NCBI GenBank assembly: GCA_951406725.2
Contig: OX597822.1
Span: 9,486,001-9,550,000, forward strand
Source of the DNA: Octopus vulgaris
Lineage: Eukaryota
Direction of reading: 5' to 3'
DNA: 64,000 bases
Within the stretch, counting starts at the first letter, position 1, and the number at the start of each line of letters is the position of its first letter. Shown piece after piece: positions 1 to 64,000 of the stretch. The notes beneath the pieces were generated by a model. The model did not search any database. It was not told the origin of the DNA and saw nothing but the letters and a program-made list of their open reading frames with translations. A program made the translations under genes and the position numbers.

Positions 1-120
1 GATAGAAAAAGTACTGGGCTTACAAAGAATAAGTCCCGGGGTCGATTTGCTCGACTAAAAGGCGGTGCTCCAGCATGGCCGCAGTCAAATGACTGAAACA
101 AGCAAAAGAGAGTAAAAGAG
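1..120 (+). mobile_element. SINE family A, 3' part (cut by window edge)
   Basis: Nearly identical to the 3' ends of copies at ~3770-3885 and ~12826-12965 (ggcggtgctccagcatggccgcagtcaaatgactgaaac followed by an aaaagag tail). Confidence 0.85.
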
Positions 121-582
121 GGTCAGATTATAACGAAAAAATGTGCTAAACAGAATGTAGTATAAAAGGAAGAACATATAAAGATAATAAAGTGATCAAA
201 TGGTGAAGACAGACCATTTTTCAAAAAAGCGCATAAAAACTAGATTCGATTGTGGAATGGGGCCAGGTGTTTTTTTCGCGAAAGACGGAGAGAAATTTAG
301 GTCCTTCGCAGAAACAAAGAAACAGTTGATAAGTACTGAAATGGTTAGTCTTCACCATTTCATCACTTTGTTATCTCTAAATACTTAATTTCATTTTTCA
401 TTCTCTTTCGCACTTTCTTCCTTGAAATCTCGCCATTGGGTTTAGCATTGTCTGTAATCATCGCTTTGGGTATGCATTCTTTCTCCGAACTAAGCGCAGA
501 CGACAATCACACCTTTCTTACTCATGTCATTAGGGGTGTTGGTTTGTGTGTGTGTAAGTGGATGAGTGAGTATGCGCGCATC

Positions 583-932
583 GAGGCGCAATGGCCCAGT
601 GGTTAGGGCAGCGGACTCGCGGTTTCGATTCCCAGACCGGGCGTTGAGTGTTTATTGAGCGAAAACACCTAAAGCTCCACGAGGCTCCGGCAGGGATGGT
701 GGTGATCCCTGCTGTACTCTTTCACCACAACTTTCTTCCTGTTTCTGTTGTACCTGTATTTCAAGGGGCCGGCCTTGTCACTCTCTGTGTCACGCTGAAT
801 ATCTCCGAGAACTACGTTAAAGGTGCACGTGTCTGTGGAGTGCTCAGCCACTTACACGTTAATTTCACGAGCAGGCTGTTCCGTTGATTCGGATCAACCG
901 GAACCCTCGTCATCGTAACCGACGGAGTGCTT
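583..932 (+). mobile_element. SINE family B, tRNA-derived
   Basis: Head has an A-box-like tggcccagtgg and a B-box-like gtttcgattcc; near-identical inverted copy at 6823-7212. Confidence 0.85.
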
Positions 933-1955
933 CCATCCATGCACGCGTAGATGTAAGCTGGCTTTCACGAGTGGTGACTATCTCGTCTTTTTGCGTAGTT
1001 AATACTACGTTACACCCGGTGCCTTCATTTTTATAAGAGAGTACGATAGGATTTTAATATGGCCGCTATTTCATGTAGATTGAGCGACCGAAATTTTATT
1101 GAACGTGCTTGTACGTGTGTGTGTGTGCGCATGAAATTTTGTTAAACGTTGATATATAATAGTGTTTGTCTAGATGCGTGTGTAGTTGCAACATAAACTT
1201 ATATTAATAACAGAAATGAATATTTTGTAAGTATAATGAAGATAGGAGTGGCTGTGTGGTAAGTAGCTTGCTAACCAGACATGCGCAGTTAGTCGGTTGC
1301 TTCCTGTTGAGCTAGAGTGGACGTGAGTCCAACTAAAGAAAAAGACCAAAAACGGAAAGTTGTCGAGGTAAGTGATTTTGTTTATTGTGAGTTGGGCATA
1401 ATTTATTGCGTGCCAATTATTATTTCAGTAGGTTGTGTCCAACTCTGAGACAATTTCGCCTGCGCTAGGCGGCTGCCGTTTTTGTGTTCATTGAAAAAAA
1501 AAAAAAAAGAAAAAACAGTGGAGGGGCGTATACTCAGGATTCAATACAGTTACTGTTAAAATTACCGTTGGCAGTAACCAGTGCTGTGTTTGAGTTTGCT
1601 GAATTTATTCCCTTGTCAGAGTACTTCGCAAGAAAAGTATAAAAATAAGCCACTATTGGATTACCTTTCGGACCCATTTTTGTGGAGGTTGTGTTGCAGT
1701 TGCGGCGTTCCAGGTTCAACCCAGGCCGGGAGTACCGCAGAATATTTTTGCTGTGTTTTTTCTGTTTATTAACTTTCTTTTGAACTTCATTTACCCCCCC
1801 TTTTGTTTTTTCTTTATTGCGACTTTCCGTTAATTTCTTCCCTTCTGTTGTGCTTTCTCCTTTTTGTTTTTTCAAAAATCTATCAAATTTATTTAGACTT
1901 TTGAACTTTTTTCTTCCTGCTTTTGAGTCTAATTTGAATATATTTTTTAAAAAAC

Positions 1956-3199
1956 ATGGCAATGAAAAATAACAAAGTTTTGGAGTGGGAAATCATACCA
2001 CCCAAAAAGTGGTTGAAGGACCGTGAAGATAGGACGGTGGTGTTGAGAACCTACTCCAAGGCACTTGACACCATCGCCCTATTCGAAAAGACGGCAATTG
2101 AGGAGGAGTTGGAGGAGTATTTGCCAACAATTAAATTCATTTCCAGGGGTGTCAAATATGGAACGGTGTGGTTGCTGTTTGACACCCCTGAAGAGGCTTG
2201 CAAATTTGCTAGCGAACCCTTGGAGGGTAAGGAAATCTTATTCCTGCCCACTTACAAAAAAAGAAATTAATGAAAGCTTGGATCTGCGGACTGCCACCCG
2301 ACATAGAACCCGAGTGGATAGAGGAGACTATCCGCCGGGGTCTGGGTGACAGCGAAACTAAGCTCCTCAATGTAAAAGTTCTTCCTGCGGCTGCTTGGGT
2401 TGGCTCGAAAGCAGTTTTGACCCTGTGGACCCAATCAGCCAATCTGGTTTTTCCAGATTTTTTGAAAATGGCCGGGTGCAGGTACCCGGTGATGCTTGAG
2501 GGTCGCCCCCCTAAGTGTCATCGGTGCTTGGAGTCCGGCCACATAAAGAAGAACTGTCCTCGGGAACAAAATAGGATCCCGGAACAGTTAAGTAAAACCC
2601 CTCTAGAAGAGGGAACGATAACGGCCGAGAAAGCAGAGGACTCCTCAAGCAGAGGCCGAAAGAGGAAGGTGAGCAACAATGGGTGCTCACCAAAGGATAA
2701 TAGGGATGAGGAGAGGAGGGCGAATCTTCCAGCCACGGAGGAGACGCACCCTCCCTCAGTTGAAAAGGGAAAAAAAAAGAAAAAGAGGAAGAAAAACGGG
2801 ACGTTGCCGGCTGTCAGTGTGGCACCGGAATGTCGCGGAACTACGTCGGTTGGGGTTGTGCCACCGACAAGAGAAGGAATACCGTTGGCGGAAACTGTGC
2901 CGCCAACGAAAGAACTGAATGTATTGGTCCTCTTCTATAGAGGAGGAGAAATTGAAAAAGTGATGGAAGAGCACTACAAGGGAGCACCTTTAGCCTTCAC
3001 ACAGGACCCCGAATGGCCTCCGCAGGTAGCTGTGGAGGCCGTGGCGTTCGACGTGACGCTAGGGCTAAAGGAGCTCAATGAAGACTATAACTTGGTCCCG
3101 GGCGACGCGAACTCGGAAGTTGACTACGTTCTGAGGGAGGCGTGGTTGATGGTGGAGGGCGCGGGCACAAGCTATTTCGAGGACGATATGTATTATTAG
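1956..3199 (+). pseudogene. ORF1/Gag-like nucleic-acid-binding protein with CCHC zinc knuckle, in two pieces (1956-2270, 2270-3199)
   Basis: YPVMLEGRPPKCHRCLESGHIKKNCP (CX2CX4HX4C) after an RRM-like segment, with a basic K-rich tail; pieces meet at TAATG just after an A-run, probably a frameshift. Confidence 0.65.
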
Positions 3200-3326
3200 T
3201 AATGGACTTAAGTCCAAAAATTGAAAAATTGTAAGAGGATTAATACCTCGTTTTGTATTAATAATGGACTGCTAAGCCCAAAATTGGAAAAATTGTAAGA
3301 GGTTTAATACCTCGTTTTGTGTTAAT
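3200..3326 (+). repeat. ~63-bp tandem duplication in the 3' UTR of the ORF1-only element
   Basis: taatggact...aaaattgtaagagg.ttaatacctcgttttgt.ttaa occurs twice in succession. Confidence 0.75.
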
Positions 3327-3637
3327 CTTTTTTAAAAAGAACAATGTTTTAGAGAAGCAAAAGTCGGCGGGCGCTTTCTGTCTTCTCCCATCCTTATCAT
3401 CTTTCTTTCATTATCATTCACCTCATTAATGTCCTCGTCCAGCCCGCAAAGCTAACTTAATCTGTGTACTGCCTTTATGGCAAATGTTTTGAAATAAAGT
3501 AGCTTGCTAACCAACCTCATGGTTCCGGGTTCAGTCCCACTGCGTGGCATCTTGGGCAAGTGTCTTCTGCTATAGCCCCGGGACGACCAATGCCTTGTGA
3601 GTGGATTTGGTAGACGGAAACTGAAAGAAGCCCGTCG

Positions 3638-3692
<55 letters not shown>

Positions 3693-4010
3693 TTCTCCCC
3701 CTAGCATTGCTTGACAACCGATGCTGGTGTGTTTATGTCCCAGTTACTTAGCGGTTCGGCAAAAGAGACCGATAGAATAAGTACTGGGCTTACAAAGAAT
3801 AAGTCTCGGGGTCGATTTGCTCGACTAAAAAAAGGCGGTGCTCCAGCATGGCCGCAGTCAAATGACTGAAACAGGTAAAAGAGAGATATATTTGTGCCCA
3901 AAGCATCCTTACAGAAGTCGCAGTAAAAATGAAAATAATTTCAGGTATAGAGCAATGCTATATTAGGGATGCCGTAAACGCAAAGACTCTCGAAAATAAA
4001 TACAGGCAAT

Positions 4011-4689
4011 ACATATGTTTCTTTATTAGCCACACAGGGCTGCACACAGGCGGGACAAATTACAAGGTAGAGCTTTTCTTTTTGGGGATAAAAAGGGAGG
4101 TTGGTTTTCGATCAAAAGGGATCGTAAATGGAAAGAAAGAGGAAAGCAAAAAAAAAAAAAATGAAAGGAAAAAGAAAAATCGATCAGTAGGGATCGTTAT
4201 CACAGAAATGTCAATATAAAGTGTAAAGGGGAGGACAGGTGATGTGTACCCGTGGAAAGAAAAGCCTACGGAAAAGACCACGGTAACCTCAATCAATGAA
4301 GTCACATGTATTTTTTTACAAATAAGCAACTCTCTGTATTAATTTTTACGGTTCACAGGCTCATAGTCAAGGTGGCTTCGTCATTCATACGTCATTCATA
4401 CGTGAAAAAAATGTTTCCTGAAGTCATGGGAGCTGTGCTGTTTTCTGACTTTGTAAACATTTCCACGGGTGTTGGTGTTAGATGGGTGGAGTTTGAAAAG
4501 GTGCTCAGAGTTATTGTTTGTACGATGGTTGATAATGTTATGGGTGTCTGCCAAGTCAGCTGCGAGACGTCGGAGTTTCAATGTGTCCATGCCCAGGGAA
4601 GTAAGGCGTTCAGGATATGGCAAATGCCGGATGGAGGGTATTCTTTTGGTTGCACGTCGCTGAACGGCTTCCAGACATTCACTAGACAA
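4011..4689 (-). mobile_element. CR1/L2-group LINE, 5'-truncated 3' end with 3' UTR
   Basis: LEAVQRRATKRIP..LPYPERL..L..DTLKLRRLAADL...NTRG..YK...FRKHFF is a typical CR1-group ORF2 C-terminus. Confidence 0.8.
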
Positions 4690-5528
4690 AACATATTAAA
4701 CAACATATATATATATGCGTGTGTCACTTTTAGTGACGTTTATACTTTTGATTTTGAATTGCGTCTTTATAATCACTTTACCATTTTACTGAATCAGCCA
4801 ATGATGAGGATTAATTTGATCTGAAATCACAGGTGATATGGCGCCCCCGCTTTCTTAGGGGGGTTTTCTCCCTTGTCAGTTCAGTAGAAAAGTGCATTTT
4901 GAAGATAAAGTACTCTATTCGAGGCCAAGAGTTGTTTTGACTCTTATTTCTAGTAACACTGGCGCTGACTTGCACCCTAGTCACTTTTAGTGACGTTTGT
5001 ACTTGTGATTTTTGGTTTTCAATTGCGACTAGCCACTTCAATAATTTCTATATATTGTATACTGCCGTTGGGCCCGAATCTGTCTTTAAAAGTACTGTAA
5101 GTAAAATAAAACGCCCGTCATCGGCAAATGACAGAGGTGCCTTGATTATAAACAGACCAGTGAGGCCGAAGAGCAACACACATGTGAAATAATGAAGAAT
5201 CATTTATTTCCTAGAAATACCAGTTTAACATTTCATTTCGGAGATTCGAATAAATTGTTTACAGAGAGAAAAATTCGTGAGTGAGTCAACAAATTTTCAG
5301 CTGCTTTCCTATCATTTCCGTTGTTCCTTTGGATTTTATCATCAGTATATCTTCTTTAAAATTCTCTATTTGTCTTCTGCTAGCAACATCAGACGTTTTA
5401 TTTTTAACAAGTTAACTTCTAACAATCTCTAGACAAGAATTCATATCCGGAGAAAATCTGAATGTGTGTGTGTGTGTGCGACCCGTACTTATTAGTGTGT
5501 TTTTGTCTTCGTTATCTTTCAACATATA

Positions 5529-5559
<31 letters not shown>

Positions 5560-5639
5560 TACAGTTCTATATTTAAGAGATGAGGAATTATGTACGTTAT
5601 TTACATTCGACGGATATTTGTCCTCATCTTGTATCAAGA

Positions 5640-6280
5640 ACAAAAAAAACAGAACTACAGCAGCATGAGTGACAGCAGAACTAAACGAGCCCCTTGCCAA
5701 ACTTTTGTCAACCAAAACAGTGTCGTGAGCTCCAGTTAGCTGGATGCTATGAGAGGGCTGCAATTTCTGAACTTGTCTTATGTCCCTTCAACGGAAAAAA
5801 TGGGGTCTAGACGTTAATGGTTCAATGAAGTAATGTGATCTTTTCTCGGATGAAATATCATTCACCGTTTTTCAATTTCGGGGCTAGTTTGTATCCGGAG
5901 ACAGCCCAAAGAAGCCGTCGACCCTAACTCTTTGACCTTTACAGTGAAGCATGGAGGTGAGGATTTGGGAAAATTATGTCAGGGATTCTCTTAGCCCCTT
6001 TAGCTTTTCTAAAAGAAAGAGTTAAAGCTAATGATTATCTCTGTATTTTGTCTAATCGTGTCCATTCTATGGTACAGTGTTCCCTGATAATAGCGGATTA
6101 TGCGCCAGTTCACACGGCTTGTCTTCTTCAAAATTGGTATGAGGGGAACAACAGCGAAGCAGACCACGTGGATTGATCTCACTATCACTGGATCTAATAA
6201 TAATCAAACATTTATGAGCATTTTCAAACAGCAAGTGAAGAATTGCCTCCCTTGGCCACCATCGGTTCAAAATTTCTCTA
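5640..6280 (+). mobile_element. Degraded Tc1-family transposase remnant
   Basis: FSDE-like segment (~5845), VKHGG (5944) and DYAPVHTA (D-x-A-x-x-H motif, ~6096), with many stops and frameshifts. Confidence 0.6.
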
Positions 6281-6339
6281 ACAACCGACCAGAACCTTTA
6301 CGACTTGAATCCCTGACGCAAGCTGTGATTGGTTTCAAA

Positions 6340-6460
6340 TTTTTCCACAAGGGCAGCAATTTTGAGGGAGGGGATCTGTTGATTATATCGACCTCAGTGT
6401 TCAACTGGTACTTATTTTAGCGACTCCAAAAAGATGATAAAGTCGACCCAGGCAAAATTT
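6340..6460 (-). mobile_element. Degenerate SINE family C fragment
   Basis: atcgacctcagtgttcaactggtactta...aaagtcgacc resembles 9320-9390. Confidence 0.5.
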
Positions 6461-6822
6461 CCATCTAACAAGGTGTATCCATAATTTTGTTCGAATCTTG
6501 TATATAAATAAATATTTACACGCTCAAATTCCTTGCTTTGATTTCTTTATTTTAAGTGGTCTGATAATGTTCCTTTGATCTTATCATGAATATAAATAAG
6601 TAAACAGATTTTGTTGCCAAAAATAATTTTACGAGTCTGTGTCTAGTGTGAAGGCTCTTTACTGACAATTGACTACTCATGCTCACTTACCCTCCTGAGT
6701 TTTTACCCCGACACACTCCGAGTGTAAGTGGACAACAGGAGCGAGACTCAAAAAGCTTTGCCTGATAACCGTGATAGGTAAAATGACATTTGAAGAATAT
6801 TTTGTAGTTGAAGCTGCCATGT

Positions 6823-7212
6823 TTTTTTTTTTAAGCACTCCGTCGGTTACGACGACGAGGGTTCCGGTTGATCCGAATCAACGGAACAGCCTGCTCGTGA
6901 AATTAACGTGTAAGTGGCTGAGCACTCCACAGACACGTGTACCCTTAACGTAGTTCTTGGGGATATTCAGCGTGACACAGAGAGTGACAAGGCCGGCCCT
7001 TTGAAATACAGGTACAACAGAAACAGGAAGTAAGAGTGAGAGAAAGTTGTGGTGAAAGAGTACAGCAGGGATCACCACCATCCCCTGTCGGAGCCTCGTG
7101 GAGCTTTAGGTGTTTTCGTTCAATAAACACTCACAACGCCCGGTCTGGGAATCGAAACTGCGATCCTATGATCGCGAGTCCGCTGCCCTAACCACTGGGC
7201 CATTGCGCCTCC
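6823..7212 (-). mobile_element. SINE family B, full length, with poly(A) tail and TSD
   Basis: Reverse complement of 583-932; T-run at 6822-6832; 13-bp TSD gaagctgccatgt (6810-6822 / 7213-7225); tRNA-like head with ctcgcg at the anticodon-loop position. Confidence 0.9.
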
Positions 7213-7908
7213 GAAGCTGCCATGTATTACATAAGCAAGTAGTGTGATTTAATGTAATGATCTGAATTCGTGTTGGATGCTGAAAAGCACAAGGGGTTAG
7301 TGATGCCGGATACGAGTCTCTCTAAAAGTTAGGAATAAACGTGAGAGGATGAAGAGTCTGGATGACATTACATCAGTATTTATTTCATTTATTCATTTTC
7401 TGGTCTCAACAGGGGACCATATGGCCCCTGAAGATCCATATGTTTTGCGGGGACCCACACAACAAAATAGTAGATTGATCCACAATGGTATTTTAAAGGC
7501 CCCTGAAAAAATGTTGCTTTCGATGTATGTATTGCAAGGGACAGCAAGGAGTCCTTCTCAAACATTTAACCCTACTCCAACCTACATAACTTTCTATAAA
7601 ACTAGTTTTTAGACATCGAATCGCTCTGGGGGTCCACCAGAATAAAATATTAATCGAAAGATTTTTAAAAATGGTTGAGAACCCCTGTTTTAGATGAATG
7701 TTCATGATTTTGTTCATCCGTGAAGCATCAAAACTTTAAGGATAGGTCTCAAATTAACGAAATGGGATAAGATGCATACTTATTTTGGAATTTCATACCT
7801 GTTTAGACCCTAACCAAAAATATTCCTGCCATGATAATCTACTCGATTTTTTTTTTTCTTGTTTATGTGTATCTAAGGTCAGATCTATATTCAAAGGCAT
7901 TCCAACTG

Positions 7909-8282
7909 TCTTTACTCTTTTACTTGTTTCAGTCATTTGACTGCGGCCATGCTGGAGCACCGCCTTTAATCGAGCAACTCGACCCCGGGACTTATTCTTT
8001 TGTAAGCCCAGTACTTATTCTATCGGTCTCTTTTGCCGAACCGCTAAGTAACGGGGACATAAACACACCAGCATCGGTTGTCAAGCAATGCTAGGGAGAC
8101 AAACACACTCACACATACATATATATACGACGGGTTTCTTTCAGTTTCCGTCTACCAAATCCACTAACAAGGCATTGGTCGGCCCGAGGCTATAGTAGAA
8201 GACACTTTTCCAAGGTGCCACGCAGTGGGACTGAACCCGGAACCATGTGGTTGGTAAACAAGCTACTTACCACACAGCCACT
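7909..8282 (-). mobile_element. SINE family A, near full length
   Basis: Reverse complement of the 1243/3497-3885 sequence. Confidence 0.9.
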
Positions 8283-9245
8283 GACCATCCTGTCTCAAGG
8301 TAGCTGAGGTGTATCGAGAATTACATTAATCAATGTGTCCTACACTTATTTTTTAAAAAGTAGTGTGAGTTAAGAAAAACTATTGCTATTTCTAGCAACT
8401 CGAGTGACTACACAGTGGATCCCTCGATGTCTCCAACTTGTAATGCAAACTAGTATTAAAATCTTTAAAAGCAATTTCACATTTCTCATTCCCAAATGCC
8501 TTCTCTCTGTGGACAGTCTTTGAACTGTACTATGGAACACAAACAAAACCCCAGGCTTCAGAATGGAACACTTTTCCAAAACTGACCTCATTGGAAATAC
8601 CATTACATACCCACCATCAGTGTTACAATTTTTTGTACAATAACATTGAAGAGTAGTAAGGAAGAATGCATACAAACCGTTTTTATTAGCAGTGTATATG
8701 TGTGTGTCTGTATATAAATATAAAATTTCATTTGAGTCTTAACCCTGGAGTTTATGATATTAAGCTCATCCACAGGTACAGGTTATCAGACCCATGCCTT
8801 AAAATCCAAATATCTAGAGTTTTTACAATTACAAACAAGACGAATGGAGTGAGCAAGTCCTGTCCTCATTTTACTCTGTGTGTTTGCAGAGAGAGATATG
8901 AACAAAGAAATATGACAAACAAACATTAACAAAAGCAAGACATGGACTGCGGTTGTGTTTGAATTTTTATTTATAACAATTTAAAACAAAGTTACAATGA
9001 ATAAAACAATATAATCAATAGGAAAATAACTCAAATGAACAAGCAGCAATGAATTTAGGTAACTAATGAAAAAGGACATTTTTATTTCAAATTTTCCTAT
9101 TTACTTAGAGAAAGAAAAGAAAAAACCTAGTGGCACTTGTGGCAATTTTCAAAAGAAAAATGGAGACTTCTATGGAAGTAAAACTAGATTTTTGTTTTCA
9201 GCAACGGATGACCAATAGACATGGTTTAGTCTAAAAGAACTTATA

Positions 9246-9662
9246 TATTTCTTTACTACCCACAAGGGGCTAAACACAGAGGAGACAAACAAGGACAGAC
9301 AAAGGGATTAAGTCAATTACATCGACCCCAGTGCGTAACTGGTACTTAATTTATCGACCCCGAAAGGATGAAAGGCAAAGTCGACCTCGGCGGAATTTGA
9401 ACCCAGAACGTAACAGCAGACGAAATACCTATTTCTTTATTACCCACAAGGGGCTAAACACAGAGGAGACAAACAAGGACAGACAAAGGGATTAAGTCAA
9501 TTACATCGACCCCAGTGCGTAACTGGTACTTAATTTATCGACCCCGAAAGGATGAAAGGCAAAGTCGACCTCGGCGGAATTTGAACCCAGAACGTAACAG
9601 CAGACGAAATACGGCTACGCATTTCGCCCGACATGCTAACGTTTCTGCCAGCTCGCCGCCTT
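9246..9662 (-). mobile_element. SINE family C (tRNA head, Meta/MESC-like core) with a tandemly duplicated ~183-bp 3' half
   Basis: Minus strand reads ggcggcgagctggcagaa...gggttcaaattcc...gcctttcatcctttcggggtcgataaa; 9247-9429 repeats at 9430-9612; imperfect 17-bp TSD gtcta(aa/tt)agaacttata (9229-9245 / 9663-9679). Confidence 0.8.
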
Positions 9663-11465
9663 GTCTATTAGAACTTATAAGGATAGTGTAATCTATCCAA
9701 GGTCACTGATTTTGTTTTTTATAAGAAAAAAGAAAAATTCTGGCCAGTGTATTTTGCATAATAATAATAATAAAAAAAAATTAAAAAAAGCAAGAATTTA
9801 AGAATTTGAATAAATCTGTCATAGCAGATACCCTGAATGCTTTTGTAGTGTAACAAAAAAAAAAAAAAAAAAAAAAAAGAAAAAAATAGAAAAGAATGAA
9901 CATATGACCTTTTGTTCTAAAATGGGATAGTGATAATGGCAAAAAAGTTCATAAATTTCTCAAGGCCATGACAAAATGCTTTGGAAGTTTGCTCTCCAGC
10001 TAAGTGGTTTCAGGCTCAAAGCAACATACAACCCACTTATATATTTGACCGAAAGGGGTTTGTCAAATATGCAGGTCACACACACACACACCTGTTTACA
10101 TTTCTACTCTAATAAAGTTACAAACAAAGGCCAGTCTTGATGTTGTTATCACTCTTGAAAACAACAACATCTGCTTTGCTTTGTGCCATTGGAGACGTGT
10201 GAAATAGACAGCTTATTTGGAAAGCTCACAAGGGTTAGCAACAAGGCACATGGTTGTAAAATATTGCTTTAATGTTTACAAATGAATTTCTCCACGTGTC
10301 AAGGCAAAAAAAAACTGTTGTTTGCAGGCAAGTGAGGGAAGGCAACAGAGAATGTTTTTAGAGCTTGTGAGCAAAGCACAAAATCTCTACACAAGTCTAG
10401 CAATCAGCTGACAAAGAGGTTTACTTATAGGAAAATAGTTATAGTTTTTTTCTGCCCAGTATAATTTTCACGCATGCACGCACACTGAAGGGAAATGACT
10501 TGAACTGAGTTAATTATCGGAAAATTAAGTTAAGAGGTGTTGTAAAAAAAACAATAAAATGAAAAGAAGCTTAACTAAGCCATAGTTGCAAACAACTGGA
10601 TAATTTCAAGAAATTAAGTTAATCTAAATGCTCTGAGGGGAAAATATCACATCTGTTTGCAAGTAATGGATAGGGGTAAATTTTACAGGGTGCTACTTTG
10701 GCGTGTGATCTACAACTCCAAGAGCAGGTTAGTTTTTAGTTCCTTTACATAGCAGAACTCGTGGCTGCCAAATTTGTGTGATTTGCATGCTTATTTCAAT
10801 TATCATAGTGAATAATAATAAAAAAAACTAAGAATAAACACTAAGACATAAATGAAACATAGTTTTATCATTATCAAAATTACAAGAATTTTGAAAAAAA
10901 TACATTTACAATGCTATGTACAAAGAAATTTATTGTAAAAAAATCTTTAGCCAACAGTTAAGAGTTTTAAAAATTGAAAAGTAAACTAAAAAATAACTCA
11001 AAGTAATTGCCCTTTAAATTATAGATCACACACCAAATAACTGACAAGTTATGATATTAGTTTCAGACTTTCCAGAATATGTTTGTTATCAGTTCTGTTT
11101 ATGGCTTGTACTATAAGCCGAGTGCATAGGCACTGATGTAGCAGATATTCTAAATGTCGTCTGTGGTGACCCAAACTGATGAAGACTAACCAGATTTACG
11201 ATAAACATAATCTGGAAAGTCCAAAACTCAAGAACTAGGTTATCCATTTTTCTCTGGCATTCCTCTCAAGGTAAGACGAATTTTTTTTTTCTCAGCCCAC
11301 ACACATCTTTGCTTCTATACAGTGAAGCTTTACAATAGCTTAACAATGGTTATCAACTCCTATTTCCAGCAAACGTTGGTACTTTGCTGTGCCACTATTT
11401 CCTATTTATATATAAGAAAATAGAGATAATTAAATTATTATTTATTAATTAAAAAATTGACAAAC

Positions 11466-11551
11466 ATCCCTTGCAGCTGTTTCAATTCAAGCCCTTCAGA
11501 AAATTAATAAAATAAAAAATCATTTTTGAAGTCGAACCTCGTCAGAGGTGG
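11466..11551 (-). ncRNA. Degenerate type I hammerhead ribozyme motif
   Basis: Minus strand: cacct-CTGACGA-long stem II-GAAA-CAGCTG-CA-aggg; the cleavage triplet is GCA instead of NUH. Confidence 0.5.
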
Positions 11552-12159
11552 TCTAAGATATACAAAATAGGTGTTCAATTCCTGCATGTTGAGTAGATGG
11601 CTTCAAACGTTTAACTGATAAAATTTATGCAAAAAGAACATAGAATGAAACCTGGTATAAATCTTAGAAAGGGGAGGAAGGTGGTGTATATTGGAGTTGT
11701 AAAGGAAGAGGTGATCAATATATTCATCTCGGGTGTTTAGTAAAAGAAAAACTCAAGTAGATATATTGGTATAAATGTCATCTAATGTGATATTATGTGC
11801 ATCCATATTAAAGCAATAGAAAATTAGTATATAGAGTTTAATTCAAGTGTGTATAGTTACTATTAATATTTAATTAAGGTAGAAGACAGTCCAGGCAGTC
11901 TATTACTTATTGTAGATATCGAAAGGGTGAAAAGACTTAATACCAGGGTACATTAAAATTTGAAAATAAAATAAATGAAATAGGAGTGGCTGTGTAGTAA
12001 GTAGTTTGCTAACCAACCACATGGTTCCGGGTTCAGTCCCACTGCGTGGCATCTTGGGCAAGTGTCTTCTGCTATAGCCCCGGGCCGACCAATGCCTTGT
12101 GAGTGGATTTGGTAGACGGAAACTGAAAGAAGTATGTCGTATGTATGTATGTATGTATG

Positions 12160-12204
<45 letters not shown>

Positions 12205-12207
<3 letters not shown>

Positions 12208-12653
12208 GTGAGGGAAGAACGAAGATTTTACAAAATTCCTTTTTATTATTTTCTACATATGTTTCAAAGGCTGCAAATTCCCTAATTCGGATTGAATAAG
12301 GAGACCATTTTGCAGCTTTCTCTTCAGGAAAATCCAGGAACTTAAATCTCCAAACAAATGCGCAGCTTTTTAGTATGGGAGAAGGCTAGGTTAGATCTTA
12401 TTTGTTTACCATAGAGAATTACAAACCAAATATATTTATTCCTGTTTTTGTACTGGGTCAGGGAGTCAACTCTGACATTAAGGTGGGTATTTCTAGGTTG
12501 AATAATAGGTTTTGGCTTGCTATGGCCTCCCCTGGACCGCAAATTATTTATGTTATCTATATTTATTCGAGATGTACTTGTTTCGACATTCCTCAGGCTA
12601 CCATCACTACTTAAATTATTTATGTTATTGTAGCTGGCCCTATCCTGATGACA

Positions 12654-12656
<3 letters not shown>
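12205..12656 (-). mobile_element. Penelope-like pLTR / retrozyme-like non-coding insert
   Basis: Homologous to the 3' end of the GIY-YIG element at 63460-63600; carries a hammerhead; inserted in (TA)n. Confidence 0.65.
12249..12333 (-). ncRNA. Type I hammerhead ribozyme
   Basis: Minus strand: ttttc-CTGAAGA-[gaaaagctgcaaa...tttgcagccttt]-GAAA-CATATG-TA-gaaaa; stem I pairs perfectly; palindromic stem III ACATATGT; GUA cleavage triplet. Confidence 0.75.
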
Positions 12657-12720
<64 letters not shown>

Positions 12721-13399
12721 GTGTGTGTGTGTGTGTGTTTGTCCCCCTAGCATTGATTGACAACCGATGCTGGTGTGTTTACGTCCCCGTCACTTAGCGG
12801 TTTGGCAAAAAAAAAAAAAAGAGACCGATAGAATAAGTACTGGGCTTACAAAGAATAAGTCCCGGGGTCGAGTTGCTCGATTAAAGGCGGTGCTCCAGCA
12901 TGGCCGCAGTCAAATGACTGAAACAAGTAAAAGAGAAAAGAGAGAGAAAAGAGAAAAGAGAAGAGGTCTGTCTGTAAAACCTCTCTCTGAAACATGATGG
13001 GAATGTAGAATAGAAAGTGTCAAACCTGTATGGAACCAAGCTGCTGAATCATTAGTTAGTCAACCGAGAGATTATCAAGTTTCTAGAAACTTGTAATCCA
13101 TCAGTTGACAAACTAACGATTCCTGCACAAAAATATTTTTCATAAATCGTTTCATTGTCACTAAAACAAGTAGAATTGTGGCACTGATTTCTTTTTCAAG
13201 TAAATTATGTGAGTAAAGAATTCCAGAGTGACACTATGGATGTTGCTTACTTCATTCCAAAAGCTTTGTAACTGGTTAAAGACACAGGGAAAATGGGTTT
13301 GATGAAGCTTTGATGGACGCTAATGAACTTGGCAAAGAGCTAGATACTGAGCCTATATTCAAGCACTCTCTCACCTTACTATTCATATGCCTCCCTCCT

Positions 13400-13852
13400 C
13401 CTACTTCGTTTGAACCCTTGAACCTTTAGAACCTTCTAGATTCTTCTACATTCAGCCACTCTGACGTCACTCCTTATAAAGAGACACTCATTATCGCCAT
13501 GGGCTCCTTGAGAGCGGTCAGCTAAAAGTTTTTTGTGCATTTTGATGTCGACATAAGTTCCTTGATTTTCCTGATGAGAAATCTGCATAATGTACTCCTT
13601 ATTCCTTCGGAATTAGGAATATGCAGCCTTCGAAACATATGTCGAGAATAGAGGATATTTGTTAACTAGTCGTTCAACTCCATTCTTTCATATACTTATA
13701 ATTCTAAAATAAACATACAAATTTCCGCACGAAGACACGTAGTCTATGCCCTAGGGACGTAGCTTCAACCGTGTTCTTTCTGATGTGAATTTTCTACCCA
13801 GGTATCGGTTATCTTTCGAATTATCTTTAATAAGATAATTCATTCAACTACT

Positions 13853-13857
<5 letters not shown>
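13400..13857 (+). mobile_element. Penelope-like pLTR / retrozyme-like repeat ending at (TA)n
   Basis: Homologous to 44644-44965 (cttcaaccgtgtt..ctga.gtgaattt.ctaccc.ggt.tcggtta...gataattcattca); contains a hammerhead; 5' boundary approximate. Confidence 0.6.
13565..13649 (+). ncRNA. Type I hammerhead ribozyme, core intact
   Basis: attttc-CTGATGA-[gaaatctgcata...tatgcagccttc]-GAAA-CATATG-TC-gagaat; stem I attttc/gagaat; predicted cleavage after C13643 (GUC). Confidence 0.8.
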
Positions 13858-13900
<43 letters not shown>

Positions 13901-16178
13901 TATATATGTGTTAATCTCAGAGAATTGAATGCATGAACTGGTAGACTGTCAGCTTCCAAATATACCACCTTTGAAATCATGAGCAAAAACACTGTTATAC
14001 CAGTCTAATATGTAGAGGTCTTCAAATGTTCAACTGCCTACCTTAAGAAGTCAGAAATATAAAAATTAAGGTTGTGCTCCAGCATGAGCAGTCCTATGAT
14101 TGAAACCTCAAAAAGAACAGAACACACACATACACATACAAAAAAAAAACATGGTGCAAGAATGAGATAAAAAGAAGGAAATAGATTTTGGATGAATCAT
14201 GGAAAGTTACTGAGACATGAAAAGAACAAAAACCAATTACTGAAAGTTAGGAAGAGAAAAAGCTGGACCTTAAAGGGGAAATAGCTAATTATGGGAGTCT
14301 CAACACAGAGGTGAAAAGGTGTTCAAGAAGAGATAAAAGAAAATTCTTGAAGTGAAAACTGATGCAAGTGATAAATTACTCTATGTAAGAGGCTGTAGAG
14401 GAATTAGAATAGCTTATGCAATAATAAATGAGATTACAGGCAAGGAGATCAAAAAGACTGGGTTTGGATGAAAATGCACTGATAATTTCTGAACCACAGG
14501 AGGTGCCGGAAGTGATGGTAAAATGAAATATCTGTTGAAGGAATAGTAAAAGCCATTGAGCAACTGGAGAATGGAATTGCAGGAGAAATGCAAAAAGAAA
14601 AACATAAGCAGGTGACTGCTAAAGTATTATTGAGGCTTTCTCATGAGAAAGTTTGAAAAAAAAAAAAGAAAAAAAACATCTGAAGGTTGGAAACTTCGAG
14701 CAATGACTAAAATACTCGAGAAAAGAAATAGAAATGAGAAGTTGCAGGCAGCAGCTATAAGAAGAGCAGAACTGAACAACGTAGTCTTGAAAGTGTTCAG
14801 CTTGGTTGTCTTGAATAGGATACAACTTGCTCGAATCCTTATACAGACAAACAAGCTTTGAACAACAGCAAAGGTGATACTGACAAGATACGTGGGCTCA
14901 TGCCTTTTATACAACAATACATCAAATTCATTCAGCCTTCCATAATCACTATTCCGGCAACAAAGAATCAATATTAATTAACTGTCTCTCACATTAATTA
15001 TCCCATTTTCTTTAACCATTTACTACATATCAGTCTTCGTTTGGTTCCCTTCAAAGATTCAAGGTGGGCATAGAGGATTACAACACACATATTATTATCA
15101 TTTATTACATTACATTCAACATACATTATCTGTTTCATTATCCTTCATCTTTTCCTTCACATTTCAGATATGCTGAAGACCCTTTTTGTCACTGCTCCAG
15201 TCTACATAAAGTGTTAGTGAAAGCAAAGAGTTGTCAGACTTATTTGAAATGTTCTAATAAAATTCATTTCACTTAAAAAAAAAAATTTTTTTAAATAAAT
15301 TTCAGCAAACTGTTCTTGGACAGACATGAACTTTCATCACTAGCAGGAATGACAACAAAAAAAAAGTTCTTTATCAATAGATAATTAGGGTGATTTTAGC
15401 TAATTTTAGGGTGCGCTTTCTGAATATAAAGTTAGTTTTGTTCCATCACGTCAACATTTTGATACACAAGGATATTTTGCATTTCTTTCCCTTTTCTTTC
15501 AACCACAAATTTTAATCTGAAAGTTTTCAAAAAATGTACTTTTGACATAGTTTTGCACGCTGATGATAAATGCCACATTCGTTATTTGAGAAAATCTATA
15601 ATAAAGTTAGGAGCATTTAGAGTTATGCATATTTAGTGAATGAATTTTAAGCCACTGTCCTCACAGCAGAAATTGAAAATATTTATTGTCATGGCAACTC
15701 TGATTCATTAATTTTTCATCGAGTCAATGCCAAAAAGATCAGGCTGAGAATTGTGCATTCTCTACAGGAAGGTTACAAGTCAGATATGTCACACTGGAGA
15801 GGGGGAGAACAAAAACCACCCCCAGCTGGTATTAACAGGATCTAGACAAATCTCACTAAGTTAAAGTGTGAAATAGGAGAAAAGCCCCTCAATTACATTT
15901 TTTTCTCTTTTTGAACTCTTTTCAGTAAATGAATGTAATCATGACCCTAGATTCTAACAAGTTTAAGACAGCCAGAGTAAAGAACACCATAAAAGCAGTT
16001 GCTTTGTCAGATCTATAAATATTATTGTAGGTGCCATATGTCAACAACGCCATTTTTAGAAATGACCCTTCAAAGAGTAATGTTTGACGTCTACAAAAAG
16101 GAGCACTGCCAAAGTTTAAAATACCGATGAGAACTGGAGCAAATTAGTGGTGAATGGAAAACTACAGAAGCTCTAGAG

Positions 16179-18540
16179 CAGTGATTCCCAAGGTGGGGCG
16201 TACGCCCCACTGGTGGGGCCTGAGAAAATTCAGGTGGGGCGCGGGGCATAGAAGTGGGCTGTGAAAATATTTGTACATGACGAGCGGTCATCGCGGGCAC
16301 AACCTTAGATTCCGTCTTTCCTTTGAAGCCTCCACATCTGAAACTCTCGCACCCCAGCGAGACAAAGAAGATCCCGCACTGAGCAATAAACTTACTATTC
16401 AGATAAGCCAATCAATTGCCTCAATTAGTCTTTTGTTAGCCCTATTGAAAATGAGCAAACCAAACAAGAAGAAGACTCGTCAATACGCGGTGGAATTTTT
16501 GAAGTTTGGATTCATTCCTGCTTAGCATGATGAGCGTAAACCGTTTTGCTTATTATGTAATCAGACGATGAGCAATGAGTCAATGAAGGCAGGTAGGCTG
16601 GAAGCGCACTTAAAGGTAAGACATCCTAATAATTCTAATTTAGATTTGGAATACTTCAAATCATTGAAAGAAAAATTTAAAAACCGAACAAAACTCACTT
16701 CACTATTTCATGCAAAACAAGCGCCTCATACTCGTGCCCTTGAAGCCAGCTACGAAATCTCCTTGCTTATAGCAAAACATGGAAAGAATCACACTATTGG
16801 AGAGCAACTGATTAAACCTGCTATCTCAATATTCTTAAAAACTGTATTACAAAAAGATGATGGAGATATCAGGACTATGCCACTCAGTAATAACACTGTC
16901 TCGAACAGAATAGATGAAATGGGGCAAGATGTTGAAAGCCAGCTCATTGAGAAATTAAAATTGCGTAAGTTTTCATTACAAATGGACGAATCCACAATCC
17001 GGGACAGTGAGGCTCTGTTATTGACTTATGTGAGGTATATTGACCACGAGGAGTTTCAGGAAGAGATGCTGTTCTGCGAATCGTTTGAAACCACCACAAC
17101 TGCAAATGATATTTACATCAAAATCAAACATTATTTGGATGCAAACAAAATACCAAAGGAAAACTTACTGGCATGTGCGGCAGACGGTGCACCTGCCATG
17201 ATGGGCAAGAATACGGGATGCTTAAAAATGATGAAGGATGAAAATCCAAACATGTTGACTGTCCATTGTGTAATACACCGAGAAAACTTGGTTGCCAAGA
17301 AATTGTCCCCTGTTCTTAACAAGATTCTTCAAAGTGTGATCAAGTGTGTCAACAGCATTAAAAGAAATTCTAAATCTGAACGTCTTTTTAAGCAGTTTTG
17401 TATAAATCAAAGTGCCGAACATGTTCGATTATTGCTTCATACAGAAGTAAGATGGCTATCAAGTGGAAACTGCTTAAAGAGGTTCATGGAATTATTTGAT
17501 CAGATTAACGACTTTCTTAGTGATAAATGTGAAATGAAATTGCTGTCAACAACGGATGGAAAAGCATTTGTCAGTTATTTGACAGACATATTTGAGAAAC
17601 TTGGAAACTTGAATAAACAACTTCAAGGTGCAAACATGACACTTATTGATGCAAAAGCAAAGATTTTTGGATTTATTACAGCTCTCGAATTATGGAAAAA
17701 GAAATTTTCCAAAAGAAATTTCAGTGAACTTTACTGGTTGAGTAAATGTGAAATAACGAATGATGCTGGCATTGTAATTATTGATCATTTAAATATCTTG
17801 ATAAAGGATTTCAATGACAGATTTTGCGATTTAAAGGCAATGAATTTTCCTTCTTGGTTAACTCAACCGCTTCTGATTAACGTTTCTGATGCTACAATCC
17901 AATAGCAAGAAGAGTTATCAGAATTACAACATGATGAATCAGTGAAGACTTTGTTTAAGTTGAAAGGTACAAAGATGTGGCTATATGACGAGGTTGAAAG
18001 AAAATATCCTAAAATTTCTACATCAGCGAGAGAGCTACTGATTCCTTTCCCTTCGTCTTATTTGGTCGAATGTGGTTTTAGTGCAGTTGATAATTTGCTC
18101 GAAGCCAAGAGAAACCGGCTTGAGATTACAAAACGTGGCGATTTACGACTGAAATTAACAAAGTTGTCTCCTCAAATTAAAAACTTGTGCTGTATGCATC
18201 AGGCACAGGGTTCTCACTAAATTAGTCGAGCTGACCGTCAAATAATTGAACTGAAAAAACGTGTTTCTTTATTCTTTATAAATTGACATTTTTTAAAAAC
18301 ATGAGAAATCGTAATAATTTTATCGATTTATTGGGTGTTATGCACTTTCAGTGCCTGTTGTTTCAATTCTCAAACTATTTTTTTTTATTTTGAATACAAT
18401 TTTTTAATTTTTGATTTTTTTTCAATTGTAAGTAGGCCCACATGTAACTTGTAAATGTGAGTGGACATGGGAAAAGGTGGGGCGTAAAAACTTTTGCTAT
18501 GAAAAAGTGGGGCGCCGGGAAAAAAGGTTGGGAAACACTG
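16179..18540 (+). mobile_element. Full-length hAT (Buster/Charlie-like) DNA transposon, 2362 bp
   Basis: TIRs cagtg(a/t)ttcccaa; perfect 8-bp TSD ctctagag (16171-16178 / 18541-18548). Confidence 0.95.
16451..18220 (+). pseudogene. hAT transposase, ~589 codons in one frame with two premature TAG stops
   Basis: BED-like CLLC...HLKVRH, DES, DGA, HCVIHRENL, EVRWLS and YLVECGFS; stops at 16523-16525 and 17903-17905; all three ORF pieces share a frame. Confidence 0.9.
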
Positions 18541-18569
18541 CTCTAGAGTATCAGGATTTCCTCATTTAT

Positions 18570-19120
18570 GACAATGACATAGTAGACGTCATCAAACATT
18601 CTACATTGAAAATCTTTGCAGATGATTCCAAGCTCCAGAAGACCATAAATGGTATGGGAGACTGAAAATGCCTCCAGTCGGATCTGTTTGCCGTTGTCCA
18701 ATGGGCAGAAAAGAACAATATTCTTCTAAATGAAGATAAGTTTAATTTGATCGACTATGGAAATGAGGATACTCTGAATCTATCATACGCCCTTCCCTCG
18801 GGCAACTTCCTAGTGTCATCCAACAACACCAGAGACCTTGGAATAATTGTTGATAACAATCTAAGCTAGAGTTCCCACAGAAACAGCAAGGTAGACTTGG
18901 CTCACAAGATGTGCTCCTGTACTGAGAACTTCTGGTTCAGAGATGCTCGCACCATCATCCTTCTCTACTCTACTTTTGCCCAACCCCACTTTGAATACTG
19001 TTGCCCACCGTGGTCTCCCTGCATGAAGCAAAGCATTATGAAAGTGGAAGAACTCCAGAGGTCAATAACAATAAAAATAGATAGCATAACAGGCATTGAT
19101 TACTGGGGTCACCTAAAAAG
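18570..19120 (+). mobile_element. CR1/L2-group LINE RT 3' fragment
   Basis: KIFADDSKLQK...HFEYCCPPWSP; closely similar to 40220-40770. Confidence 0.8.
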
Positions 19121-20747
19121 ATCTGTTTCCATTTTGATGTATTTTGCTATTAAAGAAAGCTGGACCAGTTGAGATTAAAGTAGCTGTGTTGTAAAGTTAT
19201 GTCTTGAGTTCAATTTTTGTAGTGGGCAGATAGCAGGGGGGGCCAAGTCTTGGGTGGATTTTAAAATTGATGCCAGCATCATTTGCGTGATATTAATGAA
19301 ATATTTTCCAGATCACACAAATGGTGTAGCACTCACAGCAATGTTGGAGAGGAGAGATTTCATATATGACTGAGACGTGAATCACGATCTAAAAGACTTC
19401 ACCAAGTGGTGCTGTTACGTTAGACATTGCCTGGGGCTATATTGGCCGAAACTTAACTAAGTTATCACAAACCTGACAACTAAAGACAGAATGATGAGAA
19501 AAAGACAAAGGAAGCCAAAAGACTCCTACAACACTATCAAGATGTGATTTTCCTTGAACAGGTATGATGATATCAAGTGAAAAGACAGGTGACTTTTTTG
19601 AACTAGAATGTGAAATGGCTACATGAAGTTTTGCTTCTTCTTGTGCTTGTAGGAAACATGCACTGGTCAGCAGGATTGGACAGTTGGTCATGAGACCAAA
19701 GAATAACCGTATTCCATATTTACCACTAGTTCCACTCTTGGTGGGAAGGTTAAACCAGTGAATGTTAGAGCTATACTGTCCAGGACTGAGTCCATGGAGG
19801 GGCCACCCAAAGCAGACAGGTCTAACCTTGGCAGTGCTAGGACTGCAACCTGGCTAACTGAAGGAAAAATGGGGAATTCCAAGAGGCATAAGATGTTTCA
19901 GAATGCAGTGGCTTCCTGATGGCATTGGATCGTGTCTATGGGTATCGTACGGTAAGAAGGCATAGCACAAGGATGACCTGCCACTGATTATGTATGGTGG
20001 CTTATGAATACAGACAGGAACTGTTTTCACAGACTCTTATTATCTCTTGAAACTTCTATGACCTCACACCGCAATGAACTCAACAGAGGTCAGCTTAACC
20101 ACTCCTGGATGAATATCATTAAACAACAACTAGTTCCACTTGATTTGCGTTATCACCATTATACATTAAACTTGGAATCTTCAAAGATTTTGTGAAATCA
20201 ACAGACTTTAGGGGCAGCAAGTCAAGTTGCTTAAAGACATCTTTCCTCAATTAAGCAAAGCCAAGACAAACCTTTAGCGCACTGCAGTCACAATTAGTCA
20301 CTGTATGTGTTTTCTCTTGTGGCTACAGGTGCGTTGTGTAACCTTGAGAGGTGTGCACATAAATACTTAGCAAAGATATTTCCAGTAGTTTAAGCTGGAG
20401 ACAGCCTACTTTCAATTCCGGAGGAGACTAAATTTCAGTCGTCGGATGCCATTTCGTAGTTATTCGCTTTCCACGAATACACAATTTCAAAAATTGATCG
20501 TAGTTTTATGAACTTTTCCGAGACAAAAAAATGCACCTGCATTTGTTGATGGCTTCCTGGAAGAAATCTTCAAAACCATGGTCTAAGTCAGAATCAAAGA
20601 ACAATTCCCTTGAAAAGATAGCAATGGTTAAGTAGTTGGAGGTGATGGTAAGGACAATGATGTACCAGATGGATACTATCGTATGACAGACACTCCCTCT
20701 CTGTCTCAGTTTGTCCTGCCTCTCACATAGTGACTTGTTTAAAAGAC

Positions 20748-22283
20748 ATCAGTACAATAGTTGACTAAATAAAAATACGATATTCATTCTCAGAAGAATG
20801 TAAATTCATGGAACTTTCGAATTTCAACAAATTTGATGAGTATTGCAAGCAATTTAAAAATCATGGGCAACAGGACCACTCTTCTTAAATAGTACCAGGG
20901 CGACGTTTTTTTTTTATTCTAGGTCATACGGGAGTTGCATATTCAGAATCTCCCATATGTAAATTGTAGGAATATGAAAATTTTTTTACTGAAAAATTGC
21001 TGTGGGGGTGGGGCAAAGAAATTCATTGCATGCCCAACCCCTGAAGTCACCGCACGCCACTGTCATCAACCATCTATGAAGAAATTGTTCTGCACATGGC
21101 AAAATGTGTTAAGAATCATATTGTAGCAGAACTCTATTTCTGTCGATTCAACACCAGACTGAACTCCTAACAATTACGTGTGTAAGGACCTCACTTGGCC
21201 CTGCCGGGTTGGGATTCAAAATTGAATCTAAGAATTTCCACTTGCTGACCAAGCAGGAAAATCGCTTTGTCCTGTCAAAAGGTACAGTGATTGACGTGTC
21301 TCCACAGCAATGGAATTACTCCTCACGGCTTATTATTACCACAAAGGAAAATTATAATTTCATAATCAGCCTTTTTGAGCACATCATTGAAAATCCTGAA
21401 GCATGGGATGATACCACCATAAATTCAGCAATTGGATTCTTACACACTTTAAAAGCTCCTGATTTCTTATTGTTGTTAGAAGTATTCAGTGAGATTTTTT
21501 CTTTTACTGACGTCTTATTTAACATCCTCCAGAGTAAAAGTCATGACATAGTGTATTGTAAAGAGCAGACTGAATAAACTAGAACTGTACTCGAAAACAA
21601 ACTTGATAATTTTTCAATCTTTTATATGTTAGGGAAAAAATATGGAGTCGATGCAGGAATCGGAATTCATAGATCCAAGAATATATCTGTTGAGCCCCAA
21701 CGACATTATAAAATGCTTTATAACAAAATCATCAGTACAATAGCTGACTAGATAAAAATATGATATTCATTCTCAGAAGGAAAATTCATGGGACTTTCAA
21801 ATTTCAACAAATTTGATGAGTATTGCAAGCAATTTAAAAATCATGGGCAACAGGACCACTCTTCTTAAATAGTACCAGGGCGACGTTTTTTTTATTCTAG
21901 GTCATACGGGAGTTGCATATTCAGAATCTCCCATATGTAAATTGTAGGAATATGAAAATTTTTTTACTGAAAAATTGCTGTGGGGGTGGGGCAAAGAAAT
22001 TCATTGCATGCCCAACCCCTGAAGTCACCGCACGCCACTGTCATCAACCATCTATGAAGAAATTGTTCTGCACATGGCAAAATGTGTTAAGAATCATATT
22101 GTAGCAGAACTCTATTTCTGTCGATTCAACACCAGACTGAACTCCTAACAATTACGTGTGTAAGTACCTCACTTGGCCCTGCTGGGTTGGGATTCAAAAT
22201 TGAATCTAAGAATTTCCACTTGCTGACCAAGCAGGAAAATCGCTTTGTCCTGTCAAAAGGTACAGTGATTGACGTGTCTCCAC
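20748..22283 (+). repeat. ~555-bp direct duplication (20748-21305 / 21730-22283) within degraded hAT sequence
   Basis: Identical 63-aa ORFs at 20935 and 21913 (offset 978); the intervening sequence has hAT-like QWNYSSRL...FLLLLEVFSEIFSFTDVLFNILQSKS. Confidence 0.75.
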
Positions 22284-23030
22284 TTCGCCCGTGACCTTGC
22301 AGTATCAGGGGAAATTAAAATGGACAACAAACGACCTAAATGTGTATAAGCTACTCTTATAAATGGTATATCCATCTTTCTAGCTGAAATGAACCGTTAA
22401 AAATACCAGTGCTCGGCAAACAGAAAGTTAGAGAGAGAGCCTCAGCAGCCACACTGAAGTGTTTGTGACCACCACAATCAAACGCAACATACAGCTTGGC
22501 AGCACCGAATACAGCCTCCCCATCAGTCACTCTCTACTGCTCTCTCACTGGCTGACTAGCATCTTCACTATCAGCCACCGTTGAGAACAACAGGGTCTAT
22601 ATAAGCTTGACCCTTTCAACTTTATGAATTCCCAGCCTCATACATTCATTCTATCTCACACTGATATCTAGCAGACAAACCGAAACCAAGCAGAAACCCT
22701 ACTACACAAAAACAACTTGCTTTTTGTTTATATGTATGCCTACCAGTCGTGGTTTGGCTTCCCCCCAACAAAAAAATAAAAACCGAGAATAAAATTTGGT
22801 CCTAACACTTTGGCCACTGTCCTTTCCTGGAGTCATCTTCATCTACCACTGTTACATGTGTTATGCTCATTCTGGGAAACTAATAGAAAGGCTTTTAACT
22901 TCCTTGCAGACTGGCTCTTGCAAAACTAAAAGCACTGGCTACGCCTATCTTAGAATTTCTTAAAAGAGAGGGTATAAATTTTGGTAGTCGTTGGACTGTA
23001 AGGGCCAGTCCTCTGAAAATAGTAGTAATA

Positions 23031-24227
23031 TTGGGTTGGCAACTAAGTTCCTACCGTTTTTTTTAATTTTGGAATCTATTTTTTTTCAAGAATTATTTCT
23101 GAATCATTTTGGAATCTATTTTGTTTTTTTTTTTCTACCTAATTTTTATTTATTTTCAGATCATTAACATGGAATGTCAAGTTAAGAAGAACGAGCATAT
23201 TTGACACCACCTCCTTTTTGCTTTTAATCAAGGTTCTAAGGCCACAAAAGTTGCTTGCGACATTTGTGCTGTGCATGGAGAGGGTGCCATAGCTGAAAAC
23301 CGCTCATGATTGGTATGCCAAGTTCAAAAATGGAAATTTTGACCTCAAAGACACACCTCGTTCTGGCCGTCCAGTTGAGTTCAATGAAGAGCAATTAAAC
23401 CAACTTTTGGATGAAAATTCTCGTCAAACAATGTGGGAACTGGTAGAGAAAATGGAATGCTCCCACAGTGCTATAGAGAAGCATCTTCACTTGATAGGAA
23501 AGGTTCAGAAGTATGGAGCATGGGATCCATATGCTTTAAATGATAACAACAAAAATCAATGAGCCACAATCTCCATTGGTTTGCTTGCTCAACACCGCTC
23601 AACTCATGGACACAGGCAATTGTTACTAGCAATGAAAATTGGTGCCTGCACATCAATATGAAGCAGAGTAAGGAATGGCTTAGAACCCAGTAAACAAGCA
23701 ACACTGCACGTGAAACAAGATCTTCATCTGCGTAAAACGATGTTGTGCGTATGGTGGGGCTGGGAAGGAATTATCCATTACGAATCAATTGAACGGAACC
23801 AAACGGTCAACGCAGAACTCTGTTCAACAGATGGAACGACTCAACGCAGCTATTCAAGAGAAAAGACCTAATTGGCAGCATTGAGTTATACTGCTGCACG
23901 ACAACGCCTGCCCTCATATTGCCAATATGACCAAGGAAGCCATGATTTGGCACCAACGGATTTCCACCTCTTTCGATCTCTTTCAAATGCTATGTGTGGT
24001 GTTTCGTTCAATACTGATGCAGAATTGAGAGCTTGGTTGGATCCATTTTCCAAGTCGAAATCGGGTGAATTCTACCAACAAGGTATTGAAAATCTAGTTG
24101 AACATTGGGAAGAAATTGTAAACAACAAGGGTGATTACATTATTGTTACTTAGTTATTATTTTTTTATTTAACTTTTTTTAAAATTTATATTAAAAATAA
24201 ACGGTGGAAACTTGGTTGCCATCCCAA
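23031..24227 (+). mobile_element. Mariner transposon, full length but degenerate (~1.2 kb)
   Basis: TA-flanked TIRs ttgggttggcaactaagttcctaccgttt / aaacggtggaaacttggttgccatcccaa; transposase remnants MECQVKKNEH..., DTPRSGRP, DLAPTDFHLFRSL. Confidence 0.9.
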
Positions 24228-24249
24228 TATATCAAATCACTACACAGGA

Positions 24250-24930
24250 ATGCAAGTCGCACCTAACGCAAAGAACTCAGCTACAGTGAATCTTGTAGAA
24301 CAATTTGCTGGTTCTTGCTGTGCTAAAACTATTACGCTGGCTTCACACAGAAGTTATAGGAACTTTTGTTCTGCGTTGACGCACAGATGGGCAAACTTAA
24401 TGAAATCTCTAAGGAAATTAAAAGCGGACAAACTTTGAAGTGCTTGTCAGACACTCATTGGTTAGCAAAAGCTGATGATATTGAAGCCCTCAATGATGGA
24501 TATAACTGCATTCAAAAGGCACTCAGACAAACTAATGATGATTTATCAGACACTGACAGACAAAAAAGATTATCTTGAAACTGCTGTTAAGAGCGAAGAT
24601 CTGGAATACAATTCTTGTATGGCTTAATAGTACAAATAAAGCTTTTCAAGAAGATGAAGCTGATTTCAATAAAGTGATGGATCTCCTTGATTCTTTGGAA
24701 AAAGATTTTGAAATCACTTCTGGATAGGTATGAAGAGTTGGAACTAGATGCCAGGAATATATGAGGAAACACAAGCTTCAAAGTAAAAAGTAGGCTATGA
24801 GGCAAGTCTACCAGACTCAGAGGCTGCAAGAGAGAAAAACTCAGAAGCAGAGCATTCAACACCATTTTAGATCAGATATTTATAGCTTTACAAAAATGCC
24901 AAGCAGCCCATCAAAAAGTCAACTAATGTA
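24250..24930 (+). mobile_element. Degraded hAT transposase fragment
   Basis: TLKCLSDTHWLAKADDIEAL resembles the LxxLSxTRW motif; many stops. Confidence 0.45.
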
Positions 24931-24989
24931 GTTTACCTGATGCAGAGACAAGAACTGAAGCTGAGAAACTCATTACCACTTTACCAGAT

Positions 24990-25267
24990 TGTGGTGTCGG
25001 TGGAGAGGATGACAGATGGGGGAGGGCAGAAGTAGGGCTTGCAGGGCGCATGCACGGTAGGAAGTGGAAGCGGCGAGGGACAACGCACGTGTGGCATCGA
25101 CCAAGCAGCAGTTGCAGCTGAGACGAGGAAGGCACAAGACATATCGAGCTGGCTGAGAGAGATCTGAACTTCGCTGAGTTTCGGTAAACTAATCTTCGCC
25201 GAAGTAAGGCCTAATTGTATTTCCATTCTCCTTTTTTCTGTTGTCCTCTTTCATCGTTCACACCACA
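24990..25267 (+). repeat. Putative 5' LTR (278 bp) of a Gypsy element
   Basis: 8-bp inverted termini tgtggtgt...acaccaca, immediately upstream of gag. Confidence 0.65.
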
Positions 25268-25307
25268 AGCTATTTCGGCATATAAACAATCGGTTTTATA
25301 AATAAAA

Positions 25308-26415
25308 ATGATGAAGAGTGCCCGTGTTTCACACGAACTTATAACACTGTTTAGCGGCGACACAGATGTAGTCGCTTGGCTGAAGAAAGTGAAGTTGGAG
25401 GCGAAGCTCCATGGTATAGGTGACCTGGCGAGCTTCATGCCGCTGTACTTGGATGGTCCAGCTTTGGCGTTGTATCTAGAGATGGAAGAGACAGACCAAC
25501 TTAACGCGGAGAAAGTGGAAGTCCGGTTGATGGAGGCCTTTGCGGAGGGAATGTTCGAGACATATGCTCGCCTGGGTAGAACGAGATGGACTGGGCAACA
25601 GGTGGACGTGTTTGCCAATGAACTTAGAAGACTGGCTAAACTGGGGGGTTACGAGGGAGAGTCGCTGGACCGGACGGTTAGGCTGACGTTCGTGACTGGC
25701 TTTCCCAACAACATGTTGGTCGAGCTACAGAAGCTTCCGAATGTGAATTCGATGCCGATGGCGGACATCATATCTCGGGCACGTGTACTAGTCTCGTGCA
25801 GCAGGATGACTTGGTAGCAGCGACTGCAACGTCGAAAAGTGGTCCAGCTAGGAGCAGCGGAGAGGGGCTAAAGAAAGAACATGTGCGACCATTCAAAGGA
25901 CAGTGTTTCTGGTGCCAAGGTCCACACATGGTGTGTGACTGCGTGTCACCCAGGCCTGAGGTGATTTGCTACTGGTGTCGAGAGCCGGGGCATATAGCCA
26001 GCGAGTGTCTGCGGGAGACTACTGCGCTGGTAGTTGTCTCTTTGGATCAGTAGAGGCGCGTTTATCATCACTACCTGTGGTTGACATTCTGGTGGAGGGG
26101 AAGATGTCGTGAGCCCTTGTGGACACGGGCTGTACAACGACCCTGATGACTACAGAAGTGGCAGAGACGGGGAGTGGAGGAAGCAGTGTTAGGGCTGTCA
26201 ACGGAAGAGAAGTACACTGCAAAGGGGTTACAGATGCGCAGATTGTAGTGCAGGGACTACAGCTGACGTTGCAAGCGATTGTGGTTGGTCACTTGGTGGA
26301 CGAGATTGACGTGGTGATGGGGATGGATGCAATCACCCGCTTGGGAAGTGTCACCGTTAACGAGGCTGGTGTAACGTTTGGGTTAGCGGGGAAACCGTGT
26401 AGGGCGAGACCATGA
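25308..26415 (+). pseudogene. Ty3/Gypsy gag (two CCHC-type knuckles) and aspartic protease, truncated before RT
   Basis: FSGDTDVVAWLKK gag motif; CFWCQGPHMVCDC and CYWCREPGHIASEC; ALVDTGCTTTL protease motif; frameshifted. Confidence 0.85.
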
Positions 26416-26770
26416 CTGATTTACAGGATGCATCGTGAAGAATTCCTGATGATATAAAAAAGTTTTATTTTACTAAATTTCATTTGTGATTGCACAAAAA
26501 TAAGTAAAATGTGCTCCTTGACCTTCAATTCTTCCTGTCCACTCCATTGTTTCTTTACATCCAGCAAGTAAAATGTTTCAATATAGCAGCTAACAAGTGA
26601 AGTGAGAATGTAGGTCTATAAAATGTAGGACATAGCACCAAAGATGTGGCTTTAAGAGTTGATGTTGATCCCAACACAGTCTATGTCATGAAATACTAGT
26701 GAGAGGGGTTCAACTAACAGCAAGCCCATTCCTGGTCAAAAACAATTTGTAAGGATGAAACAATTGGTGG

Positions 26771-26975
26771 ATGTCATTCAAAAGAGTCTACCTCCACACC
26801 AGATTAGGCATAAAGAGAACACAAAATTCAAGCAAACAGATATTCAACTACTATGCTTCCATCAATCCCATACTGCTAAATAAGGCACTAATCCTTGTTA
26901 GGAAAATCTTTTGCATTACAATGGAAGAAATAGATATTGTAATAGAAGCTGGAAAAACAATTAAAGAATATGAAG
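26771..26975 (+). mobile_element. Penelope-like RT fragment
   Basis: IFNYYASINPILLNKALILVRKIFCITMEEIDIVIEAGKT resembles the PLE RT motif FDIxxFYPSI..LL..AL. Confidence 0.45.
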
Positions 26976-27606
26976 AAATATATATTGAATATTCTGCTGG
27001 ATAATAGGTCATGTTCCTCTAGTTTTCTGTTTGCACTGCCTCCATTCAAGTTAGTTCTAAAACTAGACCCATGAGTACAATTCTTATCTCTTGATTTGTG
27101 TTAAACACACCACTCATTCTGATTTGTACTAAATACACTGGAATCTCCCGCACACACATAGATATAGCCACGCATTTCCAAATATATAGACAAGTTTTTC
27201 AACAGTGCATTCACTATTATAGATTAAGTCATCAATAACTGACGAACGGTGTATAATACTGTCCCACTGAATATGGCCAATAATATTCTAAAACGCCACT
27301 GGGTAGAAAACGAAATCACTGCACTGATAAACGCTTGGTACACTCACCACAATGAAGCTAATGTTTACAGTAAAATAGCTGAAAAATTAGTGTCAGAATC
27401 TTTTTACAGATCTGTAAAACAGATCGAAAACAAAATAAAAATCACAAGATCATTTCATAATTTACACATGCACATGGCAACACTAGAAGCTATACTTGTC
27501 AATGGATGTAGTGCACCAACTGACCCAAGTCCAATAGGTCAGGGGTCACTTCAACTAGCCAGCAACAAACATATCCCTATCTGACCTGATTCCACCCAAC
27601 ACTGCT

Positions 27607-28956
27607 ATGGCAAGCCAGGACTCACTACCACAACAACAGCCAGCTACTGCATTGGAAGCACCTTGTTTGGCACCACTATCTGACCTGATTCCACCCAGCC
27701 CTACTATTGCAGGTCAAGATTCACTGCCACTACAGCAACAAAAACAGTCTGCTACTGATACTACAATAGGACCACTGACCACTGAGCCTGAGAGTATAGA
27801 AAAACGTCTACTGTGCCCATGTCAAAAATCCTGTCATTACCAGTCTCAAGGCAACTGTAGATTTGGCCCCAGCAGCACCAACAACACGGGATGCTGTGCT
27901 TTTTTCCATCCTACCTTATGCCATAGACTTGTTAAGGGCACCTGTCCATATGGTATAACAGAAAAAAACTGCCCTCATCTCCACCCCAAATACTGTCCTA
28001 AATACAGAGTCCATGGCCCTGATCCTAAATATGGATGCACAAAAGGCAAGGGAAGCACCTTCTTCCATCCTAAACTGTGCCAAACTTCTGTGTCACTAAG
28101 GATGTGCCTGAACCCAGAATGCAACCACCACCATCTGAAGGGCACAAAACGATCACAGAATAAATATAAACAGGAACAGAGGAAATCTAGGACAACAACA
28201 AAAACAAAATACAACCACGTTTCCCCTCCTACAATCAAACAACGTAGACAGAACCATGAAAAAACACCAAATAACGCCAACATGAAATATGTATCCTCTG
28301 ACCAAGTGACAAACCAAACAAGTAACTCTTTTTTACTGACATACCTAGAAAATATGAAGGCCGGCCTAAGCCAGGAGATCCAGCGAGCTATCACCAACGG
28401 TCAGCGAAAAAACGAATACCAGTTGAATTCTAATTCGAAAATAATAGAATTCATACACTTCAATGAATGTACAGTAATTTACCATCCTAAAGAGGTTCAA
28501 TCGTGTTCTAGAAAAGAATGGAACACATTCAACCATTTCCATATTATATGGAATTCAATCATCAGACCTGGCGAGAATCAGCGCCTGAAATACATACGAA
28601 GCTTATATAAGAAAGCTACCAATTTAGATCGATTCATACCTGAGTGCCAAAGAGTAAAATTTCCTAGTAGCATGGCAAACTATTTCTGCCAAGAACCGAG
28701 AAAAGTATTAATTGCAGGCACAGACGACATAAATAAAACATTTACTGAATGGTGTCAATGTGAATATATACCAAAACCTACACAAACTGAGATCGCAACT
28801 ACATCGAAGCAAGTCGTCAACGACGAGCCATCCTTCAAAAGTAGAATTGGAACGACTCTAACTTTATTCAATTACCTTACTTACATTTTCACTAGTAAGA
28901 GATTTCGTAACGAACAAGAAATGAAATCTCACTGGCTGAACAGAGGTAACAGGTAA
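27607..28956 (+). CDS. Chimeric ORF: LINE ORF1 CCCH fingers fused in frame to the parvoviral NS1 HUH domain
   Basis: 449-aa open frame crossing the insertion junction at 28398/28399; CCCH array at ~27830-28135; HFHII (HUH) at 28534; expression unknown. Confidence 0.65.
   Translation: MASQDSLPQQQPATALEAPCLAPLSDLIPPSPTIAGQDSLPLQQQKQSATDTTIGPLTTEPESIEKRLLCPCQKSCHYQSQGNCRFGPSSTNNTGCCAFFHPTLCHRLVKGTCPYGITEKNCPHLHPKYCPKYRVHGPDPKYGCTKGKGSTFFHPKLCQTSVSLRMCLNPECNHHHLKGTKRSQNKYKQEQRKSRTTTKTKYNHVSPPTIKQRRQNHEKTPNNANMKYVSSDQVTNQTSNSFLLTYLENMKAGLSQEIQRAITNGQRKNEYQLNSNSKIIEFIHFNECTVIYHPKEVQSCSRKEWNTFNHFHIIWNSIIRPGENQRLKYIRSLYKKATNLDRFIPECQRVKFPSSMANYFCQEPRKVLIAGTDDINKTFTEWCQCEYIPKPTQTEIATTSKQVVNDEPSFKSRIGTTLTLFNYLTYIFTSKRFRNEQEMKSHWLNRGNR
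28332..28398 (+). repeat. Left copy of the 67-bp direct repeat flanking the viral insert
   Basis: tttactgacatacctagaaaatatgaagg...atcaccaac; 62/67 identical to 30012-30078. Confidence 0.9.
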
Positions 28957-30011
28957 CAATGACAATTTCATGAGGGCGATTAGTCACCCTATGTATGATG
29001 CAGTTATGAAAAAAGTTCTGGAGTGCGTGAAATTAAAAATATTAATAACACCATTCATTAAAAAATTTGAAGATATGAACTGGAGTTACTTCGAGAACGA
29101 TACTCGTCACTATCTAACAAAAGAGGTTTCTCTGAAAATATTCCACTCCATCTTAATGACACAGGAAATTGACGAAAGTACCTTCGTTAACAACGTTTGG
29201 TATTTATTGAACAAGAAACTACCAAAATGTAATCTCCTTGTGTTAAGGGGTTTGCCAAATACTGGCAAATCAATGGTTGCTCGAAGTATTGCTGAGCTGT
29301 TCACTCACGTCAGCACGATCCAGGGGACAAGTAGTTTCCCATTCCAAAATTTGCTTAATGTAGAAATAGGTTTAATCGAAGAACCGAATTTCACTTTAGA
29401 AACCCTTCAGACTTTCAAGAAGCTTGCTGAAGGGACTGACACTGAAGTGTCTGTCAAATATAAACCAGACCAAATTGTTCACAGAACACCATTGATAATT
29501 ACATCAAACAAATTCGACAGCAACGCGCCTTTACACGAAAGACATGCTTTCATAACAAGATACCCAGAGTATCTATTCAATAAATCTTCTCCCTTCCTTC
29601 AATATGTAAAGAAAAAGATTAATCCTATTATATGGAATGTTTTATTTTATGAACATTGTTTTTCTTCTCTAATTACTGACGATGGTTCCTCATCAGATGA
29701 CAATTTATGTCACATTCTAGAAGAGTACGAAATTCTCACAAACAGAGACGCCGACAAAGAAAACAGAAGACCAAGTGGATTTCGGACTCTATCTAATAGT
29801 GGAAGCGGGTCAACCGTTAGAGTGTTCTCCGAAACAGACGAAGAAGAACAACTCCCAGAAAGAAAAAGAAAGTTCAGAAAACTGACGTACAAACCAAACT
29901 ACGAATCTGATAGTGAACTATCAGATACAGAACTGTAATTCTTTTTCATTTTTCATTTTCAATTATATAATTTGTAATCTGTAATATTAAATAAAAATGT
30001 TAAAAAAAAAA
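28399..30011 (+). other. NS1: Endogenous parvoviral element: NS1/Rep (HUH endonuclease + SF3 helicase)
   Basis: HUH NHFHII; Walker A GLPNTGKS (29249-29272); Walker B IGLIEE; B' FKKLAEG...VSVKYK; motif C PLIITSN; acidic C-terminus; AATAAA at 29990 and A10 at 30002-30011. Confidence 0.85.
28970..29938 (+). CDS. NS1: SF3 helicase half of parvoviral NS1 (322 aa, open)
   Basis: All SF3 motifs intact; joins the upstream HUH half if the aggtaac duplication (28944-28957) is collapsed. Confidence 0.8.
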   Translation: MRAISHPMYDAVMKKVLECVKLKILITPFIKKFEDMNWSYFENDTRHYLTKEVSLKIFHSILMTQEIDESTFVNNVWYLLNKKLPKCNLLVLRGLPNTGKSMVARSIAELFTHVSTIQGTSSFPFQNLLNVEIGLIEEPNFTLETLQTFKKLAEGTDTEVSVKYKPDQIVHRTPLIITSNKFDSNAPLHERHAFITRYPEYLFNKSSPFLQYVKKKINPIIWNVLFYEHCFSSLITDDGSSSDDNLCHILEEYEILTNRDADKENRRPSGFRTLSNSGSGSTVRVFSETDEEEQLPERKRKFRKLTYKPNYESDSELSDTEL

Positions 30012-30078
30012 TTTACTGACATACCTGGAAAATATGAAGGCCGACCTAAGCGAGGAGATCCAGCGAGCGATCATCAAC
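30012..30078 (+). repeat. Right copy of the 67-bp direct repeat; LINE ORF1 resumes
   Basis: Reads LLTYLENMKADLSEEIQRAIINHLCKSQ versus the left copy LLTYLENMKAGLSQEIQRAITN. Confidence 0.9.
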
Positions 30079-30335
30079 CATCTATGCAAATCACAAGGAC
30101 CACTCACCCATTACCAACTTCCCTTACCTCGACATTCCTGTTAAATGTACGTGGCATCAACCCATCAATCATTGCCCAAAAATGGAAGATTCCCATATAT
30201 AGAGAGAGAGAGAGTCAGCTTGCTGAAACGGCACATTGCTTCCCTTTCTTTATTCCTACAGAAACTCACCTAAACAGCACACATATGGATGCCGAAGTGA
30301 AAATAAAAGACTTCACCAGCATCCATGCAGATCAC

Positions 30336-30545
30336 ACAGACCAAATTAAAGGAGGGACAGACCAAATTAAAGGAGGGACAGACCAAATTAAAGGAGGGAC
30401 AGACCAAATTAAAGGAGGGACAGACCAAATTAAAGGAGGGACAGACCAAATTAAAGGAGGGACAGACCAAATTAAAGGAGGGACAGACCAAATTAAAGGA
30501 GGGACAGACCAAATTAAAGGAGGGACAGACCAAATTAAAGGAGGG
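30336..30545 (+). repeat. Perfect 21-bp minisatellite x10 in the LINE endonuclease
   Basis: (acagaccaaattaaaggaggg)10, encoding (TDQIKGG)10 in frame. Confidence 0.95.
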
Positions 30546-33015
30546 ACAGCCATCTTTCTCCATGACTCCTTTTCAGTCAATGCCAAGGACATATTTTCCA
30601 ATGGCTTTTGTGAATCTAAAGACATAATCATTGTCGGTCTTTACAGGCCTCCCCAAGCACCTCTGAAGTGCTTTGACGAGTGCCTCAACAAAATCAAGTC
30701 CTTCCTTCAAAAATACAACTCCAGGAACATACAAATGATGGGCGATTTTAACCTCCCTCATATAAACTGGCCCACAAATACTCTGAAGTTAGGCAAATGC
30801 TCTACATCAGATAAAGCAGCACCAGAATTACTCTTTAATCTAATGAATAAATTCTTCCTGACTCAGCTAGTGCTCGAACCAACAAGACAGAAGAAAACGA
30901 TCTTGGATCTAATATCAACCAACCATTCTAGCTCCATTCACAGTATTTCAGTTGAAAAAAACTCTCCTCTCAGACCACGACATGATACTCTGCAATTTTA
31001 ATTCCCAGCAAATCAAAATCAAACCACCCAATCTCATCCATGGCACTCATTTGACAACAAACTTTCACAAAGCGAACTGGGCAGCAATCAGAAAGGATCT
31101 GTCTTTCATTGACTGGTCTTTCACTCTCAGTTCCACCCAAATTGAGACCGCATGGCAGCACTTTGAGAACATTGTCACCTATACATGCTCTAAACAAGCT
31201 CCTACGAAATCCACTAACATAAACCGGCTCCCTAAAGAGAAAAAAAAAACACTCATCAGGCGCATCAAAAGACTCAATAAAAAAATCAACTAATTAAAAT
31301 ATTCCCACATACAACAACAATGAAAAGGCTGGAGTTGGAAAAACTTCATCTGCAGACCAACATGAAAACTTCCATTGAAAATCAAAGAGCTGCTGAGGAA
31401 CAGTGAGTAATCAAAATCATCAAACAGTAGTGTTCTATTATTATGCAAATAAACATAGAACCACTATCTCACCAACTGGGCCATTGATCGATGATAACAG
31501 CATTCTCCAACACGATGCTAAAGAAATGGCAGAAATAATACTGCTCTGTCTTTAGTGATCCCACTGATATTGATGTAAGAGAAGCGAACGAAGTTGATTC
31601 CCAACATAAAATCTCAGACATAACCTTCACTGCCTCTGGCATCGTAGCAACAATAAATAAGGTCAAATACTACTCTGCTGTAGGCCCTGATAGATTCCCC
31701 GCTAGTCTCCTGAAGGAATGTAGACATCTACTTGCAGTCCCTCTGATCAACATCTGGAGAAATTCTTTAGACACCGGTTATATACCGAAACAGCTCCTAT
31801 CCCAGTCTGTCATCCCAGTTTTCAAACAGAGAAACAGATCCCTCGCAGTCAACTATCGCCCAATCTCACTCACCTACCACATCATTAAAGTGTTTGAAAG
31901 CGTGGTAAGATCAAGGATAGCTGACTTCCTGGAGACCCACAAACTCCTAAATGCAGATCAGCATGGCTTTCGCTGTGGCAGGGACTGTCTAACACAGCTC
32001 TTACACCACATTGAAGATACACTTAAGGCCTTGGGAACAGGTTCGAACTCTGATGTCATATATCTTGACTTCAGTAAAGCATGCAACAGGGTTGACCATA
32101 ATATCCTACTCTCAAACTAGGCAAATGTTGGAATCCATGGAAAACTTCTACACTGGATTAAATATTTTTCTGGCGAATAGAACACATGTTGTGGTCGATG
32201 AAGTCCACTCAGGCCCAGCAAAAGTCACCAGCGGTGTCCCTCAGGGGACTGTCTTGGGCTCACTCCTCTTTATAATTTACATAAATGACCTTTTCAGTGT
32301 CGTAAATCACTGCAAAGTGAAAATATTTGCTGATGACACTAAGCTCCAGCAAATCATTAATGAAGAAGAAGACCAAATTCAACTCCAGTGAGGTCTATAT
32401 GAACGCGGGAAAATTTGAGCAGATGCATTTTGGAAGAAAGTCTATACTAAAACAGCCATACTCTCTTCCTTCAGGGCAACTGCTCACAAAATCTAATAAT
32501 ATTAGAGACCTGGGTGTAATTGCAGATAACAATCCCAGTTGGAGTGCCCATATCAACAATAAGGTCGATATAGCTCGTAAGATGAGCTCCTGGTTCTTAA
32601 GAACCTTCCGGTCCAGAGAACAAGGTGTCATCATTCCACTTTTCTCCTCCTTTGTACAGCCACACCTCGAATATTGCTGCCCCTTGTGGTCTCCCCATAC
32701 AAAACAAAACATCTCGAAAACTGAATCACCCCAGAGGGCACTCACTAAACGAATTGAAGGCATGGCTGCTCTCGATTATTGGGACCACCTTAAAGCCTTG
32801 AAATTCTACTTTCCCCAGCGTCGCCGTAAGCGGTACATCATTTGTACGATGTGGAGAATATATCGCCAACTTTGCCCAAATGACCTGAACATTAGCTTCA
32901 AGGTTCATCCGAGTTGGGACCACGGGCCATACGTCCCCTGCCCAATTTAGGATCAGAGCATACGTGTACACTGCGACACAATTTCTTTTCTTCAACAAAC
33001 CCTGCCCTGTTTAAC

Positions 33016-35610
33016 ATCTCATTGACTATGTCATTGTACGTCGTTCTGATCGACAAGATATAAGTCTTACATGCTCTTACAGTATAGGGAAATGTTGGTT
33101 AGATCACAAATTGATCTGCTCCACAATCAAGATGAAAACCAAACGCCTTGTTTGAAATCAACGTAGTTCTCCCATCAAGGAAATTGATGTGGACAAGTTG
33201 AAGGTTAAGGAGATCTTGCAGTTGTTTCAAACGGTTGCTGATGAAAAGCTGTCCTCCATTATATGTGGGAATGACATTGAGGCATCTTGGTCAGAGTTTA
33301 AAACTGCAGTGTATGACTCTGCCAAAGAGTCATTAGGATATGTTCGAAGGAAGAACCAAGATTGGTTTGATGAAAATGATCCAACCATCCTCCCTTTGCT
33401 CAGAAACATGCATCATGTGTGGATTACTGACAAAAATTCCTCAGTTGGCACAATCTCGGCTCTGGAAAATGAAACAAAACTGGTGGAAATTGAAAGCCCA
33501 GGCCTTACAAGATGCAGCGGATAAGTGCCATTTTAAATCTTTCTACCAAAATCTCAAAGGTGTCTTTGGTCCCATCTCAAAGAGGGCATCTCCAATATTT
33601 TTGTCAGATGGCACTCTCCTTACCGATAAGAAAGAGATTACTAAGTGCTGGGCTGAACATTTTTCAAATGTTTTAAACAGAGAATCGACAGTGGATCAGG
33701 AAGTGATTGATAATATTCCTCAGAAGCCAACCATCGAGAATCTTGCTGACAGTCCACCCATGTCGGAGGTTGAAAAGGCTATAAAGCAATTGCCAAATGG
33801 TAAGGCTCCATGTGATGATGGGATACCTGCAGAAATATACAAATGTGGAAGCCAACTGCTAATCAGGAAACTAAGTGCTCTGTTTTCTTCAATATGGGAA
33901 CTTGGTACCGTGCCACAACAGTTAAAAGATGATTCAATTATTCACCTATTTAAGCACAAAGGAAATAAATGTGAGTGTGATAACGATAGAGGAATTTCTC
34001 TCTCATCTGTTGCTGGTAAGATTCTAGCGCATGTAATCTTAAACAGACTCAATGATTCAATTTGTAAAACTGTGCTCCCAGAAACCCAATGTGGTTTCCG
34101 GTCTGGAAGAGGCACTGTGGATATGATCTTCAGCTTAGGGCAACTACAATAGAAAGCAAGGGAACAGAATAAGGACTTGTTTGTTACCTTTGTTGATCTC
34201 ACTAAGGCATTTGATACCGTCTCCAGGGATGCCCTGCGGACTGTTTTGAGGAAGCTTGGTGTTCTAGACAACATGTTAATGTGATTGTCTCCTTTCATTA
34301 TGGAATGATGGCATCAGTACGGTCTGACTGCGAACAAAGTGAACCATTTGAAGAGTCAAATGGAACCAAGCAATGATGTGTCCTTGCTCCGATCTTATTT
34401 GCTCTTTTCTTTTCAGTGATGCTTGAAACAGCCTTCAAAGACACCTCGGAAGGTGTAGGTGTTGAGTATCGATCAAGCAGAGGGTTATTTAACCAGCAGC
34501 GGTTCAAAGCCAAAACCCGGACTTTTGTGCAAACTGTTCTTGATCTCCTTTTTGCTGATGACTGTGCTCTTGTCACCCATAGTCTTGAGGACATGCAGAA
34601 CATCCTCAATAGCTTCTCTGATGCATGTAAGGCCTTTGGTCTTACAATTAGCATAACGAAAACTGAACTTATTCACCAGCTGAAACCAAACTCTTTGCCC
34701 TCTTCACAACAAGTGGTATATGTTGATGGTAAAGCTTTGAAAACAGCATCTTCTTTTACATACTCTATTGTGTCTGATGATGCAAAATTTGAAAAAGATA
34801 TCCAAAACAGAATCAGTAAAGCAAGTGAAGCATTTGGTAGGTTGCGACACAGACTCTGGAACAGCCACGATGTGTCTCTGAAAGTAAAAGTAGCAGTCTA
34901 CAAATCTGTTGTTCTATCTACTCTTCTGTATGGTGCCAAAACGTGGACCTTGTATCGCAAGCATATCAATCAGCTTGATTCCTTCCATATGAGATGTCTG
35001 CATTCTATTTGCAATGTTAAATGGCAAGATTGTGTTCGAAATAGTGAGTTGCTGGAGAGGTGTGAGATCACTGGTATTGAAACATTTTTGATTAAGATAC
35101 AAATGCGGTGGTCTGGTTATCTCGTAAGAATGGATGACTCAAGAGTTCCAAAGCAGCTTTTTTATGGGCAATTGACAAATTCTTCCGTCCAACAGGGCAT
35201 CTTCTTCGTTACAAGGACAAACTAAAAGACAATCTGAAGCGTTGTGACATTGCTCTGAGCTCCTGGGAGAGTGCAGCAGGGGATCGCAGCAAATGAAGGA
35301 ATGTGTTTTCTAAAGACTAGAGAATTTGAAAGTAACCGCCTTCATCATAGGGAGGCCCTTCGTGCAAATTTGAAAGCAACGCATCAGCAAAATCTACCAA
35401 ACATTGATTGTGTGTGTCACTGTAGGTTGAAAGCACGAAGCAAAGCTGAGTTAGCTGTCCACCCGAGAAGACATTTTGAACCAACGAATACATGCAAATG
35501 TACCATTTGCAAGAAAGTGTGCAAGACATCTGCTGGATTGAAGGTACACATGCAGTGTCACAAGGCTTAGGAATTGTTGAATGCTATTTACTGAACCCTC
35601 ATTCATCGTC
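33016..35610 (+). mobile_element. RTE-clade LINE, 5'-truncated and degenerate, with C-terminal C2H2 fingers
   Basis: LIDYVIV, RKNQDWFDE, GKAPCDDGIPAE, RGISLSS, PETQCGFRSGRGTVDMIF, FVDLTKAFDTV, LLFADD; tail CTICKKVCKTSAGLKVHMQCH. Confidence 0.85.
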
Positions 35611-35989
35611 TTCAATGAGAAAATCCACCGACCCCTCCCCTCCATAACCTACGAGACCTCTTGGTCCACAGCTTCTTCCCTGACCCTACCTCCCAACCTG
35701 GCTCGTTCCCCTGCTCCCGCCCATGTTACCGCACTTACCCTTACCTCTCCAACACCACCCTCCTCACCGGCACCCATCATCGACTCCTTCACCTGCACCA
35801 ATATCATCCATTGCATCTCTGCCATTCCCTGTACATCGGACAAACGGGACACCGCTTGGCATATATATGTATGTGTATATATGCATGTATATGTATATAT
35901 ATGTATATATGTATGTGTATATATGTATATGTATATATGTTTATTACACACATGTGAGTGAGAACATTTTGAGATATTTTTGGTATCTA

Positions 35990-36565
35990 ACATATGTCAG
36001 ATACTGCGAGCGCTGCTTCTGATTGGTCAATCCATGGTGATGACTCGAGGTCACGGTGACGGCACTACTTTTGTCATTCATAAGTTACAACTAAACTTCA
36101 TTCATTACTTTCACGAGCAGGTAGAATGTAGCCATGTAATTAAACAAACATACTATCTTTTTTATACCAGATATCACTTGAAGTCATATACACATAAAAT
36201 ATAAACATTTCTGGTGGTAATTCAATTTTTTGTTGCCAAAAAAAATCACAACATATTTCGTCTGCTCGTCGATACTCTTGCAGTGCAGGTAGATCTATCA
36301 ACAAGATGGCTACTGTTGTCGATATCAAGGTGAATGATTTTGTTAAGATTGATGGTAAAGATGGGGGAAGAGTGTTATCCGTTGTTCAACCTCTTGGAAC
36401 ATACAGAATGTTCAAAGTGAAGATCAATACTGGCCAAGTTCGACATGTTGCTGGATACAGGTTAAAGGTACCTGAAACAGTGTCATCGACAAGTGGATTG
36501 TCATCGAACCCTAGATCTAAAATCCCTGACGAGGTGTACAACGAACTTCTACGTGACGATTTCTT

Positions 36566-36601
<36 letters not shown>

Positions 36602-37080
36602 AAAATCAAAAGGAAAACAAACATGACGACTAACCTGCAGGCCTGCAACAGACGAAATTGGTCTGATTATGAAATTGATGTCTTAATTAACACTTGGTTC
36701 TCACTTTCCCAAACAGAAAATTGAAATGCTTTATGTTTGAATGAGATTGCCGTAAAAACATCGCAAATAGTCAACACACGATCCGTCAAACAAATTCGTA
36801 GCAAACTGAAGCATATCAAAGTCTCTTTCAAACTAACTAAAAGCCATTTTGAAAAACTTCTTTATATAATGAACTTGAATTTCAACCGAGGTATGATCAT
36901 TCTGGAATAGACAAATTCGTTCAAGGTAATCAAAATAAAAACAATCTTTATCAAAAATAAAAAAAAGCCGGACGGTAGCAACTCTGAACCTTCATCTTTG
37001 AGGGGAATGTTATCCAGTATTGAAAGATATCTGAAGTCAAAACACTACTCGACGTCACTATTCTCGGACAGTCATCAGTT
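35990..37080 (+). mobile_element. Crypton-like (DUF3504 tyrosine-recombinase) fragments, interrupted by a LINE 5' piece
   Basis: 36961-37072 reads KKPDGSNSEPSSLRGMLSSIERYLKSKHY; the link to the upstream ORF 36306-36570 is uncertain. Confidence 0.5.
36600..36868 (+). repeat. Near-identical copy of the LINE 5' end at 37942-38210 (Myb/SANT-like coding)
   Basis: One visible mismatch over ~268 bp; MTTNLQACNRRNWSDYEIDVLINTW; both copies follow (TA)n. Confidence 0.85.
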
Positions 37081-37233
37081 ATCAGTCATTTCAGCTGAAA
37101 ACTTAGCGCTATAAAGTCGGACTATCTTCCTGCGGCATGACATCTTTTACAGTTACACATTGTGACGTCACTGACGTGAAATCAAGCTGTATTCATGCGT
37201 GCCACGATGTGAAGAATTTAGTTATTGGGTTAA

Positions 37234-37854
37234 CCCCTTACCCGGCAGAAACGAATATGTGTTTTGACTGAAATCGATTTTTTCTATCTCTGGCGAGTTA
37301 ACTCGTCAAAAGATAGACTCGCCAAAATCGACAGCAAACGAGTTCCTTCGTCTATTATAAACTCTTTTTGACATATACGAGTATATTCGCTCACTTTATA
37401 CGTCTGGCAGTGACGATTTCTGCCACCTTTCGCTTGAGTAAGGCATTGAAGACCGAGTATGATTTAGTCACCTGGAGACAGTCGAAGGGTTGGAAGGCAC
37501 ATTTTATGAATAGAAGTATTCACTTTGTTTTTTTTTATACCTTTATATTATAACCCCACCATGTCGAGCTCTGATGATGATAGCGATTATGAAGCTTCTC
37601 TTGGAGGGTTGGATACATCTGATGAGAGTGAAAGTCTGTCAGAAGAGTTTTATTCAAGTGAAGAAACTGAAGATGAGGTTGAGGTAGATGCAAGAGACTG
37701 GCACCGACTTAGATTAGGAGATGATATGGCTCCGCCCCCTTCGCGCTTCCCTTTCGAAGCAGAAACAGGAGTACATCTGGATAATGATGCGATAACAATG
37801 AGTCCTTTTGATTTTTTTTCTTTGTATATAGATGAAAGAGTTATAGAGTTGTAA
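37234..37854 (+). mobile_element. piggyBac 5' fragment
   Basis: TTAA-CCC left end; acidic N-terminus MSSSDDDSD...PSRFPFEAETG...SPFDFFSLYID typical of PGBD4-like transposases. Confidence 0.65.
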
Positions 37855-37941
37855 TAAATACAGTATCCATAGGGAACTCGTTTGGTATTCTCTATATATA
37901 CACTTCTTTAACTCACAAGAAAGAATATATATATATATATA

Positions 37942-40820
37942 TCTAAAATCAAAAGAAAAACAAACATGACGACTAACCTGCAGGCCTGCAACAGACGAAA
38001 TTGGTCTGATTATGAAATTGATGTCTTAATTAACACTTGGTTCTCACTTTCCCAAACAGAAAATTGAAATGCTTTATGTTTGAATGAGATTGCCGTAAAA
38101 ACATCGCAAATAGTCAACACACGATCCGTCAAACAAATTCGTAGCAAACTGAAGCATATCAAAGTCTCTTTCAAACTAACTAAAAGCCATTTTGAAAAAC
38201 TTCTTTATATTTTCACTGTTCAAGCCTAACAACAACAAGAACAACAGCCACTCCTAAACTCTAGCATACTAGATGATTTACTGAATGCCAGTATCTATTC
38301 ACAGCTCTCACAGCAACCACCACAACTATCATCATCATCATCACCACCGCTGCCACCATCATCTTCTATCACCAAAAATACTACTAATAAAAAACCAAAT
38401 AAGAAACCACAGCTCTCTTCCCCCACATCGCCACCTCAATACTACTGCAGTAACAAAAACCTAAAAAAACATATGAAGCAGAATGCGCCCCCCCCCCCAC
38501 GGCACAAACAAGAAACCCCAAAATATGCCATTATTCAGAGGCTCTGCACAAGTAGTGACTGCATCTTCACACATCTACCTGGCACTAGATGCACTACCGG
38601 CCAAGGCCAAAGAATGCCTCAACAGCATTAAGTGCTTTATTCAACAGTGCCATTCTAGCAACCTACTCATGATGGGAGACTTTAATCTACCCTGTGTTGA
38701 CTGGACTACAAACTGTTTGAAACCAAGCACTCCCGCCTCAACCGCTGACAAAGAAGCAGCAGAGTCACTTTTCAACTTTATGAATGAGTTTTTCTTGTCC
38801 CAACTTGTCCTTGCACCAACAAGATATCAGAAGAACATTTTGGACTGAGTGTTTAGTAACCACACTAACACTATACATAACATTACAGTAGAAAAAACCC
38901 TTCTTTCAGAACATGACATAGTTCTCTGTAACATGAAATTCCACCAGCCGAAAGCTAATCCTAGTGACCTCTCTCCAGCCCACCCATTTGATAACATGGA
39001 TCTCCATAATGCCAACTGGGATGCAATCAGGAACAAGCTATCACATGTTGACTGGTCCTTTACACATACACACATCTCCACCAAGCATAAAACATCTTGG
39101 CAGATCTTTGTAGACACCGTCACAAACATATGTGCAAAACACTCCCCACAAAGACCTGTGAACAAAAAGTGCAGAATCCCCCAAAACAGAAAAACTATTA
39201 TCAGAAAAATAAAAAGAACAAACAAAAAAATTAACAAGCTAAAATACTGCCAACAGCAACACACACATTCCACGGCTATCGCACTGCTTGAATCCAAAAA
39301 ATATAACCTCCAACAATGCATGAAAACCCTCAACAATAACCAAAGATCAGTTGAGAAGTGGGCTATTGAAAAAAATCAAACTCAACCCCAAAGTGTTCTT
39401 TTCATTTGCGAGGAAACAGGGTCACTGTCTCCACTGTTGGCCCTCTAATTGATGAAAATGGCACTCTCCAAGATAATGTCAAATCCAGAAACAATACTGC
39501 TCTGTTTTCAGCAATCCTGATATGGCCGATCTGGGCTGTATCAGTGATGTCAACCCCCAACACACTATATCGGACATAACGTTTGGTGCCCCTGATGTCC
39601 TAGTGGCAATAAACGAAATAAAACAAAATTCAGCAGTAGGCCCCGATAGGTTCCCTGCTTGTGTCCTGAAGGTGTGTCGACACCAACTTGCATCTCCCCT
39701 TGCTAATCTGTGGAGAAACTCACTGGATGCTGGCTATATTCCTAAAAACTTTCTGTCCCAGTTTTCAAAAAGGGAAACAAGTCCCTTGCAGTGAACTACC
39801 GTCCGATCTCACTCACCTCTCATATCATCAAGGTATTTGAGAGGGTGGTGAGATCTCGAATAACTCAATTTCTGGAAAGCAACAGATGGCTGATCTCTAA
39901 CCAACATGGGTTCCGTAATGGAAGGGACTGCCTAACGCAGCTCCTGCATCACTTTGATGACATTTTGCGAGCTTTGGGAGAGGGCTCCAACACCGATGTC
40001 ATCTACCTTGATTTCAGCAAGGCCTTCGACAGGGTTGATCACAAGATCCTATTGAAAAAACTATCCAACATTGGTGTCGCTGGAAAGTTACTGAAATGGA
40101 TCAAGTGTTTCCTGACAGACAGATCTCAACATGTAGTTGAAGGAGTAAAATCAAGCCCAGCCAAAGTCAGTAGTGGCGTTCTGCAAGGCACTGTGCTGGG
40201 CTCACTTCTTTTCATCATCTACATTAATGACATTAATGACATCATCAAGCACAGCAACATAAAAATCTCTGCAGATGATTCCAAGCTCCAGAAGGTCATA
40301 AATGAGGCGAGTGACCGGACATGCCTTCAGTCAGATCTACAGGCTGTTATCCAATGGGCAGAAAAGAACAATATGCTGCTGAACGAGGATAAATTTGAGT
40401 TAATCCACTTTGGAAAAGAGGATGCCCTGAAACTCCCATACTCCCTTCCTTCAGGTGAAAATCTCGAGGCATCCAACAACATCAGAGACTTGGGAGTAAT
40501 TGTGGACAACAACATAAGCTGGGCCACTCATATAAACACCAAAGTTGACATGGCCCGCAGAACGTGTTCCTGGATTCTCAGAACTTTCCAGTCGAGAGAT
40601 ATCCACACCATTATCCTTCTCTTCTCCACTTTTGCCCAACCCCACCTTGAATACTGTTGTCCACTGTGGTCTCCCCACACAAAACAAAGTATCATAAAAG
40701 TTGAAGCACCTCAAAGGGCAATCACCAAAAAGATAGATGGCATGACAGGCCTCGACTATTGGGGTTGACTAGAAAAGCTAAAACTTTATTCTCTCCAACG
40801 TCGCCGTGAGCGCTACATCA
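37942..40820 (+). mobile_element. CR1/L2-group LINE (Myb/SANT-like ORF1 start, internal deletion, APE end, RT)
   Basis: GDFNLP, NILD, SEHD; 325-aa RT ORF 39791-40768 with NYRPISL, QHGFR, YLDFSKAFD, QGTVLG, SADD; ends YSLQRRRERY. Confidence 0.85.
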
Positions 40821-40966
40821 ATCCCCTCGTCTCTCTCTCTCTCTACCCCCCCCTCTGGCTGATCTGCCACCAGCTTTTCTCCTTTCTCCTCTCCCTCTCA
40901 GGTCAACCATCTTATCTTTCCTTCTCTCTGTTCCTATATTTCACTCTCACTGTATCTCGGGCAAAA

Positions 40967-41457
40967 ATGTCAAGGAACTGGTCTGTGAGGGAGTTGCAAT
41001 TGTTCGTCCGCGCCTGGAAGATTGCCAAGGGTGACTCGCCAAACAATATTATTGCAGCGGTGCTAAAGAGCAATGATTTTTCGAGGACCACCGCCCAGAT
41101 AGAGCGAAAGAAACGAGAATTTCTCCATTCATACGCTCTAATCAGGCAACACATGGACACTGTGGACATCATCCTAGGAGGTGACTGCACCAGGGAAGGC
41201 CAAAAGGATGAAGAAAACATCCAGGACCCAACAAAAAACAAAACCGAGAAACCTAGAAAACAGGGAAACAATGGCACGTGTCCAGCTCCCAACACAACTG
41301 AAGACCAGATGGCCGCAAAAAAAGGAAAGCACCCTAAAATTCATGGGAAACGAGGTAAAAGACAAGAAAACTAAAACTAAAACTAACACTGTTCAGAAAA
41401 GACAGAAGAACCCCAGCAAGAACTATAAGGGCAAAGGCAGAAACATCTGCAAATTCT
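40967..41457 (+). mobile_element. LINE ORF1 5' fragment (Myb/SANT-like, ends at the first CCCH)
   Basis: RNWSVRELQLFVRAW...RTTAQIERKKRE...NICKF; homologous to 50061 and 42929(-). Confidence 0.7.
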
Positions 41458-42929
41458 AATGACAAGTTCAAGCTGGAAAGATTCTGAGAGTTTCTTGTAG
41501 GCTGCATGTCTATGCTTTCATTTGGCCCGTACATGGTCAGCTCTACAATGTTGTGATCCGAGAGTAGTGTCGGTGTCACTTTCATATTATGGATGAGATC
41601 CATATTATTTGTGAAGCAGAGATCCAGTATGTTACCTGCCCTGGTTGGTTGGAGTATTACTTGTTCCATGTACAGGGTATTGATGAGGTTCAGGAGGGAC
41701 CTCGCCTGTCGTAGTTCACATTGTGTCATTCCTGGGAGAGAAAGGCCCTCGGGCCATCTGACATTGGGCAGATTGAAGTCTCCCATAAGAAGTACACTTA
41801 TGTGTTGTTCTAATGTGGTTAGAACTTCTATTTTTATAAGGCAGTCTTCAAACTTGCCCACATGGCTTGGGGCATCTGGAGGGCGATATGTAGCACACAC
41901 AACTACATCAAGTTGCCTAATATGTACAATTAGTGTTTGAGTATGACAAGAGGACCTGGGGTGTGAGGTCCTCACGGATGTACATAGCAACACCTCCATG
42001 ACTCCTTTCTTTCCTGTTGGTCCGTAGTACAGCATACTGTGGTATGTGTAACTCCGCATCTGCTATATCCGGTTTCAGGTGCGTTTCCGTAAGTGCTATG
42101 CATAAGGCTTGATTGCATGCAACAAAGTCTCTCAAGAACGATATTTTTGTCCTGTTACTGAGTGTTAGCAGTCCTCTGATGTTCAGTAGGAGCATCGAGG
42201 TGAGGTGTATGCTGTTGCCGGCGGTGTCCACCTTGGGTCTATTTGCTGTGGTGGTCTTGTATATTGTGGATAGTCCCATCTGAGAGCTTGGGTTTGATGA
42301 AGCCAGGTTAGCTGCACAAAAAAGATTCTTGTTCAGCAGCTGCCTTTTCAACAACATGTTGGTGGTTTGTGGCACGCACCACATCTGTGTACCTCCGTTT
42401 TGGGGCAGGTGGTGCGTGGTCCATCCCTTTTCCTTTTGGTAGTTGGTTTCTGACCTGTTTCGTGTCTCTGCGGCAGGGTCCCTGATGTGCAAAACGGCAG
42501 CCTGCACCTTCCTCTCCATGCCAGCAGGTACCTCTCAGGTAGAACCTACACACCCATGTGCACTGTCTGTTTCCATCCTTTTTGGTATATGGATAGTCAG
42601 TTTTGCTTCTATCCTTGGCTGTTTCATTTTTTGGTTTTGTTTGAGTTTTTCTTTTAGTTTTTCCTCCTTTTATTTCTTTTTTGGGTTTTTCATCTCCATG
42701 GCTTTTGGTGCTGGTAGGAGCACTTGCACTTGGGTTTACTTCCCGGCAGGTTTCTCACTTGAATCTTCTTCCCGGGTGTCTACCAGGTGGGGGTGACTTC
42801 TTTCATCAGCACCCGCGTCCCACTGCTCTTCAGCGCAGCTCTAATTGTATTGTTAGGATTATCTCCGTCGGCGCATTTCCAGGCTCCTACGAACAATGCC
42901 AATTTGTCACGTCTCCAGGTTCTGGACAT
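41458..42929 (-). mobile_element. LINE 5' portion (Myb/SANT-like + CCCH ORF1, APE)
   Basis: MSRTWRRDKLALFVGAW; CRFYLRGTCWHGEEGAGCRFAH; LLLNIRGL, ALTETHL, GDFNLP, NILDLCF, LSDH. Confidence 0.8.
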
Positions 42930-43344
42930 GTTGGATATTTTATTTATTTATCTATCTGTTAGTTTTAAGCTCCATCTCTTAGAATTTTGTTAAGTAAATT
43001 ACTCGCCTCTACCCCCTCTGCATGAATTCTGACCATCGTCCCTTAATTCCGACCGACCTGTTCGCTGTGCGCCCGCCCAAACCCACCACCAATACCGGAT
43101 ATCTCTCTATTCTCTCCCCTTCCCACCTTCTCTTAACTTCCCTCCCTTGTCCCTATGAAACGAAGCGAAGCAAAATGCTGCTGCTGCCATAACTACTATT
43201 ACCACTGCCTCTGCTACTGCTGATAGTGATATTGCTGCTGCTACTACAACTGCTGCTGCTGATGATGAATATTAGTGGTTGAGAATAAACATAAAATAAA
43301 CGTAGGCAAAAGAATGAAAAATCTAATAATAATTTAACATTACT

Positions 43345-44643
43345 TGAAAAGGTAGTGGGTAGCGAACTTCTTCACTACTTCAGGGAGTGACGACCCTGCC
43401 TGACACGAGTTCCGGGCTCGGCTGGCAGTACCCGGTATGGGCCCCTATCCAGGGTTACGGAAAGGAGACAACCTTCAAAGAAATCCGGAGTGGAGCCCCG
43501 AAACGGTCTAGTGTTCGACTCGACACTCTTCCGGCAGCTCCTGCAACCAAGCTGGTGCCAAACGTAATGCACTGCACTCCACTGGACTACATCAGCAAGG
43601 TCGAGAGAGGAAACCTGACGATTGGGCTACCCAGGACTTTCTTATCTATAGCCCAGGCCTGCGCAAAACTGGAGAGGACACTTCAATGCTGCTGTAAAAA
43701 GCTGCAGAAACAACACGGGAGGTAACAGTCACGAGTGATAAGTCCATTCAAATTGGCGTAAAATATGGGCGCTATGGGTTTCCTCTGACGGTGGGAGGGA
43801 CCTCCGTGTCCTATTGGTTAGCTACTGCCCACCTCAAGCTGGGCAGCCCCCAGTTAATAAGGTGCTGACCCGCCTCAGGCCGCCTGCTCCTTTAGGTGCT
43901 TGGAGCTAAGAGTATGGCTCGAAAAGCGGCCTGCAACCTCTGCACCAGGCAAGCAACTAAAAGTCAAGAATACACCAGTTCTGCGGTTGGCAAGCTGGAA
44001 TGTCAGGACCATGTGTCCCGGAATATCTGATGATCTTCTCAGGATTGAAGACACAAGGAAAACGGCCATCATTGACTGTGAACTAAAGAGGCTCAACATA
44101 GATATTGCTGGGCTGCAGGAGACAACACTTCCCTCAAACGGCAAACTCAAAGAGCAGGATTTCACCTTCTTTTGGCAGGGAAGCGATCCAGAAGAACCTC
44201 GTCAACATGGCGTTGGCTTTGCAGTGAGAAACTCACTACTCTCCTCAATAGAACCACCACCAGGAGGCACTGAGCGTATCCTCTCACTGCGCCTCTCGAC
44301 GACTTCTGGCTCAGTACATCTACTCAGCATCTATGCTCCCACTCTCTACAGCTCAGAGGAGACCAAGGACCAGTTCTACAAAGATCTCAACTGTGTCATA
44401 GAAAATATACCAACAACTGAAAATATCTACCTTCTAGGGGATTTTAACGCTCGCGTGGGATCTGACCATGATTCGTGGCCCATTTGTGTTGGACACTTTG
44501 GTATTGGCAACATGAATGACAATGGTCAGAGACTACTCGAATTCTGCACATACCACAACCTGTGCATCACAAACACATTCTTTACCAACAAGGCATCCTG
44601 GAGACATCCAAGATCTCACCACTGGCATCAGCTGGATCTCATC
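43345..44643 (+). mobile_element. RTE-clade LINE 5' UTR and APE endonuclease, 3'-truncated
   Basis: LRLASWNVRTM, IDIAGLQET, HGVGFAV, SIYAPT, LGDFNARVG, NGQRLLEFC, SWRHPRSHHWHQLD. Confidence 0.85.
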
Positions 44644-44962
44644 AAAATTTTTGTTTATCTTGTTGTTGAGAGAGGCTCCTTTTCTTTCCTGATGAGAAGA
44701 TTGCATAATGCACCCTTTATTCCTTCGGAATAAAAATATGCTGTCTTCAAAACGTGTCGAGAGTAAAGGAATTTTAACATCTTCGTTCGACTCCATTCTT
44801 TCATTTATTCATATACAACACACAAATTTCTACACATGAACCCAGAGTTTCTACCCTTGACAGGTCGCTTCAACCGTGTTTTCTGACGTGAATTTGCTAC
44901 CCTGGTTTCGGTTAAACGAATTTTCCATGCTGACGATAAACATAGGATAATTCATTCACCAA

Positions 44963-44965
<3 letters not shown>
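44644..44965 (+). mobile_element. Penelope-like pLTR / retrozyme-like repeat with degenerate hammerhead (44684-44763)
   Basis: Homologous to 13540-13857; CTGATGA is kept but GAAA has become AAAA and stem III is shortened; ends at (TA)n. Confidence 0.6.
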
Positions 44966-45005
<40 letters not shown>

Positions 45006-45060
45006 TTGACCTTTTCATTTTTCTCCTTAGTTGTTTTGGTCTCCCTCCAGCTTTTCTTAA

Positions 45061-47637
45061 CCCTTTCGTGTTCAAACCGGCCATATCCGGCCAGAATTAA
45101 TTCCCCTTTATTTGTTCAAACTGGCCAAATCCGGCCGTAAATGACCTCTCTATGAAATCGCTAAAAAAAATAAACAAATCACGTTATTAAATTCTCGTAG
45201 CTTTGAGATAATGCGAGATGAAGCCTTTATTCAAGTATAAATACTGTGAAATTGTTTCGACCACATGGTTATTTCCACGTTTGAAGAGAACTGCATACGT
45301 TTGTTGTGAAAAAAATGGTGTCAGCAAGTAGCGATTCCGACTTTGAAGGCTTTACCATTGATGATGTTGAAGATATCAACGAAAACAAAAGTATTTTGAC
45401 TTGGGATGAGTCTGATATTGATATCAGCGATTATTCGTCGGACGAAGAAGATTTCGATAACGAAAGTGAAGAAAATGAAAGTCATGAAAACGATAGTGTA
45501 AACAAGGCAACATGGTCGAAAATTACGACACCAGTCACAATTTCTGATTTTACAGAAAACACTGGTCCACACCCTCAACCACTGGATTATCTATTTTTAT
45601 TTTTACCTGAAAGTTTTTTTGAAAATGTTGCGGAGCAAACGAACAAATATGTGCAACATTTAATTTCTGTTCGTGGAAGAAGCAATCCGCTATGGCAGCC
45701 AACTAATACTGCGGAAATGAGAGCATTTTTTACAATCAACATTATGTTTGGAGTTAAACAGCTTCCTCGACTGTGGAACTATTGGAGTCCCGATGTAAGG
45801 TATGGCGACCCATATATTTCGAACATCATGTCGAAGACGAGGTATTCGAAAATATCTCAGTATTTACATTTGACTGATTCTTCCAATGCCCCCAACAAAA
45901 ACGACCCAAACTATGATCCCCTGTACAAAGTACGTCCTGTAATTGATTTACTCGTACATAATTATAAAACTATTTATTTACCTGGAAAAAATCTCAGTGT
46001 AGATGAAGCCATGATAGGATTTAAGGGCAGAGTACATGCCTGCCAAACCTACTAAATGGGGGATCAAGGTATGGGAAGTTTGTGAATCGGAGACGGGATA
46101 TTGTGTAAACTTCGATGTTTACACAGGTAAGAAATATAATGGGAAAAGACCTCATGGATTGGGACATGATGTTGTATGGTCCCTTACACAACCTTTTCAC
46201 CATCAGCACCGACACCTCTATTTCGATCGTGTTTTTTCTTCAGTGGCTTTGGCTGAAAATCTTGCACGTGTAAGCACTTACATGTGCAGCACTGTTATGG
46301 GAAATCGTAAAGGTTTACCCCATGAAATAAAAGCAAAATTTAAAAAAAGAGGGGACATTTTGCAAATGCAAAAACAAAATATATTAGTTACTGCATTTAA
46401 AGACAAAAGGCAGATTTTATTTCTGTCTTCTAACGAACAAACTGGTGTTGGGGCTGAGGGGAAACCCCTCGTGAATATTTGCTACAACAAATATATGGGT
46501 GGGGTAGACAAATCCGACCAATATCGGGCATATTACCCAGTTGGTCGACCTGGGAAGAAATGGTGGAGGTACATTTTGTGGTTTTTAGTTAATTTAACTA
46601 TAGTAAATGCACACATTGTTTACGTAAAAAGCCACAAAGTACCTCCGCCACCAAAAGACTACGACCACTTGAAATTTCGGGTTGACATTTGCATCTCAGT
46701 TACGTGAGGGCTTTTCTTCTAGAAAGCACAGAGCTGGGAGAAAAGCAAAATTAACTGAGGTGGAGGTCAACAGAGAAAATATTGACTTTCATCAAATGGA
46801 AAAAATAAATGGAAGGAAAAAAGTGTGCAGACTGTGTTCGTAGCAAAAACAAAAAAACTGCGAAAGGGTACCAGATCGAGACTTCATACATGTGTTCGTT
46901 TTGCCAAGTGCCCTTGTGTAAAGGGTGCTTTGGACAATTTCACGACAGAAATATGCCATAAATGTATAATTTTGCATATTCCTTTTAATTTTATAATATA
47001 ATATGTGAAAGTGAGAACTACATATTAATTTTCAGTATGTTACACACCTGTATTCACCTTTGTCTCACCTGTTAATGAGATTTTTTTATTAGATGCATTC
47101 TGTTACGTGAATGAATTCATTAAATTGTATAAGAGTGCATAGCCAATGGTATATTGACTAGTAAAAGAGTTTTGTACTTTCTTTTCAATGATGACGTTTG
47201 AATGAAATATAGAAAAAGAGTAAAATCTTGTACCGATTACACCTGTATTTTAATTAATTCAAATTAATGTACCTCATCTTGAAAAATGTAAAATGGTTGG
47301 CCGTTGACATCTGGGATAATTTTAGCAGCAAATCAAACAGGTAAGATGTATTAAGAATATGAATTTTAGTGTTTATTCATAATGTTATTGTTTTTACACC
47401 TGTTAATTAAATTTACCTGCCCATAAAAGTCAAATTTAGTGAGAAAGATCAGCTAAAATTACGTAATTATAAACCACTGGCATATAAGCACCCATTTACA
47501 AAGTTTCAAAGCTGTATGTAGAAAATTAACAAAGTTACAAGTAAATATTGTGGACACCCCACTTGAACCTGAATAAATCCAAATTAATCTGAACAGATAA
47601 GCATTACATTTGACAAGTTAATCTGAACACTAAAGGG
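45061..47637 (+). mobile_element. Full-length piggyBac transposon, 2577 bp, frameshifted transposase (~45316-46960)
   Basis: TTAA TSDs (45057-45060, 47638-47641); TIR cccttt(c/a)gtgttca; SVDEAM, YFDR, GGVDKSDQ; C-terminal Cys-rich domain. Confidence 0.92.
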
Positions 47638-48207
47638 TTAATTGGCTATTTCTCAGGTGTAGTGTGTGTGTGTAAGCATGAAGAATTTTATGGCAAATGG
47701 CTACATCAAACAGGAATTTTCCCTGACGTTTTTAAAGTTTCTCACTATTTCAAATGAGTACCTCATGCCTGGCTCATTAAGCCACAGTCTCCTACTTTGT
47801 TATTGATATTTCATTGCATTCTGAGATTAGTTTACACTGTTTCACCTGCCTTAGTATAAAAAATAGATACTTCATTACATTTTGTATGAAGTAGTCTTTA
47901 AAGAATGGTTAAATACTTTCGATAATTGAACCTGTCTGAAAATTGTCCCCAAGTTTGCAAGAATTAGACAGAAAGTTTTGGTTAAAATGCATACATACTC
48001 CACTCCCTTCTCATTCTAATGTCTGTTTTGTATATTTTACAGTTGTGAAAATTGCTGATGCAACACCCGAGAAAAGTTGTGAAGTTGAAAAAGAATCCAC
48101 TGGGAGAAAACACCCCAGGTACGTTGTTTATTATTTATGAATCTGACTTCATATCGTGATGAATCCGAATATTTTAACATTACTGAAATATTCCGCACGC
48201 ACGCATG

Positions 48208-48261
<54 letters not shown>

Positions 48262-48270
<9 letters not shown>

Positions 48271-49322
48271 TTTTTCTAGTTTCAGCTCAGAGCTGCGGCC
48301 ATGCTGATGCACCGTCGTTTTGTGCTACACTGTTATTACGATGAACCTCGTCTAATATGTGGCACTTGGCGAAGAATGGAGTTTGATACAGCTACTCTCA
48401 TTTGCACCTCCTGCCGTGAGGTAGGTTCGTCTGGGACTCTTGACAGGAAGATGTCCAGCTTTGATTTAAAAACCGCTACATCTACTTTGTGCAAGTTCCT
48501 CAGACTCTTTGGGAGAATATTAAAAAGCTGTGGGCCCTTAAAACCCAGGCTGTTGCAGGAGCTGGTCCTGAAGCTTGATGGCATTGCTGGGATCTTTGAC
48601 ACTATGCAGTGTCGTCCCGTTCTAGCATTGGTGTAGCTTACAATGCCAAAATTTGGCACAATTCCTTCCAGGATCTTCCAGACATATTACTGCATACCTC
48701 TCCCGTCTTCTCTCCAGGGAGTAGAGTCTTAGCCGTTTCAACCTTGACCCAGTAGCTGAGCTGTTGCAAAGAGACGATCTTCTTTGTGTATCTTCTCTGG
48801 ATTGCTTCAAGGTCCGCTGTTAATTTTACACTGGTGGGTGACCATAGCTGTGAGCAATAATCCAGACGAATGAGGACAAATGTCCGCCAGAGGACCATCA
48901 TAGTTTCCTTATCTCTGGTTCTGAATGTTCTCAGGATCCACCCAGCCAGTCATCTGCACTTTGTCGCCATCCTGGTAATGTGCACTTGGAAAGAGGTATC
49001 ATTACTCATGTTGATATCCAGGTCCCTCACAGACTTAGGCTCTGGGATTGAAATTCCCTGTGGACCAGTGTATCCTGTAAGTTTAATATTCAGTTTTGGA
49101 TGCTGGTAGCGCAGGGCCTGGAATTTTTCAGCATTAAACTGCATATTATTATCCTCAGCCCTTCTGTAGATTGAGTCCAACTCCTGCTGTAGGTGAGCAA
49201 CATCGCTGAGGTTCTGTATTTTCTGCGAGACTTTCGTATCGTCTGCATAGCTGGCCAGAGTGGCTATCCGGGCATTTGAGGGCATATCTGAGAGGGCCAC
49301 TATAAAAAGCAGTGGTCCCAAG
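48262..49322 (-). mobile_element. CR1/L2-group LINE 3' end with poly(A)
   Basis: LGPLLFIVALSD, SYADDTK, RLDYCSQLWSP, LRLYSLERRRERY, GPQLFNILPK; T-run at 48262-48275. Confidence 0.85.
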
Positions 49323-49467
49323 ACTAAGCACAATCATACACATACAGGAGTAAGGCCATATCATTGTGATATCTGTGTTGTATCATTGTGACAGGAGTAA
49401 TTTGACTCGCCATAAATATACACATACAGGAGAAAAGCCATGTCAATGTGATATTTGTGGTAAATCA
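49323..49467 (+). pseudogene. C2H2 zinc-finger gene remnant
   Basis: [14 protein letters not shown]...[25 protein letters not shown] (TGEKP linker), disrupted and running into microsatellite. Confidence 0.7.
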
Positions 49468-49469
49468 CA

Positions 49470-49511
<42 letters not shown>

Positions 49512-49614
49512 ATATATATATGTGTGTGTATATATACATGTGTGTATATATATATATATGTGTGTATATATATGTGTGTGTATATATATATATATATGTG
49601 TGTATATATATATA

Positions 49615-49645
<31 letters not shown>

Positions 49646-50055
49646 GTGTGTATATATATGTGTGTGTATATATATATATATATATATGTATATACATATA
49701 TACATATGTATATACATATGTACATATGTATATACATATGTACATATGTATATACATATATACATATGTATATACATATATACATATGTATATACATATA
49801 CATATGTATATACATATACATATGTATATATATATAAATATGTATATACATATACATATGTATATATATATAAATATGTATATACATATAAATATGTATA
49901 TACATACACATATATACATATAAATATGTATATACATACACATATATACATATAAATATGTATATACATACACATATATACATATAAATATGTATATATA
50001 TATAAATATGTATATATATATAAATATGTATATACATATACATATGTATATACAT
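49468..50055. repeat. (TA/TG/CA)n microsatellite
   Basis: Dinucleotide tract seen directly. Confidence 0.95.
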
Positions 50056-51590
50056 TAGAGGTGAATGCAAACACTGGCGTCAACAAAAGCCAGCGTAACT
50101 GGACGAAAGTAGAGCTGGAAGTTTTCATCAGAGGATGGAGCTCAGCCGACAGATCGCAACCAACTAAAAACATAGCGGCGACCCTGAAAAGCCATGGCTT
50201 TATGAGGACGTTGGCGCAAGTAGTGAGGAAGAAAAGAGAAGTCGAAAGGGCCTACACTCTCATTGCACCACACATGGCTTTGCTAAGCCAAGTCCTCAAG
50301 GTGGACAAAGACAAAGAGAGAGAGATGGAAATAGGAAACACCAACCACGGAGTGTCAAAAAATGACACGCCCACTGCCACAGTCGAAGAAGGCAAGCAAG
50401 GCAAACAACAGATAGGCGGCGATGGGGAAACGGAAAATAACCACCCGGATGAAAATACCAATGCAGAAAGGAACCAGTGGACAACCGTCCAACGGAGGAA
50501 GAAAAAACAGAGAGGAACTGGGGACAAGAAAACCTAGATAACATGCAAATTCTTCCGGAATGGAACCTGCTGGCATGGAGAAACAGGGGAAGGATGCAGG
50601 TTCGCTCATCCCAGGCCCTATGGAAATTGCATCAAACCCACTCGACCAAAATGCCTTAACCAAAACCAGAACAAATACAAGCTGCCCCAGAAATATGCAG
50701 ACATAGTGCGTAATGCCCCAACAAGGAGAAGGCGCACATTTGCAGAGGAAATGCAGACGGCGGCAGCAGAACAAAGAAATTTTGTGGAAATAGCAGAGAA
50801 AATTGTGGGACAACTGGCCTGGATACATCGTCTTCAGAGCCAGGGGCACTCACAACAGCACTCAAGACCACCACAATCAAGGGACCCAGGGTGGCCACCG
50901 CTGACACCAGCCCAGGTGCCACACCGTCAGCCTTTATTGACACCCCAAATATCTCACCAGTGCTTCTGCTGAATGTCAGAGGTCTGGTGAAACCCACTAA
51001 TATGAGTAAAATTCCTTACCTTAGGGACTTAAGCACAAGCAACCATGCAATATGCATAGCACTGACTGAAACGCACCTGTCAAGCAGTATAGCAGATGCA
51101 GAAATACACATACCAAAGTATACTGTTTTTCGGTCAGACAGGAAGGAAAGAACTCATGGTGGGGTTGCCCTGTACGTCCGTGAAGATGTCACACTGATAG
51201 TACACATGAAACAACCGAAAACAGTAATATGTGTCACATATCGGCCACCAGACACCCCTAGTCATGAAGGAGTGTTTGAAGATAGCCTCAGAAGAATAGA
51301 AGAAGTCCTGGACAAACTGGACCAGGGTAACACCATTCTACTGCTGGGAGATTTTAACCTTCCGAAAGTCAAATGGCCAGATGGCCATCTCCTCCCTGGA
51401 ATGACATCACTTGAACAGAAACAGAGTCCTTGTTGGCTCTCACATGCAAGTTTTTCATGGAACAAGCAGTGCTTCGGCCAACAAGAGGTGAGAACGAATT
51501 GGACCTCTGTTTCACAAGCAACCCGATGCTCATCCACAACATAATGGTAACACCAACAATTCTCTCAGATCACAACTTAGTAGAGGTAAT
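50056..51590 (+). mobile_element. LINE 5' portion (Myb/SANT-like + CCCH ORF1, APE)
   Basis: [15 protein letters not shown]...[12 protein letters not shown]; CKFFRNGTCWHGETGEGCRFAH (~50544-50610); LLLNVRGL, ALTETHL, GDFNLP, LDLCF, LSDH. Confidence 0.8.
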
Positions 51591-51594
51591 GTAT

Positions 51595-52050
51595 ATGTGT
51601 TTACAGCTTGATATTGTAAGGCTTGAAATTTACCAGCATTAAATTGCATGTTGTTGTCTTCAGCCCATTTGTATATGGCATCCAGATCTTGTTGTAAAGA
51701 TCTGATCATATACATATACATATGTATATACATATGTATATATATACATATGTATATATATAGGACAAGATACTGTGATAGCCTGGGCTTCCGAGCCCCA
51801 CAGCTCTTCAATAACCTGAGAGACCTGCATGGGGTGGATGCAGATGTCTTTAAAATAAAACCGATCTCTTCCTGTCAGGTGTCCCAGATGAACCAACTTC
51901 ACGGCAAGAGGTGCAAATAAGGGCAGCTGCATTGAACTCTCTCATGCACCAAATGGCATTCGCTAAAAAGCTTTCGTGAAGTGAAACCATGTAGCAACAC
52001 CAAATGGCAGTGCCCCGGCATGGCCACAGCTCATGAGCTGAAACTAAAAA
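51595..52050 (+). mobile_element. Rearranged LINE fragments: short inverted RT piece (~51603-51705) and 3' end (51762-52050)
   Basis: Minus strand LQQDLDAIYKWAEDNNMQFNAGKFQ; plus strand SLGFRAPQLFNNLRDL and a tail hairpin cagctcatgagctg. Confidence 0.7.
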
Positions 52051-52062
52051 ATCAAAATCAAA

Positions 52063-53202
52063 ATATGTATATATGTATATATATACATATGTATATATAT
52101 ATATATACATATGTAAATATGTATATATATACACATATGTATATATGTATATATATACACATATGTATATATGTACATATATATATACACATATGTATAT
52201 ATGTACATATATATATACACATATGTATAAATGTATATATATATATACATATACACATGTATATATGTATATATATATATATACACACATATGTATACAT
52301 GTATATATATATATACATATATATATACACATGTATATATATATATACATATATATATACACGTATATATGTATATATATACACATGTATATATGTATAT
52401 ATATACACATATGTATATATATATACACATATGTATATATATATATATACACATATGTATACATGTATATATATATATACACATGTATATATATATATAT
52501 ACACATGTATATATATATATACACATGTATATATATATATATGCACATATGTATATATGTATATATATATATACACACATATGTATATATATATATACAC
52601 ACATATGTATATATATATATATACACATATGTATATATATATATACACACACATATGTATATATATATACACACACATATGTATATATATATACACATGT
52701 ATATATATATATATACACATATGTATATATATATATATACACACATATGTATATATATATATACACATATGTATATATATATATACACACATATGTATAT
52801 ATATATATACGTATATATATACACGTATATATATACATATGTATATACATATATATATATATATATACATATATACACATATGTATATATGTATGTATAT
52901 ATGTATATATATGTACACATATGTATATATGTATGTATATGCATATATATAGGCATATATATATACATATATACACATATGTATATATGTATGTATATAT
53001 GTATATATATACACATATGTATATATGTATGTATATATATATATATACACATATGTATATATGTATAATATATATATATATATATATACATATGTATATA
53101 TGTATATATATACATATGTATATATGTATATATATACATATGTATATATGTATATATATATATATATACATATGTATATATATATATATACATGTATATA
53201 TG

Positions 53203-53268
<66 letters not shown>

Positions 53269-53343
53269 CATATATATACACACACACACACATATGCATA
53301 TATATATATATATATATACACATATGCATATATACATATATAT

Positions 53344-53414
<71 letters not shown>

Positions 53415-53459
53415 CATATGTATATATATATATATACATATATGTATATATATATATAT

Positions 53460-53522
<63 letters not shown>

Positions 53523-53524
53523 AC

Positions 53525-53603
<79 letters not shown>

Positions 53604-53669
53604 TATACATATTATATATATATATACATATGTATATATATATATACATACACATATATATATACATAT

Positions 53670-53721
<52 letters not shown>

Positions 53722-53927
53722 GTATATATATATATACATATGTATATATGTATATATATATATACATATGTATATATGTATATATATACATATGTATATA
53801 TATTTATATATATACATATGTATATATACATATATATATATACGCCCCAGCATGGCCGCGGCCTTCGGGCTAAAACATTTTTAAGGATATATATATATAT
53901 ATATATACTTATGTATATACATATGTA

Positions 53928-53999
<72 letters not shown>

Positions 54000-54010
54000 T
54001 ATATGATGTA

Positions 54011-54051
<41 letters not shown>

Positions 54052-54077
54052 GCATATATATATATGTATATATGTAT
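52063..54077. repeat. ~2-kb compound (TA)n/(CA)n microsatellite
   Basis: Seen directly; short SINE-tail-like scrap at ~53843-53885. Confidence 0.95.
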
Positions 54078-54084
54078 TTTTTTT

Positions 54085-54209
54085 TTTGTACTTGTTTCAG
54101 TCATGCTGGAGCACCGCCTTTAGAGTGGTGAAAGAGTACAGCAGGGATCACCACCACCTCTTGCCGGAGCCTCGTGGAGCTTTTAGGTGTTTTCGCTCAA
54201 TAAGCACTT
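54085..54209 (-). mobile_element. Fused fragments of the SINE A tail and SINE B core
   Basis: tacttgtttcagtcatgctggagcaccgcc joined to gtggtgaaagagtacagcagggatcacc...ggtgttttcgctcaataa. Confidence 0.65.
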
Positions 54210-55624
54210 AGATTTATTTTAGAGAACAATTACTTTATTTTTGACAATAATTTCTACAGACAAAGATCGGGAACAGCGATGGGCACGCGTACTGCACCAT
54301 CTTTTGCCAACCTAGTGATGGGATACCTCGAGAAAATACTCTACCAGATAACACTCGAGAAATTTGGAAACACCTTCACCACCTATATCCATAACAACTG
54401 GAAAAGATACCTCGATGACTGTTTCATCATCTGGGACAAAGGTATAGAGAAACTTGAGGAATTTAAAATACTATCAAATGGAATAAATGATAATATACAA
54501 TTCACGATGGATCACAACGAAACAGAATTACCATTTTTAGACATCCTCATTAAGAAAACCGGCAAAAAAATAGAGACAGATATCTACTATAAACCGACAG
54601 ACTCCAAACAATACCTACCCTTTGATTCATGCCACCCATGACACACTAGAATAAATGTCCCTTTTTGTTTAGCTAGAAGGATCTGCACCATAATATCAGA
54701 CACAAACACCCGACACACACGTCTCCAGGAACTTAGAACCACACTCACAAATAGAAACTATCCACAGCCCCTAATAGACAGTGCAATCCAAAGGGCACTC
54801 AAATTAAGTATAGAAGACCTGAGACAAACAAAACCAAAAAAGAAAGAACAATTAAAAACCCTTCCCTACATCTCTACACACAACCCACTCAACAATGAGG
54901 CCTTCAGCGCCATACTACAAAGCACAGCCCTACTAAAGGGAGACCCAAAGATGAACCGGATCCTCGAAACACACACCATGATTAAAAGTAAACGGCAACC
55001 AAAATCCTTGAAAAGGATTTTAACCCAAGCTAAACTGCACTCAACATCAACCACAAAACCAGCAGTTAGAAAATGTGGAAGGCCCAACTGCGGAATCTGT
55101 GTCATCTTGATAGAAGGTTCAGAATTTATACTAGAACAAGGCCATCAGTTCACCATTAGAGCAAACTTCACCTGCGCATCAGAAAACTTAATTTACGTCA
55201 TAACATGCGCAGGCTGCAATAGGCAGTATATAGGCCATACAAAAAATAGCTTACGTAACAGGATAGCGGTGCATAAATCACAAATTAGAAACCCTGAATA
55301 CCGGAAAATACCGGTCAGCGGACACATAGATAGATGTGCTGGAAATGTAAATCCGAAATTTACAACTTACCCGCTTTATAAATTCAGTGACAATGCAACC
55401 TTCACGCAACGCCAAAATAAAGAACTGTATTTCATCAAAAAATTTAGACCAAGTTTAAACACCCTGGGCCAGGAATATTAAAACAAAAGATTGGTCCTCC
55501 GAAAAGGAGAAGCGAAATTCCACCACGGCCGCTACCTAAAACAGTCACTCACACTGACGGAAATATGTCTTAGGGAAAAGGGAAAAAAATTTATAAAAAG
55601 ATCTCTTCGAACAGATCTAATCCT

Positions 55625-55950
55625 GATGGACTGGCCACATACGATACAGCTAAGGGTCAGACCCGATTCTGATTGGTCGAAACATTGATGACATCTCGTT
55701 CTGCTGGACTGGCCACCTAACGGGATGATTGGTCAAAGCAGTGATGACGTCTCGTTACGCTGGACTGGCCACCTAACGGGATACAGACAAGGGGCAGATC
55801 TAATACAGCTATAGGTCGGACCCGATTCTGATTGGTCATAATATTGATGACGTCCCGTTCTGCTTGACTAGCCACCTAACGAAACGATTGGTCAAAACAT
55901 TGATGACGTCACGTTCCGCTGGACTGGCCACCTAACAGGTGATATAAAAC
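55625..55950 (+). promoter_or_regulatory. Putative pLTR promoter: repeated ATTGG and TGACGTC motifs before a TATA-like box
   Basis: Four ~55-120-bp units with gattggtc...tgatgac(a/g)tc...ggactggccac; tataaaa at ~55943. Confidence 0.45.
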
Positions 55951-56264
55951 CCAAACTATTCACAAGGTTCGCCAGCACTGTCCGAGTGGACACCGACCAA
56001 AAGTCATCACAGTTACTCAAGGTAAAATCTAAAATGAATTCCTCGCTTTTTCAAGAACATCATTTTTTTATATTGAATGCATATCACCACTATGAACTAT
56101 TTTTTATATTGAATGCATATCACCACTATGAACTACTACATCATACTCTTTAAACGTATAGCATGAACTCACTTCACTATATGTGAACTTTTGATGTCTG
56201 ACTCTATTGTATATTATATATGAATTTTATATTTGATAGCATGAACTATCTTTTTTATATATAA

Positions 56265-56312
56265 TTTTTTTGATAAGGTTCATCATTTCAAGAACCGAAA
56301 CATGTTAAATAA
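56265..56312 (+). ncRNA. Degenerate short hammerhead motif in the Penelope pLTR
   Basis: ttt-TTGATAA-ggttc/gaacc-GAAA-CATGTTA; core has two substitutions relative to CUGANGA. Confidence 0.45.
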
Positions 56313-56497
56313 ATAATGTATATATAAAAATTAAAAATTTGTCTAATATAGCAGCATTTTCGAACTTCATTTTTTACAAATATGAATATATGTATATATA
56401 TATATATGTCTGTGTGTGTATATATATATATATATATATGTCTGTGTGTATATATATATATGTATGTATATATATATATGTATGTATATGTATATAT

Positions 56498-56535
<38 letters not shown>

Positions 56536-56580
56536 GTATGTATATATATATATGTATGTATATATATATATGTATGTATA

Positions 56581-57332
56581 TATTTAACCGTAGGCTGCCT
56601 CAAGCCGTAATCCCATCTTTTCCCATCTTTCAGCCATTGGCGGTCTTCTTTTCTTTTTCCTCCTCTTCTTCTTCATATGCTAAAACTTGAAAACCGCCAT
56701 TACTATTACGATTCTGCAATTTAAATTCCCAGTTCAACTTACTTTCTTCTTCAATTTCAACTCCCGCTCGATGACCGCAGCAAGTTCTTAAAAATTTATC
56801 TTACTATTTTTTTATTCGTTGTTACTACGTTTATTCATACACTGTTACGAAAATTTAACCTTTTTTAGGCTACTTTCAAGCCTTCGCCATAACTTGATTT
56901 ATCTTCCTATCTCTCTCTCTACAATATTTAACCGTAGGCTGCCTCAAGCCGTAATCCCATCTTTTCCCATCTTTCAGCCATTGGCGGTCTTCTTTTTCTT
57001 TTTCCTCCTCTTCTTCTTCATATGCTAAAACTTGAAAACCGCCATTACTATTACGATTCTGCAATTTAAATTCCCAGTTCAACTTACTTTCTTCTTCAAT
57101 TTCAACTCCCGCTCGATGACCGCAGCAAGTTCTTAAAAATTTATCTTACTATTTTTTTATTCGTTGTTACTACGTTTATTCATACACTGTTACGAAAATT
57201 TAACCTTTTTTAGGCTACTTTCAAGCCTTCGCCATAACTTGATTTATCTTCCTATCTCTCTCTCTACAATATTTAACCGTAGGCTGCCTCAAGCCGTAAT
57301 CCCATCTTTTCCCATCTTTCAGCCATTGGCGG
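56581..57332 (+). repeat. ~345-bp tandem monomers (2.2 copies) at the RTE 5' end
   Basis: tatttaaccgtaggctgcctcaagccg starts at 56581, 56925 and 57270. Confidence 0.9.
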
Positions 57333-58206
57333 TGCGCCCCGCCCCCCCACCCCCACCACCAATACCGTTGAACACTGTTCTCACCCCCACCACCAATACC
57401 GTTGAACACTGTTCTCACCCCCCCACCACCAATACCAGTATACCCCGTTCTCTCCATCTACACCGGATACACCTTACTCATCTACACTGGGTACGCCCTA
57501 CTCCCTCCTCCTCCCCCACTACCCCTTCTCCTCATATGCTTAAGACAAGCTGCTAGCGCCATAGCTCATCAACTGCCCACCGATCTTACGCTTCCTCCTG
57601 ACACTGCCTCAATCCGACCATCCCCTTTTAGTACCCTCCCGCCTCGTCAATCCGACCATCCCCTTTTAGTACCCTTCTCCTCATATGCTTAAGACAAGCT
57701 GCTAGCGCCATAGCTCATCAACTGCCCACCGATCTTACGCTTCCTCCTGACACTGCCTCAATCCGACCATCCCCTTTTAGTACCCTCCCGCCTCGTCAAT
57801 CCGACCATCCCCTTTTAGTACCCTCCCGCCTCGTAATATCCTAAGTTTTTATTTCTTAGGAACCTACACCAACCCTTCCTGCCATCGTTCCTCCTTACCC
57901 CAACCTTCCCCACTGGTTGCTCCCCTATATTACCCGCCTCAACTGGACCCCCCTCCCCAACTCAACTCTAGAATATCTGTATTTCTTTCCTCTACCTAAT
58001 TACGTTACTCAGTGACGATAACAAATGTCCACTGCTAACACCAGCTCCTGCCCACGGCGTGGTCAGGTTGGAAGAGAGATCAAAAGAAAAATACCACGAA
58101 AACTATCACCACCACTACAACCCTCCTCTTCTCAGGCGCCGAATCCCCCTGTCCCCCCCACATCTCCTTCCCAGTTTTCAGAGTTGGCACTATCAATGTT
58201 GGTACA

Positions 58207-61200
58207 TTGACAGGCAAGTCTAGTGAGATTGTAGAGATGCTAGAGAGAAGACAGGTTGATGTATGCTGCATACAAGAGGTAAGATGGAGAGATGCTTCGG
58301 CTAGGGTCCTCACGGGCAAGGCATTTAGATACAAACTCTACTGGCAAGGTAACGCGGAAGGTGTAGGGGGTGTAGGCATTCTCCTTGCGGAGGAATGGGT
58401 GGATAAGGTCATAGAGGTTGTCAGGGTTTGTGATAGAGTGCTTAAGCTCAGGTTGGTCCTACAGAGTGGCACAGCTATGATTATCTCAGCCTATGCCCCA
58501 CAAGCGGGACTACCAAATGATCAGAAGGACAACTTTTATGATACCCTTCTGCAGGCTACTTCAAAGACTAGTAACAAGGACCTCATCTTTGTAGGTGGAG
58601 ATTTTAACGGGCATGTTGGGCGGGAATCGGGTATCTTCACTGGGGTACATGGTGGATATGGTATTGGCACCAGAAATGATGAGGGAACTAGACTACTGGA
58701 ATTCTGTGATGCATGTAACCTTTCAATCTGCAACACTAACTTCAAGAAGCCAGTCTGCCACCTTATAACTTATCAGTCAGGAGACTCCGCTAGCCAAATA
58801 GACTTCATCCTCACCAGACAACGGGATGCAGGGTTGCTCTTGAATACAAAGACCCTCCCGGGTGAAGAATGTATCCCTCAGCATAGACTAATCATCAGTG
58901 ACTTTAAGCTTGAGGCCAGAAGGACTCCAAGAAACAAACCAATCCAGAAAAGAAGGATTTGGAGGCTAAAGAACCCTTCGCATGGTCAGAAATTTAGGGA
59001 CATACTCATCAAGAAATTTGATGAGAGGGAAGAGGAGCTTCAGACGTCAGACATAGAAGGTAGCTGGGAATTCCTACGGGACAGCTTGTTGAGTGCCACA
59101 GACCAAGTTTGTGGATGGTGCAAAGTCCCTTCCAGACCTAGAATTACGTGGTGGTGGAATAGTGCAGTAGATAAAGCCATCTGTGAAAAGAGACGGGCCT
59201 GGAAAGCCTGGAAGGATGGGGGCAGCAGGGAACTGTACCAGATAGCCAAAAGGGAGGCTGGGCGGCAGGTATACATTGCCAAAGATGTAGCAGAAAAGAA
59301 GAAGTTTGCCAATGTCCAGCGTCGCGAGGATCAAAGAGCTGAAGTATTTCGGATTGCCAGACAGTGTGTCAGAGAAAATAGCGATGTTATAGGAGAGAAA
59401 TGTGTCCGCATGGATGATGGGGCACTTGCTTTTACTACTAGTGAAAAGAAAGAGGCTTGGAGAAGCCATTATGAAAGACTGCTAAATGAGGAGAATGAAT
59501 GGGAGGAGGAGAGCCTGCCAAATGTTGACCCAGTAGAGGGACCAGCTACCCGAATAGACAGCTCCCTTGTAGATAAGGCAATTAAGGATATGAAACCAGG
59601 CAAAGCCCCTGGCCTATCAGGAATCACTGCTGAGATGCTTAAAACAGCTGGCTATGTGGGCCATGCCATAGTCACCCGCATTGTAAACCAGGTAGTTCAC
59701 AATGGAGCCATACCCAATGACTGGTGCAGCAGTACCATAGTCAACTGCTACAAGGGTAAGGGTGATGCTCTAGATAGAAATAACTACAGAGGTATCAAAC
59801 TGTTGGACCAGGTGATGAAGGTCTCAGAGAAGGTCATAACCAATCTCATTAGGGAGAGAATTTGTTTAGATGAAATGCAGTTCGGTTTTGTACCAGGTAG
59901 AAGCACCACTGATGCTATATTCCTGGTCCGACAACTGCAGGAGAAGTACCTAGCTAAAGATAAACCCCTCTACATAGCTTTTGTAGACTTGGAGAAAGCC
60001 TTTGACAGGGTTCCCCGTTCCCTTATCTGGTGGTCGATGCGGAAACTGGAGATTGAAGAATGGCTAATAAGGGCTGTACAGGCTCTATACAGAGAGGCTG
60101 TTAGCAAGGTTAGGATTGGCAACGAATATAGTGAAGAATTCCGAGTAGAAGTAGGTGTGCACCAGGGCTCAGCCCTCAGTCCCCTTTTGTTCATCATAGT
60201 CCTTCAAGCAATAACAGAGGAATTCAAAACGGGATGCCCCTGGGAGCTCCTCTATGCCGATGACCTAGCTCTCATAGCAGAATCACTACCGGAACTAGAA
60301 GAGAAATTTCGGGTATGGAAGCAAGGGTTGGAATCAAAGGGCCTTAGAATAAATGTAGCAAAGACCAAAGTATTAGTAAGCAGCAAGAGGTACTCAACAC
60401 ACATCCCCTCGGGTAGGTGGCCCTGCTCAACCTGTAGGAAAGGTACAGGTAGAAACTCCATAAGATGCACCCAATGTAAGTTATGGACACATAAGAGGTG
60501 CAGCAACATTAAAGGGAAATTAACAGATAAGATAGCTTTCATGTGCGGCAGATGCACAGGGACAATAGACACAACAGACACTCAGAAAACAGATTCCATC
60601 ACACTCCAGGGAGAGAAACTAGAAGTAGTTGATAGTTTCCGCTACCTGGGAGACCAAGTTAGTAGCGGAGGTGGATGCACAGAGAGTATCACCACTAGAA
60701 TACGAATAGCCTGGGCAAAGTTCAGAAAGCTCCTACCCCTACTGGCAACAAAAGGCCTCTCCCTCAGAGCAAAAGGTAGATTATATGATGCATGTGTGCG
60801 AACTGCCATGCTTCACGGTAATGAAACATGGGCTGTGACTGCAGAAGACATGCGTAGACTTGAAAGAAATGAAGCTAGCATGATCCGCTGGATGTGTAGT
60901 GTCAGTGTGCACGCAAAACAGAGTGTAAGTATCCTGAGAGAAATGCTGGATATAAGAAGCATCAGATGTGGTGTGCAAGAGCGACGCTTGCGATGGTATG
61001 GTCATGTGCTGCGGATGGATGAAGAGAGATGTGTGAAGAAGTGCCACTCCCAAACAGTTGAAGGTATCAGGGGGAGAGGTAGACCCAGGAAGACATGGGA
61101 TGAGGTGGTCAAGCATGACCTCAGAGCATTGGGCCTCACTGAGGCAATGGCGAAGGACCGAGATCTCTGGAGATATGCTGTGACTACAAAGACCCGGGCT

Positions 61201-61260
61201 GCTTTCTGCAGCAATTCCACATACCCCCTACCCATTCTAAGTACCCCCTACCCATTCTAA
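58207..61260 (+). CDS. RTE ORF: APE endonuclease + RT with inserted PHD-like finger (frame open from 58039)
   Basis: GTINVGT, CIQEVRW, GDFNGHVG, QIDFIL, NYRGIKLL, QFGFVPGRSTTDAIF, FVDLEKAFD, HQGSALSP, YADD; CSTC...CTQC...HKRC...CGRC; no stops. Confidence 0.9.
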   Translation: MTGKSSEIVEMLERRQVDVCCIQEVRWRDASARVLTGKAFRYKLYWQGNAEGVGGVGILLAEEWVDKVIEVVRVCDRVLKLRLVLQSGTAMIISAYAPQAGLPNDQKDNFYDTLLQATSKTSNKDLIFVGGDFNGHVGRESGIFTGVHGGYGIGTRNDEGTRLLEFCDACNLSICNTNFKKPVCHLITYQSGDSASQIDFILTRQRDAGLLLNTKTLPGEECIPQHRLIISDFKLEARRTPRNKPIQKRRIWRLKNPSHGQKFRDILIKKFDEREEELQTSDIEGSWEFLRDSLLSATDQVCGWCKVPSRPRITWWWNSAVDKAICEKRRAWKAWKDGGSRELYQIAKREAGRQVYIAKDVAEKKKFANVQRREDQRAEVFRIARQCVRENSDVIGEKCVRMDDGALAFTTSEKKEAWRSHYERLLNEENEWEEESLPNVDPVEGPATRIDSSLVDKAIKDMKPGKAPGLSGITAEMLKTAGYVGHAIVTRIVNQVVHNGAIPNDWCSSTIVNCYKGKGDALDRNNYRGIKLLDQVMKVSEKVITNLIRERICLDEMQFGFVPGRSTTDAIFLVRQLQEKYLAKDKPLYIAFVDLEKAFDRVPRSLIWWSMRKLEIEEWLIRAVQALYREAVSKVRIGNEYSEEFRVEVGVHQGSALSPLLFIIVLQAITEEFKTGCPWELLYADDLALIAESLPELEEKFRVWKQGLESKGLRINVAKTKVLVSSKRYSTHIPSGRWPCSTCRKGTGRNSIRCTQCKLWTHKRCSNIKGKLTDKIAFMCGRCTGTIDTTDTQKTDSITLQGEKLEVVDSFRYLGDQVSSGGGCTESITTRIRIAWAKFRKLLPLLATKGLSLRAKGRLYDACVRTAMLHGNETWAVTAEDMRRLERNEASMIRWMCSVSVHAKQSVSILREMLDIRSIRCGVQERRLRWYGHVLRMDEERCVKKCHSQTVEGIRGRGRPRKTWDEVVKHDLRALGLTEAMAKDRDLWRYAVTTKTRAAFCSNSTYPLPILSTPYPF

Positions 61261-61607
61261 GTACCCCGGATCCCCAAAGTACCCCGGATCCCCAAAGTAC
61301 CCTGGATCCCCAAAATACCCCGATCCCCAAAGTACCCCGGACCTCGTTGCCCCCGTGCCGCTGACACGTTAAAATGCTCGAATCCGATCGTGACGATGCC
61401 GGACCCTCCGGCCCCTGTGCAGGTGGCACGTAAAAAGCACCCAATCCACTCACGGAGTGGTTGGCGTTAGGAAGGGCATCCAGCCGTAGAAACTCTGCCA
61501 GATTCAGACTGGAGCCTGGAGCGGCCCCTGGCTTCCCAGACCCGGTCAAACCGTCCAACCCGTGCTAGCGCGGAAAGCGGACGTTAAACGATGATGATGA
61601 TGATGAT

Positions 61608-62091
<484 letters not shown>

Positions 62092-63603
62092 TAGGCGTAT
62101 AGATATAAATAAGGGTGATGTCATTAACGATAACAATGGCAGTAGTGAGGTGAGCGCAACTCGGCTCATTAGGGTAGAGAGTCCCAATAGCAACTCCAGC
62201 ATCGTTTCCGGCAATAGCAGGACCACGGACACTAGCAATTACAGCACTCTGAGTGATAGTGAAGAATCAGGGGTTATTCCGTTAGTTAATAGTGACTTAG
62301 TGGAAAATAAAGTAGTAAGCGGCTGCAGTTCTCGCAATCAATATAGTAACAGTAACGCAGTTCTAATTTCAGAAACTAATCCTAATAGAATAAGGTTCAT
62401 GTCGAGGAACTCCAAGATCAGAAATGCCGTTTACCAATGCAAGGTTTACCCGGACTCAGATGTCTACTCATATGTCGGGGCCTCATCGTCAAGATTGGCC
62501 TTACGAATCTCCAACCATTACGCAACTTTTCGCGACATGAATAAATACCAAGCCACGGGACTTAGCAAGCTAATATGGCGATTGAAGAATACGAACTCAA
62601 GCTACAGGCTGGAATGGTCAATTTTGTCGGTGGCCCTCCCATTTGATAGGAGCAAAAGGAAGTGCAACCTTTGTGTTTCTGAGCTTTTCCATATATTGTT
62701 CGCCAGAGACCGGATGGTAAACGGACTTTTACAGTCGGCTTTTCGATGCCCCCATTGGCGGCGTTATACTTATCTTGCTTATAAATGACGCTTATAAATG
62801 ATACCTGCACCCGGTTACCCTACTTATATGAAAATAGCCCTTGGAAATAATTTTTTGAAATAGCTTTTTAAGAGAGATATGATTAACCCTTGCAAGGGGA
62901 ATTACTCCCATTAAGCGAATGGTGTTTTGTTTTGACGACGTGAGGTTTCTTTTGACAAAGCATGATTAGACGAACACACGAACACATAAAATATTTTCTG
63001 CCGCCTGACGGATTTTTCAGCAGTGACCATTGTGTAGCGCTTTTTACCAACTTACGGCCGCGCGATTAAACGAACACACGAACACATAAAATATTTTCTG
63101 CCGCCTGACGGATTTTTCAGCAGTGACCATTGTGTAACGCTTTTCACCAACTTATGGCCGCGCACATATAGAACAGTTCACACACACATGTTTCTAAGTA
63201 GATTTTGTCTCGCCCCATATAATACACCTAATATTCTTAAAATAGTCAGAACCTTAGTCTCGGTCACAAAGAACATATACGCACCCCGTGCTCTCACCCA
63301 CCGGATTGACCGCTGCCTGACCTGTAAATATCTTCAACGCACCCACCACCCGATTTCAACATACATTGATAAACAGTTTGGCCATGGGCTCTTAGGAGCC
63401 TCCTCGTTCGATTTGTTTTGCTGCGCCTCTGTTCTGTTTTTGTTCTGCCAACGGAATTCCTATTTCTTCCTGAAGAGAAAGACACAATATGGTCTCCTTA
63501 TTCAATCGGAATTTGGTAAATTGTGGCTTTCGAAACACGTGTAGAATGCAATAAAATGATTTCTGTTCAATCTTCGGTCAACTCCATTTCTTCAATTCAC
63601 TAA
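62092..63603 (+). mobile_element. Penelope-like element fragment: GIY-YIG nuclease (to 62788) + pLTR with hammerhead
   Basis: NAVYQCKV...SYVG...R.SNH...T.LSK.IW.LK....EWSIL...KCNLCVSE...RCPH; 100-bp tandem duplication 62964-63163; (TA)n on both sides. Confidence 0.75.
63465..63548 (+). ncRNA. Type I hammerhead ribozyme
   Basis: ttc-CTGAAGA-[gaaagacacaa...ttgtggctttc]-GAAA-CACGTG-TA-gaa; palindromic stem III ACACGTGT; GUA triplet. Confidence 0.72.
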
Positions 63604-63766
63604 TAATATATGTATATATATATATATATATGTATGTATATATATATATGTGATATATATATATATATATACATATACGTATATATATATATATATATTT
63701 ATATATACGTATATATATATATATATATTATATATACGTATATATATATATATATTTATATATACG

Positions 63767-63822
<56 letters not shown>

Positions 63823-63907
63823 CGTATATATATATATATATATATATACGTATATATATATATATATTATATATACGTATATATATATATATATATTTAT
63901 ATATACG

Positions 63908-64000
<93 letters not shown>
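63604..64000. repeat. (TA)n-rich microsatellite with tttatatatacg higher-order units
   Basis: Seen directly. Confidence 0.95.

Follow-up and report, generated by a model that had tools for sequence, protein, structure and literature searches.

A parvoviral NS1 gene fragment lies inside a LINE in the octopus DNA analysed here, a stretch of 64 kb referred to as the window. With slightly more confidence than doubt, it is read as the NS segment of an undescribed bipartite octopus parvovirus. This lineage would descend from a 4-kb monopartite virus and would have become segmented separately from the Acheta domesticus segmented densovirus (AdSDV); its NS segment would have entered the genome within a LINE-virus-LINE chimera which gene-converted part of an older LINE. 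Two-part genomes are rare among parvoviruses. In the open-access literature a single described case was found, the cricket virus AdSDV (Penzes et al. 2023, PMC10267136), which the available portion of a further source also names as the bipartite case (PMC13426907), and no bipartite parvovirus of octopus was found there; subscription papers and supplements may list such loci. If true, the present reading would add a second, independent segmented genome to the Parvoviridae and would make segmentation a repeated route rather than a one-off.

The NS1 gene of the insert

The insert comprises 1,613 bp (28399-30011) and encodes a parvoviral NS1 with HUH and SF3 helicase regions that is 5'-truncated and carries one frame break (Table 1). 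The N-terminal piece lacks the first ~40 codons and shares its frame with LINE ORF1 (open frame 27559-28956). The gene runs in two frames that change over near 28940-28956, and neither piece contains an internal stop. The C-terminal piece matched Pfam Parvo_NS1 (E=1.4e-15) and PPV_E1_C (1.9e-13), and the Pfam search with the N-terminal piece gave no match. Both histidines of the HUH motif are nearly invariant among 52 relatives and the NS1 family profile matches the RepB HUH domain (E=0.002); an N-terminal HUH endonuclease is predicted from these similarities. The same profile retrieved AAV Rep and NS1 at 1e-28 to 1e-31 versus 1e-12 for papillomavirus E1, and a predicted NS1 model (pLDDT 84) aligned to full-length AAV2 Rep68 over 513 columns. 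For the model of the full-length relative P0002, every named match among the 50 listed was a Parvoviridae NS1 (two had no name), the identity of named viral NS1 among these listed matches being 14-27%. The SF3 helicase is closest to parvoviral NS1/Rep, and papillomavirus E1 was discarded as a source of the insert on the basis of the profile E-values and the NS1 model matches.

Table 1. Features of the LINE locus and its viral insert (positions in the window)
Feature	Position	Strand	Remarks
Old-subfamily LINE, 5' part	27052..28097	+	broken ORF1 (Myb/SANT, CCCH); Myb_DNA-bind_4
Left arm, young-subfamily LINE, A subtype	28155..28398	+	breakpoint between 28098 and 28155
Left copy of 67-bp LINE stretch	28332..28398	+	5 mismatches vs right copy
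NS1 N-terminal piece with HUH	28399..28956	+	His-Phe-His at 28534-28542
NS1 C-terminal piece with SF3 helicase	28940..29938	+	Walker A at 29249-29272; ends at stop codon
Viral 3' UTR, AATAAA and A10	29939..30011	+	AATAAA 29990-29995; A10 30002-30011
Right copy of 67-bp LINE stretch	30012..30078	+	G subtype at 30027, three private changes
Right arm, young-subfamily LINE	30012..30116	+	young-specific ~98-bp deletion; breakpoint ~30116-30229
Old-subfamily LINE, 3' part	30229..33017	+	endonuclease and RT in broken frames; 3' tail missing
21-bp tandem array in old LINE 3' part	30336-30549		

An initial annotation made from the letters alone had described an HUH-SF3 gene of parvoviral NS1 type with the motifs GLPNTGKS, IGLIEE, FKKLAEG and PLIITSN, ending in a stop, a short UTR, AATAAA and A10, lacking a capsid gene and bounded by 67-bp repeats with five mismatches. 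All of these elements were recovered at the same positions, and neither a capsid match in the window nor a terminal hairpin in the insert was found. The A-run starts only 6 nt past AATAAA. The same annotation regarded the locus as a parvoviral fossil of the germline, which is supported for octopus. Octopus NS1 fossils as such have been known since 2016, when parvovirus-related sequences of Octopus bimaculoides and Lamellibrachia were listed (Francois et al. 2016, PMC5013282). One of them, A0A0L8GWZ8 (P0003), belongs to the same NS1 lineage, is 84% identical and sister to the window protein, and was recorded as genomic and adjoining a transposable element. The available portion of that paper deals with fragments only; it describes neither how they were inserted nor a capsid unit or the layout of the genome. 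In addition, the C-terminal piece is 69% identical to a 547-aa relative, and a clade of octopus and annelid sequences was supported in a tree of 72 mostly unnamed relatives.

By a rough estimate, the chance that ~510 codons remain free of internal stops is 0.44 at 1.2% divergence and 0.03 at 5%. Because this open length fits low divergence, the insert is assigned the same age as the young LINE arms that flank it. Compared with the paralogue at locus C29, dN/dS was 0.12 (243 codons), which shows that the two diverged in a replicating source. Contigs of all four runs searched (three organism labels, four studies) cover portions of the insert, each piece differing from it at 0-2 letters; parts without cover in two of the runs were left unused. 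The initial annotation had called for read support across both junctions. Cover of parts of the insert was obtained in 4/4 runs, and on the LINE side each junction was crossed by one contig with 30 matching letters, one short of the bar for bridging.

The mosaic host LINE and the 67-bp repeat

The host element, a putative member of the CR1 clade, carries endonuclease and RT, an ORF1 with Myb/SANT and CCCH, and a tandem-repeat tail. The family ends in such a short tail, not in poly(A), in 13/14 copies, and the young subfamily ORF2 (EN and RT) is open for 1019-1028 aa in 4/14. The interruption of this LINE by the insert had been recognised in the initial annotation, but the mosaic nature of the host and a separate capsid-only unit had been missed. 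The 5' part is old-type at 20/22 diagnostic sites, its closest LINE copy being 7.7% away over 27800-28097; on the other side, 30229-30997 is old-type at 14/15 sites and 30525-33017 is 85% identical to young LINE copies. Between these parts, the left arm is young-type at 14/15 sites and the right arm at 3/4. The nearest copy of the left arm has 3 differences in 244 bp, and its 8-site haplotype is the commonest A haplotype, carried by 19 of the 55 young copies. Genome searches likewise gave a best hit of 99% for the left arm and of 90-91% for the outer LINE parts. Private changes amount to 5/422 inside the young patch versus 41/863 outside (Fisher p=7e-4, the patch limits being read from the same data as the test).

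Young sequence has replaced 245-300 bp to the left and 100-200 bp to the right of the insert in an old, decayed copy, and this old-young-young-old pattern was seen in no other of 84 LINE copies. Two adjacent LINE copies were considered and discarded, both outer parts being old-type and collinear. No target-site duplication was found around the whole host LINE. Short stretches of the opposite type are present in other copies (L089, L028, L029 and L079), so conversion is a background process of the LINE family.

The 67-mer occurs once, as the initial annotation had expected of uninterrupted copies, in 77 of 84 distinct LINE loci and is absent in seven. These loci extend only 1.5 kb on each side, and the empty-site point rests on the flanks and not on the count: in other LINE loci, the 67-mer joins the window's left flank before it and the right flank after it. 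The two 67-mers of the window differ at a subtype marker, A in the left and G in the right copy (30027). The right variant is unique in the genome, and a genome search found no subfamily that carries it. In all seven full-length young copies the flanking repeats measure 7-10 bp. Target-primed reverse transcription (TPRT) leaves a short, identical duplication of resident sequence, whereas the window holds 67 bp with five mismatches and foreign young arms. Judged from these sequence features, the 67-bp repeat is unlikely to be a target-site duplication.

Routes of entry into the LINE

Template switching, one of two mechanisms put forward in the initial annotation, leads among the explanations, tentatively and at somewhat below even confidence, in the form of a double switch yielding a LINE-virus-LINE cDNA, followed by homologous overwriting of the old LINE. 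RNA of a young LINE of the G subtype would have been reverse-transcribed as far as the T-run at 30012, where the LINE reverse transcriptase would have jumped onto a viral NS template at the A-run, possibly aided by short T-run microhomology (at this point the closest paralogue reads A6 followed by T7). The enzyme would then have copied 1.6 kb of viral NS and re-entered a second young LINE RNA, of the A subtype, 67 nt downstream of its exit, giving the 67-bp repeat. Finally, the young arms would have paired with an old LINE copy and replaced ~0.4-0.6 kb of it by homologous recombination. All pieces, LINE arms and NS1, lie in the same orientation (+) and are joined directly, the outer ends run into collinear old LINE sequence with no short direct repeats such as would mark a new site, and intact young LINE copies exist as a possible source of the enzyme.

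Double template switches by LINE reverse transcriptase have been described as the origin of tripartite chimeric retrogenes (Gogvadze et al. 2007, PMC2104539). As far as the available portion of that report goes, these also join three stretches copied from different templates, among them a LINE, directly and in one orientation, but they lie at new sites with direct repeats of 14-16 bp, whereas at the octopus locus the middle piece is viral and homologous LINE arms took the place of a stretch of an older copy. Capture of non-retroviral sequence with the help of retrotransposons is likewise known from an LCMV-IAP recombinant cDNA and from bornavirus and filovirus EVEs made by LINE-1; in the accessible part of the review (PMC3205384), however, these cases involve RNA viruses and LTR recombination or a short TSD plus poly(A), and parvoviral EVEs are put down to genomic DNA and end joining.

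Several points weigh against the double-switch cDNA. There is no direct sign that the viral template was RNA, and paralogues encode the A-run in DNA: AATAAA followed by 4-9 nt and an A-run is common to the NS loci C29, C5 and C12 and to the capsid unit at C4, and the order of stop, UTR, A-run and stem-loop without a capsid gene is found in 3/7 other NS1-like loci. The A-run is probably encoded in the viral DNA. Since three paralogous NS1 loci carry it in DNA, A10 is no proof of an mRNA origin; the A10 and the missing capsid gene, from which such an origin had been deduced at first, stand as observations but are weakened as signs of an mRNA. More generally, parvoviral fossils that hold NS alone and carry an A-run do not have to derive from mRNA. 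Moreover, the two LINE templates depend on the single site 30027, and one template with one mutation is possible, as 3/55 young copies combine G with a left haplotype that is of the A type elsewhere; the three further private changes of the right 67-mer also count against two templates. The conversion-like stretches are family background, one left-arm site (28202) is old-type, and the LINE family itself ends in a tandem-repeat tail rather than poly(A).

A close rival, rather unlikely in itself, is DNA-level repair, in which young genomic copies served, without reverse transcription, to mend a broken old LINE. The ends would have been copied from different young LINEs with a 67-bp overshoot, viral NS DNA being caught between them. 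It accounts for the mosaic, for both subtypes and for the overlap equally well, the A-run end of the insert abuts the T-run as plausible microhomology, and mending of LINE breaks from homeologous LINEs has been reported (PMC7407515, available portion). Terminal stem-loops are part of the C29, C5 and C12 paralogues and of the C4 concatemer, which indicates that viral DNA integrates in the octopus germline. However, repair must leave to chance both the shared orientation and the end exactly at AATAAA and the A-run without a stem-loop, which an RNA template predicts. Entry in two steps, with NS1 inserted into a young LINE elsewhere under a 67-bp duplication and this copy later acting as gene-conversion donor to the old one, is improbable: it is consistent with the mosaic and with the conversion-like patches known in the family, but the assembly yielded no further copy of the insert above 87% identity, the 67-mers differ at the subtype marker and two rare events are required.

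The other mechanism first proposed, in which a polyadenylated NS mRNA entered the resident LINE by simple TPRT and left a TSD of 67 bp, is very improbable. The direct repeats, 5' truncation and 3' A-run fit it, but the young arms in an old copy are left unexplained, which largely refutes it, and it further conflicts with the subtype mismatch, the flanking repeats of at most 10 bp in young copies and the genome-encoded A-run of the paralogues. In L1 priming, a T-rich primer pairs with the poly(A) tail, whereas the repeat here opens with a T-run and offers no T-rich primer for such a tail. Hardly credible at all is a young patch created in assembly or polishing by the abundant young subfamily. 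Among the contigs of the four runs none links old and young LINE parts, as this would allow, but contigs of two other runs place young-type bases beside the insert, both junctions being represented, and the arms retain private alleles and a structural deletion, unlike a polishing product. If the double-switch cDNA with overwriting is correct, homologous replacement of an old LINE would be an EVE route without ordinary TSD, datable via LINE subfamily markers.

Genome organisation of the donor virus

The donor virus was fairly likely bipartite, with an NS-only unit of ~2.1 kb and a capsid-only unit of ~2.3 kb, in which case the absence of a capsid gene from the insert needs no appeal to mRNA. 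At C4, on another chromosome, there is a concatemer of a hairpin-flanked unit holding only a 536-aa PLA2-capsid gene, made of three forward and two reverse partial units that are 99.4-100% identical and without NS1. Its hairpins have z -20.5 and -5.4 (0/200 shuffles), it possesses a separate 5' region that includes a TATA-like box, and tblastn found no NS1 remnant in it. The 3' UTR and A-run architecture at its ends is homologous to that of the NS loci, but the hairpin sequences differ. Its 3' UTR scored 94, 121 and 114 against the NS UTRs (shuffle means 44, 37 and 39; 0/500 each) and 50 against the window UTR (shuffle mean 31; 1/500). Four NS loci, 13-30% apart and under purifying selection, all have the NS1 stop joined directly to the UTR, and among 8 NS1-like and 5 capsid-like loci none has NS followed by capsid on one molecule. 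Pfam Parvo_coat had no match in the genome and none in the controls either, and is uninformative.

Against two segments, no NS locus keeps a 5' end and none is shared, and the NS stem-loops are weak (z -2.7, -2.3 and -0.9) and not identical to those of the capsid unit. The capsid-only unit is a single event that abuts an assembly gap, and a second capsid piece, on C5, is without UTR. C12 and C29 hold capsid and NS pieces mixed in one locus, as fragments only, which also fits the rather unlikely alternative of a monopartite virus whose NS-only and capsid-only loci are internally deleted defectives, or whose NS-only form is a capsid-less replicon borrowing from a helper. In its favour, the nearest outside NS1 (P0065) and capsid (P0224, 41%) each lie on a 4,017-nt contig; they probably belong to one monopartite genome, the link being their equal size only. 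A monopartite virus is harder to reconcile with the shared stop-UTR join in four selected NS loci whose UTR is homologous to that of the capsid unit, with the capsid unit's own 5' region, TATA-like box and lack of NS1, and with the full-length NS1 relative P0002 on a contig of 2,093 nt. Viral contig scans with the window SF3 piece, P0079 and P0065 yielded no relatives, nor did metagenome contig scans with P0002 and P0224.

As in AdSDV, NS and capsid cassettes lie on separate hairpin-ended units. In the available portion of its description (PMC10267136), the AdSDV segments measure ~3.3 kb and have identical termini, and PLA2 is a gene of its own, whereas the octopus units are ~2.1 and ~2.3 kb, are known here from fossils alone, carry PLA2 at the capsid N-terminus and have termini that are homologous but, coming from different strains, not identical. 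The octopus capsid matches those of PmMDV (6wh3) and PstDNV (3n7x) with no AdSDV entry among the matches, which suggests an origin of segmentation independent of AdSDV. With a probable monopartite outgroup at 41% capsid identity, the transition becomes comparable at the sequence level. Under the bipartite reading the segments are compact, NS-only and PLA2-capsid-only, and infection of octopus would be current or very recent.

NS1 insert and mosaic LINE

The insert carries a parvoviral NS1 split over two frames by a single break. Its C-terminal piece matched Parvo_NS1 (1.4e-15), and the NS1 family profile, in which papillomavirus E1 scored far below both AAV Rep and NS1 of the B19 type, also found a RepB-like HUH domain. 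The parvoviral identity proposed in the initial annotation is upheld, and its repeats, coordinates and motifs agree with re-examination of the sequence. About 40 N-terminal codons are absent, as seen by alignment to a 547-aa relative, and the predicted model of that intact relative is structurally matched by full-length AAV2 Rep68 and by viral NS1 proteins, with identities of 14-27%. The nearest named relatives come from Octopus bimaculoides (84%) and the tubeworm Lamellibrachia. Octopus NS1 fossils were already known, because the O. bimaculoides protein is listed by Francois et al. 2016 (PMC5013282).

The expectation that uninterrupted LINE copies hold the 67-mer once was borne out: among 84 distinct loci (87 from three genome searches minus 3 duplicates), 77 have a single 67-mer, continuous on either side with the sequence that flanks the repeats in the window, and the other 7 are without it. 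Concerning reads, contigs of all four sequencing runs (three organism labels) span parts of the insert nearly unchanged, and each junction is crossed by one contig over 30 letters, one below the bridging threshold. A small extra indel at 28856 in three of the four runs is as expected of decaying sequence.

Sites that distinguish 55 young from 29 old copies show the host LINE to be a mosaic (see table). The right arm carries a young-specific deletion of ~98 bp. Within the patch the closest LINE copy differs by 1.2% and 2.2%, compared with 4.9-13.6% outside it, private changes number 5/422 versus 41/863 (p=7e-4), and the outer parts as genome queries reached 90-91% identity at best. No other copy among the 84 compared has the old-young-insert-young-old pattern, though some contain short stretches of the opposite type and one is intermediate. 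The left arm haplotype is the commonest of the A subtype and position 30027, in the right 67-mer, is of the G subtype, a contrast that consists of this single site and recurs as G with the A-type left haplotype in 3/55 young copies. On a rough estimate from the lack of stops in the insert, its age fits the arms and not the old LINE copy.

Coordinates of features in the window and in the octopus genome searched (G000)
Location	Feature	Detail
27559-28956	LINE ORF1 remnant in frame with N-terminal NS1 piece	465 codons open; chance 1/3
up to 28097	Old-type LINE	20/22 sites
28155-28394	Young-type LINE	14/15 sites
28940-28956	NS1 frame break	approximate
30021-30104	Young-type LINE	3/4 sites
30052-30074	Private changes in right 67-mer	three within 23 bp; one in next 128 aligned bases
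30229-30997	Old-type LINE	14/15 sites
30336-30549	Perfect 21-bp tandem array, in frame in LINE endonuclease region	~10 copies; absent from other aligned copies
58039-61260	Other LINE, endonuclease and RT look	1073-codon open frame, apparently intact
G000:C4:168362000-168377000 (L169, L170)	Capsid array	three forward, two partial reverse units, 99.4-100% identical
C12 (L118:5080-5516)	Capsid fragment joined to NS1 fragment	scrambled order
C29 (L113:7765-7935)	Capsid fragment joined to NS1 fragment	scrambled order
G000:C14:64316000-64342000 (L115-L117)	Viral fossil cluster among ankyrin-repeat duplications	several NS1 pieces, two lineages
L117:1745-2134	CRESS-type Viral_Rep piece	E=9e-23
G000:C19:23965600-23967000 (L122)	Distant NS1	27-31% identity; Parvo_NS1 E=8e-17
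G000:C22:543535-544740 (L183:4535-5740)	Capsid-like open frame, Q-rich N-terminal part	402 aa; 23% to capsid

Origin of the insertion

The phenomenon at this locus is real, with both the NS1 identity and the mosaic demonstrated, and an artefact is hardly credible. Our leading reading, held tentatively, is that a chimeric cDNA would have formed by two template switches and then been installed in the old LINE by homologous replacement; we infer its RNA templates, order of steps and microhomology. It would explain the presence of young arms, the overlap, why all pieces share one orientation and why the insert stops at a polyadenylation signal without the hairpin. Repair at the DNA level that captured viral DNA fits the first two features but neither of the last two, and is the less likely account; a lost donor locus is improbable. 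Parvoviral EVEs are usually attributed to genomic DNA (PMC3205384). Template switching, one of two routes initially suggested, is preferred, and the other, simple TPRT, is very unlikely. In the young subfamily, flanking repeats are 7-10 bp in 7/7 full-length copies, ORF2 is intact in 4/14 fetched copies and a tandem-repeat tail is present in 13/14. The locus would work like the tripartite chimeric retrogenes described in PMC2104539, but lacks the direct repeats that flank those.

The A10, first taken as a sign of mRNA origin, is weakened as such, since paralogue DNA has the same arrangement. Among seven other NS1-like loci fetched, those on contigs C29, C5 and C12 have, after the stop codon, an AT-rich UTR and AATAAA, then 9-15 A residues and a related, modest stem-loop (z -2.7, -0.9, -2.3), beyond which lies unrelated host DNA. 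In an alignment with C29, the insert ends at the proximal AATAAA, where A6 and T7 follow in DNA; the A10 can therefore mark either the end of a transcript or a break in DNA next to the hairpin. The C15 locus stops shortly past the stop codon, and C1 and C14 pieces are cut before that end. Relative to C29, dN/dS is 0.12 and dS 0.45, which marks the copies as captured separately, from a source that was replicating and diverse.

Capsid units and organisation of the donor virus

A capsid-like piece adjoining the C12 NS fragment led to the C4 array (168.362-168.377 Mb), a concatemer with amplified terminal repeats between an assembly gap on the left and host sequence on the right. Its ~2.3 kb unit runs from a long palindrome through a 5' region of ~340 nt, which contains a TATA-like box, and an ORF of 536 aa to the 3' UTR, A-run and stem-loop (hairpins z -20.5, -18.1, -5.4). 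Units are joined at amplified hairpins both head to tail and in inverted order, resembling products of rolling-hairpin replication. The ORF, deposited as an Octopus vulgaris capsid, has a parvoviral PLA2 domain (2.2e-13) and matches the PmMDV capsid, with an IHHNV capsid match below threshold.

We judge it fairly probable that the donor was bipartite, with NS-only and capsid-only units. A tblastn search of the 36 kb surrounding the capsid loci on C4 and C5, with four NS1 proteins as queries, gave no match, and the capsid 3' UTR is homologous to NS-locus UTRs beyond 500 shuffles in 3/4 comparisons (1/500 shuffles was as good for the window's short UTR). One full NS1 of the octopus clade sits on a contig of 2,093 nt; outside that clade, the closest NS1 and the closest capsid are both on 4,017-nt contigs, probably one monopartite genome. 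A less likely explanation is that the genomes were defective, or that the NS unit was a replicon dependent on a helper. Against the bipartite reading stand the capsid and NS fragments joined at C12 and C29, an NS 5' end absent from the NS1-like loci examined, a capsid array that represents a single event and adjoins an assembly gap, and NS- and capsid-locus hairpins that are not identical. AdSDV is described as the first bipartite parvovirus (PMC10267136) and given as the one such case in a 2026 paper (PMC13426907); the open-access literature searched contained neither a second one nor an octopus parvovirus genome.

Other viral remnants

The C19 NS1 is a second parvovirus group in the octopus genome, and one C14 piece belongs to the same distant lineage. 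The C14 cluster may be a small-RNA cluster. The C22 frame, with no NS1 within 10 kb, is possibly a co-opted capsid. Of the octopus NS loci examined, two retain the HUH part, in the window and at C14:64338316, and several others (L113, L119, L115, L116) start near NS1 residue 177-186. A small stem-loop (z -2.5) lies upstream of the C5 NS1 piece. Annelid-type NS1 relatives (P0010-P0058) could be an NS1-only mobile family, as large contigs carry numerous nearly identical copies of full length (one cluster n=18).

Follow-up and report, generated by a model that had tools for sequence, protein, structure and literature searches.

Endogenous parvoviral elements are common in invertebrates and often consist of NS1 only, as passages of PMC5013282 and PMC12287923 describe. 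Among the IHHNV elements of crustaceans, 193 of 252 are NS1-derived (a section of PMC12287923), and parvovirus-related sequences are known in molluscs and annelids (passages of PMC5013282). Co-opted cases exist as well, such as enRep-Myo9 of the guinea pig and DeRep of the degu (parts of 10.1101/572735 and PMC10384997; also part of PMC9707805). The segmented densovirus of Acheta domesticus carries its NS gene on a segment of its own, which is closed by hairpins of >200 nt (passages of PMC10267136). In the literature, supplements aside, we found neither a parvoviral element of an octopus nor a chimera of LINE and NS1 reported, and the main text of a paper on the repeats of Octopus vulgaris (PMC13282606) does not contain "viral", "parvo" or "densov"; the supplements of PMC5013282 and PMC13282606 could list the insert sequence. 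Here we analyse a window of 64,000 nt of Octopus vulgaris (contig OX597822.1, positions 9,486,001 to 9,550,000), a transposon-rich stretch within a 2.8-Gb genome, in which a piece of a parvovirus-like NS1 gene interrupts a LINE copy. An earlier note had read it as an in-frame fusion of LINE zinc fingers with a viral Rep protein, possibly retained by the host. We show that the locus is a mosaic of old LINE, a young LINE patch, an NS1 piece ending in an A-run, and old LINE again, and it is with high probability a young neutral fossil.

The NS1 insert, its host LINE copy and its relatives

The host element, which we take to be CR1-like, is an APE-type LINE: its ORF2 encodes an endonuclease and a reverse transcriptase, ORF1 lies upstream, and its copies are dispersed. 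About 60 copies were retrieved out of several hundred to thousands of candidates. The insert of 1,613 nt (28399-30011) lies near the end of ORF1 between 67-nt repeats and comprises most of the NS1 gene, without a capsid gene and without a terminal hairpin. It is absent from all 29 other LINE copies examined, 27 of which contain the 67-mer once while two partly miss it. The coordinates of all features are collected in Table 1.

Table 1. Features of the locus in window coordinates, with the 3' ends of three sibling copies
Feature	Position	Strand	Remark
Host LINE copy	27052 to ~33017	+	ORF1, insert, ORF2
Old 5' part of host LINE	27052..28054	+	5' region, ORF1 start 27273, frameshift, fingers 1-3
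449-codon frame	27607..28953	+	ORF1 remnant from private ATG into viral nuclease part
Four CCCH-like units of ORF1	27832..28134	+	third with Ser for third Cys (28054-28056)
Young LINE patch including left repeat	28055..28398	+	left edge approximate, ~28055-28100
Left 67-nt repeat	28332..28398	+	young-subfamily type, 1 difference
NS1 N-terminal piece	28399..28953	+	5'-truncated by ~37 residues
SF3 helicase piece of NS1, acidic/basic tail and stop	28940..29938	+	Walker A 29249-29272
Tandem 7-nt repeat at frame break	28944..28957	+	
Viral 3' untranslated stretch	29939..30011	+	ATTAAA 29986, AATAAA 29990, A10 run 30002-30011
Right 67-nt repeat	30012..30078	+	old-copy type, 4 differences from young subfamily
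Old 3' part of host LINE	30079..33017	+	ORF1 end, broken ORF2 (endonuclease, reverse transcriptase)
Sibling NS1 3' ends	L002:2400-2500, L003:2393-2490, L004:1075-1170 (minus)		AATAAA, A-run, shared motif

The N-terminal piece of NS1 is 70% identical to a full-length homologue (P0002, 547 aa), starting near residue 38 of the latter, and the alignment of homologues shows a conserved HFH at 28534-28542 and a conserved Tyr at 28681. Its putative HUH domain has no Pfam match. The structure model of this piece has a pLDDT of 59 (33 for the single-sequence model), the top four viral proteins among its best fold matches are parvoviral NS1 at weak scores (E 0.016-0.098), and among solved structures a wide search gave no match that reached Z 5; the models point at most weakly to a nuclease fold. 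The helicase piece is open over 28940-29938, matches Pfam Parvo_NS1 (E 1.4e-15) and, by sequence, the structures of AAV Rep and NS1, and its Walker A, Walker B and motif C could be identified. The atlas features of P0002 score 0.98 to NS1 clusters. The 3' untranslated stretch is AT-rich and is matched by the equivalent stretch of a sibling NS1 copy (L002); its AATAAA stands only 6 nt ahead of the A10 run. A public annotation holds a 287-aa protein (P0001) from the helicase piece (29075-29938), which is probably a gene call on a fossil. The closest named relatives of the viral protein are found in Octopus bimaculoides (84%) and Lamellibrachia (47%), among 27 related proteins in all; the profile search reached named parvoviral NS1 only at lower scores, and none of 21 pattern matches in IMG/VR was confirmed. 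The insert is an endogenous parvoviral element, integrated in a host chromosome and inherited: it lies on a 119-Mb contig, and near-identical sequence is present in all four other samples compared (three studies, three organism labels). The earlier note had proposed a search for more LINE-NS1 copies, and the genome has a single match to the 24-mer across the junction, even when two mismatches are tolerated.

The helicase piece has 22 matches in the genome on 10 contigs, namely the contig of the insert and C1, C5, C12, C14, C15, C19, C25, C27 and C29; C14 and C19 bear another NS1 lineage, distantly related, whose identity is 28-29%. The host LINE family is absent from all 11 short and all 8 long NS1 loci. 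In three sibling copies (L002, L003 and L004) the sequence continues beyond the A-run to a hairpin-like motif common to all three, which folds weakly (z -2.68, -1.78 and -1.55, respectively), with no capsid gene between; a search for a repeat flanking these copies found none. Since the siblings continue beyond it, the A-run is probably templated, as a part of the viral genome, and need not be an mRNA tail. The full-length homologue P0002 lies on a contig of 2,093 nt; taken with the sibling ends, it gives a hint of a segment that carries NS alone or of an element without a capsid gene. Other relatives (P0010-P0025) measure 500-540 aa and lie on long contigs from another source, and the cluster of P0015 has 18 members at 90% identity; they form a multi-copy NS1 family that may be mobile. 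In run X4, two contigs match the insert briefly at 28512-28553 and then pass into a different, related NS1 N-terminal sequence, which was not seen in the genome searches and may belong either to another element or to a live virus.

The neighbourhood holds several further elements. Within the endonuclease of the host LINE, a 21-nt unit is repeated in tandem at 30336-30549, in about ten identical copies; the array adds 189 nt in frame and is private to the host copy. A second broken LINE occupies 33100-35570, and a relative of the host LINE (70-74%) lies at 38200-41400. An open LINE ORF2 of 1,073 aa at 58039-61257 (+) encodes an endonuclease and a reverse transcriptase followed by a PHD-finger match below the cut-off (Pfam E 0.0006); this element is young, and its domain order is unusual. 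There are also a piggyBac-like transposase (DDE_Tnp_1_7, 45285-46704), a GIY-YIG piece (54642-55478) and, judged by eye, an LTR gag/protease-like remnant (25302-26415).

The open frame, selection and the age of the insert

The anatomy drawn in the earlier note is sound in outline (frame, 7-nt repeat, flanking repeats, broken ORF2) and wrong in several particulars. An open frame does extend over 27559-28956, counts 449 codons from the ATG at 27607, and crosses the LINE/virus junction at 28398/28399, which places 264 ORF1 codons in frame with the viral NS1 piece. The note had described four CCCH fingers running in frame into NS1; the frame is real, but the third finger is short of one Cys, which is kept in 18 of 20 matched LINE copies. 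No Pfam family matched the finger region. The 449-codon frame also differs from the ORF1 of the LINE itself. Native ORF1 starts at 27273 with a Myb/SANT domain (Pfam) and measures 387 aa where it is intact, in one of 26 LINE copies; here a loss of 7 nt and a gain of 8 nt at about 27556-27580 separate this start from the fingers. At 27607, 16 of 17 matched copies have TTG and one has CTG, so that the ATG is private to the host copy. The 7-bp duplication is thus not the only lesion, as had been held: ORF1 was already frameshifted upstream, and the helicase lacks one codon beside motif C. Nor is there an ORF of 774 aa in the actual sequence, where the two pieces occupy different frames. The same 199 ORF1 codons are open in 7 of 19 other LINE copies, and the open ORF1 stretch is therefore ordinary. 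That the junction is in frame is best explained as a one-in-three accident, with no working fusion protein made.

A co-opted fusion gene would have an intact frame across individuals and purifying selection after insertion, and neither is seen. In the ORF1 half (27607-28398), 15 private changes are non-synonymous and 2 synonymous (P 0.002 under a dN/dS of 0.3). For the alleles, half or more of the sampled words were found in 12 runs from six studies under three organism labels, and four runs were compared as contigs. The stretch 28944-28957, whose duplication the note had proposed to test for polymorphism or absence elsewhere, is covered without length change in all four other samples, so that the 7-nt repeat is kept in each. 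All four carry in addition a 2-nt loss at 28856, after which the frame stops at 28893; the studied sequence agrees with the homologues at this point. One run shows two more deletions, each seen in a single contig: 15 nt are gone at 29436, within the conserved block that follows Walker B, and 2 nt at 29789. Sample substitutions in the insert are non-synonymous in seven cases and synonymous in one (neutral share 0.80; P 0.001 under a dN/dS of 0.1), a tally of the eight listed, beside which one more in X8 lies outside the list. These counts are small, and neither they nor the ORF1 half give any sign of purifying selection. The contigs of X4 and X5 reach 30 letters into the LINE beyond the junction, one below the cut-off of 31, and were not counted as bridging; with 0-4 other letters per record and a single copy in the genome, we infer that both samples carry the same locus. 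The hole in cover at about 29440-30005 in X5, X7 and X8 proves nothing. LINE depth is 4x insert depth in X4 and 30-293x in the other three runs; these are contig depths and were rejected as evidence of expression. The dN/dS of 0.11 between the studied sequence and the sibling L002 mostly reflects the viruses before insertion. With a single copy, a frame broken in four of four samples and no purifying selection found, signs that the earlier note itself had set for a neutral fossil, the retention of a chimeric zinc-finger/Rep protein that it envisaged becomes very improbable, whereas its other suggestion, that the insert is younger than the decay of the LINE, is borne out by age.

The insert and the adjoining 344 nt of LINE on its 5' side are decayed by about 1-1.5%, against 3-6% in the remainder of the copy. 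One age of about 1% fits the patch, the invariant NS1 codons and the lesion count together (maximum likelihood 0.9-1.0%, interval 0.4-2.0%, p 0.36-0.40). The LINE ORF2 has many lesions, as the note had said: over about 2,750 nt it has gathered 10 private frameshifts and 4 private stops, with a pN of 0.058; at this rate 7.8 lesions are expected in the insert and one is observed (P 0.003). The better preservation of the viral part is therefore due to its being younger than its surroundings. Among the NS1 columns invariant in homologues, 1 of 105 is changed; other homologue sets give 0 of 96 and 2 of 84 for the second piece and 3 of 35 for the first. The figure of 0 of 96 sits less well with a young neutral fossil (P 0.03 at 1.5% decay, 0.11 at 1%), and the helicase core is in slight excess of the preservation expected.

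The mosaic junction and possible routes to it

The two 67-nt repeats differ at five sites, the count given in the earlier note; none of their private changes is shared, one being on the left and four on the right. We compared them with a young LINE subfamily represented by 14 copies, which deviate by 1.63% from the commonest base among themselves. The patch at 28055-28398 differs from this subfamily at 5 of 343 sites and the flanking LINE at 43 of 520: 23 of 223 in 27802-28054 (10.3%), 4 of 67 in the right repeat (6.0%) and 16 of 230 in 30079-30335 (7.0%). The nearest LINE copies stand at 1.7-2.9% from the patch and 5.4-6.6% from the flanks. No comparable patch was found in 40 other LINE copies, in which private change amounts to 1.44% versus 1.58% in the two stretches. 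A permutation test that allows for the choice of edge, which was picked after the data were seen, gives p 0.002, and a model with a fresh left copy makes the repeat pattern 2-410 times likelier than plain duplication over eight settings. A left repeat of young type and a right repeat of old type are not a true target-site duplication, and the 5/67 difference is no clock; a duplication from one target is not what the repeats show, although later conversion could hide a true one. The 5 differences in 134 repeat positions were tried as the insertion age and gave a poor one-age fit (p 0.03-0.04), which follows from the two templates; this estimate was dropped after the mosaic comparison.

How could such a junction form? 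The young unit, LINE patch plus viral piece, has its 3' end next to a T-run of the older copy. We see about an even chance that the reverse transcriptase of the LINE, at work on viral RNA, changed templates to fresh LINE RNA, and that the product annealed into the older copy. The insertion would have taken place while the young subfamily was active. Reverse transcription would start where the old copy was nicked next to its T-run (28332/30012), proceed from the A-run through about 1.6 kb of viral RNA, switch to LINE RNA 67 nt past the nick and continue into ORF1. The new DNA would then pair with the homologous part of the old copy and replace it back to about 28055-28100, leaving a fresh left repeat and an old right one. 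Reverse transcription would account for the 5' truncation, a mark of retrocopies, and for an insert that stops at an A-run behind AATAAA, and the age of the patch equals that of the young subfamily's own copies. Against this route, a coincidence is needed to bring the switch to within 67 nt of the nick, the A-run, with AATAAA so close ahead, was probably templated, and parvoviral elements are held to come mostly from viral DNA (passages of PMC3205384).

The main rival, in itself unlikely, is repair of a double-strand break, in which a young LINE copy served as the template for extending the left end and a fragment of viral DNA was joined in between. The break would lie at the T-run, extension would reach 67 nt past it, and about 280 nt upstream would be converted. 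A duplication beginning at the break is then natural, the origin from DNA agrees with that usual view of parvoviral elements, the sibling copies keep an apparent genome end, and the A-run of L002 followed by T7 offers a possible microhomology to the T6 of the LINE target. However, break repair requires two donors at one break, the insert stops at the A-run without a hairpin, and a patch as old as the young subfamily's copies is what an RNA donor would leave.

Third comes an ordinary retrocopy with a true 67-nt target-site duplication, whose left side was later converted from a young LINE copy, a sequence of events that we consider improbable. Truncation, A-run and direct repeats are the textbook pattern of retrocopies (part of PMC3205384), but a second event of the same age as the insert, ending within 4 nt of the junction, is required, none of the three sibling copies tested has a flanking repeat, and the duplications of human L1 peak at 14-16 bp in length (a section of PMC2912911). 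Template switching onto LINE RNA remains the reading that we prefer; all three routes are neutral, and under each of them the shared frame is a matter of chance.

Compatible with any of these routes, though quite improbable, is a role of the locus as RNA, that is, as a template for small RNAs against related viruses. NS1 pieces lie at about ten sites of the genome, and a role of this kind is indifferent to frameshifts. One cluster (C14:64316000-64345999, L119-L121) has at least five NS1 pieces of varied divergence among transposons, along with ORFs for ankyrin repeats and a Rep of CRESS type (Pfam Viral_Rep, E 8.9e-23). Clusters of this type resemble EVE-rich small-RNA loci. Against this role, the insert has the same orientation as the LINE, and LINE-driven RNA would be sense to the virus. 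Finally, it is very improbable that selection temporarily maintained a host protein, antiviral or other, made from the ORF1-NS1 fusion or from just the helicase piece: the open frame across the junction, the 0 of 96 helicase columns, the annotated 287-aa protein and the precedents enRep-Myo9 and DeRep (parts of 10.1101/572735 and PMC10384997) are met by a severed native start, a private ATG, a broken third finger, non-synonymous changes in 15 of 17 private ORF1 sites and 7 of 8 sample alleles, a frame broken in all samples with further losses segregating, and a preservation that youth alone explains, and present-day selection on the fusion is largely refuted.

Meaning and comparison with known systems

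One supposed case of viral gene co-option is removed by the analysis, which also shows how the error arises: a young insert in an old element seems preserved, and flanking repeats that come from two templates give a false age. The value of the locus is a datable junction that records the entry of DNA-virus sequence into the germline together with LINE sequence. It is also evidence for an undescribed parvovirus lineage of molluscs and annelids with repeated entry into the octopus genome, its NS1 maybe on a separate segment. We would give little chance to the whole of a wider picture, in which a LINE reverse transcriptase joined RNA of a DNA virus to LINE RNA and wrote the product into an older LINE copy, the virus was an undescribed parvovirus of octopus with NS1 on a short, hairpin-ended segment of its own, about ten entries into the germline took place, and antiviral small RNAs resulted.

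Chimeras of nascent cDNA with a resident L1, and template-switch chimeras of the U6-L1 type, were reportedly described by Gilbert et al. in 2005 and by Buzdin et al. As in those cases, young and old elements are joined here at homology with a duplication, and foreign RNA would be joined to a LINE; unlike them, the foreign part is of DNA-virus origin and follows the LINE part on its 3' side, in a non-L1 element of an invertebrate, by a route that we infer. With the retrocopies of bornavirus N (EBLN, as passages of PMC3205384 present them) the insert shares a piece of viral gene, an A-run end and direct repeats, whereas its virus is a DNA virus, its A-run is probably templated, and its repeats come from two templates. 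Like enRep-Myo9 and DeRep, it is a parvoviral Rep in frame with, or kept as, an ORF of the host genome; those two are conserved, transcribed and translated, according to parts of 10.1101/572735 and PMC10384997, while the octopus insert is frameshifted in every sample and in neutral drift. The sibling copies hint at a hairpin-closed NS segment as in the Acheta densovirus (passages of PMC10267136), but their motif is about 60 nt long and weak (z -1.55 to -2.68), and no capsid segment was identified. The closest likeness is to the parvoviral elements of invertebrates as sections of PMC5013282 and PMC12287923 portray them, which are NS1-only, helicase-centred, truncated and decaying, several per genome, among transposons; the differences here are an unclassified NS1 lineage and a junction with a young LINE patch in an old copy. 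The locus is a decaying endogenous parvoviral element, of a known kind, with an unusual junction.
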